This document shows, one piece after another, positions 1 through 64,000 of a DNA stretch of 64,000 nucleotides. The stretch is from Escherichia coli (GTDB lineage: Bacteria > Pseudomonadota > Gammaproteobacteria > Enterobacterales > Enterobacteriaceae). Every line of letters begins with the position of its first letter. Positions within the stretch are counted from its first letter, which is position 1. Under the pieces are notes generated by a model. That model did no database searches, had not been told where the DNA came from, and saw nothing but the letters and a program-made list of their open reading frames with translations. The translations under genes and the position numbers were made by a program. The stretch lies in assembly GCF_045037415.1 (NCBI RefSeq), contig NZ_CP173438.1. The stretch is one strand, 5' to 3'.

Positions 1-3920
<3,920 letters not shown>

Positions 3921-3921
3921 G

Positions 3922-4022
<101 letters not shown>

Positions 4023-4025
4023 TGA

Positions 4026-4370
<345 letters not shown>

Positions 4371-4374
4371 AAAG

Positions 4375-4405
4375 ATCGGATGGCGACGTCGTATCGCCAT
4401 CCGAT
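4375..4405. terminator. Bidirectional hairpin between convergent ygjH and patA
   Basis: 12-bp perfect stem ATCGGATGGCGA / TCGCCATCCGAT with a 7-nt loop. T-runs on both strands. Confidence 0.7.
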
Positions 4406-4411
4406 TTGATA

Positions 4412-5926
<1,515 letters not shown>

Positions 5927-6132
5927 CTAACATTTGCTGTTATTTTGCACGGTTTTTGTCGGGTATGGATTTGATGATTGCTGCGCAAATGCACGCTTTC
6001 AGGGCAATAATTGCCTGATTTTTGGGCAAGATAATTAACGTTTTCGTATAGTAACAGAGTGAAAGTATTTTAAATCAAGGAATTAGATTTGTGCTTTAAT
6101 CGCAAATTGCGATCTAAATCAAATTAATTGGT

Positions 6133-6161
6133 TAAAGATAACCGCAGCGGGGCCGACATAA
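6133..6161 (+). promoter_or_regulatory. Sigma-28 (FliA) type promoter for aer
   Basis: TAAAGATA-N11-GCCGACATAA compared with consensus TAAAGTTT-N11-GCCGATAA, about 50 nt upstream of the aer ATG. Confidence 0.65.
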
Positions 6162-6208
6162 ACTCTGACAAGAAGTTAACAACCATATAACCTGCACAGG
6201 ACGCGAAC

Positions 6209-7729
6209 ATGTCTTCTCATCCGTATGTCACCCAGCAAAATACCCCGCTGGCGGACGACACCACTCTGATGTCCACTACCGATCTGCAAAGCTATATCAC
6301 TCATGCTAATGACACTTTTGTGCAGGTGAGCGGCTATACCTTGCAGGAGTTACAGGGGCAACCGCACAACATGGTGCGTCACCCGGATATGCCAAAAGCG
6401 GCGTTTGCGGATATGTGGTTCACCCTGAAAAAAGGGGAACCCTGGAGCGGCATCGTGAAAAATCGCCGCAAAAATGGCGACCATTATTGGGTGCGGGCCA
6501 ATGCGGTACCGATGGTGCGCGAGGGAAAAATCAGTGGCTATATGTCGATTCGTACCCGGGCGACGGATGAAGAGATCGCGGCGGTGGAGCCGCTGTACAA
6601 AGCGCTGAATGCCGGACGTACCGGTAAGCGTATTCATAAAGGCCTGGTGGTGCGTAAAGGCTGGCTGGGTAAACTGCCTTCATTACCGCTTCGCTGGCGG
6701 GCGCGTGGAGTGATGACCCTGATGTTTATCGTGCTGGCGGCCATGCTCTGGTTTGTTGCTGCCCCGGTGGTGACGTATATCTTCTGTGCATTAGTGATGT
6801 TGTTGGGAAATGCCTGTTTTGAATGGCAAATTGTACGTCCGATAGAAAATGTCGCCAGCCAGGCACTGAAAGTGGCGACCGGAGAACGTAATAGTGTTGA
6901 GCATCTGAAGCGCAGCGATGAGCTGGGGCTGACATTACGCGCGGTAGGGCAGCTTGGCCTGATGTGCCGTTGGCTAATTAATGATGTCTCAAGCCAGGTG
7001 TCCAGTGTCAGAAACGGCAGTGAGACGCTGGCGAAAGGCACCGATGAACTGAACGAACATACCCAGCAGACAGTTGATAACGTTCAGCAAACGGTGGCGA
7101 CCATGAACCAAATGGCGGCGTCGGTGAAACAGAACTCTGCCACGGCGTCGGCTGCCGATAAACTTTCTATCACCGCCAGTAATGCGGCAGTGCAGGGCGG
7201 GGAGGCGATGACTACGGTGATCAAGACAATGGACGATATTGCCGACAGTACCCAGCGCATTGGCACCATTACTTCGCTGATTAACGATATTGCGTTTCAG
7301 ACCAATATTCTGGCCCTGAATGCGGCGGTGGAAGCGGCGCGTGCCGGCGAACAGGGCAAAGGTTTTGCAGTGGTGGCGGGGGAAGTGCGTCATTTAGCCA
7401 GCCGCAGCGCCAATGCTGCCAACGATATTCGCAAGCTGATTGATGCCAGTGCTGATAAGGTGCAATCTGGTTCGCAGCAGGTACACGCCGCCGGACGGAC
7501 GATGGAAGATATTGTGGCGCAGGTAAAAAACGTCACCCAGTTGATAGCTCAGATTAGCCATTCAACGCTGGAACAGGCCGATGGGCTTTCCAGCCTGACC
7601 CGTGCAGTGGATGAGCTTAACCTGATCACCCAGAAAAACGCCGAGTTAGTGGAAGAGAGTGCGCAGGCGTCGGCGATGGTGAAACACCGCGCCAGCCGAC
7701 TGGAAGACGCGGTGACGGTGCTGCATTAA
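6209..7729 (+). CDS. aer: Aerotaxis receptor (PAS-FAD, HAMP, MCP signalling domain)
   Basis: 506-aa [29 protein letters not shown]... with a central hydrophobic hairpin and a C-terminal methyl-accepting signalling domain. Confidence 0.95.
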
Positions 7730-7734
7730 TCGGT

Positions 7735-7830
7735 ATGCCGGATCCGGCGGTTGGAGCACAATGCCTGATGCGATGCTGGCGCATCTTATCAGGCCTACGG
7801 GGTGTGTAGGGTACGCCGCATCCGGCAATC
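7735..7830. repeat. REP/BIME cluster
   Basis: Typical REP units GCCTGATGCGATGCTGGCGCATCTTATCAGGCCTAC and GTAGGGTACGCCGCATCCGGCA between convergent aer and yqjI. Confidence 0.8.
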
Positions 7831-7835
7831 GGTGA

Positions 7836-8459
7836 TTAATCCAGTTGGGTAATATCAAAAGCGGCGCGGTCGATCACCGCAATGATCTTTTTTATTTGTG
7901 CATCAGTGATATCGCTCTGGTTGACGCATAAATCCAGCACCGCTTTAAAATTATCCAGCGCCCGCTTCATTTGCGGGTTCTGGCGCAGCGCAGCGCCAAC
8001 GCAACGCGCTTTGATGCGTTCTTCAATCATCTCTACCTGTTCGCGGTTTTCTTCCAGCCACTGCGCGCCTTGTTCGGTCAGCGCAATCTGCTTCTTACCA
8101 CCTTCCTCTTCGCGGATGGTAATCAGCGACTGCTCCTGCAGAAAATCCAGCGTCGGGTAGATGACGCCCGGGCTTGGGGTGTAATTCCCCTGGGTCAGAT
8201 TTTCAATCGCTTTAATCAACTCGTAACCGTGGCTGTCATCGCGCGAGAGAATATCCAGAATCACCAGACGCAATTCACCGTGACCAAAGAAACGTTGCCG
8301 ACGACCGCCGCCGCGACCGTGGCGACCACCGCAGCATTGACCGTGTTCATGCTGGTGACCGTGTCCGCAGTGCTCGTGTTCTGACTTCTCACCTTTGCAG
8401 CAGCCCTCATGGCGTGGCTGGCCTTCATGTTTACAACACCCTTCGTGATGATGGCTCAT
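7836..8459 (-). CDS. yqjI: PadR-family Ni/Fe-responsive repressor with a His/Cys-rich N-terminal tail
   Basis: 207-aa ORF MSHHHEGCCKHEGQPRHEGCCKGEKSEHEHCGHGHQHEHGQCC..., divergent from yqjH. Confidence 0.9.
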   Translation of the reverse strand: MSHHHEGCCKHEGQPRHEGCCKGEKSEHEHCGHGHQHEHGQCCGGRHGRGGGRRQRFFGHGELRLVILDILSRDDSHGYELIKAIENLTQGNYTPSPGVIYPTLDFLQEQSLITIREEEGGKKQIALTEQGAQWLEENREQVEMIEERIKARCVGAALRQNPQMKRALDNFKAVLDLCVNQSDITDAQIKKIIAVIDRAAFDITQLD

Positions 8460-8479
8460 ATCAGCCTCCTTTTGCTTAA

Positions 8480-8493
8480 TTAGATATATCTAA
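8480..8493. promoter_or_regulatory. Palindrome TTAGATATATCTAA, candidate YqjI operator (yqjI side)
   Basis: Perfect 14-bp palindrome about 20 nt upstream of the yqjI ATG. A near-identical copy lies at 8710-8723. Confidence 0.6.
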
Positions 8494-8559
8494 TTTATAT
8501 CTGATATGAGCATTACTGCAAGTACAAAAATGATTTTTAAACGCAGGTTTACTCAACAT

Positions 8560-8640
8560 GTAGGCCGGATAAGGCGTTCACGCCGCATCCGGCATTGAGC
8601 AATGATGCTTGATAAGAGGTTGCGCGTCTTATCAGACTAC
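8560..8640. repeat. REP element pair inside the yqjI-yqjH regulatory spacer
   Basis: GTAGGCCGGATAAGGCGTTCACGCCGCATCCGGCA ... GCGCGTCTTATCAGACTAC, REP consensus-like. Confidence 0.75.
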
Positions 8641-8671
8641 AGATATATCAGTGCTACAAATCACTTGCATT

Positions 8672-8696
8672 TATCATGATTAACAATCATTATCAT
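8672..8696. promoter_or_regulatory. Fur box upstream of yqjH
   Basis: TATCATGATTAACAATCATTATCAT closely resembles GATAATGATAATCATTATC, about 55 nt upstream of the yqjH ATG. Confidence 0.7.
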
Positions 8697-8709
8697 TTGT
8701 GGAATTTAT

Positions 8710-8723
8710 TTAGATATATCTGA
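8710..8723. promoter_or_regulatory. TTAGATATATCTGA, second candidate YqjI operator (yqjH side)
   Basis: 13 of 14 identical to the 8480-8493 palindrome, about 25 nt upstream of the yqjH ATG. Confidence 0.6.
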
Positions 8724-8746
8724 TTACCATCACGAAGGCGATAACA

Positions 8747-9511
8747 ATGAATAACACCCCCCGCTACCCACAGCGCGTTCGCAATGATCTGCGCTTCCGT
8801 GAACTGACTGTGCTACGCGTTGAGCGCATCAGCGCCGGTTTTCAGCGCATTGTCCTCGGCGGCGAGGCGCTGGACGGTTTTACATCGCGCGGCTTTGACG
8901 ATCACAGCAAACTCTTCTTTCCTCAACCTGACGCTCACTTTGTGCCGCCAACGGTAACGGAAGAGGGCATCGTCTGGCCGGAAGGATCACGCCCACCGTC
9001 GCGTGACTATACGCCGCTGTATGACGAACTACGCCATGAACTGGCGATTGATTTTTTTATTCACGACGGTGGGGTCGCCAGCGGCTGGGCGATGCAGGCG
9101 AAACCGGGCGATAAACTTACGGTGGCAGGTCCGCGCGGTTCGCTGGTGGTGCCGGAAGATTACGCGTATCAGCTGTATGTCTGCGATGAATCCGGAATGC
9201 CCGCACTGCGCCGCCGCCTGGAAACGTTGAGCAAACTTGCTGTTAAACCGCAAGTTAGTGCGCTGGTTAGCGTGCGGGATAACGCCTGTCAGGATTATCT
9301 CGCGCACCTTGATGGTTTTAATATCGAATGGCTGGCACATGATGAGCAGGCGGTAGATGCGCGTCTGGCGCAGATGCAAATCCCTGCCGATGATTACTTC
9401 ATCTGGATAACCGGCGAAGGCAAAGTCGTTAAGAATTTAAGCCGCCGCTTTGAAACGGAACAGTATGACCCACAGCGGGTACGTGCGGCGGCTTACTGGC
9501 ACGCAAAGTAA
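8747..9511 (+). CDS. yqjH: NADPH-dependent ferric-chelate (siderophore-interacting) reductase
   Basis: 254-aa ORF MNNTPRYPQRVRNDLRFRELTVLRVERIS... with an FAD-binding SIP fold. Fur box and YqjI sites lie upstream. Confidence 0.92.
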   Translation: MNNTPRYPQRVRNDLRFRELTVLRVERISAGFQRIVLGGEALDGFTSRGFDDHSKLFFPQPDAHFVPPTVTEEGIVWPEGSRPPSRDYTPLYDELRHELAIDFFIHDGGVASGWAMQAKPGDKLTVAGPRGSLVVPEDYAYQLYVCDESGMPALRRRLETLSKLAVKPQVSALVSVRDNACQDYLAHLDGFNIEWLAHDEQAVDARLAQMQIPADDYFIWITGEGKVVKNLSRRFETEQYDPQRVRAAAYWHAK

Positions 9512-9528
9512 CGGATATATAAAAAGAA

Positions 9529-9556
9529 AAAGGCTGACGATTTCTCGTCAGCCTTT
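9529..9556. terminator. Bidirectional intrinsic terminator (yqjH / ileX)
   Basis: AAAGGCTGACGA-TTTC-TCGTCAGCCTTT, a 12-bp perfect stem flanked by A-run and T-run. Confidence 0.8.
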
Positions 9557-9564
9557 GCTATGTC

Positions 9565-9640
9565 TGGTGGCCCCTGCTGGACTTGAACCAGCGACCAAGC
9601 GATTATGAGTCGCCTGCTCTAACCACTGAGCTAAGGGGCC
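9565..9640 (-). tRNA. ileX: tRNA-Ile2 (anticodon CAU, lysidine-modified)
   Basis: Revcomp reads GGCCCCTTAGCTCAGTGGTTAGAGCAGGCGACTCATAATCGCTTGGTCGCTGGTTCAAGTCCAGCAGGGGCCACCA. 76 nt, cloverleaf, encoded CCA. Confidence 0.93.
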
Positions 9641-9764
9641 ATGGTAGCGGATTATAAAGTAACTCCGTGTCGCAATCCAGCCATTACCGCGCGCCTGCTG
9701 TTTTTATAAACAATGTATTTTCAATCCGTTATACTTTTCCTGGTGATGTTAGAAAGGAGTAAAT

Positions 9765-10271
9765 ATGGTTGAGGATATTTTGGCTCCAGGGTTACGGGTC
9801 GTGTTTTGCGGTATCAACCCTGGTCTTTCATCCGCCGGGACTGGTTTTCCCTTTGCTCATCCGGCAAATCGCTTCTGGAAGGTGATATATCAGGCCGGGT
9901 TTACCGACCGTCAGTTGAAGCCGCAGGAGGCACAGCATCTGCTGGATTATCGTTGTGGCGTCACCAAACTGGTAGACCGTCCAACGGTGCAAGCCAATGA
10001 AGTTTCAAAGCAGGAGCTACACGCAGGCGGGCGTAAGCTGATTGAAAAAATTGAAGATTATCAGCCGCAGGCGTTGGCGATTCTGGGCAAACAAGCATAT
10101 GAACAGGGATTCAGCCAGCGCGGTGCACAGTGGGGGAAACAAACGCTCACCATTGGTTCGACGCAGATTTGGGTGCTGCCAAATCCCAGCGGTTTAAGTC
10201 GCGTTTCACTGGAGAAACTGGTTGAAGCGTATCGCGAGCTGGACCAGGCGCTGGTGGTGCGTGGGCGATAA
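9765..10271 (+). CDS. mug: G/U mismatch-specific DNA glycosylase
   Basis: 168-aa [28 protein letters not shown]...; SD AAGGAG upstream. Confidence 0.95.
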
Positions 10272-10296
10272 AAACGCCACCGAAAAGGTGGCGTTT
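10272..10296. terminator. Bidirectional terminator between mug and rpoD
   Basis: AAACGCCACC-GAAAA-GGTGGCGTTT, a 10-bp perfect stem directly after the mug stop. Confidence 0.75.
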
Positions 10297-10310
10297 GTGC
10301 GGAGGGACTA

Positions 10311-10345
10311 GTGCCGGGTGCGGCGTAACACCTGATCCGGCCTAC
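10311..10345. repeat. REP element
   Basis: GTGCCGGGTGCGGCGTAACACCTGATCCGGCCTAC, just downstream of the rpoD stop. Confidence 0.7.
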
Positions 10346-10348
10346 CGA

Positions 10349-12190
10349 TTAATCGTCCAGGAAGCTACGCAGCACTTCAGAACGGCTCGGGTGACGCAGT
10401 TTGCGCAGCGCCTTCGCTTCGATCTGACGGATACGTTCGCGGGTAACGTCGAACTGTTTACCCACTTCTTCCAGCGTGTGGTCGGTGTTCATATCGATAC
10501 CGAAACGCATACGCAGAACTTTCGCTTCACGCGCGGTCAGGCCAGCCAGCACGTCGTGCGTTGCCGCACGCAGGCTTTCGGTGGTCGCAGAATCCAGCGG
10601 CAGCTCGAGGGTGGTATCCTCGATGAAATCCCCCAGATGCGAATCTTCATCATCACCGATCGGCGTTTCCATGGAGATTGGCTCTTTGGCGATCTTCAGC
10701 ACTTTGCGGATCTTGTCTTCCGGCATCAGCATGCGTTCAGCCAGTTCTTCCGGCGTTGGTTCACGGCCCATCTCTTGCAGCATCTGGCGAGAAATACGGT
10801 TGAGCTTGTTGATAGTCTCAATCATATGCACCGGAATACGGATGGTGCGCGCCTGATCCGCGATAGAGCGGGTGATCGCCTGACGGATCCACCAGGTAGC
10901 GTAGGTGGAGAACTTGTAACCACGGCGGTATTCGAATTTATCAACCGCTTTCATCAGGCCGATGTTACCTTCCTGAATCAGGTCAAGGAACTGCAAGCCA
11001 CGGTTGGTGTATTTCTTGGCGATAGAAATAACCAGACGTAAGTTCGCTTCAACCATCTCTTTCTTCGCACGGCGGGCTTTCGCTTCACCGATGGACATAC
11101 GACGGTTGATATCTTTAACCTGCTCGATGGTCAGGCCGGTTTCTTCTTCAATCTGCTGCAGTTTCTGCAGGGCGCGATGCACTTCTTCAGAGACATCATG
11201 CAGTTTTTCCGACCACGGCTTGTTCATCGCAATTGCCGCGTTGAACCAGGTATCGCTGGTTTCGTTGCCGGTAAACAGGGTAATGAAGTTTTTCTTCGGC
11301 ATTTTGCACTGCTCAACGCAGAGCTTCATGATCAGACGTTCTTGCGTACGAACGCGGTCCATCATGACGCGCATGCTGTTGACCAGGTAGTCAAACTGCT
11401 TCGGCACCAGGCGGAACTGTTTGAATACTTCAGACAGTTTCAGGATCTCTTCCTGAGCGGCAGCGTGACTGCGGCCTTTCGCTTTGATGGTGTCACGCGT
11501 TACAATGTACTGAGCGCGCAGTTCCGCAAATTTTTCGCGAGCCAGTTCCGGGTCGATGCTGTTGTCATCATCGGCGGTATCGTCGTCACCATCTTCTTCG
11601 TCTTCATCTTCGTCATCGTCCAGATCTTCCTGGGAAAGCTCAGAACCGACGTGAGTGGCGGTAGGTGCCAGATCTTCTTCTGCGTTCGGGTCAACAAAGC
11701 CGGTGATCAGATCGGACAGACGCGCTTCTTCTGCTTCAACACGATCGTACTGTTCCAGCAGATAGGTGATCGCTTCCGGATATTCAGCAACGGAGCATTG
11801 AACCTGGTTGATCCCGTCTTCAATACGCTTAGCGATGTCAATTTCGCCTTCGCGGGTCAACAGTTCAACGGTGCCCATTTCACGCATGTACATGCGTACC
11901 GGGTCAGTCGTGCGCCCGATTTCAGATTCCACGCTGGAAAGCACCTGCGCGGCGGCTTCGGCAGCATCTTCGTCCGCGGTGTTTTCAGCCAGCATCAGAT
12001 CATCGGCATCCGGTGCTTCTTCCATCACCTGAATGCCCATGTCGTTGATCATTTGGATGATGTCTTCGATCTGATCTGAATCGACGATATCTTCCGGCAG
12101 ATGGTCATTGACCTCGGCATAGGTCAGATAGCCTTGCTCCTTACCACGGGTGACAAGAAGTTTCAGCTGTGACTGCGGGTTTTGCTCCAT
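10349..12190 (-). CDS. rpoD: RNA polymerase sigma-70
   Basis: 613-aa [43 protein letters not shown]... with an acidic region and conserved regions 2-4. Confidence 0.99.
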
Positions 12191-12384
12191 AAGACGGTAT
12201 CCACACTTATTTCATGAGGTTGGTGTTGGGCGATTGACCCGATGTCCTTCAGCCGTTAACGCTGAAATCCAACGGTTGTTTACCGCCAACGATAATTACG
12301 AGGGCGTACTTATATATTTGCCGCTGCCTCTCAGTGCGGCTGTCGGGGGCTTCCCGATCGCTCTTCGGCACTTAAGCCGTTAAA

Positions 12385-14130
12385 TCACTTTTTCGCCAGC
12401 TCCTGGTTTAATGTCCAGAGCTCCAGGCGTTCTTCGTTGCTTAAACCATGCGTGCGCTCACGAGCGATTAACTCTTCCTGGCGCAGTTCAAGCAGCGAAT
12501 CAAACATATGGTTGAGTGAGTCGGTGAAGGTTTGCTCAGCAATATTCTTATCTGCTATATCGTCCCACATCGACAGTTTTTCAAGGGTGGCAGCATTATT
12601 TGTACCACGATAGTGCTCTAAAAGTTGCCCGGTGGTCAGACCTGGCTGGGAGAGACAAGTGTTGACCAGTTCTCTGAATAAGCCAAGTCCAGGGAGCTTA
12701 TTTTCATCCAGATTCTCAAGCGGCGGGACCAACGTCGCTAATTCTGGATTTTGCACCAGCAACCCTATAAGTATACGCATGGTCGTGCGTTTTAGCTGCG
12801 GAACAGGGCGAGAAACGCCGCTCTCTGCCGCTTTTGGCATTAATCGTTCAAGCTGGCTGTCATCAAGTATGCCTAATTTGTTGCCTAATTCCTGACGAAG
12901 ATATATTCGCAGCGTTTCGCCCGGCACTTGCGATATCAGTGGCAGTGCCAGCGTACTCAAACGTGCGCGCCCGTCAGGGGTACTCAGATCAACTTGCGGC
13001 ATCAGACTGTTAAACAGAAATGCGGAGAGTGGCATCGCCTGCTCCATCCGCGCTTCAAACGCTTCTTTACCTTCTTTTCGTACCAGCGTGTCAGGGTCTT
13101 CGCCATCCGGCAAAAACATAAAGCGTAGCTGACGACCGTCTGTCATGTAAGGCAACGCCGTTTCCAGCGCTCGCCAGGCGGCATCGCGGCCTGCACGGTC
13201 GCCGTCATAACAGCAAATGACATTGTTGGTCGCGCGGAACAACAGTTGTATGTGATCGGCGGTGGTTGACGTACCTAACGACGCAACGGCGTAATTAATG
13301 CCGTATTGCGCCAGCGCCACCACGTCCATATAGCCTTCGACCACAAGCAGACGATTGGGTTCAGCGTTATCCTGCTGCGCTTCATAAAGACCGTAAAGCT
13401 GGCGGCCTTTATGGAAAATGTCCGTTTCCGGCGAGTTCAGGTATTTGGGGGTATCGTTGCCCAGCACGCGTCCGCCAAAACCAATCACCCGACCGCGTTT
13501 ATCACGAATGGGGAACATCACCCGCTCGCGGAAACGATCGTAACTGCGCCCCTGATCGTTAGTGACCAACATGCCCGCATCAATCAATGACTGGCGATTT
13601 TCTGGATTGCCGCCAAACCGCTTCAGGACGTTGTCCCAGCCGGGGGGCGCAAAACCAATCGCAAAGCGAGCGATAACCTCGTGGCTTAATCCGCGTTTTT
13701 CCAGATACTGGCGCGCAGACATGGCAACAGGTTGTTGTAAAGATTGTTGGTAAAACGTATTCAGACCGTCCATCAACTGATAAAGCGTTTGCCTCTGATG
13801 GCGCTCGATCTGGCTGGGGCCGCTGCCTGCTTCAAATGGCACTTCAAGATTGTGCATTGCTGCCAGCTCTTCGACCGTTTCGACGAACTCGAGCTTGTCG
13901 TAGTTCATCAGGAAGTCGATCGCGTTGCCGTGCGCGCCACATCCAAAGCAGTGGTAAAACTGTTTCTCACCGTTAACGGTGAATGACGGGGTTTTCTCGT
14001 TGTGGAATGGACAACACGCGTGGAAATTCTTGCCCTGCTTTTTCAGCTTCACACGGGCATCGATCAGATCGACGATGTCAGTGCGTGCCAGCAGATCATT
14101 AATGAATACGCGTGGGATTCGTCCAGCCAT
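12385..14130 (-). CDS. dnaG: DNA primase
   Basis: 581-aa ORF MAGRIPRVFINDLLARTDIVDLIDARVKLKKQGKNFHACCPFHNEKTPSF...; zinc ribbon, TOPRIM and DnaB-binding domains. Confidence 0.99.
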   Translation of the reverse strand: MAGRIPRVFINDLLARTDIVDLIDARVKLKKQGKNFHACCPFHNEKTPSFTVNGEKQFYHCFGCGAHGNAIDFLMNYDKLEFVETVEELAAMHNLEVPFEAGSGPSQIERHQRQTLYQLMDGLNTFYQQSLQQPVAMSARQYLEKRGLSHEVIARFAIGFAPPGWDNVLKRFGGNPENRQSLIDAGMLVTNDQGRSYDRFRERVMFPIRDKRGRVIGFGGRVLGNDTPKYLNSPETDIFHKGRQLYGLYEAQQDNAEPNRLLVVEGYMDVVALAQYGINYAVASLGTSTTADHIQLLFRATNNVICCYDGDRAGRDAAWRALETALPYMTDGRQLRFMFLPDGEDPDTLVRKEGKEAFEARMEQAMPLSAFLFNSLMPQVDLSTPDGRARLSTLALPLISQVPGETLRIYLRQELGNKLGILDDSQLERLMPKAAESGVSRPVPQLKRTTMRILIGLLVQNPELATLVPPLENLDENKLPGLGLFRELVNTCLSQPGLTTGQLLEHYRGTNNAATLEKLSMWDDIADKNIAEQTFTDSLNHMFDSLLELRQEELIARERTHGLSNEERLELWTLNQELAKK

Positions 14131-14162
14131 AGGCCCCGATTTTTAGCAATTCATAAACGAAA

Positions 14163-14193
14163 ATAAGCCGCGCATTCCTTTCGGAAGCACGGC
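14163..14193 (-). terminator. Internal attenuating terminator (T1) between rpsU and dnaG
   Basis: The minus strand reads GCCGTGCTTCCGAAAGGAATGCGCGGC followed by TTATTTTCG. Position matches the known partial terminator of the macromolecular synthesis operon. Confidence 0.7.
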
Positions 14194-14240
14194 CTTACAA
14201 CTACAACTCGGTCTGATCGGAGAGCAACGCTCTCGGGGAA

Positions 14241-14495
<255 letters not shown>

Positions 14496-14693
14496 TCAAC
14501 GCCAGCTTATTTCAAAATGGTGCGGAATTTTACTGCAATTGCTGCTGCTTTGTAAAGCACCGCGGCCTTTTTTGAAAGGGACTTTTATAAGGGTGAGGAG
14601 TATACACGAGGCTTTCTCCAGGGGCGAACAAAGTTTTACATCAACCCGCATTGGTCCTACACTGCGCGGTAATAAAGCGAGGTAAAACAAGTC

Positions 14694-15707
14694 ATGCGTG
14701 TACTGGGTATTGAAACTTCCTGCGATGAAACCGGCATCGCCATTTACGACGATGAAAAAGGTTTGTTAGCCAACCAATTGTATAGTCAGGTGAAATTGCA
14801 CGCTGACTACGGCGGCGTCGTGCCTGAACTGGCCTCCCGCGATCACGTGCGTAAAACCGTACCGTTGATCCAGGAGGCGCTAAAGGAGTCTGGTTTAACG
14901 GCAAAAGACATTGATGCTGTGGCCTATACCGCAGGCCCAGGATTAGTCGGCGCACTGCTGGTTGGCGCGACCGTGGGGCGTTCTCTGGCGTTTGCCTGGG
15001 ACGTTCCGGCAATCCCGGTACATCATATGGAAGGACATCTGTTAGCGCCGATGCTGGAAGATAACCCACCGGAATTTCCGTTTGTCGCGCTGCTGGTTTC
15101 CGGCGGTCATACGCAGTTAATCAGCGTGACTGGCATTGGTCAGTACGAGCTGCTCGGCGAGTCTATCGATGATGCTGCTGGTGAAGCGTTTGATAAAACC
15201 GCGAAGCTGCTGGGGCTGGATTATCCTGGCGGACCGTTACTGTCTAAAATGGCGGCTCAGGGTACTGCCGGGCGCTTTGTTTTCCCGCGTCCGATGACCG
15301 ACCGTCCGGGGCTGGATTTCAGCTTTTCTGGTCTGAAAACCTTCGCGGCAAATACCATACGTGACAACGGCACTGACGATCAGACGCGTGCCGATATCGC
15401 CCGCGCCTTTGAAGATGCAGTGGTCGATACGTTGATGATTAAGTGTAAGCGAGCACTGGATCAGACGGGCTTTAAGCGACTGGTCATGGCAGGCGGCGTG
15501 AGTGCTAACCGCACGTTGCGGGCGAAACTGGCGGAAATGATGAAAAAACGCCGTGGCGAAGTGTTCTACGCGCGTCCGGAATTTTGTACGGATAACGGTG
15601 CGATGATCGCCTATGCCGGAATGGTGCGGTTTAAAGCAGGCGCGACGGCGGATCTCGGCGTGAGTGTGCGTCCGCGCTGGCCACTGGCAGAGTTACCGGC
15701 CGCGTAA
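14694..15707 (+). CDS. tsaD: tRNA N6-adenosine threonylcarbamoyltransferase (t6A synthesis)
   Basis: 337-aa [35 protein letters not shown]..., Kae1/YgjD family. Confidence 0.98.
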
Positions 15708-15715
15708 AACTATTG

Positions 15716-15741
15716 GGTGCCGGAGAGCAATTTCCGGCACC
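15716..15741. terminator. Bidirectional hairpin between tsaD and ttdT
   Basis: GGTGCCGGA-GAGCAATT-TCCGGCACC, a 9-bp perfect stem. Confidence 0.65.
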
Positions 15742-15749
15742 GTCCTCAC

Positions 15750-17213
15750 TTAAAGCAACACCACGGGCATCCACAGTAAGCCGGTAATCACCAGCAATAC
15801 GAGGAATATCAGCCCAAAAATCGCCCCCAGTCGCCAGTAATCCGCCGTTGGCAGATAACCACTGCCGTAGTAAATCGGACTGGGTCCGGTGGCGTATGGT
15901 GTAAGAATGCTCCCCAGACCAATTGCCGCACCAACCATCAGGCAGAACACCGGCAGCGGGATTTCCGGCATCGCCAGCGCGGCGGCAATCATCATCGGTG
16001 CGAGAGCGGAGGTATACGCTGTGGCGCTGGCAAAAAAGTAGCGCAGCAGATAAAAGACCACAATCAACGCCACCATCACTATCGTTGGCGAATAACCGCT
16101 TAAGCTGCCTGCTAACAGTTTGCCAAACCAGCTAATAAAACCGGTGTTGTTGAGTCCGGTAGCGAGGGTGATAAGCGAGGCCAGCCAGAAGAAAACGTTC
16201 CACGCCGCTTTATTACTGACAATGTCGTCCCAACTGATAATGCGCAGAAGCAGCATCAGCGCCACCACGCTGTAACCGACCATCGCGGCATCGATATAAT
16301 CACCGCCAAAAATCCACAACACCAGTGCGCCTACCATCAGCCCCAGCATCCGTTTTTCACGCGAACAGAGCGGGCCCATTGCCTGCAGTTCCGTCTCTGC
16401 CCAGCGCGGCACCTGATCGCCAGACTTCAGTACCGGCGGGTACAGCACGTAAGCCAGCCAGGGAACCAGCAAAACCAGTAAAATGCTGAGCGGCAACATC
16501 CCGAGGAACCAGTCGCCCCAGCTTAGCATGGCGTGAGATGCGCTTTTCATCAGTCCAATTAACAGCAAATTTGGAGCCATCGCCGTCAGGAAAATGGCGC
16601 TGGTCACGCAGTCGGCAACAATCCCCATCCACATGATGTACGAGCCAATGCTGCGCGAACTGCTGTCGTTTGGTTGTGATTGATAGAGCGGTGGCAGGTT
16701 ACGGATGATGGGATAGATAATCCCCGCACCACGCGCCGAGTTGGACGGTGTTACAGGCGCGAGTATCAGCTCGGAGAACATCACTGCATAGCCGAGAAAC
16801 AGCGTGCGATGCCCCATTTTTTTCACCAGAATCAGCGCGATGCGACGTCCAAGCCCGGTTTTTTCATAGCCCGTACCAAACATAAAGGCGGCGAAAATAA
16901 GCCAGATAACTGAATTAGAAAAACCAGAAACCGCCCAGGAGAGGGATTTGGCGGTGAACTTAAAACCTGGCTGGGCGAGCTGCTCCGGGCTAAACAGCAG
17001 CCACGGCGAAAGAATGGCGATGATGGATATACCCACCATCGCCACCACGGCACCCGGCACGGGTTCGAGGATCAGTCCAACGATCACGCCAGTAAAAACG
17101 GCAAAGTAGAGCCAGGTATGACTCTCCAGCCCTGCGGGAAGCGGAAGTAGAGCAATAATGGCGATGACCGCCAGCGGCGCAAGGTATCGCCACCATTCAG
17201 TGGAAGGTTTCAT
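15750..17213 (-). CDS. ttdT: L-tartrate/succinate antiporter (DASS family)
   Basis: 487-aa polytopic membrane ORF MKPSTEWWRYLAPLAVIAIIALLPLPAGLESHTW..., downstream of ttdAB. Confidence 0.93.
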   Translation of the reverse strand: MKPSTEWWRYLAPLAVIAIIALLPLPAGLESHTWLYFAVFTGVIVGLILEPVPGAVVAMVGISIIAILSPWLLFSPEQLAQPGFKFTAKSLSWAVSGFSNSVIWLIFAAFMFGTGYEKTGLGRRIALILVKKMGHRTLFLGYAVMFSELILAPVTPSNSARGAGIIYPIIRNLPPLYQSQPNDSSSRSIGSYIMWMGIVADCVTSAIFLTAMAPNLLLIGLMKSASHAMLSWGDWFLGMLPLSILLVLLVPWLAYVLYPPVLKSGDQVPRWAETELQAMGPLCSREKRMLGLMVGALVLWIFGGDYIDAAMVGYSVVALMLLLRIISWDDIVSNKAAWNVFFWLASLITLATGLNNTGFISWFGKLLAGSLSGYSPTIVMVALIVVFYLLRYFFASATAYTSALAPMMIAAALAMPEIPLPVFCLMVGAAIGLGSILTPYATGPSPIYYGSGYLPTADYWRLGAIFGLIFLVLLVITGLLWMPVVLL

Positions 17214-17260
17214 CGTGTTATGCCTGCGAAAAAGGAGAGGGGCGAGCCTCTCCGTGAGGG

Positions 17261-17866
17261 TTATTTGATGTAGTGGACGTGCTCGCAGATCTCTTCCACG
17301 ATGGGATCGCGGCGTTCGGCGAACAGCTTTTTATTTTCGGCTATCAGGTTGTTGCCGTGGGTATCTATAGAGACAATCAGCGGGCCAAACTCTTTGACCC
17401 GGCAGACCCACAGCGACTCTGGCATCCCGAGTTCTGTCCAGTGCACTTCTTCAATCTCTTCCACTTGAGTTGCCGCCAGTACCGCACAGCCAGCCGGGAA
17501 AATCACATGCAGCGCCTTGAATTTCTGGCAGCCTTCTTCGGTCAGCGGCCCCATTCCGCCTTTGCCGACCACCAGTTTCACGCCGGTCTGCTCGATAAAT
17601 TCACGTTCAAAACTTTCCATACGCATACTGGTTGTCGGGCCGACGGATACCATCTCCCATTTGTCGCCGTTTTTGCGCACGATGGGGCCAGCGTGGAAAA
17701 TCGCTTTGCCGTTGAGATCGTAAGGGATCGGACGTTTCAGTTCGATCAAGCGACGGTGACAAACGTCACGGCAGGTCACCAGCGTACCGGTCAGGTAGAT
17801 CACATCGCCGACGCGAATATCTTGCAGATCTTCAGCTTTGATCGGGGTTGTCAGGATCTTTTTCAT
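17261..17866 (-). CDS. ttdB: L(+)-tartrate dehydratase beta subunit
   Basis: 201-aa [37 protein letters not shown]...; overlaps the ttdA stop (ATGA coupling). Confidence 0.95.
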
Positions 17867-18774
17867 AACGCGCTCCGGGTGTGAGACAGATTTTCAAAGG
17901 TGAGATCGGCATGAACCAGCAGTGTGCCGCGACGATGCGCCCAGCAGCCGGTAGAAACAGCAACGCCGATGGTTGACGGATGGCGAGCGGCAGATTCGAT
18001 ATGCACGCCCATCACTGAACTGTTGCCAGTCAGCCCTTGTGGACCAATCCCCAAACGGTTGAGTCCTTCTTCCAGGCGTAGCTCCAGCTCTGCCGCTTTC
18101 GGATTGGGGTGGCGGCTGCCAATCGGGCGCAAAATGGCTTTTCGCGAGAGCACTGCGGCGGTTTCCACCGAGGTAGCGATGCCAACGCCCACCAGTACCG
18201 GCGGACAGGCGTTTACGGCGAGGGTGGAGATATTTTCGAAGACGAATTTCACTACGCCTTCGTAGCCTTCTGACGGCATTAACACTTTCGATCGGCCAGG
18301 TAGCGTGCAGCCGCCGCCTGCCATGTAAACTTCGATTTCCGCATCGTCACCGTCGGGGACGATATCCCAGGTGACCCACGGTACGCCGCTGCCGGTATTT
18401 TTGCCGGTGTTTACTTCGTCAAAAATTTCTACCGCATTGTGACGCAGTGGCGCTTTGACGGTTGCCTCTTCCACGGCTTGTTTGAGTATGCTTTGCAGCT
18501 CGCCAAGCAGTGGGAAACGGGAACCGACCTTAACAAAAAACATGATTTCGCCGGTGTCCTGACAGGCAGGACGATTCAGGTCGATCGCTTTTTGCATGTT
18601 ATCGAACATCGTGTGGTAGATGATTTTTCCCATCGACGATGTTTCGGCATCCTTTAGCTGTTTTAGTTTATCCACCACGTCATCAGGCATTCGGGTAGAA
18701 ATCATGGCGGTAAAGTTAGCGACAATCTCCGTCAACTTATTCACTGCCTGTTGCTTATTACTTTCGCTCATCAT
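17863..18774 (-). CDS. ttdA: L(+)-tartrate dehydratase alpha subunit (Fe-S hydro-lyase)
   Basis: 303-aa [36 protein letters not shown]... Confidence 0.95.
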
Positions 18775-18980
18775 GGCAACTCCAGTTTATGTATTTGTCT
18801 GGAAAAATTCACCGCCACAAACTACCACTAAAAATGTGGTTTTATATTTTTTGCCACCGTGAATATGTAATTAACAGTTCGTGAATCAACGCGAAAATAA
18901 GAACGAATATTGCGCCAGAGCAGGGAATGGTAATGTTTTGCGAAATACACTGCGTTTATCAAAACTGCGGATATTTAACA

Positions 18981-19913
18981 ATGCTAAATAGCTGGCCTTT
19001 AGCCAAAGACTTGCAGGTACTGGTGGAAATCGTCCATAGCGGGAGTTTTAGTGCTGCAGCGGCGACGCTTGGGCAAACGCCTGCATTTGTCACCAAGCGG
19101 ATCCAAATCCTTGAAAATACGCTGGCAACAACGCTGCTGAACCGCTCCGCTCGCGGCGTGGCGCTGACTGAAAGTGGCCAACGTTGTTACGAACATGCGC
19201 TGGAAATCCTCACCCAATATCAGCGACTGGTCGATGACGTCACGCAAATCAAAACGCGCCCGGAGGGGATGATCCGCATTGGTTGCAGTTTTGGTTTTGG
19301 GCGCAGCCATATTGCGCCAGCTATTACCGAACTGATGCGCAATTATCCTGAGTTACAGGTGCATTTTGAATTGTTCGATCGACAAATTGATTTAGTGCAG
19401 GATAATATTGATCTGGATATTCGTATTAATGACGCAATTCCTGATTATTATATTGCGCATCTTTTGACAAAAAATAAAAGAATATTATGCGCAGCACCTG
19501 AGTATCTGCAAAAATATCCGCAGCCACAATCCTTACAGGAATTAAGTCGTCATGACTGCCTGGTGACCAAAGAGCGCGATATGACCCACGGAATATGGGA
19601 GTTGGGGAACGGTCAGGAGAAAAAATCGGTGAAGGTAAGCGGACATCTTTCCTCCAATAGCGGCGAGATTGTGTTGCAATGGGCGCTGGAGGGCAAAGGG
19701 ATTATGCTGCGTTCCGAGTGGGATGTGTTGCCGTTTCTGGAGAGTGGCAAACTGGTGCGAGTATTGCCGGAGTATGCACAAAGCGCCAATATCTGGGCTG
19801 TTTACCGGGAGCCGCTCTATCGCAGCATGAAATTACGTGTCTGTGTGGAATTTCTGGCGGCATGGTGCCAGCAACGGCTGGGCAAGCCCGACGAAGGCTA
19901 TCAGGTCATGTAG
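18981..19913 (+). CDS. ttdR: LysR-family activator of ttdABT
   Basis: The track ORF starts at 18927. The remembered 310-aa protein [33 protein letters not shown]... starts at ATG 18981 (933 nt including stop). Confidence 0.9.
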
Positions 19914-19925
19914 ATCCACCAGAAA

Positions 19926-20543
19926 TCACTCGGGATCCTTTTCGCGCTTTCTTTTGAATTTCGTCCAGATTTTTGTCTCCTGGCGACGCCACAGACGCTG
20001 GATGTTGTCATGATGACGCAGCAGGATCAGGCAAGAGAGCATCGAAACCGGGAAGGTGAATTGTGGCTTAAACCACCAGACATAAAACGGAGCAATCAGT
20101 GCACTGACAATCGCTCCCAGCGACGAGTAACCACTCAATAGCACGGTCAGTAACCAGGTTCCCGCCATTACTCCAGTGAGATCCCAGCCAATTGGTGCGA
20201 TGGCACCAAAAGCGGTAGCAACGCCTTTTCCTCCTTTAAAACCGAAGAAAACGGGCCAGATGTGTCCAAGACAGGCGGCGATGGCAATTAAGCCTAGCCA
20301 GAAGGGGCTGACACCTAATTCATACGCGCCCCAGACGGGCAACATTCCTTTCAGAACGTCGAAAATCAGTACTGCTACGGCTGCTCCCTTGCCACCGATA
20401 CGTAACACATTGGTTGCGCCTGGATTGCCGGAGCCGCTGGTTCGCGGATCGGGTAACCCACACAAGCGGCAAACCAGAATGGCACTGGAAATGGAGCCGC
20501 AGAGGTACGCGATGAGGATCATTCCAGGCGCGATTGCACTCAT
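19926..20543 (-). CDS. plsY: Glycerol-3-phosphate acyltransferase (acyl-phosphate dependent)
   Basis: 205-aa membrane [51 protein letters not shown]... Confidence 0.96.
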
Positions 20544-20647
20544 AAGCTGTTCCGTTTTGAAAATTCGTGTTCAACGATGAATCTGTGGATAATACGCACA
20601 TTTCGCCGGAAGTGGTATCCGGTTAGCCAAAAAGCAGGCAGGACGTG

Positions 20648-21016
20648 ATGGATATTGTATTTATAGAGCAACTTTCGGTAATCACCACTATTGGTGTTTA
20701 CGACTGGGAACAGACCATCGAACAGAAGTTAGTGTTCGATATCGAAATGGCGTGGGATAACCGTAAAGCGGCGAAAAGTGATGATGTGGCGGATTGCCTC
20801 AGTTACGCTGACATTGCAGAAACGGTGGTCAGCCACGTCGAGGGGGCGCGTTTTGCGCTGGTGGAACGCGTGGCTGAAGAGGTGGCGGAACTGCTGTTAG
20901 CACGCTTCAACTCGCCGTGGGTGCGTATCAAACTCAGCAAGCCAGGCGCAGTGGCGCGGGCGGCGAATGTTGGCGTAATCATTGAGCGTGGCAATAATCT
21001 GAAAGAAAATAATTAA
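20648..21016 (+). CDS. folB: Dihydroneopterin aldolase
   Basis: The track starts at GTG 20645. ATG 20648 gives the 122-aa MDIVFIEQLSVITTIGVYDWEQTIEQKL... Confidence 0.95.
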   Translation: MDIVFIEQLSVITTIGVYDWEQTIEQKLVFDIEMAWDNRKAAKSDDVADCLSYADIAETVVSHVEGARFALVERVAEEVAELLLARFNSPWVRIKLSKPGAVARAANVGVIIERGNNLKENN

Positions 21017-21106
21017 TTTTACAGCTGTTAAACCAAACGATTATAACCTGGTCATACTGCAGTAGTTCGGACAAGCGTTACATTTTTATAATTTAGGGGT
21101 TTATTG

Positions 21107-21928
21107 ATGAGCGATATGCACTCGCTGCTGATAGCGGCAATATTGGGTGTGGTCGAAGGATTGACAGAATTTCTGCCGGTATCCAGCACGGGCCATATGA
21201 TTATTGTCGGTCACTTGTTGGGGTTTGAGGGCGACACGGCGAAAACCTTTGAAGTCGTGATCCAGTTAGGATCAATTCTGGCGGTAGTAGTGATGTTCTG
21301 GCGGCGTCTGTTTGGCCTGATTGGCATCCACTTTGGCCGCCCGTTGCAGCACGAAGGAGAAAACAAAGGTCGTTTAACGCTGATCCACATTTTGCTGGGG
21401 ATGATTCCGGCGGTGGTACTGGGGCTGTTGTTCCACGACACGATTAAATCATTGTTTAACCCGATAAATGTCATGTATGCACTGGTCGTTGGCGGTCTGT
21501 TGCTGATTGCTGCCGAATGCCTGAAGCCGAAAGAGCCGCGTGCGCCGGGTCTTGATGATATGACCTATCGTCAGGCGTTTATGATTGGCTGTTTCCAGTG
21601 TCTGGCGCTGTGGCCGGGTTTCTCCCGTTCCGGGGCGACCATTTCAGGTGGGATGCTGATGGGGGTGAGCCGTTACGCTGCTTCCGAGTTCTCGTTCCTG
21701 CTGGCGGTGCCGATGATGATGGGCGCAACGGCGCTCGATCTCTACAAAAGCTGGGGCTTCCTGACTACCGGCGATATCCCGATGTTTGCCGTTGGGTTTA
21801 TCACCGCTTTTGTGGTGGCGCTGATAGCGATTAAAACCTTCCTGCAATTGATTAAGCGCATTTCGTTTATCCCGTTCGCCATTTATCGCTTTATTGTGGC
21901 GGCTGCGGTGTACGTCGTGTTCTTTTGA
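21107..21928 (+). CDS. uppP: Undecaprenyl-diphosphate phosphatase
   Basis: The track starts at TTG 21104. ATG 21107 gives the 273-aa [31 protein letters not shown]... (BacA family). Confidence 0.96.
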
Positions 21929-21940
21929 TTGAGAGATAGT

Positions 21941-21975
21941 GTCGGATATGACGCTTGTGCGTCTTATCCGACCTA
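21941..21975. repeat. REP element
   Basis: GTCGGATATGACGCTTGTGCGTCTTATCCGACCTA between convergent uppP and cca. Confidence 0.7.
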
Positions 21976-22007
21976 AGGGATTTCTGCAATATACTGAATT
22001 TAAAAAG

Positions 22008-23246
22008 TTAATCAGGCTTTGGGCAACGTTGTTCCTTCCAGCTGGCTACCGCCGCAATCCGCCGTCGGGTCAGCTCCTCACGAATCTCCACACCTTTAAA
22101 TCCTGCTTCAACGACGGCTTTTGTCGGCACTGACTGCGCCACTTCCCAGGCTTCGCGCAACCAGCGGCCTTGCGGGTAGTCCGCTGATTCAAAACCGGTT
22201 CTGCCGCGCACGTCAGCCTCGCTGGTCAGCGCCAGTTGCTCGACACGCTGCGGTTTACGCCAGGCGTCAATGGAATCAAACAATTTAACAATGGTTTTCG
22301 GGTTCAGCATTGGAAAGGTGTGGATGAGATCGTGAAACTCAGCTACCAGTCTGGCTAAATCGCGAATTTCATTTGGCACGCGCAGACGCTGGCATAGTTG
22401 TTCCACTAACTTCACACCCGCCGGGCCATGACCATGATGACGTGGCCAAAGTTCTGGCGGCGTCAGTCCTTTACCGAGATCGTGGCATAACGTTGCGAAA
22501 CGAACATCGACCTGCGGACTCAGCATCGCCGCCATTGAGAGCGTCATTAAGGTATGAATACCCGTGTCGATTTCCGGGTGCCACCTGGCAGGGGCCGGAA
22601 CGCCAAACAGGGAGTCAATTTCCGGGAATAAAACGCGCAGTGCGCCGCAATCGCGCAGTACCTGGAAGAACACCTGGGGATTGCGGGTGGTGAGGGCGCT
22701 TTCCGTCTCTTTCCATACCCGTTCAGGCGTCAGGTGTTCCAGTTCACCCGCATGGGTCATCTCGCGCATCAGCGCCAGAGTTTCATCGGCAATACGGAAA
22801 CTGAGGTGGGCATAACGCGCAGCAAAACGCGCTACGCGCAACACGCGTAACGGATCTTCGCCAAAAGCGGGGGAAACATGGCGCAACAGACGATTTTGCA
22901 GATCGCCCAGACCGTTGTACGGGTCGATAATCTCGCCGTTATCGTCCTGGGCCAGCGCATTAATGGTCAGATCGCGACGCTTAAGATCATCTTCCAGCGA
23001 GACATCCGGTGCGGCATAGCAGGTAAAACCGGTGTAACCGGAACCAGATTTCCGTTCGGTACGTGCCAGTGCATACTCTTCATGCGTTTGCGGATGCAGA
23101 AACACAGGAAAATCGCGGCCTACCTGCTGGTAGCCCGCGTCGAGCATCTCCTGTGGCGTACTGCCGACCACCACCCAATCTCTGTCTTTGACCGGTAGCC
23201 CTAACAATGCATCCCGAACAGCACCACCGACCAGATAAATCTTCAC
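22008..23246 (-). CDS. cca: tRNA CCA-adding nucleotidyltransferase / phosphohydrolase
   Basis: 412-aa [38 protein letters not shown]... with an HD domain. Confidence 0.98.
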
Positions 23247-23309
23247 GCCATCATCCCTTCGTCAAATACACAATTCCTAATAATAAGACAGTGCAACGAA
23301 GAAGGCGAT

Positions 23310-23930
23310 TTAGTTCATCCAGCGATCTTTGCGTTTGCGGCTTGGGATCAGGTGCGGCAGTACCAGACCAAGCAGCAAGCCAAGCCCCAGCACGCCACCG
23401 CCATACATAAACCACTGCATGATGATGGTGCGCTGTTTGTCATCCAACTGTACGCTGGCGGCATCGACCTTTTTCTGCGCGACAATCAGCTCGTTTTTCA
23501 GTTTCTGATTTTCTTCTTTTAACCTGTTGATCACGCTGTCACTCTGCGCCACTTTTTGCTGCATTTCTGCGGTGCGCTGATTCCAGGTGTTATCGATATT
23601 GGTGAGTTTATCGGTCAGAGTTTTGACCTGATTTTCCAGATCTGGCACACGGGAGCGCAGGCTTGGTTCAGTGCTAAGTTGTTTCAACGGGATCCAGGCA
23701 GTACGGCCAGAGCTGTCTTTCACCTGGGCATAATTGGTGTTGGCGTCAGTTTGTAATAAGGTCACTTCCTCGCCGGCGTTAACCGTGCCCACGAGGCGAT
23801 AATGATCTCCCGGACCGCTACGGACCCAGGTATTCAGTTCGTCGGAAACATAGCGCGTTTCTTCAGCGTGTGAGACGGCAGTCGCGCTAAGTGCGAGTAA
23901 AGTTAATCCGATCAGGCGTAATTTTGGCAT
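23310..23930 (-). CDS. ygiM: SH3-domain, C-terminally membrane-anchored protein
   Basis: 206-aa ORF with signal peptide MPKLRLIGLTLLALSATAVSHA, a coiled coil and a C-terminal TM segment. Confidence 0.9.
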   Translation of the reverse strand: MPKLRLIGLTLLALSATAVSHAEETRYVSDELNTWVRSGPGDHYRLVGTVNAGEEVTLLQTDANTNYAQVKDSSGRTAWIPLKQLSTEPSLRSRVPDLENQVKTLTDKLTNIDNTWNQRTAEMQQKVAQSDSVINRLKEENQKLKNELIVAQKKVDAASVQLDDKQRTIIMQWFMYGGGVLGLGLLLGLVLPHLIPSRKRKDRWMN

Positions 23931-24171
23931 CAGGCTGTCGTTATTGTCATGGAAAGTGGAACGATAGTAGTGGCATCAGTGTCGCTACGCAAAGCATTCG
24001 ACATCAATCGGAATCCTCTGTGTCAGGTCTTGCCACTGCTTCAAACTTTTACGCCCGTCAAATTGCCCGTTGCATGGCAATTTGGCGCAAAATACTATCT
24101 ACTGACAAAAAAGATCGCATTAAGTTCGCCGTTCATCGTCACTTATGTGACATAACCAGTAAGTAAAGGCC

Positions 24172-25473
24172 ATGGCTCAGGAAATCGAATTAAAGTTTAT
24201 TGTTAATCACAGTGCCGTTGAGGCGCTGCGTGACCATCTCAATACGCTGGGCGGCGAGCACCATGACCCCGTGCAGTTGCTGAATATTTACTACGAAACG
24301 CCGGATAATTGGCTGCGTGGGCACGACATGGGCTTGCGTATTCGTGGCGAAAACGGTCGCTATGAGATGACCATGAAAGTTGCAGGAAGAGTGACAGGCG
24401 GCTTACACCAGCGCCCGGAATATAACGTGGCGTTGAGCGAACCGACGCTCGACCTGGCGCAGTTACCGACGGAAGTCTGGCCGAACGGCGAATTGCCTAC
24501 CGATCTCGCTTCCCGCGTGCAGCCGCTGTTTAGCACCGATTTTTATCGCGAAAAATGGCTAGTAGAGGTCGATGGCAGCCGAATTGAAATCGCTCTCGAT
24601 CAGGGTGAGGTGAAAGCGGGTGAATTTGCTGAACCTATCTGTGAGCTGGAACTGGAACTGCTTAGCGGCGACATGCGTGCGGTGCTGAAACTGGCGAACC
24701 AACTGGTATCGCAAACCGGATTACGCCAGGGCAGCCTGAGCAAAGCAGCGCGTGGCTATCATCTGGCGCAGGGCAATCCGGCGCGTGAAATCAAACCGAC
24801 CACCATTTTGCATGTTGCGGCAAAAGCTGATGTGGAACAGGGGCTGGAAGCGGCGCTCGAGCTGGCGTTAGCGCAATGGCAGTATCATGAAGAACTGTGG
24901 GTACGCGGCAACGATGCGGCGAAAGAGCAGGTGCTGGCAGCCATTGGCCTGGTTCGTCATACACTGATGCTGTTCGGTGGCATTGTGCCGCGTAAAGCGA
25001 GCACTCACTTACGTGATCTGCTGACTCAATGCGAGGCGACCATTGCTTCTGCGGTTTCTGCCGTAACGGCGGTCTACTCTACCGAAACGGCAATGGCGAA
25101 GCTGGCGTTGACCGAATGGCTGGTAAGCAAAGCCTGGCAGCCGTTTTTAGATGCCAAAGCGCAGAGTAAAATGAGCGATTCCTTCAAACGCTTTGCCGAT
25201 ATCCATCTTTCCCGCCATGCCGCTGAACTGAAAAGCGTTTTCTGCCAGCCGTTAGGCGATCGCTACCGTGACCAATTGCCACGCCTGACGCGTGATATTG
25301 ACTCAATACTGTTGCTGGCGGGTTACTACGATCCTGTCGTCGCGCAAGACTGGCTGGAGAACTGGCAGGGGCTGCGTCACGCTATTGCGACCGGGCAACG
25401 CATTGAAATTGAACATTTCCGTAATGAGGCAAACAATCAGGAACCGTTCTGGTTGCACAGCGGAAAACGTTAA
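24172..25473 (+). CDS. ygiF: Inorganic triphosphatase (CYTH + CHAD domains)
   Basis: 433-aa [36 protein letters not shown]... (EXEXK motif). Confidence 0.93.
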
Positions 25474-25495
25474 TCAGGCAAGGATAAAATCGCTT

Positions 25496-28336
25496 ATGAA
25501 GCCGCTCTCTTCACCGTTACAGCAGTACTGGCAGACCGTTGTTGAGCGGCTGCCAGAGCCTTTAGCCGAGGAATCACTTAGCGCACAGGCGAAGTCAGTA
25601 CTTACTTTCAGTGATTTTGTGCAGGACAGCGTGATTGCGCATCCAGAGTGGCTGACGGAACTGGAAAGCCAACCGCCGCAGGCCGACGAATGGCAGCATT
25701 ACGCTGCATGGTTGCAGGAGGCGCTCAGTAATGTGAGTGACGAGGCTGGGTTAATGCGCGAGCTGCGGCTATTCCGGCGGCGCATTATGGTGCGCATCGC
25801 CTGGGCGCAAACGCTGGCACTGGTTACTGAAGAGAGCATATTGCAGCAGCTCAGCCATCTGGCGGAGACGCTGATTGTTGCGGCGCGTGACTGGCTGTAT
25901 GACGCCTGCTGCCGCGAATGGGGAACGCCGTGCAATGCGCAGGGCGAAGCGCAACCGCTGCTGATTTTAGGCATGGGTAAGCTGGGCGGCGGGGAATTGA
26001 ATTTCTCCTCAGATATCGATCTGATTTTTGCCTGGCCGGAACATGGTTGTACCCAGGGCGGACGCCGGGAACTGGATAACGCGCAGTTTTTTACCCGCAT
26101 GGGGCAGCGGCTGATTAAAGTACTGGATCAACCAACGCAGGATGGCTTCGTCTATCGCGTGGATATGCGGCTGCGTCCGTTTGGGGAAAGTGGCCCGCTG
26201 GTGCTGAGCTTTGCGGCGCTGGAAGATTATTACCAGGAGCAGGGGCGCGACTGGGAGCGTTACGCGATGGTCAAGGCGCGGATTATGGGGGATAGCGACG
26301 GCGTCTATGCTAACGAGTTGCGTGCGTTGCTGCGCCCGTTTGTTTTCCGTCGTTACATCGATTTCAGCGTGATTCAGTCGCTGCGCAACATGAAAGGAAT
26401 GATTGCCCGTGAAGTGCGTCGACGCGGTTTGACCGACAACATCAAACTTGGCGCAGGCGGCATTCGCGAAATTGAATTTATCGTCCAGGTGTTCCAGCTC
26501 ATTCGCGGCGGGCGCGAACCGTCGCTGCAATCGCGCTCTTTACTGCCAACGCTCAGCGCCATTGCCGCGCTGCATCTGCTTTCTGAAAACGATGCTGAAC
26601 AATTGCGAGTGGCGTATCTGTTCCTGCGGCGTCTGGAAAACCTGCTGCAAAGCATTAACGACGAACAAACCCAGACGCTTCCTTCTGATGAGCTTAACCG
26701 TGCGCGGCTGGCGTGGGCGATGGACTTTGCTGACTGGCCGCAATTGACCGGGGTGCTGACCGCACATATGGCCAATGTGCGCCGGGTGTTTAATGAATTG
26801 ATTGGCGACGACGAAAGTGAAACTCAGGAAGAGTCGCTGTCGGAACAGTGGCGTGAGCTGTGGCAGGATGCGTTGCAGGAAGATGACACCACGCCAGTGC
26901 TGGCGCATCTTAGCGAGGATGATCGCAAACAGGTGCTAATGCTGATTGCTGATTTCCGCAAAGAGCTGGATAAGCGCACCATCGGGCCGCGAGGACGTCA
27001 GGTGCTCGACCATCTGATGCCACATCTGCTAAGTGATGTCTGTGCGCGTGAAGACGCTGCTGTCACGCTGTCGCGCATTACCGCCTTGCTGGTGGGGATT
27101 GTTACTCGCACCACTTATCTTGAGCTGCTTAGTGAATTCCCTGCGGCGCTTAAGCATTTGATTTCTCTGTGTGCTGCATCGCCGATGATTGCCAGCCAGC
27201 TAGCGCGTTATCCATTATTGCTGGATGAATTGCTCGATCCAAATACCCTCTACCAACCAACGGCGACGGATGCCTACCGTGATGAACTGCGCCAGTATTT
27301 GCTGCGCGTGCCGGAAGATGACGAAGAACAACAGCTTGAGGCGCTGCGTCAGTTCAAACAGGCGCAGCTGTTACGCATTGCGGCAGCGGATATCGCCGGT
27401 ACGCTACCGGTAATGAAAGTGAGCGATCACTTAACCTGGCTGGCAGAAGCCATGATTGATGCCGTCGTTCAGCAGGCGTGGGTTCAAATGGTTGCCCGCT
27501 ACGGTAAGCCAAATCACCTGAACGAACGCGAAGGGCGTGGTTTTGCGGTGGTCGGCTACGGCAAGCTGGGTGGCTGGGAGTTAGGCTACAGTTCCGATCT
27601 TGACCTGATCTTCCTCCATGATTGCCCAATGGATGCGATGACTGACGGCGAGCGGGAAATCGACGGGCGACAGTTTTATCTGCGTCTGGCGCAACGCATT
27701 ATGCATCTGTTCAGTACGCGAACCTCTTCCGGCATTTTGTATGAAGTGGATGCACGACTGCGTCCGTCCGGGGCGGCGGGAATGCTGGTGACATCCGCAG
27801 AAGCATTTGCTGATTATCAGAAAAACGAGGCCTGGACGTGGGAGCATCAGGCGCTGGTGCGTGCGCGTGTAGTGTACGGCGATCCGCAGCTCACCGCGCA
27901 CTTTGACGCAGTACGCCGGGAGATTATGACGCTGCCGCGCGAAGGCAAAACCCTGCAAACAGAAGTGCGGGAAATGCGCGAGAAAATGCGTGCCCATCTC
28001 GGCAATAAACATCGCGATCGCTTTGATATCAAAGCCGATGAAGGCGGAATTACCGATATCGAATTTATTACTCAATATCTGGTGTTGCGCTACGCTCACG
28101 AAAAACCGAAGTTAACGCGCTGGTCAGACAACGTGCGCATTCTGGAACTACTGGCGCAAAACGACATTATGGAAGAGCAGGAAGCGATGGCGCTGACCCG
28201 TGCTTACACGACGCTGCGCGATGAACTTCATCATCTGGCATTACAGGAATTGCCGGGCCATGTGTCGGAGGATTGCTTCACCGCAGAGCGTGAACTGGTG
28301 CGGGCAAGCTGGCAGAAGTGGCTGGTGGAAGAATGA
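25496..28336 (+). CDS. glnE: Glutamine synthetase adenylyltransferase / adenylyl-removing enzyme
   Basis: The track ORF (1014 aa) starts inside ygiF. The remembered 946-aa protein [23 protein letters not shown]... starts at ATG 25496. Confidence 0.97.
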
Positions 28337-28383
28337 AGTATGGTATTATCGCGCGCAAATTTTGAATCTCTCAGGAGACAGGA

Positions 28384-29817
28384 ATGAAAGTAACGCTGCC
28401 AGAGTTTGAACGTGCAGGAGTGATGGTGGTTGGTGATGTGATGCTGGATCGTTACTGGTACGGTCCCACCAGCCGTATCTCGCCGGAAGCGCCGGTACCC
28501 GTGGTTAAAGTGAATACCATCGAAGAACGTCCGGGCGGCGCGGCTAACGTGGCGATGAATATCGCTTCTCTCGGTGCTAATGCACGCCTGGTCGGGTTGA
28601 CGGGCATTGACGATGCGGCGCGCGCGCTCAGTAAATCTCTGGCCGACGTCAACGTTAAATGCGACTTTGTTTCTGTACCGACGCATCCGACTATCACCAA
28701 ATTACGGGTACTTTCCCGTAACCAACAGCTGATCCGTCTGGATTTCGAAGAAGGTTTCGAAGGGGTTGATCCGCAGCCGCTGCACGAGCGGATTAATCAG
28801 GCACTGAGTTCGATTGGCGCGCTGGTGCTTTCTGACTACGCCAAAGGTGCGCTGGCAAGCGTACAGCAGATGATCCAACTGGCGCGTAAAGCGGGTGTTC
28901 CGGTGCTGATTGATCCAAAAGGTACCGATTTTGAGCGCTACCGCGGCGCTACGCTGTTAACGCCGAATCTCTCGGAATTTGAAGCTGTTGTCGGTAAATG
29001 TAAGACCGAAGAAGAGATTGTTGAGCGCGGCATGAAACTGATTGCCGATTACGAACTCTCGGCTCTGTTAGTGACCCGTTCCGAACAGGGTATGTCGCTG
29101 CTGCAACCGGGTAAAGCGCCGCTGCATATGCCAACCCAGGCGCAGGAAGTGTATGACGTTACCGGTGCGGGCGACACGGTGATTGGCGTCCTGGCGGCAA
29201 CGCTGGCAGCGGGTAATTCGCTGGAAGAAGCCTGCTTCTTTGCCAATGCGGCGGCTGGTGTGGTGGTCGGCAAACTGGGGACATCCACGGTTTCGCCGAT
29301 CGAGCTGGAAAACGCAGTACGTGGACGTGCAGATACCGGCTTTGGTGTGATGACCGAAGAGGAACTGAAGCTTGCTGTAGCGGCAGCGCGTAAACGCGGT
29401 GAAAAAGTGGTGATGACCAACGGTGTCTTTGACATCCTGCACGCCGGGCACGTCTCTTATCTGGCAAATGCCCGTAAACTGGGTGACCGTTTGATTGTCG
29501 CTGTGAACAGCGATGCCTCCACCAAACGGCTGAAAGGGGATTCCCGCCCCGTTAACCCGCTCGAACAGCGTATGATTGTGCTGGGCGCACTGGAAGCGGT
29601 CGACTGGGTGGTGTCGTTTGAAGAGGACACACCGCAGCGCTTGATCGCCGGGATCTTGCCAGATCTGCTGGTGAAAGGCGGCGACTATAAACCAGAAGAG
29701 ATTGCCGGGAGTAAAGAAGTCTGGGCCAACGGTGGCGAAGTGCTGGTGCTCAACTTTGAAGACGGTTGCTCGACGACCAACATCATCAAGAAGATCCAAC
29801 TGGATAAAAAAGGCTAA
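28384..29817 (+). CDS. hldE: Bifunctional D-beta-D-heptose 7-phosphate kinase / heptose 1-phosphate adenylyltransferase
   Basis: 477-aa [44 protein letters not shown]... Confidence 0.98.
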
Positions 29818-29896
29818 CTGGAAAGCGGTTCACAGATCTCGCTTCGTAGCAGGCAGGTCTATTGACGCTGTTGTTTTTTCAACCTAAAGTAAAGGA

Positions 29897-30045
29897 ACAA
29901 GGGTAAGGGAGGATTTCTCCCCCCTCTGATGAGTTGTTAGTAAGTCGGGAAACTTAACAGTAACAACACAACCAGTATGATGACGAACTTCATCATAACC
30001 CTTTCCTTCTATAAGGCCCCTTCCTCGGGAGGGGCTTTCCCGTTT
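29897..30045 (+). ncRNA. Sib-family antisense sRNA (type I antitoxin), single copy; ends approximate
   Basis: Candidate promoter TTGACG (29862-29867), 17-nt spacer, TAAAGT (29885-29890). The transcript would fully cover the ibs ORF on the opposite strand and end at hairpin GCCCCTTCCTCGGGAGGGGC plus a T-rich tail near 30016-30045. Location (hldE-yqiK spacer) matches remembered sibD/sibE. Confidence 0.7.
29937..29996 (-). CDS. Ibs-family 19-aa hydrophobic type I toxin (MMKFVIILVVLLLLSFPTY)
   Basis: Too short for the ORF track. Revcomp reads ATGATGAAGTTCGTCATCATACTGGTTGTGTTGTTACTGTTAAGTTTCCCGACTTACTAA, with SD GGAAAGGG upstream. Resembles remembered IbsD/IbsE. Confidence 0.8.
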   Translation of the reverse strand: MMKFVIILVVLLLLSFPTY

Positions 30046-30186
30046 CAGCCCCTTGCTGACTCCCCGATTGTTGATGAGCGCCGGACCCCGCGCAACGCTT
30101 TCCCAGAGGCAGTTTTGCCTTCCCCGAGCAGTCACGCAAAATGCTGCAACAGCCTGATCATTTGCACCTTTTAGCGGAACGCAGAT

Positions 30187-30220
30187 ATAAAAAATCCCCG
30201 GCTTTTTGGGCCAGGGATTA
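30187..30220 (-). terminator. Intrinsic terminator of yqiJK
   Basis: The minus strand reads AATCCCTGGCCCAAAAAGCCGGGGATTTTTT, beginning about 15 nt after the yqiK stop. Confidence 0.7.
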
Positions 30221-30235
30221 TTCATAGAAGAGGGT

Positions 30236-31897
30236 TTACTCTGCTTTTTCTTCGACGGGAGTTGTTGAGCTTAAGGATGAAGTCAATGCCGCCAGTGAGC
30301 CGCCTGAAACGCCAATTTCATTGAGCAAGGAGTCAATCAGCGGTGCCTGTGTGCGGTAAGAGAGTGCGGCTGATAACGCTTGTTCTGCCAGGTTTCCGCC
30401 CCCCACATTACCCGTGTTTGCATCACCCGTAGCGCCGCCACGATTCAGACCATCGACCTGAATAATTTTGATGCCGTCGATAGACTTCATAGGCTCAACG
30501 GATTTCTCAATTACCGCAGGCAGCGCCTGCAATAATGCCAGTTTGAATTTAAGGCTGGTTTGTTCATCAGAAAGTACGTTGATAGCATCGTTCAGCGCAC
30601 GTTGTGCTTCTGCTTCCGCCAGACCCTTTTTACGTGTAGCTTCGGCTAACTCAACGATAGCCGCCGCCTGCATTTCTGCGGCTTCTTTTTCTGCTTTCGC
30701 CCGCACGGTCAGTTCAACCGCTTTGGTTTCTGCATCCTGCGCTGCGGCGATCAACGCCACTTGTTTAGCACGATCGGCTTCGGCAGTCTGGCGAGTGGTT
30801 TCTACGTTTTGTTGGGCGCTTACTGCTTCTGCGAGTGCAAGGTTAGCACGCGCTTCTGCCTGGGACTGTTGTTCCGATTTGGCGGCAATAGCGATCGATT
30901 TCGTCTGGTTAGCGATTTCGGTGACCTGCTGCTGTTCGATCTCTTTAATGCGAACTTCACGTTCGGCCTCAACCTTTCTTGAGCGGACGGCCTGTTCGCG
31001 GTCGATTTCCGTTTCCTGAATCTGTCGTTCAGCCAGAATTCGCGTCTGCTCTGCTTCACGACGACGTTCAGCTTCAAAAGCCGCAATTTTCGCATTCTGC
31101 TCAGCGGTACGGGTTTTAACCTGCTGCTCCTGCTCAAGCGTCATAAACGCTTCTTGTTGTTCAATCTCCAACTTGCGCGAAAGTGCATCACGGTTTTTCT
31201 CACGCACTGCGACTTCCACATCCTGTTCAACTTCGTTACGTTCGCGACGACGGCGCTCCGTCTCCTGAGTCAGTTTGGTTAAACCTTCGGCGTCAAAGGC
31301 ATTGTTCGGATTGAAATGTTCTTTCGAGGTCTGGTTAAAGTTGGTAAGTGAAACGCTTTCCAGTTCCAGGCCATTTTTCGACAGATCTTCAGCTACGGTA
31401 TTTTGTACTCCCTGCACGAAGTTCTCGCGGGTATCCTGTAACTCATGCATGGTCATTTGTGCCGCTGTTGCACGGAGGGCATCGACAAATTTATCTTCCA
31501 CCAGCATACGTAAGTCTTCAGGCGACAGGGTGCGTTGCCCCAGCGTCTGGGCGGCGGTGGCAATCCCTTCTACTGAAGGTTTTACCCGCACAAAGAAAGC
31601 AACCACGACATCGACGCGCATACGATCTTTCGTAATCAGGCTATCAATGGTTGAGCGGCTGACTTCCAGCTTCAGGGTATTCATATTGATGGGAATTATT
31701 TCATGAAAGATCGGCATCACGATTGCGCCACCGCTCATCACCACTTTTTGCCCACTTAAACCAGTACGAACAAATGCTTGCTCTGCCGAAGCGCGACGAT
31801 AGAGCCTGGCGAAAATAATTCCAATAATAAACAGAATGCATACGGCGATAATCGCGGTAAACATCCAGGAGGGCACAGAATTAACGATATCATCCAT
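30236..31897 (-). CDS. yqiK: Flotillin-like SPFH/band-7 membrane protein
   Basis: 553-aa ORF with an N-terminal TM, an SPFH domain, and a long Ala/Glu/Gln-rich coiled coil. Confidence 0.92.
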   Translation of the reverse strand: MDDIVNSVPSWMFTAIIAVCILFIIGIIFARLYRRASAEQAFVRTGLSGQKVVMSGGAIVMPIFHEIIPINMNTLKLEVSRSTIDSLITKDRMRVDVVVAFFVRVKPSVEGIATAAQTLGQRTLSPEDLRMLVEDKFVDALRATAAQMTMHELQDTRENFVQGVQNTVAEDLSKNGLELESVSLTNFNQTSKEHFNPNNAFDAEGLTKLTQETERRRRERNEVEQDVEVAVREKNRDALSRKLEIEQQEAFMTLEQEQQVKTRTAEQNAKIAAFEAERRREAEQTRILAERQIQETEIDREQAVRSRKVEAEREVRIKEIEQQQVTEIANQTKSIAIAAKSEQQSQAEARANLALAEAVSAQQNVETTRQTAEADRAKQVALIAAAQDAETKAVELTVRAKAEKEAAEMQAAAIVELAEATRKKGLAEAEAQRALNDAINVLSDEQTSLKFKLALLQALPAVIEKSVEPMKSIDGIKIIQVDGLNRGGATGDANTGNVGGGNLAEQALSAALSYRTQAPLIDSLLNEIGVSGGSLAALTSSLSSTTPVEEKAE

Positions 31898-31923
31898 TAT
31901 TAAATTTCCTTTTGATTAATAAA

Positions 31924-32553
31924 TCACAATATCTGGGGCCAGGGATTATTTTCCGCCAAATATCGCGTTGCAGAAAGTCGGCAAATAATTAACACTTTGT
32001 CTCCTTTAGTGAAAGTTTTTCCTTCTTCAGGCTCCAGTAGCAAATAATGTATTTGGCCAAATTGATCGGTGAGTTTTCCTTCGCAGGGGTTACCTGAAGT
32101 GGCTTGATGGCCGGTAATTAATGCCATGCTACCAACATATTCTTCTTCTGTAATAGCTGAACTATGGTCGCGTGGAATCCAGGGTGCAACGACTTTACCG
32201 GTATAATGCACTGCAATAATTGTAAACAGTAAACTGACAGGAACCACGAACAGGTTGGGGAGTGGTGATTGCCAGAGCGTAACGCAGGCATGTTGCAACA
32301 GGATGCCAATAAGACCAAAAAAACCAGCGAGTAAGCAGAGGACGACGAGAGCTGGCAATCTTCCAATATTGAGATAATGAAGTGCCTGGCTAATATGACC
32401 TGTGGTTATGGAATCATAATGGTCAAGATGTGCATCAAGAGCACCGGAGAGCATGTGACCGCAGATAAGTGCAAAAATTTCTAAAAGGCCGATCAAGAGT
32501 ACAAAGGAAATAGCGAAAAGATAAGGGGTGTTATAGTCGGCGAATAAAATCAT
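31924..32553 (-). CDS. yqiJ: NfeD-like inner membrane protein partnered with YqiK
   Basis: 209-aa ORF with several TM helices and a C-terminal OB-like domain, directly upstream of yqiK. Confidence 0.9.
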
Positions 32554-32822
32554 ATGTCACTCCAATGTCCATTTAGTGACGCAATATTTACTTTGGAATA
32601 GTTTCCTTGATTACTTTTATCTTTGTTAATAATAACACATGTTTGAGAAGTTCTGGAAGAGAAAGTCTTTTAATATGGTTTTTTTATTTTTCACTAAAAA
32701 GTGTGATCGGGGACAATATATTTACGCACGTTATGTTTAAAGGCACTACACTAATTGGGGAATACTGAAATCAGAAAAAGCATATGGCCTTAAAAGGTAT
32801 GCAATAACCGGAGGATGTGCTT

Positions 32823-33023
32823 ATGGATCATAGTCTTAATTCTTTAAATAATTTCGATTTTCTCGCGCGTAGTTTTGCCAGAATGCACGCAGAAGGTCGC
32901 CCGGTCGATATTCTGGCCGTTACTGGTAACATGGATGAAGAACATAGAACCTGGTTTTGCGCACGTTATGCCTGGTATTGCCAACAGATGATGCAAACCA
33001 GAGAACTTGAATTAGAACACTGA
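32823..33023 (+). CDS. glgS: Surface-composition / glycogen-accumulation regulator GlgS
   Basis: The track starts at GTG 32817. ATG 32823 gives the 66-aa [66 protein letters not shown]. Confidence 0.95.
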
Positions 33024-33027
33024 TATT

Positions 33028-33049
33028 ACGGGCCGTCTGGCCCGTTTTT
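33028..33049 (+). terminator. glgS intrinsic terminator
   Basis: ACGGGCC-GTCT-GGCCCGT followed by TTTT, 5 nt after the glgS stop and 9 nt before the ubiK stop on the other strand. Confidence 0.75.
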
Positions 33050-33057
33050 GTGGTGCT

Positions 33058-33357
33058 TTATTCTGCTTTATCAACTGGCGGGATAGCCGGAGGAGATTGA
33101 AGTTCTGCTGCCGGATTATTGCGCGCTTCCAGTTCGCTGATGCGCTGCTCCAGTAACGCCAGTTTTTCACGAGTCCGTAACAGGACTTGCGTCTGAACGT
33201 CGAATTCTTCGCGGCTTACCAGATCGAGACGCGTCAGCTGCGCTTGTAGGGTTTGGCGGATTTTTTTCTCCACATCTTCCCCGAACTCCCTGATTCCTTT
33301 AGGCATTGATTCGTGAACCTGGCGAGCGATTTGCTCAATTTTTTTCGGGTCAATCAT
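33058..33357 (-). CDS. ubiK: Ubiquinone biosynthesis accessory factor (BMFP coiled-coil family)
   Basis: The track ORF (119 aa) starts at 33417. The remembered protein [32 protein letters not shown]... starts at ATG 33357, with SD AGGGAAAC upstream. Confidence 0.9.
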
Positions 33358-33443
33358 TGTAGTTTCCCTGTACTGATAGGTGTTGAGTGCCATTGTAGTG
33401 CGATAAGGGTAAGTCATAAACCAGAATTATGTGAAGCTATGCG

Positions 33444-33472
33444 TTGCTGGCGCTAATCATTAGCGTTATAGT
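33444..33472 (+). promoter_or_regulatory. Sigma-70 promoter of the ribB leader
   Basis: TTGCTG, 17-nt spacer, TATAGT, immediately upstream of the FMN aptamer. Confidence 0.6.
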
Positions 33473-33478
33473 GAATCC

Positions 33479-33730
33479 GCTTATTCTCAGGGCGGGGCGA
33501 AATTCCCCACCGGCGGTAAATCAACTCAGTTGAAAGCCCGCGAGCGCTTTGGGTGCGAACTCAAAGGACAGCAGATCCGGTGTAATTCCGGGGCCGACGG
33601 TTAGAGTCCGGATGGGAGAGAGTAACGATTCTGTCGGGCATGGACCCGCTCACGTTATTTTGGCTATATGCCGCCACTCCTAAGACTGCCCTGATTCTGG
33701 TAACCATAATTTTAGTGAGGTTTTTTTACC
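33479..33730 (+). ncRNA. sroG: FMN riboswitch (RFN element, aptamer about 33479-33625) plus expression platform of ribB (sroG)
   Basis: Conserved RFN blocks: TTCTCAGGGCGGGGCGAAATTCCCCACCGGCGGTAA ... AGCCCGCGAGCGC ... GGACAGCAGATCCGGTGTAATTCCGGGGCCGACGGTTAGAGTCCGGATGGGAGAGAG. Confidence 0.93.
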
Positions 33731-34384
33731 ATGAATCAGACGCTACTTTCCTCTTTTGGTACGCCTTTCGAACGTGTTGAAAATGCACTGGCTGCGCTGC
33801 GTGAAGGACGCGGTGTGATGGTGCTTGATGATGAAGACCGTGAAAACGAAGGCGATATGATCTTCCCGGCAGAAACCATGACCGTTGAGCAGATGGCGCT
33901 GACCATTCGCCACGGGAGTGGTATTGTTTGCCTGTGCATTACTGACGATCGCCGTAAACAACTCGATCTGCCAATGATGGTAGAAAATAACACCAGCGCC
34001 TATGGCACCGGTTTTACCGTGACCATTGAAGCAGCTGAAGGTGTGACTACCGGTGTTTCTGCCGCTGACCGTATTACGACCGTTCGCGCAGCGATTGCCG
34101 ATGGCGCAAAACCTTCAGATCTGAATCGCCCAGGCCACGTTTTCCCACTTCGCGCGCAGGCAGGTGGTGTACTGACGCGTGGCGGTCATACTGAAGCGAC
34201 TATCGATCTGATGACGCTGGCAGGCTTTAAACCAGCTGGTGTGCTGTGTGAGCTGACTAATGACGATGGCACGATGGCGCGTGCACCAGAGTGCATTGAG
34301 TTTGCGAATAAACACAATATGGCGCTCGTGACTATTGAAGACCTGGTGGCATACCGTCAGGCACATGAGCGTAAAGCCAGCTAA
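33731..34384 (+). CDS. ribB: 3,4-dihydroxy-2-butanone-4-phosphate synthase
   Basis: 217-aa [51 protein letters not shown]... Confidence 0.98.
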
Positions 34385-34405
34385 TGACGTGAAATACTAA
34401 ATATG

Positions 34406-34432
34406 AAAATGCCGGGGTGTTCCCGGCATTTT
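34406..34432. terminator. Bidirectional terminator shared by ribB and yqiI
   Basis: AAAATGCCGGG-GTGTT-CCCGGCATTTT, an 11-bp stem whose A and T runs serve both strands. Only 53 nt separate the two stops. Confidence 0.8.
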
Positions 34433-34437
34433 GCTGT

Positions 34438-35487
34438 TCAGTTATAGTTTATTTTTACGATGAGATCTTTTTTGAAAGGCCCATAAACGAGAGTCTCCCC
34501 CGGTTTTTGTGAAAGTTCAGCCTGGTAATCACGGGTAACCATCGCTCCAGTCTGACCTGGAATATATGTGGTGAAGCGTTTGTACTTATTAAACTTAATG
34601 TCTTCTTGTGTTTTTTGATCAGTAATACGCATTAACAAACCATTACCCATTTCCAGATGCGTATCATCATGTAACGTATCTGTCGTATAAAAACTGGTGA
34701 CAACATCAAATTGCTCGGTACAGTCGGCAGCAACATCTTTTATAGTAGATACGCTAAATGCAGCTTTGGGTCGATAAGTAGCAATAGAGTTTGCAGAGAT
34801 TTGCCCGAAATTAACGATCTGGCTTTCTGGAAAAATACGGACATCGACACTACAATCAAGAAATAAAATATTATTTAATCCATCAATAATATAACGTAGA
34901 TTTTTATTATCTGCTGCTAAGTTAGCACCACCTTCACCATCAAATTGCAGAACATTTACCACGCCAAAATCCCAGGTTTGATCCACTGCTGGACGTGCTT
35001 TAAATTTCACATATGCGCGAAAACGGGCATTAAACGTGACATTTTTTTGTAGGGTGCTGCCATTACAAACTGGATCATGATAAATACCACCATAATACTG
35101 TTCATACTTATCCAGACAGGCGAAAGTATCAATTCCTACATCGCTATCTTCATAGTCCACACCATTATAGGTTACACCGAATGTCAGGTATGGGTTATTC
35201 AAAATGTCTGCACTATTTATAGCCGGCATTTTAATCCAGGCATAAATATTTTCTGCGGGATCATCAGCTCTCCATCCTGTCGCGTTATCACAATATACCG
35301 TAACATTAACGTCATCGCTTTCCCAAATTTTTTGTCCCGGCTGGGCGTTTTCTGGAATTCTGAAGGAAGGTAAAGTACCACGTATTTGTGTATTACCACC
35401 TCTTTGATCCTGATAGCAATTTACAGCATAAACTGAAACGTTATAAAAAAGGCAAAGAATCGCCAGTAAACGGAAAAGCGTAATCAT
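34438..35487 (-). CDS. yqiI: Fimbrial tip adhesin-like protein of the Yqi chaperone-usher system
   Basis: 349-aa ORF with a signal peptide; last gene of the operon. C-terminal pilin-like strand ...LIVKINYN. Confidence 0.85.
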   Translation of the reverse strand: MITLFRLLAILCLFYNVSVYAVNCYQDQRGGNTQIRGTLPSFRIPENAQPGQKIWESDDVNVTVYCDNATGWRADDPAENIYAWIKMPAINSADILNNPYLTFGVTYNGVDYEDSDVGIDTFACLDKYEQYYGGIYHDPVCNGSTLQKNVTFNARFRAYVKFKARPAVDQTWDFGVVNVLQFDGEGGANLAADNKNLRYIIDGLNNILFLDCSVDVRIFPESQIVNFGQISANSIATYRPKAAFSVSTIKDVAADCTEQFDVVTSFYTTDTLHDDTHLEMGNGLLMRITDQKTQEDIKFNKYKRFTTYIPGQTGAMVTRDYQAELSQKPGETLVYGPFKKDLIVKINYN

Positions 35488-36233
35488 ATTTTTCCCTTCT
35501 TAGCAGGAGAGCTTTGGCAGAGGGATTGGACGGAATTACATTCGACTTTAAACATCTCCAGTCCACCATAGTCAGCAACAAAGCCTAACTGGAAAGTTGA
35601 GGGCAAGTTGTTCAAGTATTGAGTTGCAGAAGCAAACGGAGTCACCATAATGCTGTCTGCACCGGGCATCAGTGTCTTGCCGTTAGTACCGATATACCCG
35701 ACGGTGATGTGATAAGGCGTTGGATTATTGAGTGTCAGCCCTGCAGCGGTCCGTGTTATTGTGACTTTTTGTAAAGGCACCATCTGCCCTTCTTTTAATT
35801 CGATTGCTTTCGGACGCCAGAATAATTTCAGTCGACTCTGCATGGCGATTTGCATCACATTCTGTTCTTTAGTGCGAGGCGGAATTTCCCGCACGTTATA
35901 GTAGAACAGCGTTTCTCTGTCCTGCGGTAAGTTGTTTAATGAGGCCAGCGCCATCAGGCGAATTTGTACCTGTTCATCCGGCTCAATACGTTCCATCGGC
36001 GGCAGTGTTGATATGTAACCACGCGTTTTTTTACCGCTGGCATCTTCAATCCACGACTGAGCCAGATAGGGATCGATTTTACTTTGGTTAGTCAGACGGA
36101 CCGTTGCGCTTTTATTCGAAGCATTAAAAATGATACGTGTCCTGTCGGGGGAGACAGTCGCCTGGGCAAAATTGCAGATCCCCAGTAAACAAATCATTCC
36201 TGTTGTGATTAATGGTGATTTCATTATATTCAT
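35484..36233 (-). CDS. yqiH: Periplasmic fimbrial chaperone (PapD family)
   Basis: 249-aa ORF with a signal peptide and the PapD-like motif ...RIIFNASNKSATVRLTNQS...LFYYNVREIPP; overlaps the yqiI start. Confidence 0.9.
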   Translation of the reverse strand: MNIMKSPLITTGMICLLGICNFAQATVSPDRTRIIFNASNKSATVRLTNQSKIDPYLAQSWIEDASGKKTRGYISTLPPMERIEPDEQVQIRLMALASLNNLPQDRETLFYYNVREIPPRTKEQNVMQIAMQSRLKLFWRPKAIELKEGQMVPLQKVTITRTAAGLTLNNPTPYHITVGYIGTNGKTLMPGADSIMVTPFASATQYLNNLPSTFQLGFVADYGGLEMFKVECNSVQSLCQSSPAKKGKI

Positions 36234-36239
36234 CCTGAA

Positions 36240-38762
36240 TTATTTGACTGTTTTACAAGGTAAAATTATTGCGCTTTCGCTAATGTTACTTTGGTTTGGC
36301 GGCGTGACTTCACAGGTATTATCACCCCAGGTTAAATGCAGAATACTGTTTTCCTGAATACCGCTGAGATAAACGAAGCCGTCTTCCGCGACCAGGCCCA
36401 CATCTTTACCTGTCGCTTTATCCGTGACATTCACACCTAGTGGAGGGAAGCGGCCATTTTCCTGACGAATAACGCCGACGATTTGGTATCCGGTGGTGGC
36501 ATTCAGTTTTGCGTAGCCGATGGCACCCTGGGTGAGCGTAGTACGAATAACCGAGTTTTCGACATCGACACCTTCTGGCAGATCGTTATTGTTCACCCGC
36601 AACATGGAGGTGGTGTAGTTCGATAACGAAGGTACAACGGCAATGCCCAGCCCGTTGGTAACAGTTCGGTTAGAGTTGATTTCAACGCCGGAGATGCCGT
36701 CGGTATCGACCATCATGCGGGCGTTATCAGCATAGCTATAATCGTGAAGGGCGACACCATGACGTGTAGCGGTAAGTGAACCGTACCAGCCTGCGGTAAC
36801 AGAATTGTACTGATTCGGCTGTACACTGCCGTTAATGTTCAGACGTCCCCACGGTGAATAGTGCTGGTAGCTGCCGCGCAGTGTTGGTTCGCCATCACGT
36901 ATATTGTCGTCCGTTGCCGACGCTGAAATATTCCAGATATTGTTGCGATCTGATGAATCGTACCAGGAAATCATCTGCGAAGTATTACTGCTTCCCGTAC
37001 GCTGCATACTGTAGGAGATGTTGCGGTTTTGTTGTAAAGGTAGAGAGAAAGAGAAGTAATATTGATTCTCTTCGTCGTCATCCCAGCGGATTCGACTTAC
37101 TGCCAGCGATGCAGAGATACCTTTGAAATCGCCAATATCAAAGTTTTTGCTTACAGATACGGAGTAGTTGGTATTGCTGGCGCTGTCCCAATAAGTATTG
37201 CGTGTAACGTTGAGATAAGAGTTTAATTCCAGTGTTTCAAAGTACTGGTTCAAGGAAATGACATAACTCTCTTTTTCATTATCAATTGACTCATCGCCAT
37301 TACGCGAGCTTAGGTACTCACTCATCGACACGTAATCTTTATCTGAGAAGCGATAACCCGCGAAGGTAATCTGACTACCTGTCGATTCGAAATGCTTTGC
37401 ATAGTTGAAGCGATAGCTGTAACCACGCAGATTGTCGCTATTTTGTTTCTGCAAAGACGCGTCTGCTCCGGTGACATCAAAAGAAAGCGAACCGAATTGG
37501 TTAAGATTAAAGCCAATACCGGTAGTGATAGCCTGATAATCATCAGCGGTGAACATGCCGCCACCATACAGCGACACATTGTTCAACCAGCCCCAGGAGG
37601 CTTCCGCCGTCCAGAAAAAGGGATTATTGATATCGTTATGCCCGACGGATGTCGGTTTTCCCAGCGACGTTTTATAGCGCACTTGCCCTTTACGGGTTAA
37701 ATAGGGAATGGATGCGGATCCAACCTGGAAGGTGCTGGTGCGGCCATCTTCTTCTTCCACTGTGACATCCAGCTGCCCCTGAAACGATTGCCCCAAATCA
37801 GAAATAGTAAAAGGGCCTGGCGCGACAGTGGTTTGATAAAGTACACGACCATTTTGTGCCACAGTTACTTTCGCGTTGGTCTGCGCGATGCCGGTAATTT
37901 GTGGCGCATAACCCTGTAAATCTGGCGGCAGCATGCTTTCATCACTTTCCAGCGATGCGCCAGTAAAGTGGAAGGTATCGTAAAGATTGGAGCTCAGGTC
38001 GTACTGGCCCATAGTGAATTTTGACGACCAGGAGGGGATAGGGCGAAACAGATAAGTTCGCGCAAATTCGCTGTCGCGGTTTACCGAGCGTCCATCAGCA
38101 AAATTCTGATTATATTGGTAATCGCTACGTAAGCGCCATGCGCCGAGGTTAAAGCCTAACGTACCATAGGAGCTGACGTTTTGGGTGCTGTCTCCATGAT
38201 GTGGGGCATATTGGCTGGCGTACACATTGTAATCAAGGATAAACCCGGCGATACCGGTATCCCAAAACTCTGGTGGCGTCCAGTTTGTTGCCTGGTATTT
38301 TAACCACGCCTGGGGAACACTTAGCGATAATATCATCGTAGCTTTATCAAGCCGTGTCGTTAACTCCTGACGTTGGCTTAAATCGAGACATTCTCTGCCA
38401 GCTATGGTTTGCAATGATTCAATAAATTCCGTATTAAGACCGAAACTAGTCAGATCTTCTTTGGTTAAGCAGAGTAACGAACCACTTTCATTATCGGCTT
38501 TTACCCATTCCAGTATTAACGCTTGTGGCAACATATTTTTATTTATTTGCACACGAGCGAGGTATCTGCCTGGGGGGATATAGCCTTTTTTCTCAAAACG
38601 AGAGATGTCGATATTCTCACGGTCTTCAACATCAATCATATCAACGTTGAATTCCACTGCATGGGCAGGTAAAACGAAGAGTAGCGAACACACTACGCCA
38701 GACAGGGCATTTTTAATTGCGTGGGATAATGTATCCCCGGTAAACGTGTTTTTATTGTTCAT
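36240..38762 (-). CDS. yqiG: Fimbrial outer-membrane usher, intact
   Basis: The track ORF runs 36240-38777 from a TTG. ATG 38762 gives MNNKNTFTGDTLSHAIKNAL... The frame is uninterrupted and usher-length (about 840 aa) with no IS element inside. Confidence 0.9.
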   Translation of the reverse strand: MNNKNTFTGDTLSHAIKNALSGVVCSLLFVLPAHAVEFNVDMIDVEDRENIDISRFEKKGYIPPGRYLARVQINKNMLPQALILEWVKADNESGSLLCLTKEDLTSFGLNTEFIESLQTIAGRECLDLSQRQELTTRLDKATMILSLSVPQAWLKYQATNWTPPEFWDTGIAGFILDYNVYASQYAPHHGDSTQNVSSYGTLGFNLGAWRLRSDYQYNQNFADGRSVNRDSEFARTYLFRPIPSWSSKFTMGQYDLSSNLYDTFHFTGASLESDESMLPPDLQGYAPQITGIAQTNAKVTVAQNGRVLYQTTVAPGPFTISDLGQSFQGQLDVTVEEEDGRTSTFQVGSASIPYLTRKGQVRYKTSLGKPTSVGHNDINNPFFWTAEASWGWLNNVSLYGGGMFTADDYQAITTGIGFNLNQFGSLSFDVTGADASLQKQNSDNLRGYSYRFNYAKHFESTGSQITFAGYRFSDKDYVSMSEYLSSRNGDESIDNEKESYVISLNQYFETLELNSYLNVTRNTYWDSASNTNYSVSVSKNFDIGDFKGISASLAVSRIRWDDDEENQYYFSFSLPLQQNRNISYSMQRTGSSNTSQMISWYDSSDRNNIWNISASATDDNIRDGEPTLRGSYQHYSPWGRLNINGSVQPNQYNSVTAGWYGSLTATRHGVALHDYSYADNARMMVDTDGISGVEINSNRTVTNGLGIAVVPSLSNYTTSMLRVNNNDLPEGVDVENSVIRTTLTQGAIGYAKLNATTGYQIVGVIRQENGRFPPLGVNVTDKATGKDVGLVAEDGFVYLSGIQENSILHLTWGDNTCEVTPPNQSNISESAIILPCKTVK

Positions 38763-38846
38763 AAAAATCCATTTCAAAAAAGACCCAAAGTTGCCGATGA
38801 CATATCATCGGCTTTACCGTCTGACGTTGTGCGTATTAATTGCCGC

Positions 38847-47608: not shown

Positions 47609-49090
47609 TCAGTTACGGAAAGGGTTATGACCGTTACTGGTGGTAGTGCGTGCGGATGTTTGCTGAACGACTGGTGCCGGGCTATCAGGCGCATAACCAT
47701 CAGCAATAGCATTCTGTTCCGGCGTTTGCGGGGCAACGTTTTCCGGATTAGTGGAAACCGGTTTGCTCAGCGCATTGTTCAGTGCCAGCAGATCCTGCTC
47801 GTTCAACGTACCCAGAGCTGACTTAATATTCAACTGGTTAATCAGGTAGTTATAACGCGCATTTGCCAGCTCTTGCTTAGCGTTGTACAGCGTGGTGGTC
47901 GCATCCAACACATCAACAATGGTACGCGTACCGACCGAGTAACCCGCCTCCATCGCGTCTAATGAGCTTTGAGCGGAAACTACGGCTTGTTTGTAGGCGT
48001 TAATGCTACTGATAGAAGCATTAATGTTGTTGAAGGAGGAACGTACGGTTTGTACGACGCTACGATGCGCGCTTTCCAGTTGCTCGCTGGCACCAACAAA
48101 GTTGTACTGGGCCTGTTTCACCTGCGAGTTAACCATTCCGCCCTGATAAATCGGCAGCGAGAAGCTCAGGCCAACTTTGTTCTGGCCCATATTGCTATCG
48201 TCATACTGGGTACCAGCGGCACCACGGGTTTTCGAACCGCTATAAGAGGTGTCAGAAATCCCGGTAGAAGCCGTTAAATCCAGAGTCGGTAAGTGACCAT
48301 CCTGCGCCTGGCGAATTTGCTCGCGCGCCAGGTCCTGGCTCAAACGCGCCTGTAACAGGGACAGGTTGCGTTTTTCGGCTTCTTTCAGCAGCGTGTTAAC
48401 CGGCTGTGGTTTGTCGGTTTTAAAGTTTTCGACATTCAGCGCCGCCAGTTCCGGATAGTAGTTACCGGTGATCTGGCGCAGCTGCTCTACCGCGTTATCA
48501 AGGTTATTACGTGCGGTCACTTCGTTCGCCAGCACGGTATCGTACTGTGCGCGGGCGTTCTGCACGTCGGTGATCGCTACCAGGCCCACGTTAAAACGTT
48601 GGGTGGTTTGATCTAATTGACGGTAGATCGCTTCTTTTTGCGCCTGTGTATAGGAAAGAACGTCAATCGCATTCAACACGTTGAAATAAGCGGTCGCGGT
48701 GTTGAGGATCAAGGTTTGTTGATCGGTCTGATACGTGACGTCCTGAATCCCAGCTGCTTTTTCCTGCAGCGTTAACGCACGCCATTTCGACATATCAAAA
48801 ATGGATTGAGTTAACTGCAGGGACGCACTGGTCGCGTTAGAGTTGATGCCGTTCGCGTCGCGGTAGCCGTTGCTATAGGTGTAATCTGCACCTAAACCTA
48901 GCTGTGGCAGTAATGGACTGCGCGCTTCATTAATTTTTTCAAAGGCAGCATCACGATCGGCGGCAGACTTACGCAATTCCGGGTTACTAAGGCGTGCTTG
49001 CTGATAAACTTGCATCAGGTTCTCGGCCTGGCTCAACGAACTGAACCCAGAGAGGCTCAGGCCGATAAGAATGGGGAGCAATTTCTTCAT
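47609..49090 (-). CDS. tolC: Outer membrane channel TolC
   Basis: The track ORF starts at 49129. The 493-aa precursor MKKLLPILIGLSLSGFSSLSQAENLMQVYQQARLSNPELR... starts at ATG 49090. Confidence 0.98.
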   Translation of the reverse strand: MKKLLPILIGLSLSGFSSLSQAENLMQVYQQARLSNPELRKSAADRDAAFEKINEARSPLLPQLGLGADYTYSNGYRDANGINSNATSASLQLTQSIFDMSKWRALTLQEKAAGIQDVTYQTDQQTLILNTATAYFNVLNAIDVLSYTQAQKEAIYRQLDQTTQRFNVGLVAITDVQNARAQYDTVLANEVTARNNLDNAVEQLRQITGNYYPELAALNVENFKTDKPQPVNTLLKEAEKRNLSLLQARLSQDLAREQIRQAQDGHLPTLDLTASTGISDTSYSGSKTRGAAGTQYDDSNMGQNKVGLSFSLPIYQGGMVNSQVKQAQYNFVGASEQLESAHRSVVQTVRSSFNNINASISSINAYKQAVVSAQSSLDAMEAGYSVGTRTIVDVLDATTTLYNAKQELANARYNYLINQLNIKSALGTLNEQDLLALNNALSKPVSTNPENVAPQTPEQNAIADGYAPDSPAPVVQQTSARTTTSNGHNPFRN

Positions 49091-49294
49091 TTGCATTCCT
49101 TGTGGTGAAGCAGTATTTAGCGCGATCAAACTGTAAAATTATTGCGGATTCTAGCAGAAGCCGCTACCGCAAAAGGTTGGCGTTACGTGCCATAGGGCGT
49201 TAATGTGCCTCAATTTAACACATGACTGCTCAAACGGCAGTCAAACGTCGCTGAAATTCACATTTAATTCACTATTAGTGCCAGGACATTAACA

Positions 49295-49924
49295 ATGCTT
49301 AAGCCAGACAACCTGCCCGTTACATTTGGCAAAAACGATGTAGAAATTATTGCACGAGAAACACTTTATCGCGGCTTTTTTTCATTAGATCTTTATAGAT
49401 TTCGTCATCGTCTATTCAACGGGCAAATGAGTCATGAGGTACGGCGGGAAATTTTTGAGCGCGGTCACGCCGCAGTCTTGCTACCCTTTGACCCAGTGCG
49501 TGATGAAGTTGTGCTGATTGAGCAGATTCGGATTGCCGCGTACGACACCAGCGAAACCCCTTGGCTACTGGAGATGGTTGCCGGGATGATTGAAGAGGGT
49601 GAAAGTGTGGAAGATGTTGCCCGTCGCGAAGCGATTGAAGAGGCGGGACTGATAGTCAAACGGACCAAACCGGTGTTAAGTTTCCTGGCAAGCCCGGGGG
49701 GCACCAGTGAGCGTTCGTCAATTATGGTGGGCGAAGTGGACGCCACGACCGCAAGCGGTATTCACGGTCTGGCTGATGAAAACGAAGATATTCGCGTTCA
49801 TGTGGTAAGCCGGGAACAGGCATACCAGTGGGTAGAAGAGGGGAAAATCGACAACGCAGCGTCGGTCATCGCTTTGCAATGGCTGCAGCTGCATCATCAA
49901 GCGTTAAAAAATGAGTGGGCATAA
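49295..49924 (+). CDS. nudF: ADP-ribose pyrophosphatase (Nudix)
   Basis: 209-aa [46 protein letters not shown]...; Nudix box [22 protein letters not shown]. Confidence 0.96.
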
Positions 49925-50347
49925 ATGAAGCGTTACACACCTGACTTTCCTGAAATGATGCGCCTGTGCGAGATGAACTTTTCACAATTGCGCCGTTTGT
50001 TACCGCGCAATGACGCACCCGGCGAAACTGTAAGCTATCAGGTGGCAAACGCACAATATCGGCTGACGATTGTGGAATCGACCCGATACACTACCCTGGT
50101 GACAATAGAACAGACTGCGCCCGCGATCAGTTACTGGAGCCTTCCGTCAATGACGGTGCGTCTGTATCATGACGCGATGGTGGCTGAAGTGTGTTCAAGC
50201 CAGCAGATTTTTCGCTTCAAAGCGCGGTATGATTATCCTAATAAAAAGTTGCATCAACGCGACGAAAAGCATCAAATTAATCAGTTTTTAGCGGACTGGT
50301 TGCGATACTGTTTAGCACATGGAGCGATGGCGATTCCGGTTTATTAG
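49925..50347 (+). CDS. yqiB: DUF1249 protein
   Basis: 140-aa ORF; its ATG abuts the nudF stop (TAAATG). Confidence 0.9.
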
Positions 50348-50371
50348 CGTCGTGAAACCTAAGGACACCAT

Positions 50372-51199
50372 TTGGAAAGCCTGTTAACCCTTCCTCTGGC
50401 TGGTGAGGCCAGAGTCAGGATTTTACAAATTACCGACACTCACCTGTTTGCACAAAAGCACGAAGCCCTGTTAGGGGTAAACACCTGGGAAAGCTACCAG
50501 GCGGTGCTGGAGGCGATTCGGCCACACCAGCACGAATTCGACCTGATTGTCGCGACAGGTGATTTAGCGCAGGATCAATCCTCTGCGGCCTATCAGCATT
50601 TCGCTGAAGGCATCGCAAGTTTTCGTGCGCCCTGCGTCTGGCTGCCGGGCAACCACGATTTCCAGCCCGCGATGTACAGTGCGTTACAGGATGCGGGTAT
50701 CTCCCCGGCGAAGCGGGTGTTTATTGGTGAGCAATGGCAAATCCTGTTGCTGGATAGCCAGGTGTTTGGCGTGCCGCACGGTGAGCTGAGCGAGTTTCAG
50801 CTTGAGTGGCTGGAACGTAAACTGGCCGATGCGCCAGAACGCCATACGTTGCTGCTGCTGCATCATCATCCGCTACCTGCGGGTTGTAGTTGGCTTGATC
50901 AACACAGCCTGCGTAACGCGGGCGAACTGGATACCGTGCTGGCGAAGTTTCCGCACGTCAAATACTTGCTGTGCGGTCATATTCATCAGGAGCTGGATCT
51001 CGACTGGAACGGTCGCCGCCTGCTGGCAACGCCGTCGACCTGTGTGCAGTTTAAGCCGCACTGTTCCAACTTTACGCTGGATACCATCGCGCCCGGCTGG
51101 CGTACTCTTGAGTTACATGCTGATGGCACGCTGACCACCGAGGTGCATCGCCTGGCGGACGCACGCTTCCAACCTGATACCGCTTCAGAAGGCTACTGA
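50372..51199 (+). CDS. cpdA: 3',5'-cyclic AMP phosphodiesterase
   Basis: 275-aa ORF from a TTG start, [28 protein letters not shown]...; metallophosphoesterase motifs GDLAQD and GNHD. Confidence 0.95.
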
Positions 51200-51780
51200 T
51201 GTCTACGCTTCTTTATTTACACGGTTTCAACAGCTCGCCGCGCTCTGCAAAAGCGAGCTTGTTAAAAAACTGGCTGGCGGAACATCACCCTGACGTTGAG
51301 ATGATCATTCCGCAGCTGCCGCCGTATCCTTCCGACGCGGCAGAACTGCTGGAATCCATTGTCCTGGAACATGGCGGCGATTCGCTGGGTATTGTCGGTT
51401 CGTCACTGGGGGGATATTACGCCACCTGGTTGTCGCAATGTTTTATGCTGCCCGCAGTGGTGGTCAACCCGGCGGTGCGCCCGTTTGAACTGCTGACGGA
51501 CTATCTCGGTCAGAACGAGAACCCCTACACCGGGCAGCAATATGTGCTAGAGTCACGCCATATTTACGATCTCAAAGTCATGCAGATTGACCCGCTGGAA
51601 GCGCCGGATTTGATCTGGCTGCTGCAACAGACGGGAGATGAAGTGCTGGATTACCGCCAGGCGGTGGCGTACTACGCTTCCTGCCGCCAGACTGTCATAG
51701 AAGGCGGCAACCACGCATTCACGGGCTTCGAAGATTATTTCAACCCGATCGTCGATTTTCTTGGTCTGCACCATCTCTGA
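51199..51780 (+). CDS. yqiA: Esterase YqiA (alpha/beta hydrolase)
   Basis: 193-aa [35 protein letters not shown]...; GSSLGG nucleophile elbow; ATG overlaps the cpdA stop. Confidence 0.93.
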
Positions 51781-51805
51781 CGATCAACTCGAATTGCTAA
51801 CTTAA

Positions 51806-53701
<1,896 letters not shown>

Positions 53702-53729
53702 TAATCCTCCCGCCAGAAGAATAAAACAT

Positions 53730-53762
53730 AGCCCGGTATACAAGTGTATACCGGGCTTTTTT
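53730..53762 (+). terminator. parE intrinsic terminator
   Basis: AGCCCGGTATAC-AAGT-GTATACCGGGCT followed by TTTTT; ends 2 nt before the stop of the receptor gene on the other strand. Confidence 0.85.
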
Positions 53763-53764
53763 GA

Positions 53765-55906
53765 TCAAAATTCCATTTTCACCGTGAATTGCACTTCACG
53801 CGGATCGCCAATCTGATTCCCCAGATTATTTGTGGCGATGGAAGAGGTGTAATACGTTTTATCAAACAGGTTTTTGACGTTTAATTGCAGTGTGACCGGA
53901 TACTGCAATTTCATTTTGTATGCGGCGAAGGCATCGGCAACAAAATAGCCTGGCAGATAATAGTCAGCCCCATTGGTTGCCGAACGACGGCTTACACCAT
54001 GTCCACCACCGCCAAATGTCAGCGTATTATTGCCTGGCATGTTATGAATATCATAGGTCAGGAATAGCGAACCGGTATGACGAGGAACATTCGGCAATGG
54101 TTTCCCTGCATAATCAGGATCCTCCAGAACCTTAGCATCGGTATAGCCGTAGCTGGCAATGATATTAATGTTTTCAGTTAATGCTCCCGCAAGGTCGACT
54201 TCTACCCCTCTTGAACGAACACGGCCTGCCGTTTTGGCGATGGTTTCATCACCAATACTTTCGGTATACAACACATTACGTTTATGGATATCAAACAGCG
54301 CAATATCTGCGGTGATACCATCGAATAGCTCGAATTTTGCCCCGACTTCGTAAGCATTAGATGATTCCGGTGGAAGATCGCCAATGTAGCTGGCAATTGA
54401 CGACTGCGGCATAAATGTTTGCGAATAATTGGCAAATAAGGATACCGATGGCGTCAGTTTGTAGACCAACCCCAGTTTGGGAGTCCATTGTTCATCGCGG
54501 CTGTCAGTATTGACATTAAAAGGACGGCCTTTACCCGCATACTGCGTGTAATACTGATAGCGGATCCCGGCGACGGCAATCCAGTTATCGGTCAGATAGA
54601 GTGCGTCCTGTGCATACGCTGAGTAGCTCTCCTGTTTGATCGTCTGATCACTGTCCGACGCCGAAACCGTTGTACATTTGCTGGTATTACCATAAACAGG
54701 GTTGTAAATATTGAAATCTTTAGCTTTTTTACAGCGAATCATATCTGTACGCAGAAGATCATAATATTCATATGACACCCCACCCAGAATCTCATTATAG
54801 AATCCGGCAATATCAACATTCCCTTGCAGATCCGCACGAGTAGCATGCATACGCTGGGTAGAGCCCTGAGTTGCATCAACACGCCGTGTCAGTGTTCCTG
54901 TCGTTGCATCATATGCGGTAACACGCGCCTGATTATCGCTGTATTTATCCTGGCTGTAGCTGTAATCAAAGCGTGCTGTCCACTGGCTATTGAGATGATA
55001 TTCTGCGTTGAGTTGCGCCAGATCGGACTGACCATCTGTAATATTAAACGGTTCGTCAAAACGTATTTTTCGATCAACGTTTACGGGCTGTTTCGTCGTA
55101 AGGTCGAAAATCGTTCCACGATCGAACGGAGTTTTATAGTCCCGATGGGAATAGAGCATGGTTACTGTTGCATTATCACCAAACCATGTGAGTGACGGGG
55201 CAATAAATGTACTGCGCTCTTTACCGAAGTTTCGCCAGTAATCTTCATCCTGCACTTCCCCGGTAAGGCGATACGCCAGCTGAGTGCCTTCAATGGGACC
55301 TGTGATATCAAGTTGCCCAGTGCCGCCACCAAAACTGGAGGAGGTGGCTGAAACCGAACCATGGAATGTTTTTTCCGGGCGCTTGGTCACGACGTTAATC
55401 AGTCCGCCAGGATCGAGAATGCCATACAGCGTGGAGGCCGGGCCTTTTAGCACTTCCACACGTTCTGTGGCGGCGTTGAAACTGCGAGGAAGTACGGTTC
55501 GCAGACCGTTGGTCATGATGGAGCCATCCCGGTTTGCGCCAAACCCACGGCGTACAAAGGCGTCCTGAGTTCCGCCTAATGTATTGGTCTGTACCACGTT
55601 ACTGACGTTATAAAGCGCCTCATCCAGCGTTGTCGCATTCTGGTTTTCCAGAACCTGATCGCTAACCGTATTGACCACCTGCGGGATATCCAGCATCGGC
55701 ATATCGGTTAATGTCGCCGTAGAGGTGCTCAGAGGTTGATAACCATCGGTTGCCTCAGTTGCGGTATTTGCATCTGCTGTAACAGTGATTGTTTCGCCAT
55801 CTTTGGTCGTTACAGAGTCTGTTGCATGAATCATCGGTGCCGCAAAAAGCAGTGAAAAGAGCGCCCGACCTTTGAGTCCTGAGAATGAAGGTGTGAACAT
55901 AGCCAT
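53765..55906 (-). CDS. TonB-dependent outer-membrane siderophore receptor (FhuE/FhuA-like); resembles the receptor of the E. coli fit locus as I recall it
   Basis: 713-aa ORF with a signal peptide ending MIHA, TonB box ETITVTA, a plug domain, a beta-barrel and a terminal ...VKMEF aromatic residue. Confidence 0.88.
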   Translation of the reverse strand: MAMFTPSFSGLKGRALFSLLFAAPMIHATDSVTTKDGETITVTADANTATEATDGYQPLSTSTATLTDMPMLDIPQVVNTVSDQVLENQNATTLDEALYNVSNVVQTNTLGGTQDAFVRRGFGANRDGSIMTNGLRTVLPRSFNAATERVEVLKGPASTLYGILDPGGLINVVTKRPEKTFHGSVSATSSSFGGGTGQLDITGPIEGTQLAYRLTGEVQDEDYWRNFGKERSTFIAPSLTWFGDNATVTMLYSHRDYKTPFDRGTIFDLTTKQPVNVDRKIRFDEPFNITDGQSDLAQLNAEYHLNSQWTARFDYSYSQDKYSDNQARVTAYDATTGTLTRRVDATQGSTQRMHATRADLQGNVDIAGFYNEILGGVSYEYYDLLRTDMIRCKKAKDFNIYNPVYGNTSKCTTVSASDSDQTIKQESYSAYAQDALYLTDNWIAVAGIRYQYYTQYAGKGRPFNVNTDSRDEQWTPKLGLVYKLTPSVSLFANYSQTFMPQSSIASYIGDLPPESSNAYEVGAKFELFDGITADIALFDIHKRNVLYTESIGDETIAKTAGRVRSRGVEVDLAGALTENINIIASYGYTDAKVLEDPDYAGKPLPNVPRHTGSLFLTYDIHNMPGNNTLTFGGGGHGVSRRSATNGADYYLPGYFVADAFAAYKMKLQYPVTLQLNVKNLFDKTYYTSSIATNNLGNQIGDPREVQFTVKMEF

Positions 55907-56004
55907 TTAGTCTGTTATCCCAAAAACTCGCGGATTGTCGCGAGTGAAAATTGTTTCTTATTGCTCACTAAGCACTATCCGTTTGTTATTTCGCCATCGG
56001 ATAT

Positions 56005-56023
56005 GTAATTGAGAATCATTCAA
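56005..56023. promoter_or_regulatory. Candidate Fur box in the divergent receptor / ABC promoter region
   Basis: GTAATTGAGAATCATTCAA matches about 12 of 19 positions of GATAATGATAATCATTATC, in an AT-rich 373-bp spacer. Confidence 0.45.
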
Positions 56024-56279
56024 TCACGCAGTAATGTAGTAGTAAATGAGAAATAACAAAAAATTGCTACATGTGTTTTTATGAAAGGTTTATACAATTT
56101 GATTGCTTTTAATTTATTGATATTTAATGTTTTTATTTTTATGTATAAAAATATTTTACCTGTTATTTACCTTGTTTTTGTGTGGCTTTTAACTGCTTGA
56201 CTACTACATTTTGTGGCGTCAAACTCTCAAAGGAGAATGAGTTTTATTTTTGTTTGTCTTTGATTAAGTTGGCGTACAC

Positions 56280-57089
56280 GTGGCACATAACGCAAAAGGG
56301 CAGGGGCTGATCCTCGACAATGTTTCTGCCGGGTATCACAAGAAAATCATTGTTGATGGTGTTTCTTTCTCCGTTCCCACAGAAAAAATGACCGTTCTGG
56401 TTGGGGCAAACGGCTGTGGAAAGTCGACGTTGCTCAGCACCATTGCACGTATCTTGCAACCTATGGGCGGTTCGATATTGCTTGATGGCAAAGCGATTCA
56501 CGAGCAACCAACGAAAGCGTTATCCCGTAGACTTGGGATCTTGCCGCAGTCGCCATTATTGCCGGAGGGCTTAACCGTTTATGAACTGGTGTCGCGTGGG
56601 CGTTTTCCCTGGCAAAATTTCATACGTCAATGGAGCGACGCCGATGAGCAGGCGGTGGAAGAGGCCCTGAAATTAACCGGTACGCAGGAGTTTGCACATT
56701 TACCTGTTGAAAAACTCTCTGGTGGGCAGCGCCAGCGTTGCTGGATTGCGATGGTGTTGGCGCAAAAGACGCCTTATATCCTGCTGGATGAACCCACAAC
56801 CTGGCTTGATTTACGTTATCAGGTTGAAATTCTTGAGTTATTACATGATTTAACGCGTCATCACGGGCGTACAGTCGTCGTGGTGTTGCATGATCTGAAT
56901 TTTGCCGTCAATTATGGCGATACGTTGATATTTTTACGCCAGGGGAAAGTGGTGCGTGTGTTGAATGAGGGGGAGCATTGCACGCCTGAACTGGTAAAAG
57001 CTGTCTTTGACGTTGATGTTCACGCATCAATAAATCCTCTGACGGGAAAGCCGTTCTTCATGCCGTTTCGTGGTGTAGAAAAAGTATGA
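56280..57089 (+). CDS. ABC transporter ATPase (FepC/FhuC-type iron-chelate importer)
   Basis: 269-aa ORF from a GTG; Walker A GANGCGKST, signature LSGGQRQR, Walker B ILLDEPT. The start codon is uncertain (no clear SD). Confidence 0.88.
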   Translation: MAHNAKGQGLILDNVSAGYHKKIIVDGVSFSVPTEKMTVLVGANGCGKSTLLSTIARILQPMGGSILLDGKAIHEQPTKALSRRLGILPQSPLLPEGLTVYELVSRGRFPWQNFIRQWSDADEQAVEEALKLTGTQEFAHLPVEKLSGGQRQRCWIAMVLAQKTPYILLDEPTTWLDLRYQVEILELLHDLTRHHGRTVVVVLHDLNFAVNYGDTLIFLRQGKVVRVLNEGEHCTPELVKAVFDVDVHASINPLTGKPFFMPFRGVEKV

Positions 57090-58069
57090 TGCGCACAGGG
57101 CTGGTTACTGTAATTTTCCTCGCCTTACTGCTGGTGGGATGCGTGGTATATCCAGGGATTGGTGCCCGATTTATTGCACCACAAACGGTGTTGCAGGCAT
57201 TTCTTCATTTTGATCCGCAAAACTTCGATCACAACGTAATTGTAAGACTCCGTTTGCCGCGTTTAGCGGCAGCATTGCTTACCGGTGCTTCTCTTGGTGT
57301 TGCTGGTGCTTTGTTGCAGGCTGTCATTCGTAACCCATTGGGGGAACCACATATTTTAGGCTTAAATGCCGGAGCCGCTCTTGCTGTCGTTGCCGCCAGT
57401 GCGCTTGGACTGGCCTTTCCGGTTGGACGCCCACTGCTGGCATCTACGGGGGGCGCGTTATTGTTCCTGTTGATATTGCTGCTTTCCTCCGCAGGGCGTT
57501 CAGGGTTAACGCCAATGAAAGTTACTTTATGCGGCGTGGCGCTATCGGCGTTCGTGTCCTCAATAACGGCTGCAATCCTGATTCTTGACGAACAAACACT
57601 GCTGGCGATGCGGACATGGCTAGCAGGTGATTTAGCGGGGCAGGATTGGGCGACGCTGGGTACGTCCGCCTGGTTTTCTCTGGGGGGATTTGTGTTAGCC
57701 CTTTACCTTGCACCCTCCCTTAACATGTTGGCACTGGGCGATCGCATGGCGCAGGGGCTGGGCGTCTCTGTACTCCGCACGCGAACATTCACCCTGCTTG
57801 CGATCGCGTTGCTCTGTGGCGCAGCCGTATCGATTGCTGGCCCCATTGGTTTTGTCGGCCTGCTAGTACCGCAGATTGTCCGGCGTCTGGTATCAGCGGA
57901 TCTGCGCGTTCTGCTCCCTCTTTCAGCTTGTGTCGGCGCGCTTTTGTTATTACTGGCAGATATTATTGCCCGGACGCTTTTCACGCCCCATGAGTTAGCG
58001 ACCGGTGTCATGACGGCGTTAGTTGGTGCGCCTGTTTTTGTCATTATGGCGACGAGGATGTTCAAATGA
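57086..58069 (+). CDS. FecCD-family ABC permease 1
   Basis: 327-aa polytopic ORF, ATGA-coupled to the ATPase gene. Confidence 0.88.
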   Translation: MMRTGLVTVIFLALLLVGCVVYPGIGARFIAPQTVLQAFLHFDPQNFDHNVIVRLRLPRLAAALLTGASLGVAGALLQAVIRNPLGEPHILGLNAGAALAVVAASALGLAFPVGRPLLASTGGALLFLLILLLSSAGRSGLTPMKVTLCGVALSAFVSSITAAILILDEQTLLAMRTWLAGDLAGQDWATLGTSAWFSLGGFVLALYLAPSLNMLALGDRMAQGLGVSVLRTRTFTLLAIALLCGAAVSIAGPIGFVGLLVPQIVRRLVSADLRVLLPLSACVGALLLLLADIIARTLFTPHELATGVMTALVGAPVFVIMATRMFK

Positions 58070-59115
58070 GTCGGATAATGAACGTCGGGCTACGCCCACT
58101 ACGTGTTGGTAAGTTTTCGACACTGGTGCGCCCTAAAAATCTGCTGTTGCTTGGTGGGCTGTTCCTGCTTGCGGTTGGAATACTGATATTCGGTCTGATG
58201 CAGGGTTCTTTCTCTGTTCCGGCATCGGAAGTAGGACGAGCGTTGTTTGCTCCAGAAAACGTAAGCACAGACGCACGTTATATTGTGCAGGATATTCGCT
58301 TGCCGAGAGTCATCATGGCATTGCTATGCGGGGCCATGTTAGGTATGGCAGGGGCCGCAATGCAATCCATTGCACGTAACGGCCTTGCCGATCCTGGTTT
58401 AATCGGCGTCAAAGAAGGATGTAGCGTGGCTGTGCTGTGGCTGATTTTCCAGTTTCCAATGCTGGGAATGTTCTGGCGTCCAGTGGCTGGTCTTGCTGGT
58501 GGCCTGTTGGTGGCTTTAATCGTGATTTTTTGTGCGCGCGATATTTCCCGCCCGCGATTTGTTCTGATTGGTATTGGTGTTTCCTGGTTTTTCGCCGCCG
58601 GTATCGGTGTATTTATGACCACTGCAGATGTTCGAGATGTACAAACTGCATTGATGTGGTTATCGGGAAGCCTGCATGCAGCTAACTGGATGTTAGTCGG
58701 TATTTCAGCCTGTTGGATGTTGCCAGCCGCTCTTTTATTGCTGTTCACCGCCAGGACTGCGGATATCGCTCTGCTTGGTCATCAGGTTGCAACCGGGTTA
58801 GGGGTGAATAGTTCTCGTCTGGCGTTGTTACGTGTCGCCGCACCCATAATCCTGACAGCCGTCTGCGTTTCGTGTGTTGGTAACATCGGTTTTGTCGGAT
58901 TGATAGCACCCCATATATCACGTTTTATTCTACGTGGCGGGCAGACGACATTACTGCTGGGGAGCGCGGTATCGGGGGCGTTGTTAGTTATTCTGGCGGA
59001 TAGCATTGGTCGTTTGGCTTTTTTGCCTTTGCAACTGCCTGCCGGAATCATTATCTCACTGATTGGTGGACCATTTTTTTTACTACTGCTCTGGCAGCGC
59101 AGGAACAGTTTTTAA
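58066..59115 (+). CDS. FecCD-family ABC permease 2
   Basis: 349-aa polytopic ORF, ATGA-coupled to permease 1. Confidence 0.88.
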   Translation: MSRIMNVGLRPLRVGKFSTLVRPKNLLLLGGLFLLAVGILIFGLMQGSFSVPASEVGRALFAPENVSTDARYIVQDIRLPRVIMALLCGAMLGMAGAAMQSIARNGLADPGLIGVKEGCSVAVLWLIFQFPMLGMFWRPVAGLAGGLLVALIVIFCARDISRPRFVLIGIGVSWFFAAGIGVFMTTADVRDVQTALMWLSGSLHAANWMLVGISACWMLPAALLLLFTARTADIALLGHQVATGLGVNSSRLALLRVAAPIILTAVCVSCVGNIGFVGLIAPHISRFILRGGQTTLLLGSAVSGALLVILADSIGRLAFLPLQLPAGIIISLIGGPFFLLLLWQRRNSF

Positions 59116-59125
59116 CGGGAGTTAT

Positions 59126-60073
59126 ATGCGTTTATTTTTTTCTCTGCTGATACTGTTGTCATTTTTTTCCCGTGCAACAGAACCTGTTCAGGTATTTACT
59201 GATGATTTAGGGCGCAAAGTCACTGTTCCTGCTCATCCAAAGAGAATTGTCTCTTTACACGATCTTGATATCACTATTCCTCTGATTGAGCTCGGTGTAC
59301 CTCCTGTCGCCAGCCACGGGCGAACTCGGCCTGACGGTAGCCATTTCATTCGATCTGGCGCGTTATTGACAGGTGTCGACTTTGATAATTCATCGATCGC
59401 CTTTATTGGTACCGCTGATATTGATATTGAAGCGATTGTGGCGGCAAAGCCTGACTTGATCATCACAGAACCGACCCGTAATACGCCCATTGAACAACTT
59501 GAAAAAATTGCGCCCACGGTGAGCATTGATCATCTCAAAGGGGGCGCGCCAGAAATCTATCGCAAGCTGGCAGAACTTACAGGAACGCAGTCGCAGCTGG
59601 CGATACTTGAACGCCGCTATCAGGCACAAATCAATGCGCTGAAGGCGACGCTGGACAGCCAAAAAATAACGGTATCGGTGATTCAGGCAAACCAGGGAAA
59701 AATTAATGTGATGCATAGCTATCATTCGCTGGGACGGGTATTACGCGATGCTGGTTTTCGTTTTCCGCCGCTGATTGAGAGCATTCCTGAAGGTGGGCGA
59801 ATGGATGTGAGCGCGGAGCGTTTACCTGAACTGGATGCCGATTTTGTTTTTGCAACCTGGCGCGGTGACACCGGTGGTAAACCTCAGGATGAGCTGGCAG
59901 CAATGGAAAAAGTCATGCCGGGATGGTGTCAGTTTCTGACTGCCTGTCGTTCCGGGCGTTATGTGCTGATTTCTCGTGAAGAGGCAATTTCTAACTCCTT
60001 TGCATCTCTGGGGCTGATGGCTGCGCAGATACAATCACAAATTGCAGGGCGACCTCTACCGGAGGCTAAATGA
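59126..60073 (+). CDS. Periplasmic substrate-binding protein (iron-siderophore/cobalamin PBP family)
   Basis: The track ORF starts at 59063. ATG 59126 (SD ACGGGAG) gives signal peptide MRLFFSLLILLSFFSRA followed by a binding-protein-like mature part. Confidence 0.82.
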   Translation: MRLFFSLLILLSFFSRATEPVQVFTDDLGRKVTVPAHPKRIVSLHDLDITIPLIELGVPPVASHGRTRPDGSHFIRSGALLTGVDFDNSSIAFIGTADIDIEAIVAAKPDLIITEPTRNTPIEQLEKIAPTVSIDHLKGGAPEIYRKLAELTGTQSQLAILERRYQAQINALKATLDSQKITVSVIQANQGKINVMHSYHSLGRVLRDAGFRFPPLIESIPEGGRMDVSAERLPELDADFVFATWRGDTGGKPQDELAAMEKVMPGWCQFLTACRSGRYVLISREEAISNSFASLGLMAAQIQSQIAGRPLPEAK

Positions 60074-60957
60074 TCCAGAAAGATAAAGTGCGGGTTGATA
60101 TTTTTGGTGAGCGTTTTCGCACTCGCGCGAGTCAGTTAACGCCTGGGTTAAGAGTTGTCGCCAGCTACATTAATGAGCATCGTGAAGTGGTACTCGAGCA
60201 AACGGCGATGGAAATTGCGGCCACGTTGAACACTTCCGATGCCACAGTTATCAGGGCTATACAGGCCCTGGGGTTTGCCGGGCTGCGTGATCTGAAACGC
60301 ACTCTGGAACAGTGGCTTGGTCCAGCCCTTAGTTCCAGCGAAAAGATGTCTACGACGGTGAGTAACTTGACGAGCGATGTTAACACCGCAATCGACTTTG
60401 TTCTTGAAGGGCATTTGTATACCTGTAATGTCCTGTCAGAGCCTGAAAACCGCCACGCGCTTGCGCAAGCTGTAGCGTTGTTGGTGCAGGCACGGCAAGT
60501 CGCAATTTTTGGCATTGGCGCTTCGGGTATTCTGGCGGACTATACCGCACGACTATTCAACCGCATAGGTTTGCCTGCCACGGCACTAAACCGTACGGGT
60601 ATTGGCCTTGCCGAGCAACTGATCGCGCTTCAACGTGGCGATGTTCTGATCATGATGGCGCAAAAATCTGCGCACCGGGAAGGGCTGACAACGCTTCGTG
60701 AGGCGAGGCGGCTGGGGATCCCTGTTATTTTGCTGACAAACGCGCTGGATTCACGTTTTAGCAAAGACGCCAGTATCGTGATTCATGTTCCGCGCGGGGA
60801 TGAAAAAGGGAAAACGCCGCTACATGGTACGGTATTGTTGTGTCTGGAAATGATTGTCTGGTCGGTAGCTTCCGCAGTGCCGCAGCGTGCGGTTAAAACC
60901 ATTAAGCGAATTAACGATTTCCATCGAGGACTGAAAACGGGAAGAAAGAATGGCTAA
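60070..60957 (+). CDS. RpiR-family transcriptional regulator (HTH_6 + SIS sugar-phosphate-binding domain)
   Basis: 295-aa ORF; HTH region ...MEIAATLNTSDATVIRAIQALGFAGLRDLK..., SIS-like ...VAIFGIGASG...; start overlaps the binding-protein stop. Confidence 0.8.
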   Translation: MIQKDKVRVDIFGERFRTRASQLTPGLRVVASYINEHREVVLEQTAMEIAATLNTSDATVIRAIQALGFAGLRDLKRTLEQWLGPALSSSEKMSTTVSNLTSDVNTAIDFVLEGHLYTCNVLSEPENRHALAQAVALLVQARQVAIFGIGASGILADYTARLFNRIGLPATALNRTGIGLAEQLIALQRGDVLIMMAQKSAHREGLTTLREARRLGIPVILLTNALDSRFSKDASIVIHVPRGDEKGKTPLHGTVLLCLEMIVWSVASAVPQRAVKTIKRINDFHRGLKTGRKNG

Positions 60958-60965
60958 TCTGGGCT

Positions 60966-60994
60966 GAGACCGGTAGCAGCACCGGCCTCTTTTT
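60966..60994 (+). terminator. Terminator closing the ABC/RpiR operon
   Basis: GAGACCGGT-AGCAGC-ACCGGCCTC (one mismatch) followed by TTTTT, 8 nt before the ygiN stop on the other strand. Confidence 0.65.
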
Positions 60995-61001
60995 AGAAAT
61001 G

Positions 61002-61316
61002 TCAAAGCCCCGGCTGCAGGATACGAATATTCATCTCCAGCACGTCACCTTTTACGGCTTCGCTATATGCTTTCATGTGCGGGGTTTGCAGATGCGCTTC
61101 AAGATGCGCGATGCTTTCCCACTGCTCAATCATCACGATAGAATCCGGTGCCATAGACTGGAAACTCACGCCAGCAGCGCAATCCACCATTGGCGCATAG
61201 CCGTGGCAACCTTCTTCTTTCAGTACGGTTGGAACGATTTTAGCAAACTGATCCAACACTGCCTGACGGTGATGTTGACCAGGACGAGTACGAATTTCTG
61301 CGATTACTGTAATCAT
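61002..61316 (-). CDS. ygiN: Quinol monooxygenase (ABM domain)
   Basis: 104-aa ORF MITVIAEIRTRPGQHHRQAVLDQFAKIVPTVLKEEGCHGYAPMVD... Confidence 0.93.
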   Translation of the reverse strand: MITVIAEIRTRPGQHHRQAVLDQFAKIVPTVLKEEGCHGYAPMVDCAAGVSFQSMAPDSIVMIEQWESIAHLEAHLQTPHMKAYSEAVKGDVLEMNIRILQPGL

Positions 61317-61346
61317 GGTTAACTCCTTCTAAAGCCAGAGCTCTAG

Positions 61347-61928
61347 TTAACCAAAAATTTCCACAAGATGCTTGCGATATTCTTCAGTATAGCGGGGAAC
61401 ATCAGGCATTTTTATCACGTCATTAGCGATAAATGTCGGCAGCGGTTCCATGCCAAGGAATTGGTTTGCTTTATGGAACGGCAGGTACACACCGTCAACA
61501 CCAACGCCGTGGAAGAACTGATCTTTTTCGGTGAAGGCTTCCATTGGTGCGTTCCAGGTCAGAGAAAGCATATATTTTTTGCCCTGTACCAGGCCGCCGG
61601 AACCGTATTTTTTTGATGGATCTTTGCGGGTACGACCATCGCTGGCATACAGAGTCCCGTGACCTTCGGTGAATACATCATCAATATATTTTTTCACTGT
61701 CCACGGCGCGCCCATCCACCAGCCAGGCATCTGCCAGATCACCACATCAGCCCAGAGAAAGTTTTGTACTTCCGCTTTGACATCGTAGTCGCTGTCGGCG
61801 CGAACAATGCGGACATCATGCCCGAGGTCGCGCAGTGTGCCATCCGCGACTTCGGTCAGGGTGTCGTTCAGTTGACCATTGGAGTGGGCGAATTTTTTCG
61901 CGCCGTTGATAATCAGGATGTTGCTCAT
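61347..61928 (-). CDS. mdaB: NADPH:quinone oxidoreductase (modulator of drug activity B)
   Basis: The track ORF (245 aa) starts at 62084. The remembered 193-aa protein MSNILIINGAKKFAHSNGQLNDTLTEVADGTLRDLGHD... starts at ATG 61928. Confidence 0.95.
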   Translation of the reverse strand: MSNILIINGAKKFAHSNGQLNDTLTEVADGTLRDLGHDVRIVRADSDYDVKAEVQNFLWADVVIWQMPGWWMGAPWTVKKYIDDVFTEGHGTLYASDGRTRKDPSKKYGSGGLVQGKKYMLSLTWNAPMEAFTEKDQFFHGVGVDGVYLPFHKANQFLGMEPLPTFIANDVIKMPDVPRYTEEYRKHLVEIFG

Positions 61929-62178
61929 TTTTTTAACCTCAAGGTGAGACGTTTGCCGACTATAGTACGTCACAGAGCGGTACGGTGAAATTAGCAAAAT
62001 GTGCAAAGTCTTTTGCGAATTTAGCAAAAGTCTGATCTTTCTCTGATTCACCGATGCGGGATAAATATTTTCTGAAAATGACAATACTTAAATCAACTTC
62101 CCATAAGCTCCCACAGGAGAGATGTATTATGCAAATGATACAGGAGTTTTTCGGAAAAAATGATTATGGAGAATATAT

Positions 62179-62658
62179 ATGTCAAATATGATATACTTAT
62201 CAATTAAAGGGAAAATACAAGGTTTGATCTCTGAGGGTTGTGGTTCGTATGCATCTATTGGTAATAAATATCAAATAAATCATGTGGATGAAATTTTTGT
62301 TTTACAGTTCGACCATTCTTTAAGTCGAGAGTATAATGTAGTGCATCACCCCATAAAATTTTACAAGCCAATAGATAAATCCTCCCCTTTATTAAATGCC
62401 GCTCTTTCTGAAAATGAAGAGTTATCAGCTGTATTTAATTTTTATAGAATTAATTCTGGCGGTTGTATTGAAAGGTTTTACACAATTGAATTGCAAGGAG
62501 CACATTTATCGAATATTCTGACATGTTATCCACACTCAATTACACATGCGGGTAATCAGCCGGAAGAGGTCATTGTTCTTAATTATAAAAATATAACATG
62601 GAAGCACCATATCGCGAGTACGGAATCATATAGTTGTTGGGAAGAAAGGATTTTTTAA
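62179..62658 (+). CDS. hcp: Hcp/TssD-family type VI secretion tube protein, orphan copy
   Basis: 159-aa ORF. Whole-length pattern match to Hcp: IYLSIKG..QG.I...S.....DEI.VL.FDH....H.PI.F.K.IDKSSPLL..A....E.L.A.F.FYR.N..G....FYTI.L.GA.LS.I....EEV.L.Y..ITW.H......SCWEER. SD GGAGA upstream. Confidence 0.85.
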   Translation: MSNMIYLSIKGKIQGLISEGCGSYASIGNKYQINHVDEIFVLQFDHSLSREYNVVHHPIKFYKPIDKSSPLLNAALSENEELSAVFNFYRINSGGCIERFYTIELQGAHLSNILTCYPHSITHAGNQPEEVIVLNYKNITWKHHIASTESYSCWEERIF

Positions 62659-62660
62659 AT

Positions 62661-63371
62661 ATGAAAAGCGATCTCACTATAAAAAATAGATATTGTACAA
62701 TTCCACAAGCGAAGTTCCGTAAATGGGATGAAATGGACGTTTTACTCTGGAAGTTAGGAAAAAATGATTCGCGTCGCCGTTCAGGAGTATATTATTTAAA
62801 TGCTTATAAAGATGCATATGTACAATATAATAGAGACAAAATAATTAAATATGCATACGCCGCTGGAATTCGTCCAGAGTTACTGGGCGGCGTGGCCTGG
62901 ATTGAGTCAGGAGGTATGCCTGAAAATTATAAGTTTCAGATATATGAAACAAAAAGAATGATCGGATTGTTAGATATGCCTGAAAATAAAACATCATTTG
63001 GCTCAATGGGTATACAAATACGAACCGCAGCGATTACTCTAGGTCTAGACCCTTCAGAATTAACTACCAGAAATCAGTTAGAGTTAGCGACATGCCTAAT
63101 GGAGGATGATTTTACCTTTCAAATTGCTGCTACTTATTTAAGAGATCTTGTTCTTTTTGATTATCCCTCTTCGGCAACACTGTATATGACGAATGAGCAG
63201 TATATTATGGCTGGTATTAGATATAATCGTGGTGTTGAACGAGATTTGGGTTTTTTTATTTGTTTAATTAATAATTTGCCTGCACGTGATACAGATGATT
63301 ATAAATTCATCTCTTATGGTATGAGGTTGTTAGAGATTAGAGAACATATCAAAAAATTGATTAATGAGTAA
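62661..63371 (+). CDS. Hypothetical 236-aa protein with SLT/lysozyme-like motifs; candidate Hcp-borne peptidoglycan-targeting effector
   Basis: The track starts at TTG 62634. ATG 62661 lies 2 nt after the hcp stop, with AAAGGA upstream. No signal peptide. Motifs: VAWIESGG (E82, codon 62904-62906), FGSMGIQI (63000-63017), IRYNRG (63219-63233). Confidence 0.5.
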   Translation: MKSDLTIKNRYCTIPQAKFRKWDEMDVLLWKLGKNDSRRRSGVYYLNAYKDAYVQYNRDKIIKYAYAAGIRPELLGGVAWIESGGMPENYKFQIYETKRMIGLLDMPENKTSFGSMGIQIRTAAITLGLDPSELTTRNQLELATCLMEDDFTFQIAATYLRDLVLFDYPSSATLYMTNEQYIMAGIRYNRGVERDLGFFICLINNLPARDTDDYKFISYGMRLLEIREHIKKLINE

Positions 63372-63377
63372 TCAGAT

Positions 63378-63710
63378 ATGTTAAAAAAACAACTACTATC
63401 AATATTTGAAGCACTATTATATATAATGCTTACTTATTGGTTAATAGATTCTTTTTTTGCTTTCAATAAGTATGACTGGATGCTTGAGTCGGGAGACAAT
63501 ATTTGCAGTATACCTTCTGTTTCAGGCGAAGATCGTATATTACAAGCAATGATTGCAGCATTTTTTCTTCTGACACCACTTATTATTCTTATCTTAAGAA
63601 AACTCTTTATGCGGGAAATGTTCGAGTTTTGGCTATATGTATTCTCGCTCGTTATTTGTCTGGGTTGTGGTTGGTGGCTTTTTTGGGGACGGTTTATATT
63701 TTGCTATTAG
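63378..63710 (+). CDS. ygiZ: 110-aa three-TM inner membrane protein YgiZ; candidate immunity protein
   Basis: ATG lies 6 nt after the preceding stop. Hydrophobic helices LSIFEALLYIMLTYWLIDSFFAF, ILQAMIAAFFLLTPLIILIL, FEFWLYVFSLVICLGCGWWLFW. Position next to qseC matches remembered K-12 ygiZ. Confidence 0.75.
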   Translation: MLKKQLLSIFEALLYIMLTYWLIDSFFAFNKYDWMLESGDNICSIPSVSGEDRILQAMIAAFFLLTPLIILILRKLFMREMFEFWLYVFSLVICLGCGWWLFWGRFIFCY

Positions 63711-63714
63711 TAAA

Positions 63715-63748
63715 GTCTATGAGAGTCGTTTTAACGGCTCTCATAGAC
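63715..63748. terminator. Bidirectional hairpin between ygiZ and qseC
   Basis: GTCTATGAGAG-12 nt loop-CTCTCATAGAC, an 11-bp perfect stem. Confidence 0.6.
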
Positions 63749-63755
63749 AGAGAAG

Positions 63756-64000
63756 TTACCAGCTTACCTTCGCTTCAAATCCACCTTGTTTCGCATTCCC
63801 AAAATCAACATTCATGCCATGCAATTTGGCGATTCGCTGGACAATCGATAGCCCAAGTCCACTGCCGGTAGCGGTTTGTCCGGGTGGGCGATAGAAGCGT
63901 TCGCCAATTCGCGCCAGTGCCTCTGGTGTCACACCAGGGCCGTTATCCCTCACGATGAAATTATCGGCATTCAGCGTGACGTCTACCACGCTACCTTGTG
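63756..64000 (-). CDS. qseC: Sensor histidine kinase QseC, C-terminal part only (5-prime end right of the window)
   Basis: Reads ...NFIVRDNGPGVTPEALARIGERFYRPPGQTATGSGLGLSIVQRIAKLHGMNVDFGNAKQGGFEAKVSW (HATPase_c G1/G2 boxes). The frame is open to the window edge. Confidence 0.9.
   Translation of the reverse strand, partial: QGSVVDVTLNADNFIVRDNGPGVTPEALARIGERFYRPPGQTATGSGLGLSIVQRIAKLHGMNVDFGNAKQGGFEAKVSW

Follow-up and report, generated by a model that had tools for sequence, protein, structure and literature searches.

A mobile hcp-toxin-ygiZ cassette at the mdaB-qseC locus of Escherichia coli as a candidate T6SS effector-immunity module

The T6SS glycosidases described so far include Tse3 (Tge1) of the Pseudomonas aeruginosa H1-T6SS and Tge2 of P. 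protegens, which are paired with Tsi3 and Tgi2. The immunity proteins of such peptidoglycan glycosidases, Tsi3 and Tgi2 among them, are soluble or lipoprotein periplasmic proteins and not polytopic membrane proteins. In gene order, the closest described systems are the hcp islands of Pantoea (PMC9796082) and the hcp-tae4-tai4 modules that Salmonella SPI-6 and Enterobacter cloacae carry, in which an hcp gene is followed by a small effector gene and an immunity gene and Hcp serves as chaperone and carrier. Such modules lie within T6SS clusters or next to them, and their effectors are amidases, pore-formers or lysozymes that LprI neutralises. Orphan hcp loci with a toxin and a downstream immunity gene are also known in Enterobacteriaceae from the Hcp-ET and the PAAR/Rhs polymorphic toxins, and in the work of Ma et al. 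(2017), as it is cited in 10.1101/2024.03.05.583533, Hcp-ET are Hcp proteins fused to C-terminal toxins. Extra Hcp paralogues that serve particular effectors and are under H-NS control have been described in ExPEC as Hcp1, Hcp2A and Hcp2B of APEC/NMEC; their genes belong to the T6SS1 and T6SS2 clusters, where hcp2B is accompanied by vgrG2, DUF2169 and xmtU/xmtV (PMC5874247).

The three-gene block between mdaB and qseC resembles all of these systems in part. It has the hcp, small effector and immunity gene of the Hcp-linked modules, but it is a free-standing three-gene island or the cargo of plasmids, and its candidate toxin is unrelated and accompanied by a proposed immunity protein of the DUF2645 family. 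The toxin candidate, ORF2, is shorter than Tse3 (236 aa versus 408 aa) and has no sequence similarity to Tse3 or Tge2 that a PDB profile search could detect, the proposed immunity protein YgiZ has three TM segments in contrast to the periplasmic inhibitors Tsi3 and Tgi2, and unlike the Tse3 and Tge2 systems the cassette is mobile and brings its own dedicated Hcp. Peptidoglycan glycosidases are not usually paired with immunity proteins of the polytopic membrane type, which is a caveat for the effector-immunity reading. In contrast to Hcp-ET, Hcp and toxin are made as two proteins here, with a stop codon and a 2-nt spacer dividing their genes. We rejected the possibility that the orphan Hcp is one of the APEC proteins Hcp1, Hcp2A or Hcp2B, as those are cluster-encoded and have other partners, and the mdaB-qseC Hcp is a distinct, undescribed paralogue. 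Likewise, ORF2 was rejected as one of the published lysozyme-like or SleB-like T6SS effectors (PMC9796082, PMC11148199), which have other domains and immunity families or come from a study confined to specialised effectors. We regard the cassette as a novel family of effector and immunity protein within an established type, and our literature searches found no description of an ORF2/DUF2645 effector-immunity family, in line with an earlier note on this DNA that was aware of no functional description of the pair.

The island between mdaB and qseC

The window, that is, the whole 64-kb stretch of E. coli DNA that was analysed, is collinear with positions 654,285-718,491 of NZ_CP187203.1 at an identity of 99.99-100%. 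Judged by its sequence, the three-gene block (62034-63755) is a horizontally acquired island in an ST131-like E. coli. Its features are the following.

62034..63755, no strand assigned: island, the insert from the mdaB upstream region to the qseC stop codon, 1,722 bp
61929..62178, + strand: divergent mdaB-hcp intergenic region, presumed promoter region of the cassette
62179..62658, + strand: hcp/tssD paralogue (ORF1), 159 aa, TIGR03344 and PF05638
62661..63371, + strand: effector candidate (ORF2), 236 aa, no signal peptide, lysozyme-like/SLT-fold domain with putative catalytic Glu82
63378..63710, + strand: ygiZ (ORF3), 110 aa, DUF2645, predicted three-TM inner-membrane protein, proposed immunity protein
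63715..63748, no strand assigned: hairpin with a 15-bp stem between the convergent ygiZ and qseC

The borders come from a BLASTN comparison with the empty site of O157:H7 (L002), in which homology is lost at 62033 and is back at 63756. The G+C content of the island is 33.9% (hcp 32.7%, ORF2 34.7%, ygiZ 33.3%) against 50.6% in the remaining window, and no other 1.7-kb stretch of the whole 64 kb is as low. The earlier note had estimated about one third G+C by eye, poorer than the flanks, and had seen three tightly spaced + strand ORFs with gaps of 2 and 6 nt, and both statements agree with the computed values and coordinates: hcp stops with TAA at 62656-62658, a 2-nt spacer precedes the ORF2 ATG at 62661, ORF2 stops with TAA at 63369-63371, and a 6-nt spacer precedes the ygiZ ATG at 63378. 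RefSeq annotates the same three CDS in a genome of 99.9-100% identity. The window had also been described as free of T6SS core and mobility genes. The annotation of the matching NZ_CP187203.1 stretch, which has no T6SS core, VgrG or PAAR genes, agrees with this, and its sole mobile-element gene, an IS1 copy, is missing from the window.

The promoter of the cassette is presumed to be in the mdaB-hcp intergenic region, which up to position 62106 is common to K-12-type loci. A GGAG stands 8-11 nt upstream of the hcp ATG, and a consensus scan of 61929..62178 gave no strong sigma-70 site. At the other end, the hairpin is found at the position given in the earlier note, but with a stem longer than the 11 bp stated there: the 15 bp include one G-U pair, the loop has 4 nt, and the folding energy is -24.9 kcal/mol (z = -7.9, with equally good folds in 0 of 200 shuffles). 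As the + strand has no T-run, the terminator scan did not report it. The hairpin is kept in K-12-type loci and missing from the O157 empty site, and it is probably a terminator or an RNA-stabilising element for the transcript of ygiZ and/or qseC.

The three proteins and their partners in other genera

Profile matches identify ORF1 as Hcp/TssD along its entire length, which is how the earlier note had read it. TIGR03344 covers residues 1-157 of 159 with 198.8 bits (cut-off 58.9), Pfam PF05638 matches with 73 bits (3.5e-20, cut-off 23.5), and Hcp3, V. cholerae Hcp and others are found in the PDB at approximately 1e-20. We propose that this orphan Hcp is the carrier of the ORF2 effector.

The ORF2 protein is without an N-terminal hydrophobic stretch and has no match in Pfam, NCBIfam or PADLOC. 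Pfam SLT (PF01464) matches 0 of 26 members of the family even at E <= 10, a profile of the same 26 sequences found nothing at E <= 10 among all PDB chains save two spurious matches, and hhalign of the 26- and 162-sequence alignments against MltD and a T6SS-cluster SLT protein was non-significant (probability <1%). Thus, neither HMM nor profile-profile comparison connects ORF2 to the family-1 lytic transglycosylases (Slt70, MltE/EmtA, MltC, MltD; PF01464) or to goose-type lysozyme, and it is tied to lysozyme-like enzymes by fold comparison only. The best structural matches of the predicted model, which is of medium confidence (pLDDT 73.9, with residues 1-40 and 85-115 poor), are by a wide margin enzymes that cleave glycan strands. 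A conserved series, Glu ... T-S-x-G-x4-Q ... R-Y-N-x-G, follows the order of the SLT motifs ES / GLMQ / AYNxG, and among 131 sequences the conservation is 100% for E82 and S112, 98% for Q119, 94% for Y188, 93% for N189 and 99% for G191, with Glu82 as the putative catalytic residue. As modelled, ORF2 has a lysozyme-like alpha-helical fold and is SLT-like at the level of fold and motifs, not of sequence profiles. The signal-less protein with SLT-like motifs of the earlier note is therefore upheld in its missing signal, its fold and its motif residues, but not as a sequence-profile match to SLT. Compared to family-1 lytic transglycosylases, the motif spacing is longer, with an insertion of about 25 residues of low confidence, and there are extra N-terminal residues (about 45) with a conserved W22/D26/W30. 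Having no export signal or lipobox, ORF2 is not a housekeeping autolysin. A phage origin of ORF2 was considered and rejected, as tblastn found no match in 50,697 phage records (INPHARED), none was found in IMG/VR, and the BFVD fold matches, to LT_GEWL proteins and endolysins, are weak.

ORF3 carries the RefSeq name ygiZ, DUF2645 family protein, and matches Pfam PF10840 over residues 13-109 (6.3e-11, 43.2 bits, cut-off 25). Its hydropathy profile has three hydrophobic segments, as expected from the small polytopic membrane protein that the earlier note had seen. The most conserved part of the alignment is an extramembrane loop and not the TM helices: the acidic NKYDWMxExGDxxCSIP of residues 30-46 is conserved, and so is a C-terminal Cys. 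Searched against PHROG, YgiZ had no match below E = 0.7, and a word-indexed search returned only Escherichia, Shigella, Citrobacter and Salmonella and no remote DUF2645 contexts. Its constant position after ORF2-type genes makes YgiZ most likely the antidote of the ORF2 toxin.

More than 20 loci in unrelated contexts contain the triad of Hcp, ORF2 and DUF2645. They belong to at least nine genera of enterobacteria (Escherichia, Citrobacter, Pseudocitrobacter, Buttiauxella, Pectobacterium, Erwinia, Serratia, Chania and Rahnella), and conjugative plasmids carry a part of the copies. No T6SS core genes were detected within 10 kb of the triad loci examined, and no phage genes flank any of them. In Hcp-linked loci of nine genera the toxin gene is followed by DUF2645 or by a gene for a three-TM protein of the same size. 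Compared with their E. coli counterparts, the Hcp proteins are 54-76% identical, the ORF2 proteins 55-73% and the YgiZ proteins 29-64%. YgiZ evolves faster than the other two, which favours an immunity role. Searching 1.84 billion proteins with a profile yielded 375 ORF2 homologues (approximately 375 clusters at 50% identity). The ORF2 domain is also found at the C-terminus of PAAR (P0038) and Rhs (P0171) proteins and of eCIS_core/DUF4157 proteins (P0083, P0121, P0151, P0158), and both the PAAR-fused domain and an N-extended form are still followed by a DUF2645 gene. This context supports ORF2 as a polymorphic-toxin domain. The pairing of toxin and DUF2645 outlasts a change of the delivery module, and the triad is a conserved mobile unit.

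Proposed mechanism and competing explanations

It is probable, in our view, that the block is a mobile T6SS Hcp-cargo module that consists of an Hcp carrier, a peptidoglycan-cutting toxin and YgiZ as immunity protein. A self-contained Hcp-effector-immunity module was also the interpretation of the earlier note, and we infer the same from synteny, fusions and evolution. The operon would supply its own Hcp paralogue, which would bind the cytoplasmic toxin of 236 aa, presumably inside the hexamer ring or on it, and a T6SS whose genes lie elsewhere would inject the loaded Hcp into an adjacent Gram-negative cell. In the periplasm of the target the toxin, with its lytic-transglycosylase/goose-lysozyme fold and Glu82 as general acid, would cut the glycan strands of peptidoglycan. 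The acidic loop of YgiZ, probably tied by a disulfide, with Cys43 and Cys109 as the candidate partners, and facing the periplasm, would bind and block the toxin and in this way shield the producer and its kin. Where hcp and the toxin gene have been lost, as in K-12 and most E. coli, ygiZ would stay as an orphan immunity gene.

It is rather unlikely that the module is a T6SS effector-immunity pair whose target is lipid II, undecaprenyl-linked glycans, nascent strands at the synthases or the membrane itself. Such a target would account for an immunity protein embedded in the inner membrane. However, the leading structural matches of ORF2 all cleave glycan strands, its conserved Glu and SLT-like motif order fit the active site of a lytic transglycosylase or muramidase, and the peak of YgiZ conservation in an extramembrane loop fits the blocking of a soluble periplasmic enzyme. 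An even less conventional combination, in which a toxin of lysozyme fold acts against lipid II or a similar glycan intermediate bound to the membrane and is delivered by heterologous T6SSs or by an undescribed Hcp route, seems improbable to us. We keep it in mind because the cassette is intact where the examined T6SS loci are broken or absent (in an ST131 clade C-like relative and in strain A29) and travels on conjugative plasmids, and because its proposed immunity protein is in every case polytopic and located in the inner membrane. If this combination were true, ygiZ, with its occurrence in 85% of E. coli genomes, would amount to a species-wide resistance.

A T6SS encoded elsewhere in the genome, which the earlier note had called for, is present in the near-identical NZ_CP187203.1 as a tssA-M cluster at metV, approximately 320 kb from the cassette, but ISEc12 interrupts its tssM. 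In ST131 the T6SS is confined to one region, tssM has no second copy, and clade C carries tssM::ISEc12 (PMC10711316). The ST131-like source of the window may belong to clade C or to another clade. In A29, in which two sites were examined, the cassette is intact, the metV site is empty and the aspV site holds only a remnant of T6SS-1. These data and the modest identity of the orphan Hcp to the Hcp of the resident metV cluster (32% over 107 residues) weigh against the Hcp-cargo explanation. Together with the identity of 43% to the E. coli T6SS-1 Hcp of the tssD2 type and the existence of an IS1-disrupted (H1) and a deletion-fused (P0002) allele, they would suit a cassette that in the source genome is a stranded relic, no longer fired, of which only the protection by ygiZ against foreign toxin matters. 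We regard this as unlikely, though deserving of attention, since none of the three ORFs is damaged in the window or in the majority of genomes with the cassette, and dN/dS within E. coli is 0.11-0.12 for hcp and ORF2 (0.12 for hcp). The tssM insertion has been ascribed to a single event in the ancestor of ST131 clade C (PMC10711316), so the cassette need not show any trace of disuse yet.

A signal-less lysozyme-like enzyme beside a three-TM protein of about 110 aa also resembles a holin/endolysin pair such as lambda S/R, with YgiZ in the part of a class-I holin. Besides the weak fold matches to endolysins and LT_GEWL proteins of BFVD, ORF2 has a match to phrog_11932 (5.7e-28), a PHROG whose function is unknown. 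A self-acting pair for lysis or wall remodelling, be it of this type or an MltE/TagX-like hydrolase for T6SS assembly, is nevertheless very improbable. The loci are devoid of phage genes, INPHARED and IMG/VR hold no homologues, the ORF2 domain also occurs joined to the toxin delivery modules PAAR and Rhs, and lysis cassettes have neither a link to Hcp nor an enzyme gene that precedes the membrane protein gene. In addition, ygiZ occurs without the rest of the cassette in approximately 61% of E. coli genomes and is there under purifying selection, and its overexpression in BL21 was not harmful but improved growth, unlike that of a holin (PMC7181518). The lack of T6SS core genes beside the triad in the loci examined also speaks against such a self-acting pair.

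Distribution in E. coli and significance

Among 5426 complete E. coli genomes, ygiZ is present in 4598 (85%) and the full cassette in 1261 (23%), whereas about 15%, including O157:H7 and E2348/69, are without ygiZ. The mdaB-qseC locus thus has three allelic states: full cassette, immunity only and empty. Across all three genes dN/dS is 0.06-0.25, which indicates purifying selection, and for ygiZ it is 0.23-0.25, with 0.23 for the orphan K-12 allele. Of the damaged alleles, the Hcp-toxin fusion P0002 is an artefact of an internal deletion and is without the C-terminal third of Hcp.

If the preferred explanation, a mobile Hcp-cargo module with a peptidoglycan-cutting toxin, is true, the K-12 y-gene ygiZ and DUF2645 would gain a function in immunity to a T6SS effector, with the gene left as an orphan in the majority of strains. 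A toxin domain that Pfam does not model could then be annotated as a family, one that spans T6SS cargo (Hcp-linked, PAAR and Rhs) and the cargo of extracellular contractile injection systems (DUF4157). Phylogroup B2 ExPEC, ST131 among them, would have an antibacterial effector that had gone unrecognised, and the strains without ygiZ would be predicted to be sensitive. The full, immunity-only and empty states at one locus would then offer a natural system for studying the loss of an effector and the retention of its immunity gene.

In the degenerate loci L023 and L026, ygiZ is still intact, which likewise favours an immunity role. We rejected the idea that K-12 is a simple deletion derivative of the full cassette, as the 131 bp between the two homology blocks of K-12-type loci are unrelated to hcp or ORF2. 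The K-12 allele of YgiZ has Gly at the conserved Asp41. In K-12, BglJ-RcsB, for which a role as H-NS antagonist has been described, activates ygiZ (PMC3950696), as would be expected for AT-rich foreign DNA.

Layout of the island and source of the window

BLASTN comparison with the O157:H7 locus, where the gap between mdaB and qseC is merely 109 bp, sets the ends of an insert in the window, and the coordinates and spacers of its genes are all as the earlier note had them.

62034-63755: island (insert), 1,722 bp
62179-62658, + strand: hcp, followed by a 2-nt spacer
62661-63371, + strand: ORF2, followed by a 6-nt spacer
63378-63710, + strand: ygiZ
63715-63748: hairpin with 15 pairs and a 4-nt loop, between the convergent ygiZ and qseC

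The block had been described as AT-rich, and indeed its G+C content is 33.9% (62034-63755) against 50.6% in the remaining window, making it the lowest-GC stretch of its size there. The hairpin (-24.9 kcal/mol, z = -7.9) lies where it had been placed, but its stem is stronger than the 11 bp described. The mdaB-proximal part of the intergenic region, to window position 62106, is common to K-12 and the window, and the 131 bp that come next in K-12 show no relation to the cassette, which rules out that K-12 is a simple deletion derivative. Transcription of ygiZ in K-12 is activated by BglJ-RcsB, called an H-NS antagonist by the authors (PMC3950696), and we infer that silencing of the 34% G+C island by H-NS is likely.

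Window 286-64000 is collinear with E. coli 21AR0275 (NZ_CP187203.1) at 99.99-100% identity, the sole difference being that the window lacks the IS1 copy disrupting the yqi fimbrial gene in 21AR0275. The annotation of the matching stretch contains no T6SS core, VgrG or PAAR genes and, as mobile-element gene, only this IS1, so the absence of such genes from the window claimed earlier holds. Judging from this match and from tssM::ISEc12 in the metV T6SS of NZ_CP187203.1, a marker of ST131 clade C/H30 (PMC10711316), the window is part of the core chromosome of a phylogroup B2 strain resembling ST131, from ebgA to qseC. At the IS1 site in the yqi-type fimbrial subunit gene of 21AR0275, the two blocks of the alignment share 9 bp (39177-39185), the size of the IS1 target duplication. 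Second to the island in low G+C within the window is the region at ~38.4-38.5 kb (37%). For the near-identical genome the annotation gives ttdT (L-tartrate/succinate antiporter) as a pseudogene interrupted by an internal stop (L004:15465-16928), probably shared by the window, where ~15750-17215 corresponds to it at 99.995% identity.

ORF2 as a candidate delivered toxin

ORF1 was confirmed as a complete Hcp/TssD (TIGR03344, 198.8 bits across residues 1-157; PF05638 also matched). ORF2 lacks a signal peptide and any match in Pfam, NCBIfam or PADLOC, and a word-indexed search returned only 34 clusters, every one labelled 'hypothetical', from Escherichia, Citrobacter, Pectobacterium, Erwinia, Serratia and Chania. 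An AlphaFold2 model from an alignment of 26 of these is all-helical (pLDDT 73.9, pTM 0.75), and all top ten Foldseek matches were to MltE. Glu82 is invariant (100%) across ~130 diverse homologues, T111-S112-x-G114-x4-Q119 (93%, 100%, 97%, 98%) and R187-Y188-N189-x-G191 (93%, 94%, 93%, 99%) are nearly so, and the order of these residues (Glu82, TSxGx4Q, RYNxG) is that of the SLT motifs. The SLT-like, signal-less protein of the earlier note thus stands in its missing signal, predicted fold and motif order, but not as a sequence match, since Pfam, PDB profile and hhalign searches detected no link to SLT. We take ORF2 to be a divergent lysozyme-like enzyme whose likely general acid is Glu82.

Searching 1.84 billion representative proteins with a profile gave 375 homologues (246 at E <= 1e-10), many of them longer, with the domain as C-terminal part. 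When ten longer homologues were scanned against Pfam, one carried an N-terminal PAAR motif (P0038), one Rhs repeats (P0171) and four eCIS_core/DUF4157, and a CIS tube gene adjoins one of the DUF4157 fusion genes in the same operon. Polymorphic toxins are marked by just such a swapping of one C-terminal domain between the delivery modules of contractile injection systems, and the architectures seen for the ORF2 domain fit this pattern. Decayed alleles were also seen: in a 325-aa JGI metagenome protein (P0002) an in-frame deletion fuses the first 100 residues of Hcp to ORF2, which starts there at residue 12, and in strain 1449 (cassette match H1) an IS1 insertion cuts hcp into two annotated tssD fragments.

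YgiZ as a candidate immunity protein

ORF3 is YgiZ (DUF2645 in Pfam), and its three hydrophobic segments agree with the small polytopic membrane protein described earlier. The positive-inside rule predicts a cytoplasmic N-terminus, with loop 28-53 and the C-terminus periplasmic. Conservation in the family peaks in the loop (NKYDWMxExGDxxCSIP), and a disulfide between the loop Cys and a conserved C-terminal Cys is suggested by the location of both on the predicted periplasmic side. The K-12-type YgiZ (L003:2348-2680) differs from window 63378-63710 at 9 positions (92% identity) and has Gly in place of the conserved Asp41 of GDxxCSIP; toxin specificity of this orphan allele might be altered or lost.

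In every Hcp-linked locus examined the order is the same, with Hcp (159 aa), toxin (234-246 aa) and three-TM protein (about 98-113 aa) encoded by overlapping or nearly overlapping genes. The surroundings are otherwise unrelated among genera: the triad lies between pagP and an EamA gene in Pectobacterium, alongside integrase and transposase genes in Chania, on F-like conjugative plasmids in Serratia, on a megaplasmid in Rahnella, and on the chromosome in Citrobacter, Pseudocitrobacter and Buttiauxella. A DUF2645 gene also directly follows the PAAR-fused toxin, with overlapping stop and start, and a weak DUF2645 match is encoded after an N-terminally extended toxin form. Hcp and the toxin are 54-76% and 55-73% identical to their E. 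coli counterparts but YgiZ only 29-64%, and faster divergence than that of their partners is usual for immunity proteins. The ygiZ homologue is intact in Pectobacterium sp. B2J-2, where hcp is gone and the toxin frameshifted, and in Serratia sp. L9, where both are mere fragments. Among 5,426 complete E. coli genomes the full cassette occurs in 1,261 and ygiZ in 4,598, leaving ~61% immunity-only (K-12-like), and ~15% are empty (O157:H7, E2348/69). Within E. coli dN/dS is 0.12 for hcp, 0.11 for ORF2 and 0.25 for ygiZ (0.23 between the orphan K-12 and window alleles), and none of the three is drifting. Synteny, Hcp-independent pairing, fast divergence, retention, distribution and selection together speak for the proposed immunity role of YgiZ.

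Serratia sp. H1w has two divergent whole triads (L020, L024), with toxin identities to the E. coli protein of 63% and 56%, which fits a diversification of effector/immunity specificities. Chania multitudinisentens encodes a Pesticin-domain protein with an LprI-like partner 3 kb downstream of its triad (L008:14287-15314), and Serratia plasmid CP074138 a pore-forming colicin and a microcin-family gene nearby (L011:17638-19132), which suggests 'weapon islands'.

Alternative functions and the T6SS partner

A signal-less lysozyme beside a 110-aa three-TM protein resembles a holin/endolysin-like pair, and ORF2 matches phrog_11932, of unknown function (5.7e-28, profile residues 9-189), which may derive from mis-called prophage regions or eCIS-like loci. 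However, no phage genes lie near the cassette, tblastn of ORF2 against 50,697 phage records and against IMG/VR found no homologue, fusions join the domain to PAAR and Rhs, ygiZ alone persists throughout E. coli, and its overexpression gave better growth under solvent stress and no killing (PMC7181518). A more serious reservation concerns the substrate. Immunity proteins to T6SS peptidoglycan glycosidases are, to our knowledge, soluble periplasmic proteins or lipoproteins; unlike these, YgiZ is membrane-embedded, which leaves room for a non-peptidoglycan, membrane-proximal substrate such as lipid II. The comparative evidence supports the Hcp-effector-immunity interpretation well: we are fairly confident that the cassette is a contractile-injection toxin/immunity module, and we favour, with less assurance, the whole mechanism, in which delivery depends on Hcp and the toxin cleaves peptidoglycan.

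No published account of the orphan Hcp, the toxin family or an immunity role of YgiZ/DUF2645 was found in the full-text literature, an absence that is not proof, as subscription journals lay outside coverage. The cassette represents a new, predicted effector/immunity family but not a new kind of system: it belongs with the well-known T6SS cargo modules linked to Hcp and with effectors that are peptidoglycan glycosidases. What it chiefly offers is a testable function for YgiZ/DUF2645 and an unannotated toxin domain, along with a further candidate effector for the ExPEC repertoire.

The window's own strain may be unable to use the cassette. Compared over the full length, the orphan Hcp shares 43% identity with tssD2, the Hcp that ends E. 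coli T6SS-1 clusters, and only 32% (107 residues) with the Hcp of the metV cluster. ST131 has no T6SS region other than metV and lacks a second tssM (PMC10711316). NZ_CP187203.1, the closest genome, has tssM of its only T6SS cluster (L014:17421-23340; 1,045-1,051 kb) split by ISEc12, which inactivates the cluster, and E. coli strain A29 retains an intact cassette despite an empty metV site and only a T6SS-1 remnant at aspV. Three vgrG genes in the same NZ_CP187203.1 cluster are accompanied by an M23 peptidase, by Tle1 and by an effector candidate with a canonical SLT domain. The T6SS-1 end in A29 (L039:15793-17722) has the layout of the cassette, with Hcp (tssD2, 160 aa), a hypothetical 304-aa protein and ykfM, which like ygiZ is a K-12 gene of unknown function and may be a second orphan immunity gene kept in K-12.

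Follow-up and report, generated by a model that had tools for sequence, protein, structure and literature searches.

A 236-residue protein encoded directly downstream of an orphan hcp gene in Escherichia coli raises the question of whether it is a wall-cutting toxin carried by a secretion machine and, if so, what protects the cells that make it. The gene lies near the end of the window, by which we mean the whole 64,000-nucleotide stretch of DNA that was analysed. From three short motifs, the original prediction had proposed an enzyme with a goose-lysozyme/SLT fold, placed in family 1 of the lytic transglycosylases and delivered by a secretion machine. We consider it rather probable that hcp, the effector gene, and ygiZ make up a three-gene, horizontally mobile T6SS effector module, in which the effector would be muralytic and YgiZ its antidote. 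The features on which this reading rests are as follows.

62179..62658, plus strand: hcp/tssD, the first gene of the cassette, an orphan encoding 159 aa (Pfam T6SS_HCP, 3.5e-20; TIGR03344, 5.5e-59, 198.8 bits)
62661..63371, plus strand: predicted effector gene, encoding 236 aa (27.5 kDa, pI 8.3)
62793..63260, plus strand: predicted lysozyme-like (SLT-type) catalytic core, residues ~45-200, the portion common to all distant relatives
62904..62909, plus strand: motif I, E82-S83 in VAWIESGGMPE, with E82 the predicted catalytic acid
62991..63017, plus strand: motif II variant, T111-S112-F-G114-S-M-G-I-Q119, standing where GLMQ would and two residues longer
63219..63233, plus strand: motif III, R187-Y188-N189-R190-G191, the equivalent of AYNxG
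63378..63710, plus strand: ygiZ (DUF2645), encoding 110 aa (Pfam DUF2645, 6.3e-11), a predicted three-helix inner-membrane protein and predicted cognate immunity protein
62089..63375, no strand: segment of presence or absence relative to E. coli K-12, containing hcp and the effector gene, delimited by a blastn comparison between the K-12 locus and the window

The trio is tightly packed on the plus strand between mdaB and qseC, both of which are on the minus strand, with 2 nt between the hcp stop and the effector ATG and 6 nt between the effector stop and the ygiZ start. GC content is 30-37% over hcp, the effector gene, and ygiZ, versus ~50% in the flanks. The effector ORF translates into its 236 residues without internal stops, and RefSeq annotates the identical three ORFs, naming the effector a "hypothetical protein" (WP_000834026.1). 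No T6SS core cluster lies within the 64-kb window, and a DNA-similarity search for paralogues found no second hcp copy at 65% identity or above; the product of the orphan hcp is presumed to be the carrier of the effector. This end of the window is E. coli chromosome, with 99.9% identity to many human isolates.

We examined how well the three proposed motifs are kept among the effector's relatives. In 26 close homologues, E82, T111, S112, G114, S115, Q119, and G185-x-RYNRG191 are all invariant, and in 106 to 115 diverse relatives, which share 23-42% identity, E82, G85, S112, and G191 remain so. Over the full set of 115 sequences, conservation reaches 100% for S112 and G191, 99% for G114, 98% for Q119, 94% for both Y188 and N189, 93% for T111, and 92% for R187, and E82 is the sole invariant acidic residue. 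Ser83 is kept just in the close subfamily, valine being the consensus of the wider family. Because this conservation spans both close and diverse relatives, the three motifs are, judging from the alignments, the selected core of a genuine family and more than a chance pattern. The observation of the three motifs holds, the second of them in a form that diverges from GLMQ. E82-S83 (codons 62904-62909) and MAGIRYNRGV (residues 183-192) lie exactly where they had been placed, and the motif II stretch, SFGSMGIQIRTA, is present but starts at residue 112 and not 113, a slip of one residue. The spacing between motifs is indeed longer than in Slt70 or MltE: 37 residues separate the catalytic E from the Q of motif II, versus 18 in both of those enzymes and 30 in Tse3, and 69 separate that Q from the Y of motif III, versus 56 in Slt70.

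Conserved motifs could belong to many folds, and direct searches with the effector protein were empty. It had no match to the Pfam SLT model even at E <= 10 and does not reach the PF01464 gathering score, and the same E <= 10 limit returned no other Pfam or NCBIfam family. Against PDB sequences, the single protein gave merely chance-level matches to light-harvesting proteins, and the close-family profile gave no match. The family as a whole was more informative. Sixteen of 106 relatives match PF01464 themselves at E <= 0.01 (best E, 8.2e-6), and one of the relatives (P0148), at 22.6 bits, exceeds the cut-off of 21.3. We also aligned the 115-sequence family alignment with the SLT domains of K-12 slt, emtA, mltC, mltD, and mltF by using hhalign, which matched the family to Slt70/MltC/MltD/MltE/MltF with a probability of 93.6% (E, 2.1e-7; 108 aligned columns). 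In this alignment VAWIES pairs with IARQES of Slt70, so that E82-S83 falls on the catalytic E-S and E82 on Slt70 E478 (mature numbering; residue 505 of the precursor), while Y188-N189-x-G191 of RYNRG falls on AYNAG. Motif II, which reads T-S-x-G-x-x-x-x-Q with a spacing two residues above that of GLMQ, is left unpaired with GLMQ because an insertion intervenes.

A structural model led to a similar fold. We built an AlphaFold2 model of the effector from the 26-sequence alignment, and the result was all-helical (pLDDT, 73.9; pTM, 0.75), with low confidence at residues 1-40 and 88-114, the latter stretch lying between motifs I and II. Foldseek matches with this model were weak (E, 0.04; TM, 0.41-0.49). 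The fold figures for the effector were 10.2 with MltE, 9.6 with MltC, 9.4 with Tse3 and with Slt70, 9.2 with MltF, and 8.5 with goose-type lysozyme, in keeping with a predicted all-alpha, lysozyme-like fold that forms a substrate groove. Three independent computations, including hhalign and the Pfam scan of the relatives, thus support a lysozyme-like/SLT fold and the active-site layout originally predicted. The description of the protein as a distant, unclassified branch was right, since the direct Pfam SLT search is empty; that search does not support strict membership in family 1. The effector shares with the family 1 lytic transglycosylases (Slt70, MltC, MltD, MltE, and MltF) the predicted fold and two of the three motifs, and it differs from them in lacking a PF01464 match, in reading G-S-x-x-x-Q instead of GLMQ, and in carrying extra helices between the motifs and N- and C-terminal extensions of ~45 and ~35 residues. 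Unlike the housekeeping enzymes of that family, it is predicted toxin cargo and has no signal peptide or lipobox.

The profile of the 106 relatives also aligned, over 111 profile positions, with PDB chains of Tse3, the T6SS muramidase of Pseudomonas aeruginosa (Tse3/Tge1), at a sub-significant E of 0.057-0.065. That alignment places T-S-x-G on T274-S275-x-G277, in the motif II region of Tse3, and E82 on Tse3 E250, which is the catalytic residue (PMC3792639). On the strength of this sub-significant match (E, ~0.06), Tse3 would be the closest characterised relative by sequence. Lytic transglycosylases cleave glycan strands non-hydrolytically, leaving 1,6-anhydroMurNAc products. The effector's lone invariant carboxylate favours this chemistry as a prediction, and it is not decisive, since Tse3, reported as a muramidase with a single catalytic Glu (PMC3792639), also has only one. 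The enzymatic activity itself, the bond, and the chemistry are what we infer from fold and motifs.

When 1.84 billion proteins were searched exhaustively with an HMM, 375 cluster representatives were recovered at E <= 1e-3. The 34 close relatives in Enterobacterales are every one named hypothetical. In the longer relatives the domain (profile positions ~40-200) forms the C-terminal portion, and its N-terminal fusion partners include the eCIS core PF13699 (12 relatives), PAAR (3), RHS repeats (1), WXG100 (1), and Phage_Mu_F (1). It also occurs in combination with peptidoglycan-binding domains, namely OmpA (5), PG_binding_1 (3), and PG_binding_3 (3). Fusions to PAAR, Rhs, eCIS-core, MuF, WXG100, and peptidoglycan-binding domains mark it as a polymorphic toxin domain, here predicted to act on peptidoglycan, and the domain appears to be common to T6SS, eCIS, MuF, and T7SS-type delivery. 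The effector itself has no signal peptide, as originally predicted: the Kyte-Doolittle mean over 19 residues peaks at 0.87, and this peak is away from the N-terminus, at residue 111. Delivery by a secretion machine gains support from the PAAR, Rhs, and eCIS fusions and from a conserved linkage to Hcp, to which we now turn.

A 159-aa Hcp is encoded directly 5' of the effector in 15 of 17 related loci checked, and DUF2645 is directly 3' of the effector in every one of these loci. The trio also occurs in Citrobacter, Pseudocitrobacter, Pectobacterium, Serratia, Chania, and Buttiauxella with differing flanks: it lies between pagP and an EamA gene in Pectobacterium, adjoins integrase and transposase genes in Chania, and sits beside traI/traX on a 75.6-kb conjugative plasmid in Serratia. 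Its recurrence amid such unrelated surroundings is the reason we regard the trio, from its genomic contexts, as a mobile unit. Hcp has 159 aa in all of these trios, the effector between 236 and 240 aa, and DUF2645 between 108 and 112 aa. Compared with the window proteins, Hcp is 54-76% identical, the effector 55-73%, and DUF2645 only 29-64%. Immunity genes usually evolve fast, and DUF2645, the fastest-diverging member of the trio, behaves in keeping with an immunity gene.

The link between effector and DUF2645 extends beyond Hcp. In a PAAR-fused homologue (P0038), a DUF2645 gene comes next, its start overlapping the P0038 stop; two homologues at ~35% identity (P0043 and P0040) are followed by 97- to 98-aa proteins matching the DUF2645 profile; and a homologue at 42% identity (P0035) is preceded by Hcp and followed by a hydrophobic ORF of 109 aa. 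Two remote relatives (P0075 and P0171) have no such DUF2645-type neighbour. Judged from these neighbourhoods, the effector-DUF2645 pairing outlasts a swap of the delivery module. Both features of a T6SS cargo module are found here, a conserved linkage to hcp or PAAR and an adjacent, co-varying small gene. In Serratia sp. L9, an intact DUF2645 stands beside a deleted hcp/effector remnant, which favours a role in immunity. Against that role, Buttiauxella gaviniae (L018) has an apparently frameshifted DUF2645 next to an intact effector.

Presence and absence within E. coli follow a similar line. Among 5426 complete E. coli genomes, the effector is found in 1261, always at 95% identity or above, and the orphan hcp co-occurs with it (1263 genomes), while ygiZ is present in 4598 (85%), so that 3300-odd genomes keep ygiZ without the effector. 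The carriers of the module, ~23% of strains, include the Nissle-derived SYNB1934. K-12 has ygiZ only, with 157 unrelated bp in place of window positions 62089-63375 and a breakpoint just 5' of the ygiZ start; no remnant of hcp or the effector is recognisable in the 157-bp segment. Given that the effector is present in 1261 genomes and ygiZ in 4598, K-12 ygiZ looks like an orphan immunity gene. Other orphan immunity genes include the orphan tsi genes of Vibrio cholerae and the acquired immunity islands of Bacteroidales. Like these, ygiZ is kept without its toxin (4598 versus 1261 of 5426 genomes), and it differs in being one lone gene whose place on the chromosome, flanked by qseC and mdaB, is fixed.

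What kind of protein, then, is YgiZ? This downstream partner had gone unremarked in the original prediction. In the literature, K-12 YgiZ is an inner-membrane protein of unknown function. T7-driven overexpression of ygiZ is non-toxic, raises sabinene tolerance, and gives better growth under stress (PMC7181518). Our literature search found no papers mentioning DUF2645 and none linking ygiZ, DUF2645, or the RefSeq protein accessions to T6SS. A structural model of YgiZ shows three long helices at residues 2-29, 50-77, and 81-109 (pLDDT, 69), and hydropathy together with the positive-inside rule predicts a cytoplasmic N-terminus, a periplasmic C-terminus, and an acidic periplasmic loop at residues 28-53. 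The best-conserved DUF2645 stretch, in distant partners as well, is the start of this loop, N-K-Y-D/E-W-M-L-x-E; conservation of the two cysteines C43 and C109 is confined to the close set. The K-12 allele of ygiZ carries D40G in the conserved loop. With its linkage to the effector, YgiZ is predicted to be the candidate cognate immunity protein.

The proposed mechanism can be stated as a sequence of steps. The effector lacks an export signal and would instead be loaded as cargo on the ring of its cognate Hcp. A T6SS whose genes lie at another place in the genome would then inject it into neighbouring Gram-negative cells, as far as the periplasm. In that compartment, the lysozyme-like domain would cut the MurNAc-GlcNAc backbone of the prey peptidoglycan, with E82 as the single predicted catalytic acid and the T-S-x-G...Q hairpin and RYNRG predicted to line the substrate groove; the weakened wall would then lead to lysis. 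YgiZ would guard sister cells, and its conserved periplasmic loop is the part proposed to bind the effector and thereby block it. Most E. coli strains, K-12 included, would have lost hcp and the effector or never had them, and would have kept ygiZ as an orphan immunity gene.

One part of this mechanism sits uneasily with precedent. The characterised immunity proteins of T6SS peptidoglycan glycosidases, Tsi3 among them, are soluble, reside in the periplasm, and act by plugging the groove (PMC3792639), and this speaks against the immunity reading: it would be unusual for a peptidoglycan glycosidase to be inhibited by a membrane protein that has three helices and a ~25-residue loop. An effector with the same fold and delivery might instead act on the inner membrane's outer face, where possible targets include lipid II, nascent undecaprenyl-linked strands, or another membrane-proximal glycan. 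A target at the membrane face would account for the protector being an integral membrane protein, and we nevertheless regard it, taken singly, as unlikely. We give an even chance to the broader proposal that DUF2645/YgiZ represents a new type of T6SS immunity protein that would block a glycosidase via a short, conserved periplasmic loop, or else that the effector acts at the membrane face, with K-12 ygiZ an orphan immunity gene.

It is also conceivable that the effector is an inactive or decaying remnant, whose motif resemblance was inherited and has no current function in E. coli. Signs of decay do exist among related loci, which include an in-frame stop (L011), a frameshift (L016), and a deletion remnant (L019), and in E. 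coli strain 1449 an IS1 lies inside hcp. Set against these, the ORF is retained with at least 80% query cover and at least 95% identity in 1260 complete E. coli genomes, and the catalytic-motif residues are all invariant across genera at 55-73% identity, which makes a remnant quite improbable.

Alternatively, the protein could serve its own cell as a peptidoglycan-remodelling enzyme that aids assembly of a secretion apparatus, with YgiZ as its membrane anchor or regulator. Wall-opening enzymes of this sort are familiar from VirB1, EtgA, and the MltE recruited to T6SS. However, the effector has neither a signal peptide nor a lipobox and therefore no Sec route to its own periplasm, and it is encoded within an orphan hcp island and outside any T6SS core cluster. 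The fusion of the relatives' domain to PAAR, Rhs, eCIS-core, MuF, and WXG100 delivery modules and the retention of ygiZ in the 3300-odd E. coli genomes without the enzyme also tell against such a role, and we hold it to be very improbable.

Holins typically have a charged cytoplasmic C-terminal tail. A phage or tailocin lysis cassette, with the effector as a signal-less endolysin and YgiZ as a three-TM holin, is scarcely credible, given that phage genes are absent around all loci and the constant partner is Hcp, that YgiZ has no such tail and ends in RFIFCY, predicted to be periplasmic, that its T7-driven overexpression improves growth under stress and does not kill (PMC7181518), and that 85% of E. 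coli genomes would hardly be expected to retain an orphan holin.

Returning to the T6SS effector module as the preferred reading, we asked how it compares with known systems. Tse3 is partnered by Tsi3, a beta-sandwich protein that is soluble in the periplasm (PMC3792639). The gene adjacent to our effector encodes no soluble protein of the Tsi3 type and instead specifies DUF2645, a membrane protein with three hydrophobic helices. Tse3 is also the larger protein, with 408 aa and an N-terminal domain of ~180 aa versus 236 aa in total for the effector, and it has three Ca2+ sites. Since the Pfam SLT test failed and both the Tse3 architecture and a Tsi3-type partner are absent, we file the effector as an unclassified family predicted to work like the T6SS peptidoglycan glycosidases, accompanied by a new, putative membrane-embedded immunity family.

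In genetic arrangement, the module resembles the Hcp cargo effectors and Hcp-ET of Enterobacteriaceae, where, likewise, an effector directly follows a dedicated orphan hcp and is itself followed by a small immunity-type gene in a low-GC, mobile module. It differs from the Hcp-ET fusions in that the effector is a separate ORF, unfused to Hcp. Among the Hcp-effector types described in the literature, we found none with this toxin domain and immunity family. Two reported systems were considered as possible matches and rejected: the APEC "hcp2B" orphan operon is hcp2B-vgrG2-xmtU/V at a different locus, and in STEC the orphan Hcp is fused to HNH.

Should the preferred reading be correct, the 375 representatives, termed "hypothetical" by every source that names them and covered by no Pfam or NCBIfam model, would constitute a new, unannotated family of T6SS cell-wall toxins, and a membrane-embedded antidote to a muralytic enzyme would be mechanistically unusual. 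If YgiZ is the proposed immunity protein, orphan ygiZ would shield ~60% of E. coli from an hcp-effector module carried by ~23% of strains, a toxin/antidote polymorphism likely to shape competition between gut E. coli strains. YgiZ/DUF2645, the product of a K-12 y-gene so far without a known function, would acquire one. In K-12, ygiZ has a BglJ-RcsB-activated promoter of its own (PMC3950696).

The complete cassette of hcp, the predicted lysozyme-like effector gene and the DUF2645 gene is present on a conjugative plasmid from Serratia (CP072744.1, 75.6 kb; locus L005), where it occupies positions 5507-7058 and lies only a few kilobases from traI and traX. We also counted one E. coli plasmid copy. 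Given this conjugative-plasmid cassette and the additional E. coli plasmid copy, we conclude that the module is able to move by conjugation.

The cassette also shows signs of decay. At a Buttiauxella gaviniae locus (L018, 4752-5041), the DUF2645 gene is broken across two frames while the adjoining effector gene is intact. In Pectobacterium jejuense (L011, 4001-4702), a stop codon falls in frame within the effector gene, at the position that corresponds to E73, and the effector gene of Pectobacterium sp. B2J-2 (L016) is frameshifted and lacks an accompanying Hcp. In Serratia sp. L9 (L019, 3984-4656), an N-terminal fragment of Hcp is fused to a C-terminal fragment of the effector, followed by an intact DUF2645 gene. 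Disruption was found within E. coli as well, in strain 1449 (NZ_CP184069.1, 709726-712203), where the orphan hcp is interrupted by an IS1 element; two tssD annotations flank the IS1 transposase, and the match is split into two pieces.

Hcp and effector sequence are joined in a single ORF in some database gene calls: P0002 and P0004, of 325 and 314 aa, and the 161-aa P0031, which bears the name "Hcp, partial". Since only 2 nt separates the two genes, frameshift fusions, whether natural or artefactual, are possible, and these would resemble Hcp-ET proteins.

We compared the effector-linked ygiZ allele (window 63378-63710) with the orphan copy of E. coli K-12 (L007, 5880-6212), which lacks the upstream hcp and effector genes, and found that the two proteins are 92% identical. 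The K-12 protein carries a D40G substitution at a nearly invariant G-D within a conserved, predicted periplasmic loop, a position at which several other aligned E. coli clusters retain D or E. D40G could reflect relaxation of the predicted immunity function in the K-12 lineage. Two cysteines of the effector-linked YgiZ, C43 in the predicted periplasmic loop and C109 at the predicted periplasmic C terminus, are both conserved across the close DUF2645 set, and a disulfide between them would fit the predicted topology. The distant DUF2645 partners at loci L028 and L031 have neither cysteine.

Comparison with K-12 gives a second presence/absence segment, at window positions 53698-61003. At the place of this 7.3-kb block, K-12 has 53 bp between parE and ygiN. 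The block contains the following features:

53765-55906, minus strand: 713-aa ORF, possibly a TonB-dependent receptor
within 53698-61003: ABC ATPase
within 53698-61003: two FecCD permeases
within 53698-61003: iron-siderophore binding protein
within 53698-61003: MurR/RpiR regulator

In Chania multitudinisentens (L003, 10287-11314), the mobile region that carries the cassette may also encode a further lysozyme-like toxin with its immunity protein: a gene for a 204-aa Pesticin-domain protein lies approximately 3 kb downstream and precedes one for a 138-aa LprI-like protein.

Follow-up and report, generated by a model that had tools for sequence, protein, structure and literature searches.

The genes hcp, ORF2 and ygiZ of the analyzed window, a stretch of 64,000 nucleotides of Escherichia coli DNA, probably constitute an orphan T6SS cargo module, in which YgiZ is predicted to be the cognate immunity protein of the toxin encoded by ORF2. 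The features of this cassette are listed in Table 1.

Table 1. Features of the hcp-ORF2-ygiZ cassette and their positions in the window
Feature	Coordinates	Strand	Predicted role or remark
hcp (tssD), orphan, 159 aa	62179..62658	+	T6SS tube protein; presumed ORF2 carrier
ORF2, 236 aa	62661..63371	+	lytic-transglycosylase-like T6SS effector (predicted)
ORF2 Glu82 codon, motif WIESGG	62904..62906	+	predicted catalytic acid
6-nt spacer, ORF2 stop codon to ygiZ start	63372..63377	+	read from sequence
ygiZ, 110 aa, DUF2645, three TM helices	63378..63710	+	predicted inner-membrane immunity protein for ORF2
YgiZ loop 1, residues 30-53, NKYDWMLESGDNICSIPSVSGEDR	63465..63536	+	predicted periplasmic; proposed effector-binding surface
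YgiZ Cys43 codon, in loop 1	63504..63506	+	invariant in family
YgiZ Cys109 codon, penultimate residue	63702..63704	+	nearly invariant in family
Segment replaced in K-12	62107..63367	.	holds hcp with its upstream region and almost the whole of ORF2

The initial annotation described ygiZ as lying 6 nt from the effector gene and as sharing its AT-rich composition, and both observations were confirmed. The ORF2 stop codon occupies positions 63369-63371 and the ygiZ ATG begins at 63378, which leaves a spacer of 6 nt, and both genes share one reading frame. The GC content over hcp, ORF2 and ygiZ is 29-40%, against 45-57% for the flanking genes. The hcp product matched TIGR03344 (198.8 bits) and PF05638 (73 bits), and the solved structures nearest to it are those of P. 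aeruginosa Hcp3 and V. cholerae Hcp. No T6SS core cluster was found in the 49.5 kb upstream of the locus, as read in a nearly identical ST131 genome. A DNA-level paralogue of the cassette hcp was not found in E. coli, so protein similarity to i1-type Hcp allows no more than a guess at the partner T6SS; hcp2B of APEC is a different locus. The cassette is 99.9% conserved within ST131, and the T6SS of ST131 clade C has been reported as inactivated by an insertion in tssM (PMC10711316), a combination that tells against the immunity reading. A sigma-70 scan for an internal ygiZ promoter within ORF2 gave nothing convincing, with fewer sites than in shuffled sequence, and PADLOC returned nothing.

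ORF2 encodes a protein of 27.5 kDa and pI 8.3, with neither a signal peptide nor a transmembrane segment. Its fold and catalytic motif are of the peptidoglycan lytic transglycosylase type: a lysozyme-like alpha-helical fold, with the putative catalytic Glu in an E-S motif where the first core helix ends. E82 is invariant in 25 homologues, and the pair E82-S83 is invariant or nearly so. The hhalign comparison with MltE placed 'AWIESGGMPEN' on 'IAIESGGNPNA', and thereby E82-S83 on E64-S65 of MltE, whose Glu64 was exchanged in PDB 4hjy ('MltE-E64Q'); this alignment has 42% identity over 24 columns and E = 7.5e-4, at a probability of just 25%. The same procedure failed with the catalytic domain of Slt70, leaving MltE as the one enzyme aligned. 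ORF2 had no match in Pfam, including the SLT model PF01464, and its distant relative P0274 is the sole one to reach that model (22.6 bits, cut-off 21.3); ORF2 therefore represents a divergent family of SLT-like fold, outside PF01464. The search of the ORF2 profile against PDB sequences yielded nothing usable, with no sequence-level similarity to any chain. Elsewhere the toxin domain occurs in fusions with delivery modules, namely PAAR, Rhs and eCIS_core. We infer that ORF2 is an active enzyme and is secreted via Hcp and the T6SS. YjeN of K-12 was considered as a leftover of an ORF2-like toxin and was rejected.

Among species-representative genomes, a YgiZ homologue lies directly 3' of the ORF2 homologue in 12 of 12 loci, with hcp 5' of ORF2 in 10 of them, and the ORF2-YgiZ pairing was seen in six enterobacterial genera. 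In 13 non-redundant cassettes the ORF2-ygiZ spacing lies between -4 nt, an overlap, and +6 nt. The cassette lies between mdaB and qseC in Escherichia, Citrobacter and Pseudocitrobacter, in the pagP-metR region in Pectobacterium, between fliJ and fliI in Buttiauxella, and on a conjugative IncFII plasmid in Serratia. A gene of DUF2645, the Pfam family of YgiZ, also follows an N-terminally extended ORF2 homologue as well as the homologue P0165, in which ORF2 is fused to PAAR; one cassette carries two tandem DUF2645 genes. The distant, Rhs-fused relative P0291 has no small gene downstream and is uninformative. As in an immunity pair, ygiZ directly adjoins ORF2 in the same orientation and, as in T6SS effectors, ORF2 is tied to a delivery component, either the upstream hcp or the PAAR domain of P0165. 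In these genomic contexts YgiZ is tied to the toxin, independently of genomic neighbourhood and delivery module. The earlier proposal that ygiZ is the immunity determinant of the cassette is strongly supported as far as sequence goes, both by this linkage and by a toxin that is almost never found alone.

The initial annotation had also called for hcp and ORF2 to be tabulated against ygiZ. ORF2 and ygiZ were counted over 5,426 complete E. coli genomes. Of these, 1,261 carry ORF2, and the ORF2-ygiZ junction is intact in all but one (1,260/1,261). The ygiZ gene occurs in 4,598 genomes (~85%), and subtraction of the intact junctions gives about 3,340 orphans (~61% of complete E. coli). The toxin gene practically never occurs apart from ygiZ, which is often present by itself. 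A third state is represented by O157:H7, which has neither ygiZ nor the cassette; ygiZ is missing from ~15% of E. coli, this serotype included, and is consequently dispensable.

The statement that MG1655 carries ygiZ alone proved correct: the gene (b3027, 318 bp) lies between qseC and mdaB, with no hcp or ORF2 there. In a blastn comparison of the MG1655 locus with the window, 131 bp of unrelated sequence takes the place of the segment 62107-63367. A scar of hcp or ORF2 was searched for in these 131 bp, and local alignment was no better than with shuffled sequence, while tblastn returned nothing. Immediately before the ygiZ ATG, about 10 nt, perhaps up to 30, are alike in K-12 and the window, which is not significant. 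The orphan-type upstream sequence is common to K-12 and the Escherichia clade strain E2593. By this comparison K-12 ygiZ is an orphan, and its site is occupied by the full cassette in other E. coli, Citrobacter and Pseudocitrobacter. Its description as a remnant stood in part: it agrees with synteny and with the ygiZ-sparing deletions of Serratia and Leclercia, but K-12 shows no clear scar, so that 'remnant' is read from synteny.

In Serratia, Leclercia and Citrobacter, hcp and ORF2 have decayed independently and ygiZ has been spared. In Serratia sp. L9 the N-terminus of Hcp is fused to the C-terminus of ORF2, and what is left of ORF2 in S. fonticola and Leclercia is C-terminal; in Citrobacter the damage is a split ORF2 or a truncated hcp, and YgiZ is identical. 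In Buttiauxella gaviniae, ORF2 is apparently intact and the ygiZ homologue is a pseudogene with a frameshift and a stop codon, possibly the one exception outside E. coli to a toxin never found without its immunity gene. No trace of a toxin gene was found at the orphans of K-12, Chania, plasmid Drgb3 and the csbD-linked copies, and an independent function is therefore possible for these copies. Pairwise identity averages 68% for Hcp, 67% for ORF2 and 43% for YgiZ, and identities correlate at r = 0.94 between ORF2 and YgiZ and at 0.74 between Hcp and ORF2. YgiZ evolves faster than ORF2, yet co-varies with it. The gene is not a chance ORF, since homologues occur in at least six genera and its dN/dS is 0.23 between the window and K-12 and 0.34 between two orphan copies; by these estimates, orphan ygiZ copies are kept under purifying selection, and the mapped promoter of K-12 ygiZ (PMC3950696) likewise speaks for their maintenance.

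A different reading of these data takes YgiZ for a housekeeping membrane protein of the envelope or stress response, for instance of the Rcs/BglJ regulon, whose proximity to hcp and ORF2 would be incidental or a secondary recruitment. It draws on the count of ygiZ in E. coli, far above that of the toxin, on the orphan copies of several genera that lack toxin remnants, and on the mapped promoter that K-12 ygiZ possesses, which is activated by BglJ-RcsB (PMC3950696). Moreover, ygiZ was up-regulated in a sabinene-tolerant strain, and BL21 cells overexpressing it were 71% more tolerant and regained their shape (PMC7181518); the gain in tolerance is a hint that YgiZ may act physiologically in the envelope. 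Against this reading, outside E. coli the gene moves with ORF2 over unrelated loci, a plasmid and different delivery modules; it is absent from ~15% of E. coli, lies in AT-rich accessory DNA and changes fast but in step with the toxin. An immunity role is also compatible with an envelope side effect upon overexpression. We therefore consider the housekeeping reading unlikely.

The YgiZ protein was predicted to have three hydrophobic helices and a loop of roughly 25 residues between the first two, and this architecture was recovered. In the AlphaFold2 model (mean pLDDT 80), residues 2-27, 50-77 and 81-107 form the helices, in agreement with the hydropathy profile, and the loop comprises 24 residues (30-53). 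YgiZ matched DUF2645 (PF10840) with 43.2 bits, for a gathering threshold of 25, and the K-12 paralogue YjeO matched it with 140 bits; a Pfam scan of YgiZ at E <= 1 returned DUF2645 and one chance match alone. Foldseek comparison of the model with the PDB gave no match at E <= 0.001. Within the family, conservation is highest in loop 1. Its net charge is -3.2, against +1.0 for the N-terminus and +1.6 for loop 2, which by the positive-inside rule places loop 1 outside; the charge distribution also places the C-terminus outside. Residues Y32, C43 and P46 are invariant, with C43 present in 33 of 33 family members, and C109 is present in 32 of 33; C109 is also kept in YjeO of K-12 and in the DUF2645 gene 3' of the PAAR-fused toxin. 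The acidic loop and the conserved cysteine pair are thus predicted to face the periplasm, where we infer a Cys43-Cys109 disulfide. At position 40, 30 of the 33 sequences have an acidic residue (D or E), but the K-12-type allele has Gly and may for this reason protect poorly. YgiZ would show only ~30 residues to the periplasm, a point that speaks against the immunity reading.

A small protein with three TM helices beside a signal-less enzyme of the lytic transglycosylase type also resembles a phage lysis cassette. YgiZ could accordingly be a holin-like or export partner that takes ORF2 to the periplasm of the producer itself, in a holin-endolysin or T10SS-like manner, and ORF2 does match phrog_11932, a phage protein family of unknown function (E = 6e-28). 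However, tblastn of ORF2 against 50,697 phage records found no match, and YgiZ has no significant PHROG match, no match to a holin family and no tblastn match in phage records. The gene partner is hcp or a fused PAAR domain, with no phage genes, and the protein ends in the hydrophobic WGRFIFCY, without the charged cytoplasmic C-terminal tail of holins. In addition, T7-driven ygiZ in BL21(DE3) helped growth under sabinene stress and did not kill the cells (PMC7181518), and thousands of genomes keep ygiZ without the enzyme. A lysis or export function is, in view of this, highly improbable.

In the immunity model that we favour, ORF2 is probably loaded into the Hcp tube encoded directly upstream, and a T6SS encoded elsewhere in the genome would fire it into the periplasm of neighbouring cells, where it would cut the glycan strands of peptidoglycan. 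YgiZ would be a three-helix inner-membrane protein with its N-terminus in and its C-terminus out, and its acidic periplasmic loop of 24 residues, probably stapled to the C-terminal tail by the Cys43-Cys109 disulfide, would bind and block the basic effector, in the simplest case by covering its catalytic groove at Glu82. ORF2 and YgiZ would bind each other directly, and the K-12 allele would confer protection. As the toxin would harm only cells free of the antidote, lineages without hcp and ORF2 could have kept ygiZ as a stand-alone resistance gene.

The membrane location of the putative antidote also speaks against the immunity reading. Known immunity proteins to peptidoglycan-targeting T6SS effectors are soluble or lipoproteins and act in the periplasm, and integral-membrane immunity is typical of pore-forming toxins. 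The initial annotation had suggested that the real target of ORF2 may be a lipid-linked precursor. An immunity protein acting against a toxin that hits lipid II, or nascent membrane-tethered glycan strands, would explain an integral-membrane antidote, since ORF2 would then act at the membrane surface; the suggestion gained no support, the fold and catalytic motif being those of a peptidoglycan lytic transglycosylase, and we hold such a target to be rather improbable. Under the immunity model with cleavage of peptidoglycan, DUF2645 (YgiZ, and perhaps YjeO) may form an unrecognised integral-membrane immunity class, in which a disulfide-stapled loop neutralises an injected soluble transglycosylase and orphan ygiZ serves as standing resistance; we find this wider proposal plausible, if somewhat short of probable.

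In the literature on ygiZ, DUF2645 and orphan hcp, no paper tying ygiZ or DUF2645 to the T6SS was found. The predicted ORF2-YgiZ pair is a new effector-immunity family of known type, and T6SS immunity is very probably the function of the K-12 y-gene ygiZ. If ygiZ, and with it the whole DUF2645 family, belongs to T6SS immunity, this would explain the persistence between qseC and mdaB of an AT-rich gene activated by BglJ-RcsB, an H-NS antagonist. It would add a family of peptidoglycan-targeting effectors, modular over Hcp, PAAR, Rhs and eCIS delivery, and an unusual minimal membrane-anchored inhibitor of a lysozyme-fold enzyme. E. coli strains could be typed by a three-state susceptibility marker (armed, immune only or naive). 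Under the wider DUF2645 proposal, orphan ygiZ would represent resistance to the hcp-ORF2 weapon of B2/ExPEC-type lineages, and killing in the gut would depend on allelic differences (for instance the K-12-type D40G) and on the complete loss of ygiZ from O157:H7.

Among the known systems, the Tge/Tgi pairs, such as Tse3-Tsi3 of P. aeruginosa and Tge2-Tgi2 of P. protegens, also combine T6SS glycoside-hydrolase effectors with immunity proteins. Unlike the Tge effectors, ORF2 has no sequence similarity to any PDB chain, and it carries a catalytic motif of SLT/MltE type. The Tgi proteins known so far are periplasmic, either soluble or held by a lipid anchor, whereas YgiZ is an integral protein with three TM helices, without fold match in the PDB (Foldseek E <= 0.001) and with DUF2645 as its only Pfam family. 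ORF2 resembles the Hcp-dependent cargo proteins, like Tse1-4 of P. aeruginosa and Tlde1 of Salmonella, in being small, encoded beside hcp and free of PAAR, VgrG or MIX domains. The Hcp lumen is said to fit proteins of 10-30 kDa (PMC8262886), a range that includes the 27.5 kDa of ORF2. It differs from this cargo in that its toxin domain is also found fused to PAAR and its module lies away from a T6SS core cluster, and its loading is putative.

YgiZ is comparable to the immunity proteins of E1-type pore-forming colicins in its ~110 aa, three TM helices and inner-membrane location, with an immunity role that is predicted, but no homology to them is detectable (Pfam scan at E <= 1). Colicin immunity proteins act within the membrane on pore-forming helices, whereas ORF2 is a soluble enzyme and the conserved part of YgiZ is a loop predicted to be periplasmic. 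Ivy, MliC/PliC and PliG inhibit lysozymes and lytic transglycosylases, enzymes of lysozyme fold, in the periplasm, and Ivy does so with a small loop, held by a disulfide, that enters the active site. The Cys43-loop mechanism proposed for YgiZ would resemble that of Ivy, as a mechanistic analogy alone. These inhibitors are soluble proteins or lipoproteins rich in beta structure, and YgiZ is a TM protein without sequence or fold similarity to them. Finally, in comparison with the orphan immunity arrays of V. cholerae and the acquired interbacterial defence islands of Bacteroidales (T6SS/CDI/Rhs), ygiZ is a single gene at a fixed chromosomal locus in most of the species, and its protective value is putative. 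Like these orphan immunity genes, it persists in the absence of the toxin gene and is under purifying selection, and some copies reside on mobile elements, as in plasmid Drgb3.

The 3′ end of the window holds three tightly packed genes of the same orientation, hcp, ORF2 and ygiZ, flanked by mdaB and qseC, both on the minus strand. The island has a GC content of 29–40%, against 45–57% in its flanks, and ygiZ starts 6 nt after the ORF2 stop codon, which confirms the adjacency and the shared AT-rich composition described in the initial annotation. The hcp gene encodes a bona fide T6SS tube protein. A promoter scan found no sigma-70-like promoter for ygiZ inside ORF2, and in cassette strains the gene probably depends for its expression on the hcp operon transcript alone. 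In K-12, by contrast, a separate promoter has been mapped for ygiZ; it is activated by BglJ-RcsB (PMC3950696) and is probably a K-12 acquisition.

Coordinates of the cassette (window positions) and of compared loci (L numbers, with their own coordinates)
Feature	Location	Strand	Description
hcp	62179-62658	+	T6SS tube protein; TIGR03344 198.8 bits, PF05638 73 bits
hcp/ORF2 gap	62659-62660		2 nt
ORF2	62661-63371	+	No Pfam or NCBIfam match
ORF2 stop to ygiZ ATG	63369-63377		TAA and two codons; shared reading frame
ygiZ	63378-63710	+	Pfam DUF2645, 43.2 bits (threshold 25)
YgiZ loop residue 40	63495-63497
Segment replaced in K-12	62107-63367		hcp upstream region, hcp, almost all of ORF2
K-12 ygiZ allele	L001:4380-4712
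O157:H7 F8492	L002:5030-5138		Clean loss of mdaB-qseC interval including ygiZ
K-12 yjeN-yjeO	L021:5394-6019 (NC_000913.3 4385393-4386018)		yjeO, second K-12 DUF2645 gene
Buttiauxella cassettes	L011:5463-7045, L014:5511-7100, L024:2802-4327		Opposite to flagellar export operon
Serratia plasmid pJSRIV006_1	L026:3776-5327		Full cassette
Pectobacterium plasmid Drgb3	L027:4917-5249		Lone DUF2645 gene
'Candidatus Erwinia impunctatus'	L019:4001-4826		Tandem DUF2645 genes
P0165 (PAAR-ORF2 fusion)	L043:1085-2472		Modular ORF2-domain relative
P0168	L045:1821-3064		Modular ORF2-domain relative

Fold and motif likeness, size, the absence of a signal peptide and modular fusions together indicate with good confidence that ORF2 encodes a peptidoglycan-targeting T6SS effector. 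The ORF2 comparison gave values of 10.4 for MltE, 10.3 for P. aeruginosa Slt, 9.7 for the T6SS muramidase Tse3, 9.3 for Slt70, 8.7 for goose-type lysozyme and 7.8 for the T6SS effector Tge2. A short profile alignment, with a probability of 25%, pairs AWIESGGMPEN of ORF2 with IAIESGGNPNA of MltE and places the invariant Glu82 on MltE Glu64, the residue mutated in the 4hjy structure (MltE-E64Q). The product is basic (27.5 kDa, pI 8.3), its size is within the range reported as fitting the Hcp lumen (PMC8262886), and, since neither signal peptide nor hydrophobic segment was found in its sequence, it would be unable to reach peptidoglycan unaided. A membrane-associated target had been proposed earlier; the proposal gained no positive support, and the best structural and motif matches are enzymes acting on polymerised peptidoglycan. 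The odd membrane anchoring of the antidote leaves it a low probability.

Among 1.84 billion representative proteins searched, 374 are relatives of ORF2 at E ≤ 1e-3, and one of these exceeds the Pfam SLT threshold. In many of the relatives the toxin domain is the C-terminus of a longer protein, with N-terminal modules that include PAAR, RHS repeats and eCIS_core (PF13699), the last being the commonest fusion partner among the long relatives sampled; modular relatives are P0165, P0168, P0290, P0283, P0276, P0298, P0209 and the Rhs-fused P0291. This architecture is that of a polymorphic toxin domain for contractile injection system delivery, and suggests that, besides the T6SS, extracellular contractile injection systems deliver it. 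ORF2 also matches the PHROG family phrog_11932 (function unknown; E = 5.7e-28); tblastn against 50,697 deposited phage genomes gave no match, and the family may stem from contamination at prophage boundaries or from divergent relatives in phages.

When one genome per bacterial species was scanned, 12 ORF2 loci were found in Citrobacter, Pseudocitrobacter, Serratia, Pectobacterium and Buttiauxella, with a YgiZ homologue directly downstream at 12/12 and hcp upstream at 10/12. The cassette lies between mdaB and qseC in both Citrobacter and Pseudocitrobacter; elsewhere it occupies the pagP-metR region of Pectobacterium, two different sites of a single Serratia genome, the fliJ-fliI interval inside the flagellar operon in Buttiauxella, the orn-queG interval in 'Candidatus Erwinia impunctatus', and a conjugative IncFII plasmid in Serratia, where it adjoins the replication genes. 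The most telling cases are a PAAR-ORF2 fusion and an ORF2 homologue with an extended N-terminus: each is likewise followed directly by a DUF2645 gene, and hcp is absent directly upstream at both loci. The small membrane protein gene thus trails the toxin domain under any delivery module, which is the pattern that marks a cognate immunity gene. In 'Candidatus Erwinia impunctatus' two different DUF2645 genes follow hcp-ORF2, with four more small genes without significant Pfam domain behind them, and the row looks like an immunity array. As conjugative plasmids carry both the complete cassette and a lone DUF2645 gene, horizontal mobility extends to the weapon and to the antidote by itself.

Of the 5,426 complete genomes of E. 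coli, 1,261 carry ORF2 and 4,598 carry ygiZ. The ORF2-ygiZ junction is intact in 1,260 of the 1,261, both genes being truncated in the sole exception; about 3,340 genomes (61%) carry orphan ygiZ and about 830 (15%) neither gene. Carriers include ST131, CFT073, UTI89, Nissle 1917 and NC101, with O121:H19 as an example outside the classical ExPEC types. The cassette is 99.9% conserved among ST131 genomes despite the disruption of tssM of T6SS-1 in clade C (PMC10711316), and no T6SS core genes were found in the 49.5 kb examined upstream of the locus in an ST131 genome. The cassette Hcp is closer to P. aeruginosa Hcp3 and V. cholerae Hcp than to EAEC Hcp1. O157:H7 lacks both ygiZ and the cassette, with about 5 unaligned bases between window-matching flanks in F8492; if the immunity model holds, this lineage would be entirely naive towards ORF2.

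The arrangement given for MG1655 in the initial annotation proved right, with ygiZ (b3027) alone between qseC and mdaB and neither hcp nor effector gene. There, 131 bp stand in place of the cassette segment, and their alignment with the cassette is no better than that of shuffled sequence. Since strain E2593, from a cryptic Escherichia clade, shares this orphan-type upstream sequence, the orphan haplotype is old. The proposal that K-12 ygiZ is an immunity remnant was supported: the orphan lies at the syntenic site and remnants exist in other genera, but K-12 retains no scar, and its status is therefore inferred from synteny.

Orphans of the DUF2645 family exist in K-12, E2593, Chania, a further enterobacterium (adjoining csbD) and a conjugative Pectobacterium plasmid; YgiZ without toxin is common, and the linkage from DUF2645 to ORF2 is loose. 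In Serratia sp. L9 the first ~35 residues of Hcp are fused in frame to the last ~90 of ORF2, before an intact ygiZ homologue; S. fonticola and Leclercia retain only C-terminal ORF2 fragments upstream of theirs; and in Citrobacter isolates with identical YgiZ, ORF2 is split or hcp truncated. Deletions therefore repeatedly take the toxin and halt before ygiZ, a pattern that gives direct support to the general orphan immunity remnant model. Evidence against immunity comes from Buttiauxella gaviniae, in which ORF2 is apparently intact and the ygiZ homologue has a frameshift and a stop codon, a state that would be tolerable only with a non-firing T6SS.

The second K-12 DUF2645 gene, yjeO (Pfam 140 bits; hhalign probability 93% against the YgiZ family), retains the loop and C-terminal cysteines. 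The full yjeN-yjeO region is present in 2,148/5,426 E. coli genomes, some having yjeO only and many neither. Its surroundings showed no hcp or toxin, and YjeN, considered as a possible remnant of an ORF2-like toxin, is unrelated to ORF2; yjeO may be a further orphan immunity gene.

Immunity proteins typically evolve fast, yet in step with their toxin, as YgiZ does. Over 13 non-redundant cassettes, mean pairwise identity is 68% for Hcp, 67% for ORF2 and 43% for YgiZ, and pairwise identities correlate at r = 0.94 for ORF2 and YgiZ, 0.74 for Hcp and ORF2 and 0.72 for Hcp and YgiZ, values that are purely descriptive because the pairs are non-independent. The dN/dS of ygiZ, from small counts, is 0.23 (window against K-12) and 0.34 (two orphan copies), and the gene is not decaying in orphan lineages. 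Loop residue 40 is Asp/Glu in 30/33 family members; the Gly40 exceptions are all orphans, namely the pair of E. coli alleles of K-12 type (P0046 and P0044 as cluster representatives) and the S. fonticola gene with its toxin remnant. Orphan alleles may be drifting, with relaxed or shifted specificity.

AlphaFold2 models YgiZ (pLDDT 80) with helices at 2-27, 50-77 and 81-107, in agreement with the three helices and first loop noticed initially. Mean net charge over the 33 members (N-terminus +1.0, loop 1 -3.2, loop 2 +1.6) predicts an N-in, C-out orientation, which would place loop 1 and the C-terminal tail in the periplasm. Conservation is highest in loop 1 (consensus NKYDWM..GD.ICSIP); the conservation of Cys43 (invariant) and the penultimate Cys109 (32/33) suggests a periplasmic disulfide stapling loop to tail. 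An acidic, constrained knob of ~30 residues on the outer face of the inner membrane could then capture the basic effector and block its catalytic groove. This specific mechanism is tentative and rather doubtful, while the immunity role as such is quite likely, given the invariable linkage at varied sites and under varied delivery modules, and the repeated toxin decay sparing ygiZ.

A small membrane protein could also be holin-like, which is unlikely for YgiZ: no phage homologues or holin matches were found, the partner genes are hcp or PAAR, the charged C-terminal tail is missing, and T7-driven overexpression in BL21(DE3) helps under sabinene stress and is not lethal (PMC7181518). The sabinene phenotype and the Rcs/BglJ control are compatible with an independent envelope function of orphan copies, which leaves the co-travel of ygiZ with the toxin domain unexplained.

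An immunity role would assign a widespread y-gene of K-12 a function open to experiment, and the three states of the locus (armed, immune only or naive) may shape how E. coli lineages compete. Orphan immunity genes are well known, and the effector-immunity principle itself will not surprise a T6SS specialist; what would be unusual is that a minimal integral-membrane protein gives immunity to a soluble toxin with a lysozyme fold. A full-text search, with incomplete journal coverage, found no paper linking ygiZ or DUF2645 with the T6SS, and YgiZ had no structural match. The pair does not belong to the described Tge, Tgi or PF01464 families, YgiZ matching only DUF2645. Loop insertion by the lysozyme inhibitor Ivy would be analogous in principle to the proposed YgiZ loop. 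Functionally, hcp-ORF2-ygiZ resembles Tge/Tgi, as a peptidoglycan-glycosidase effector-immunity pair, of predicted activity, encoded as an orphan hcp module.
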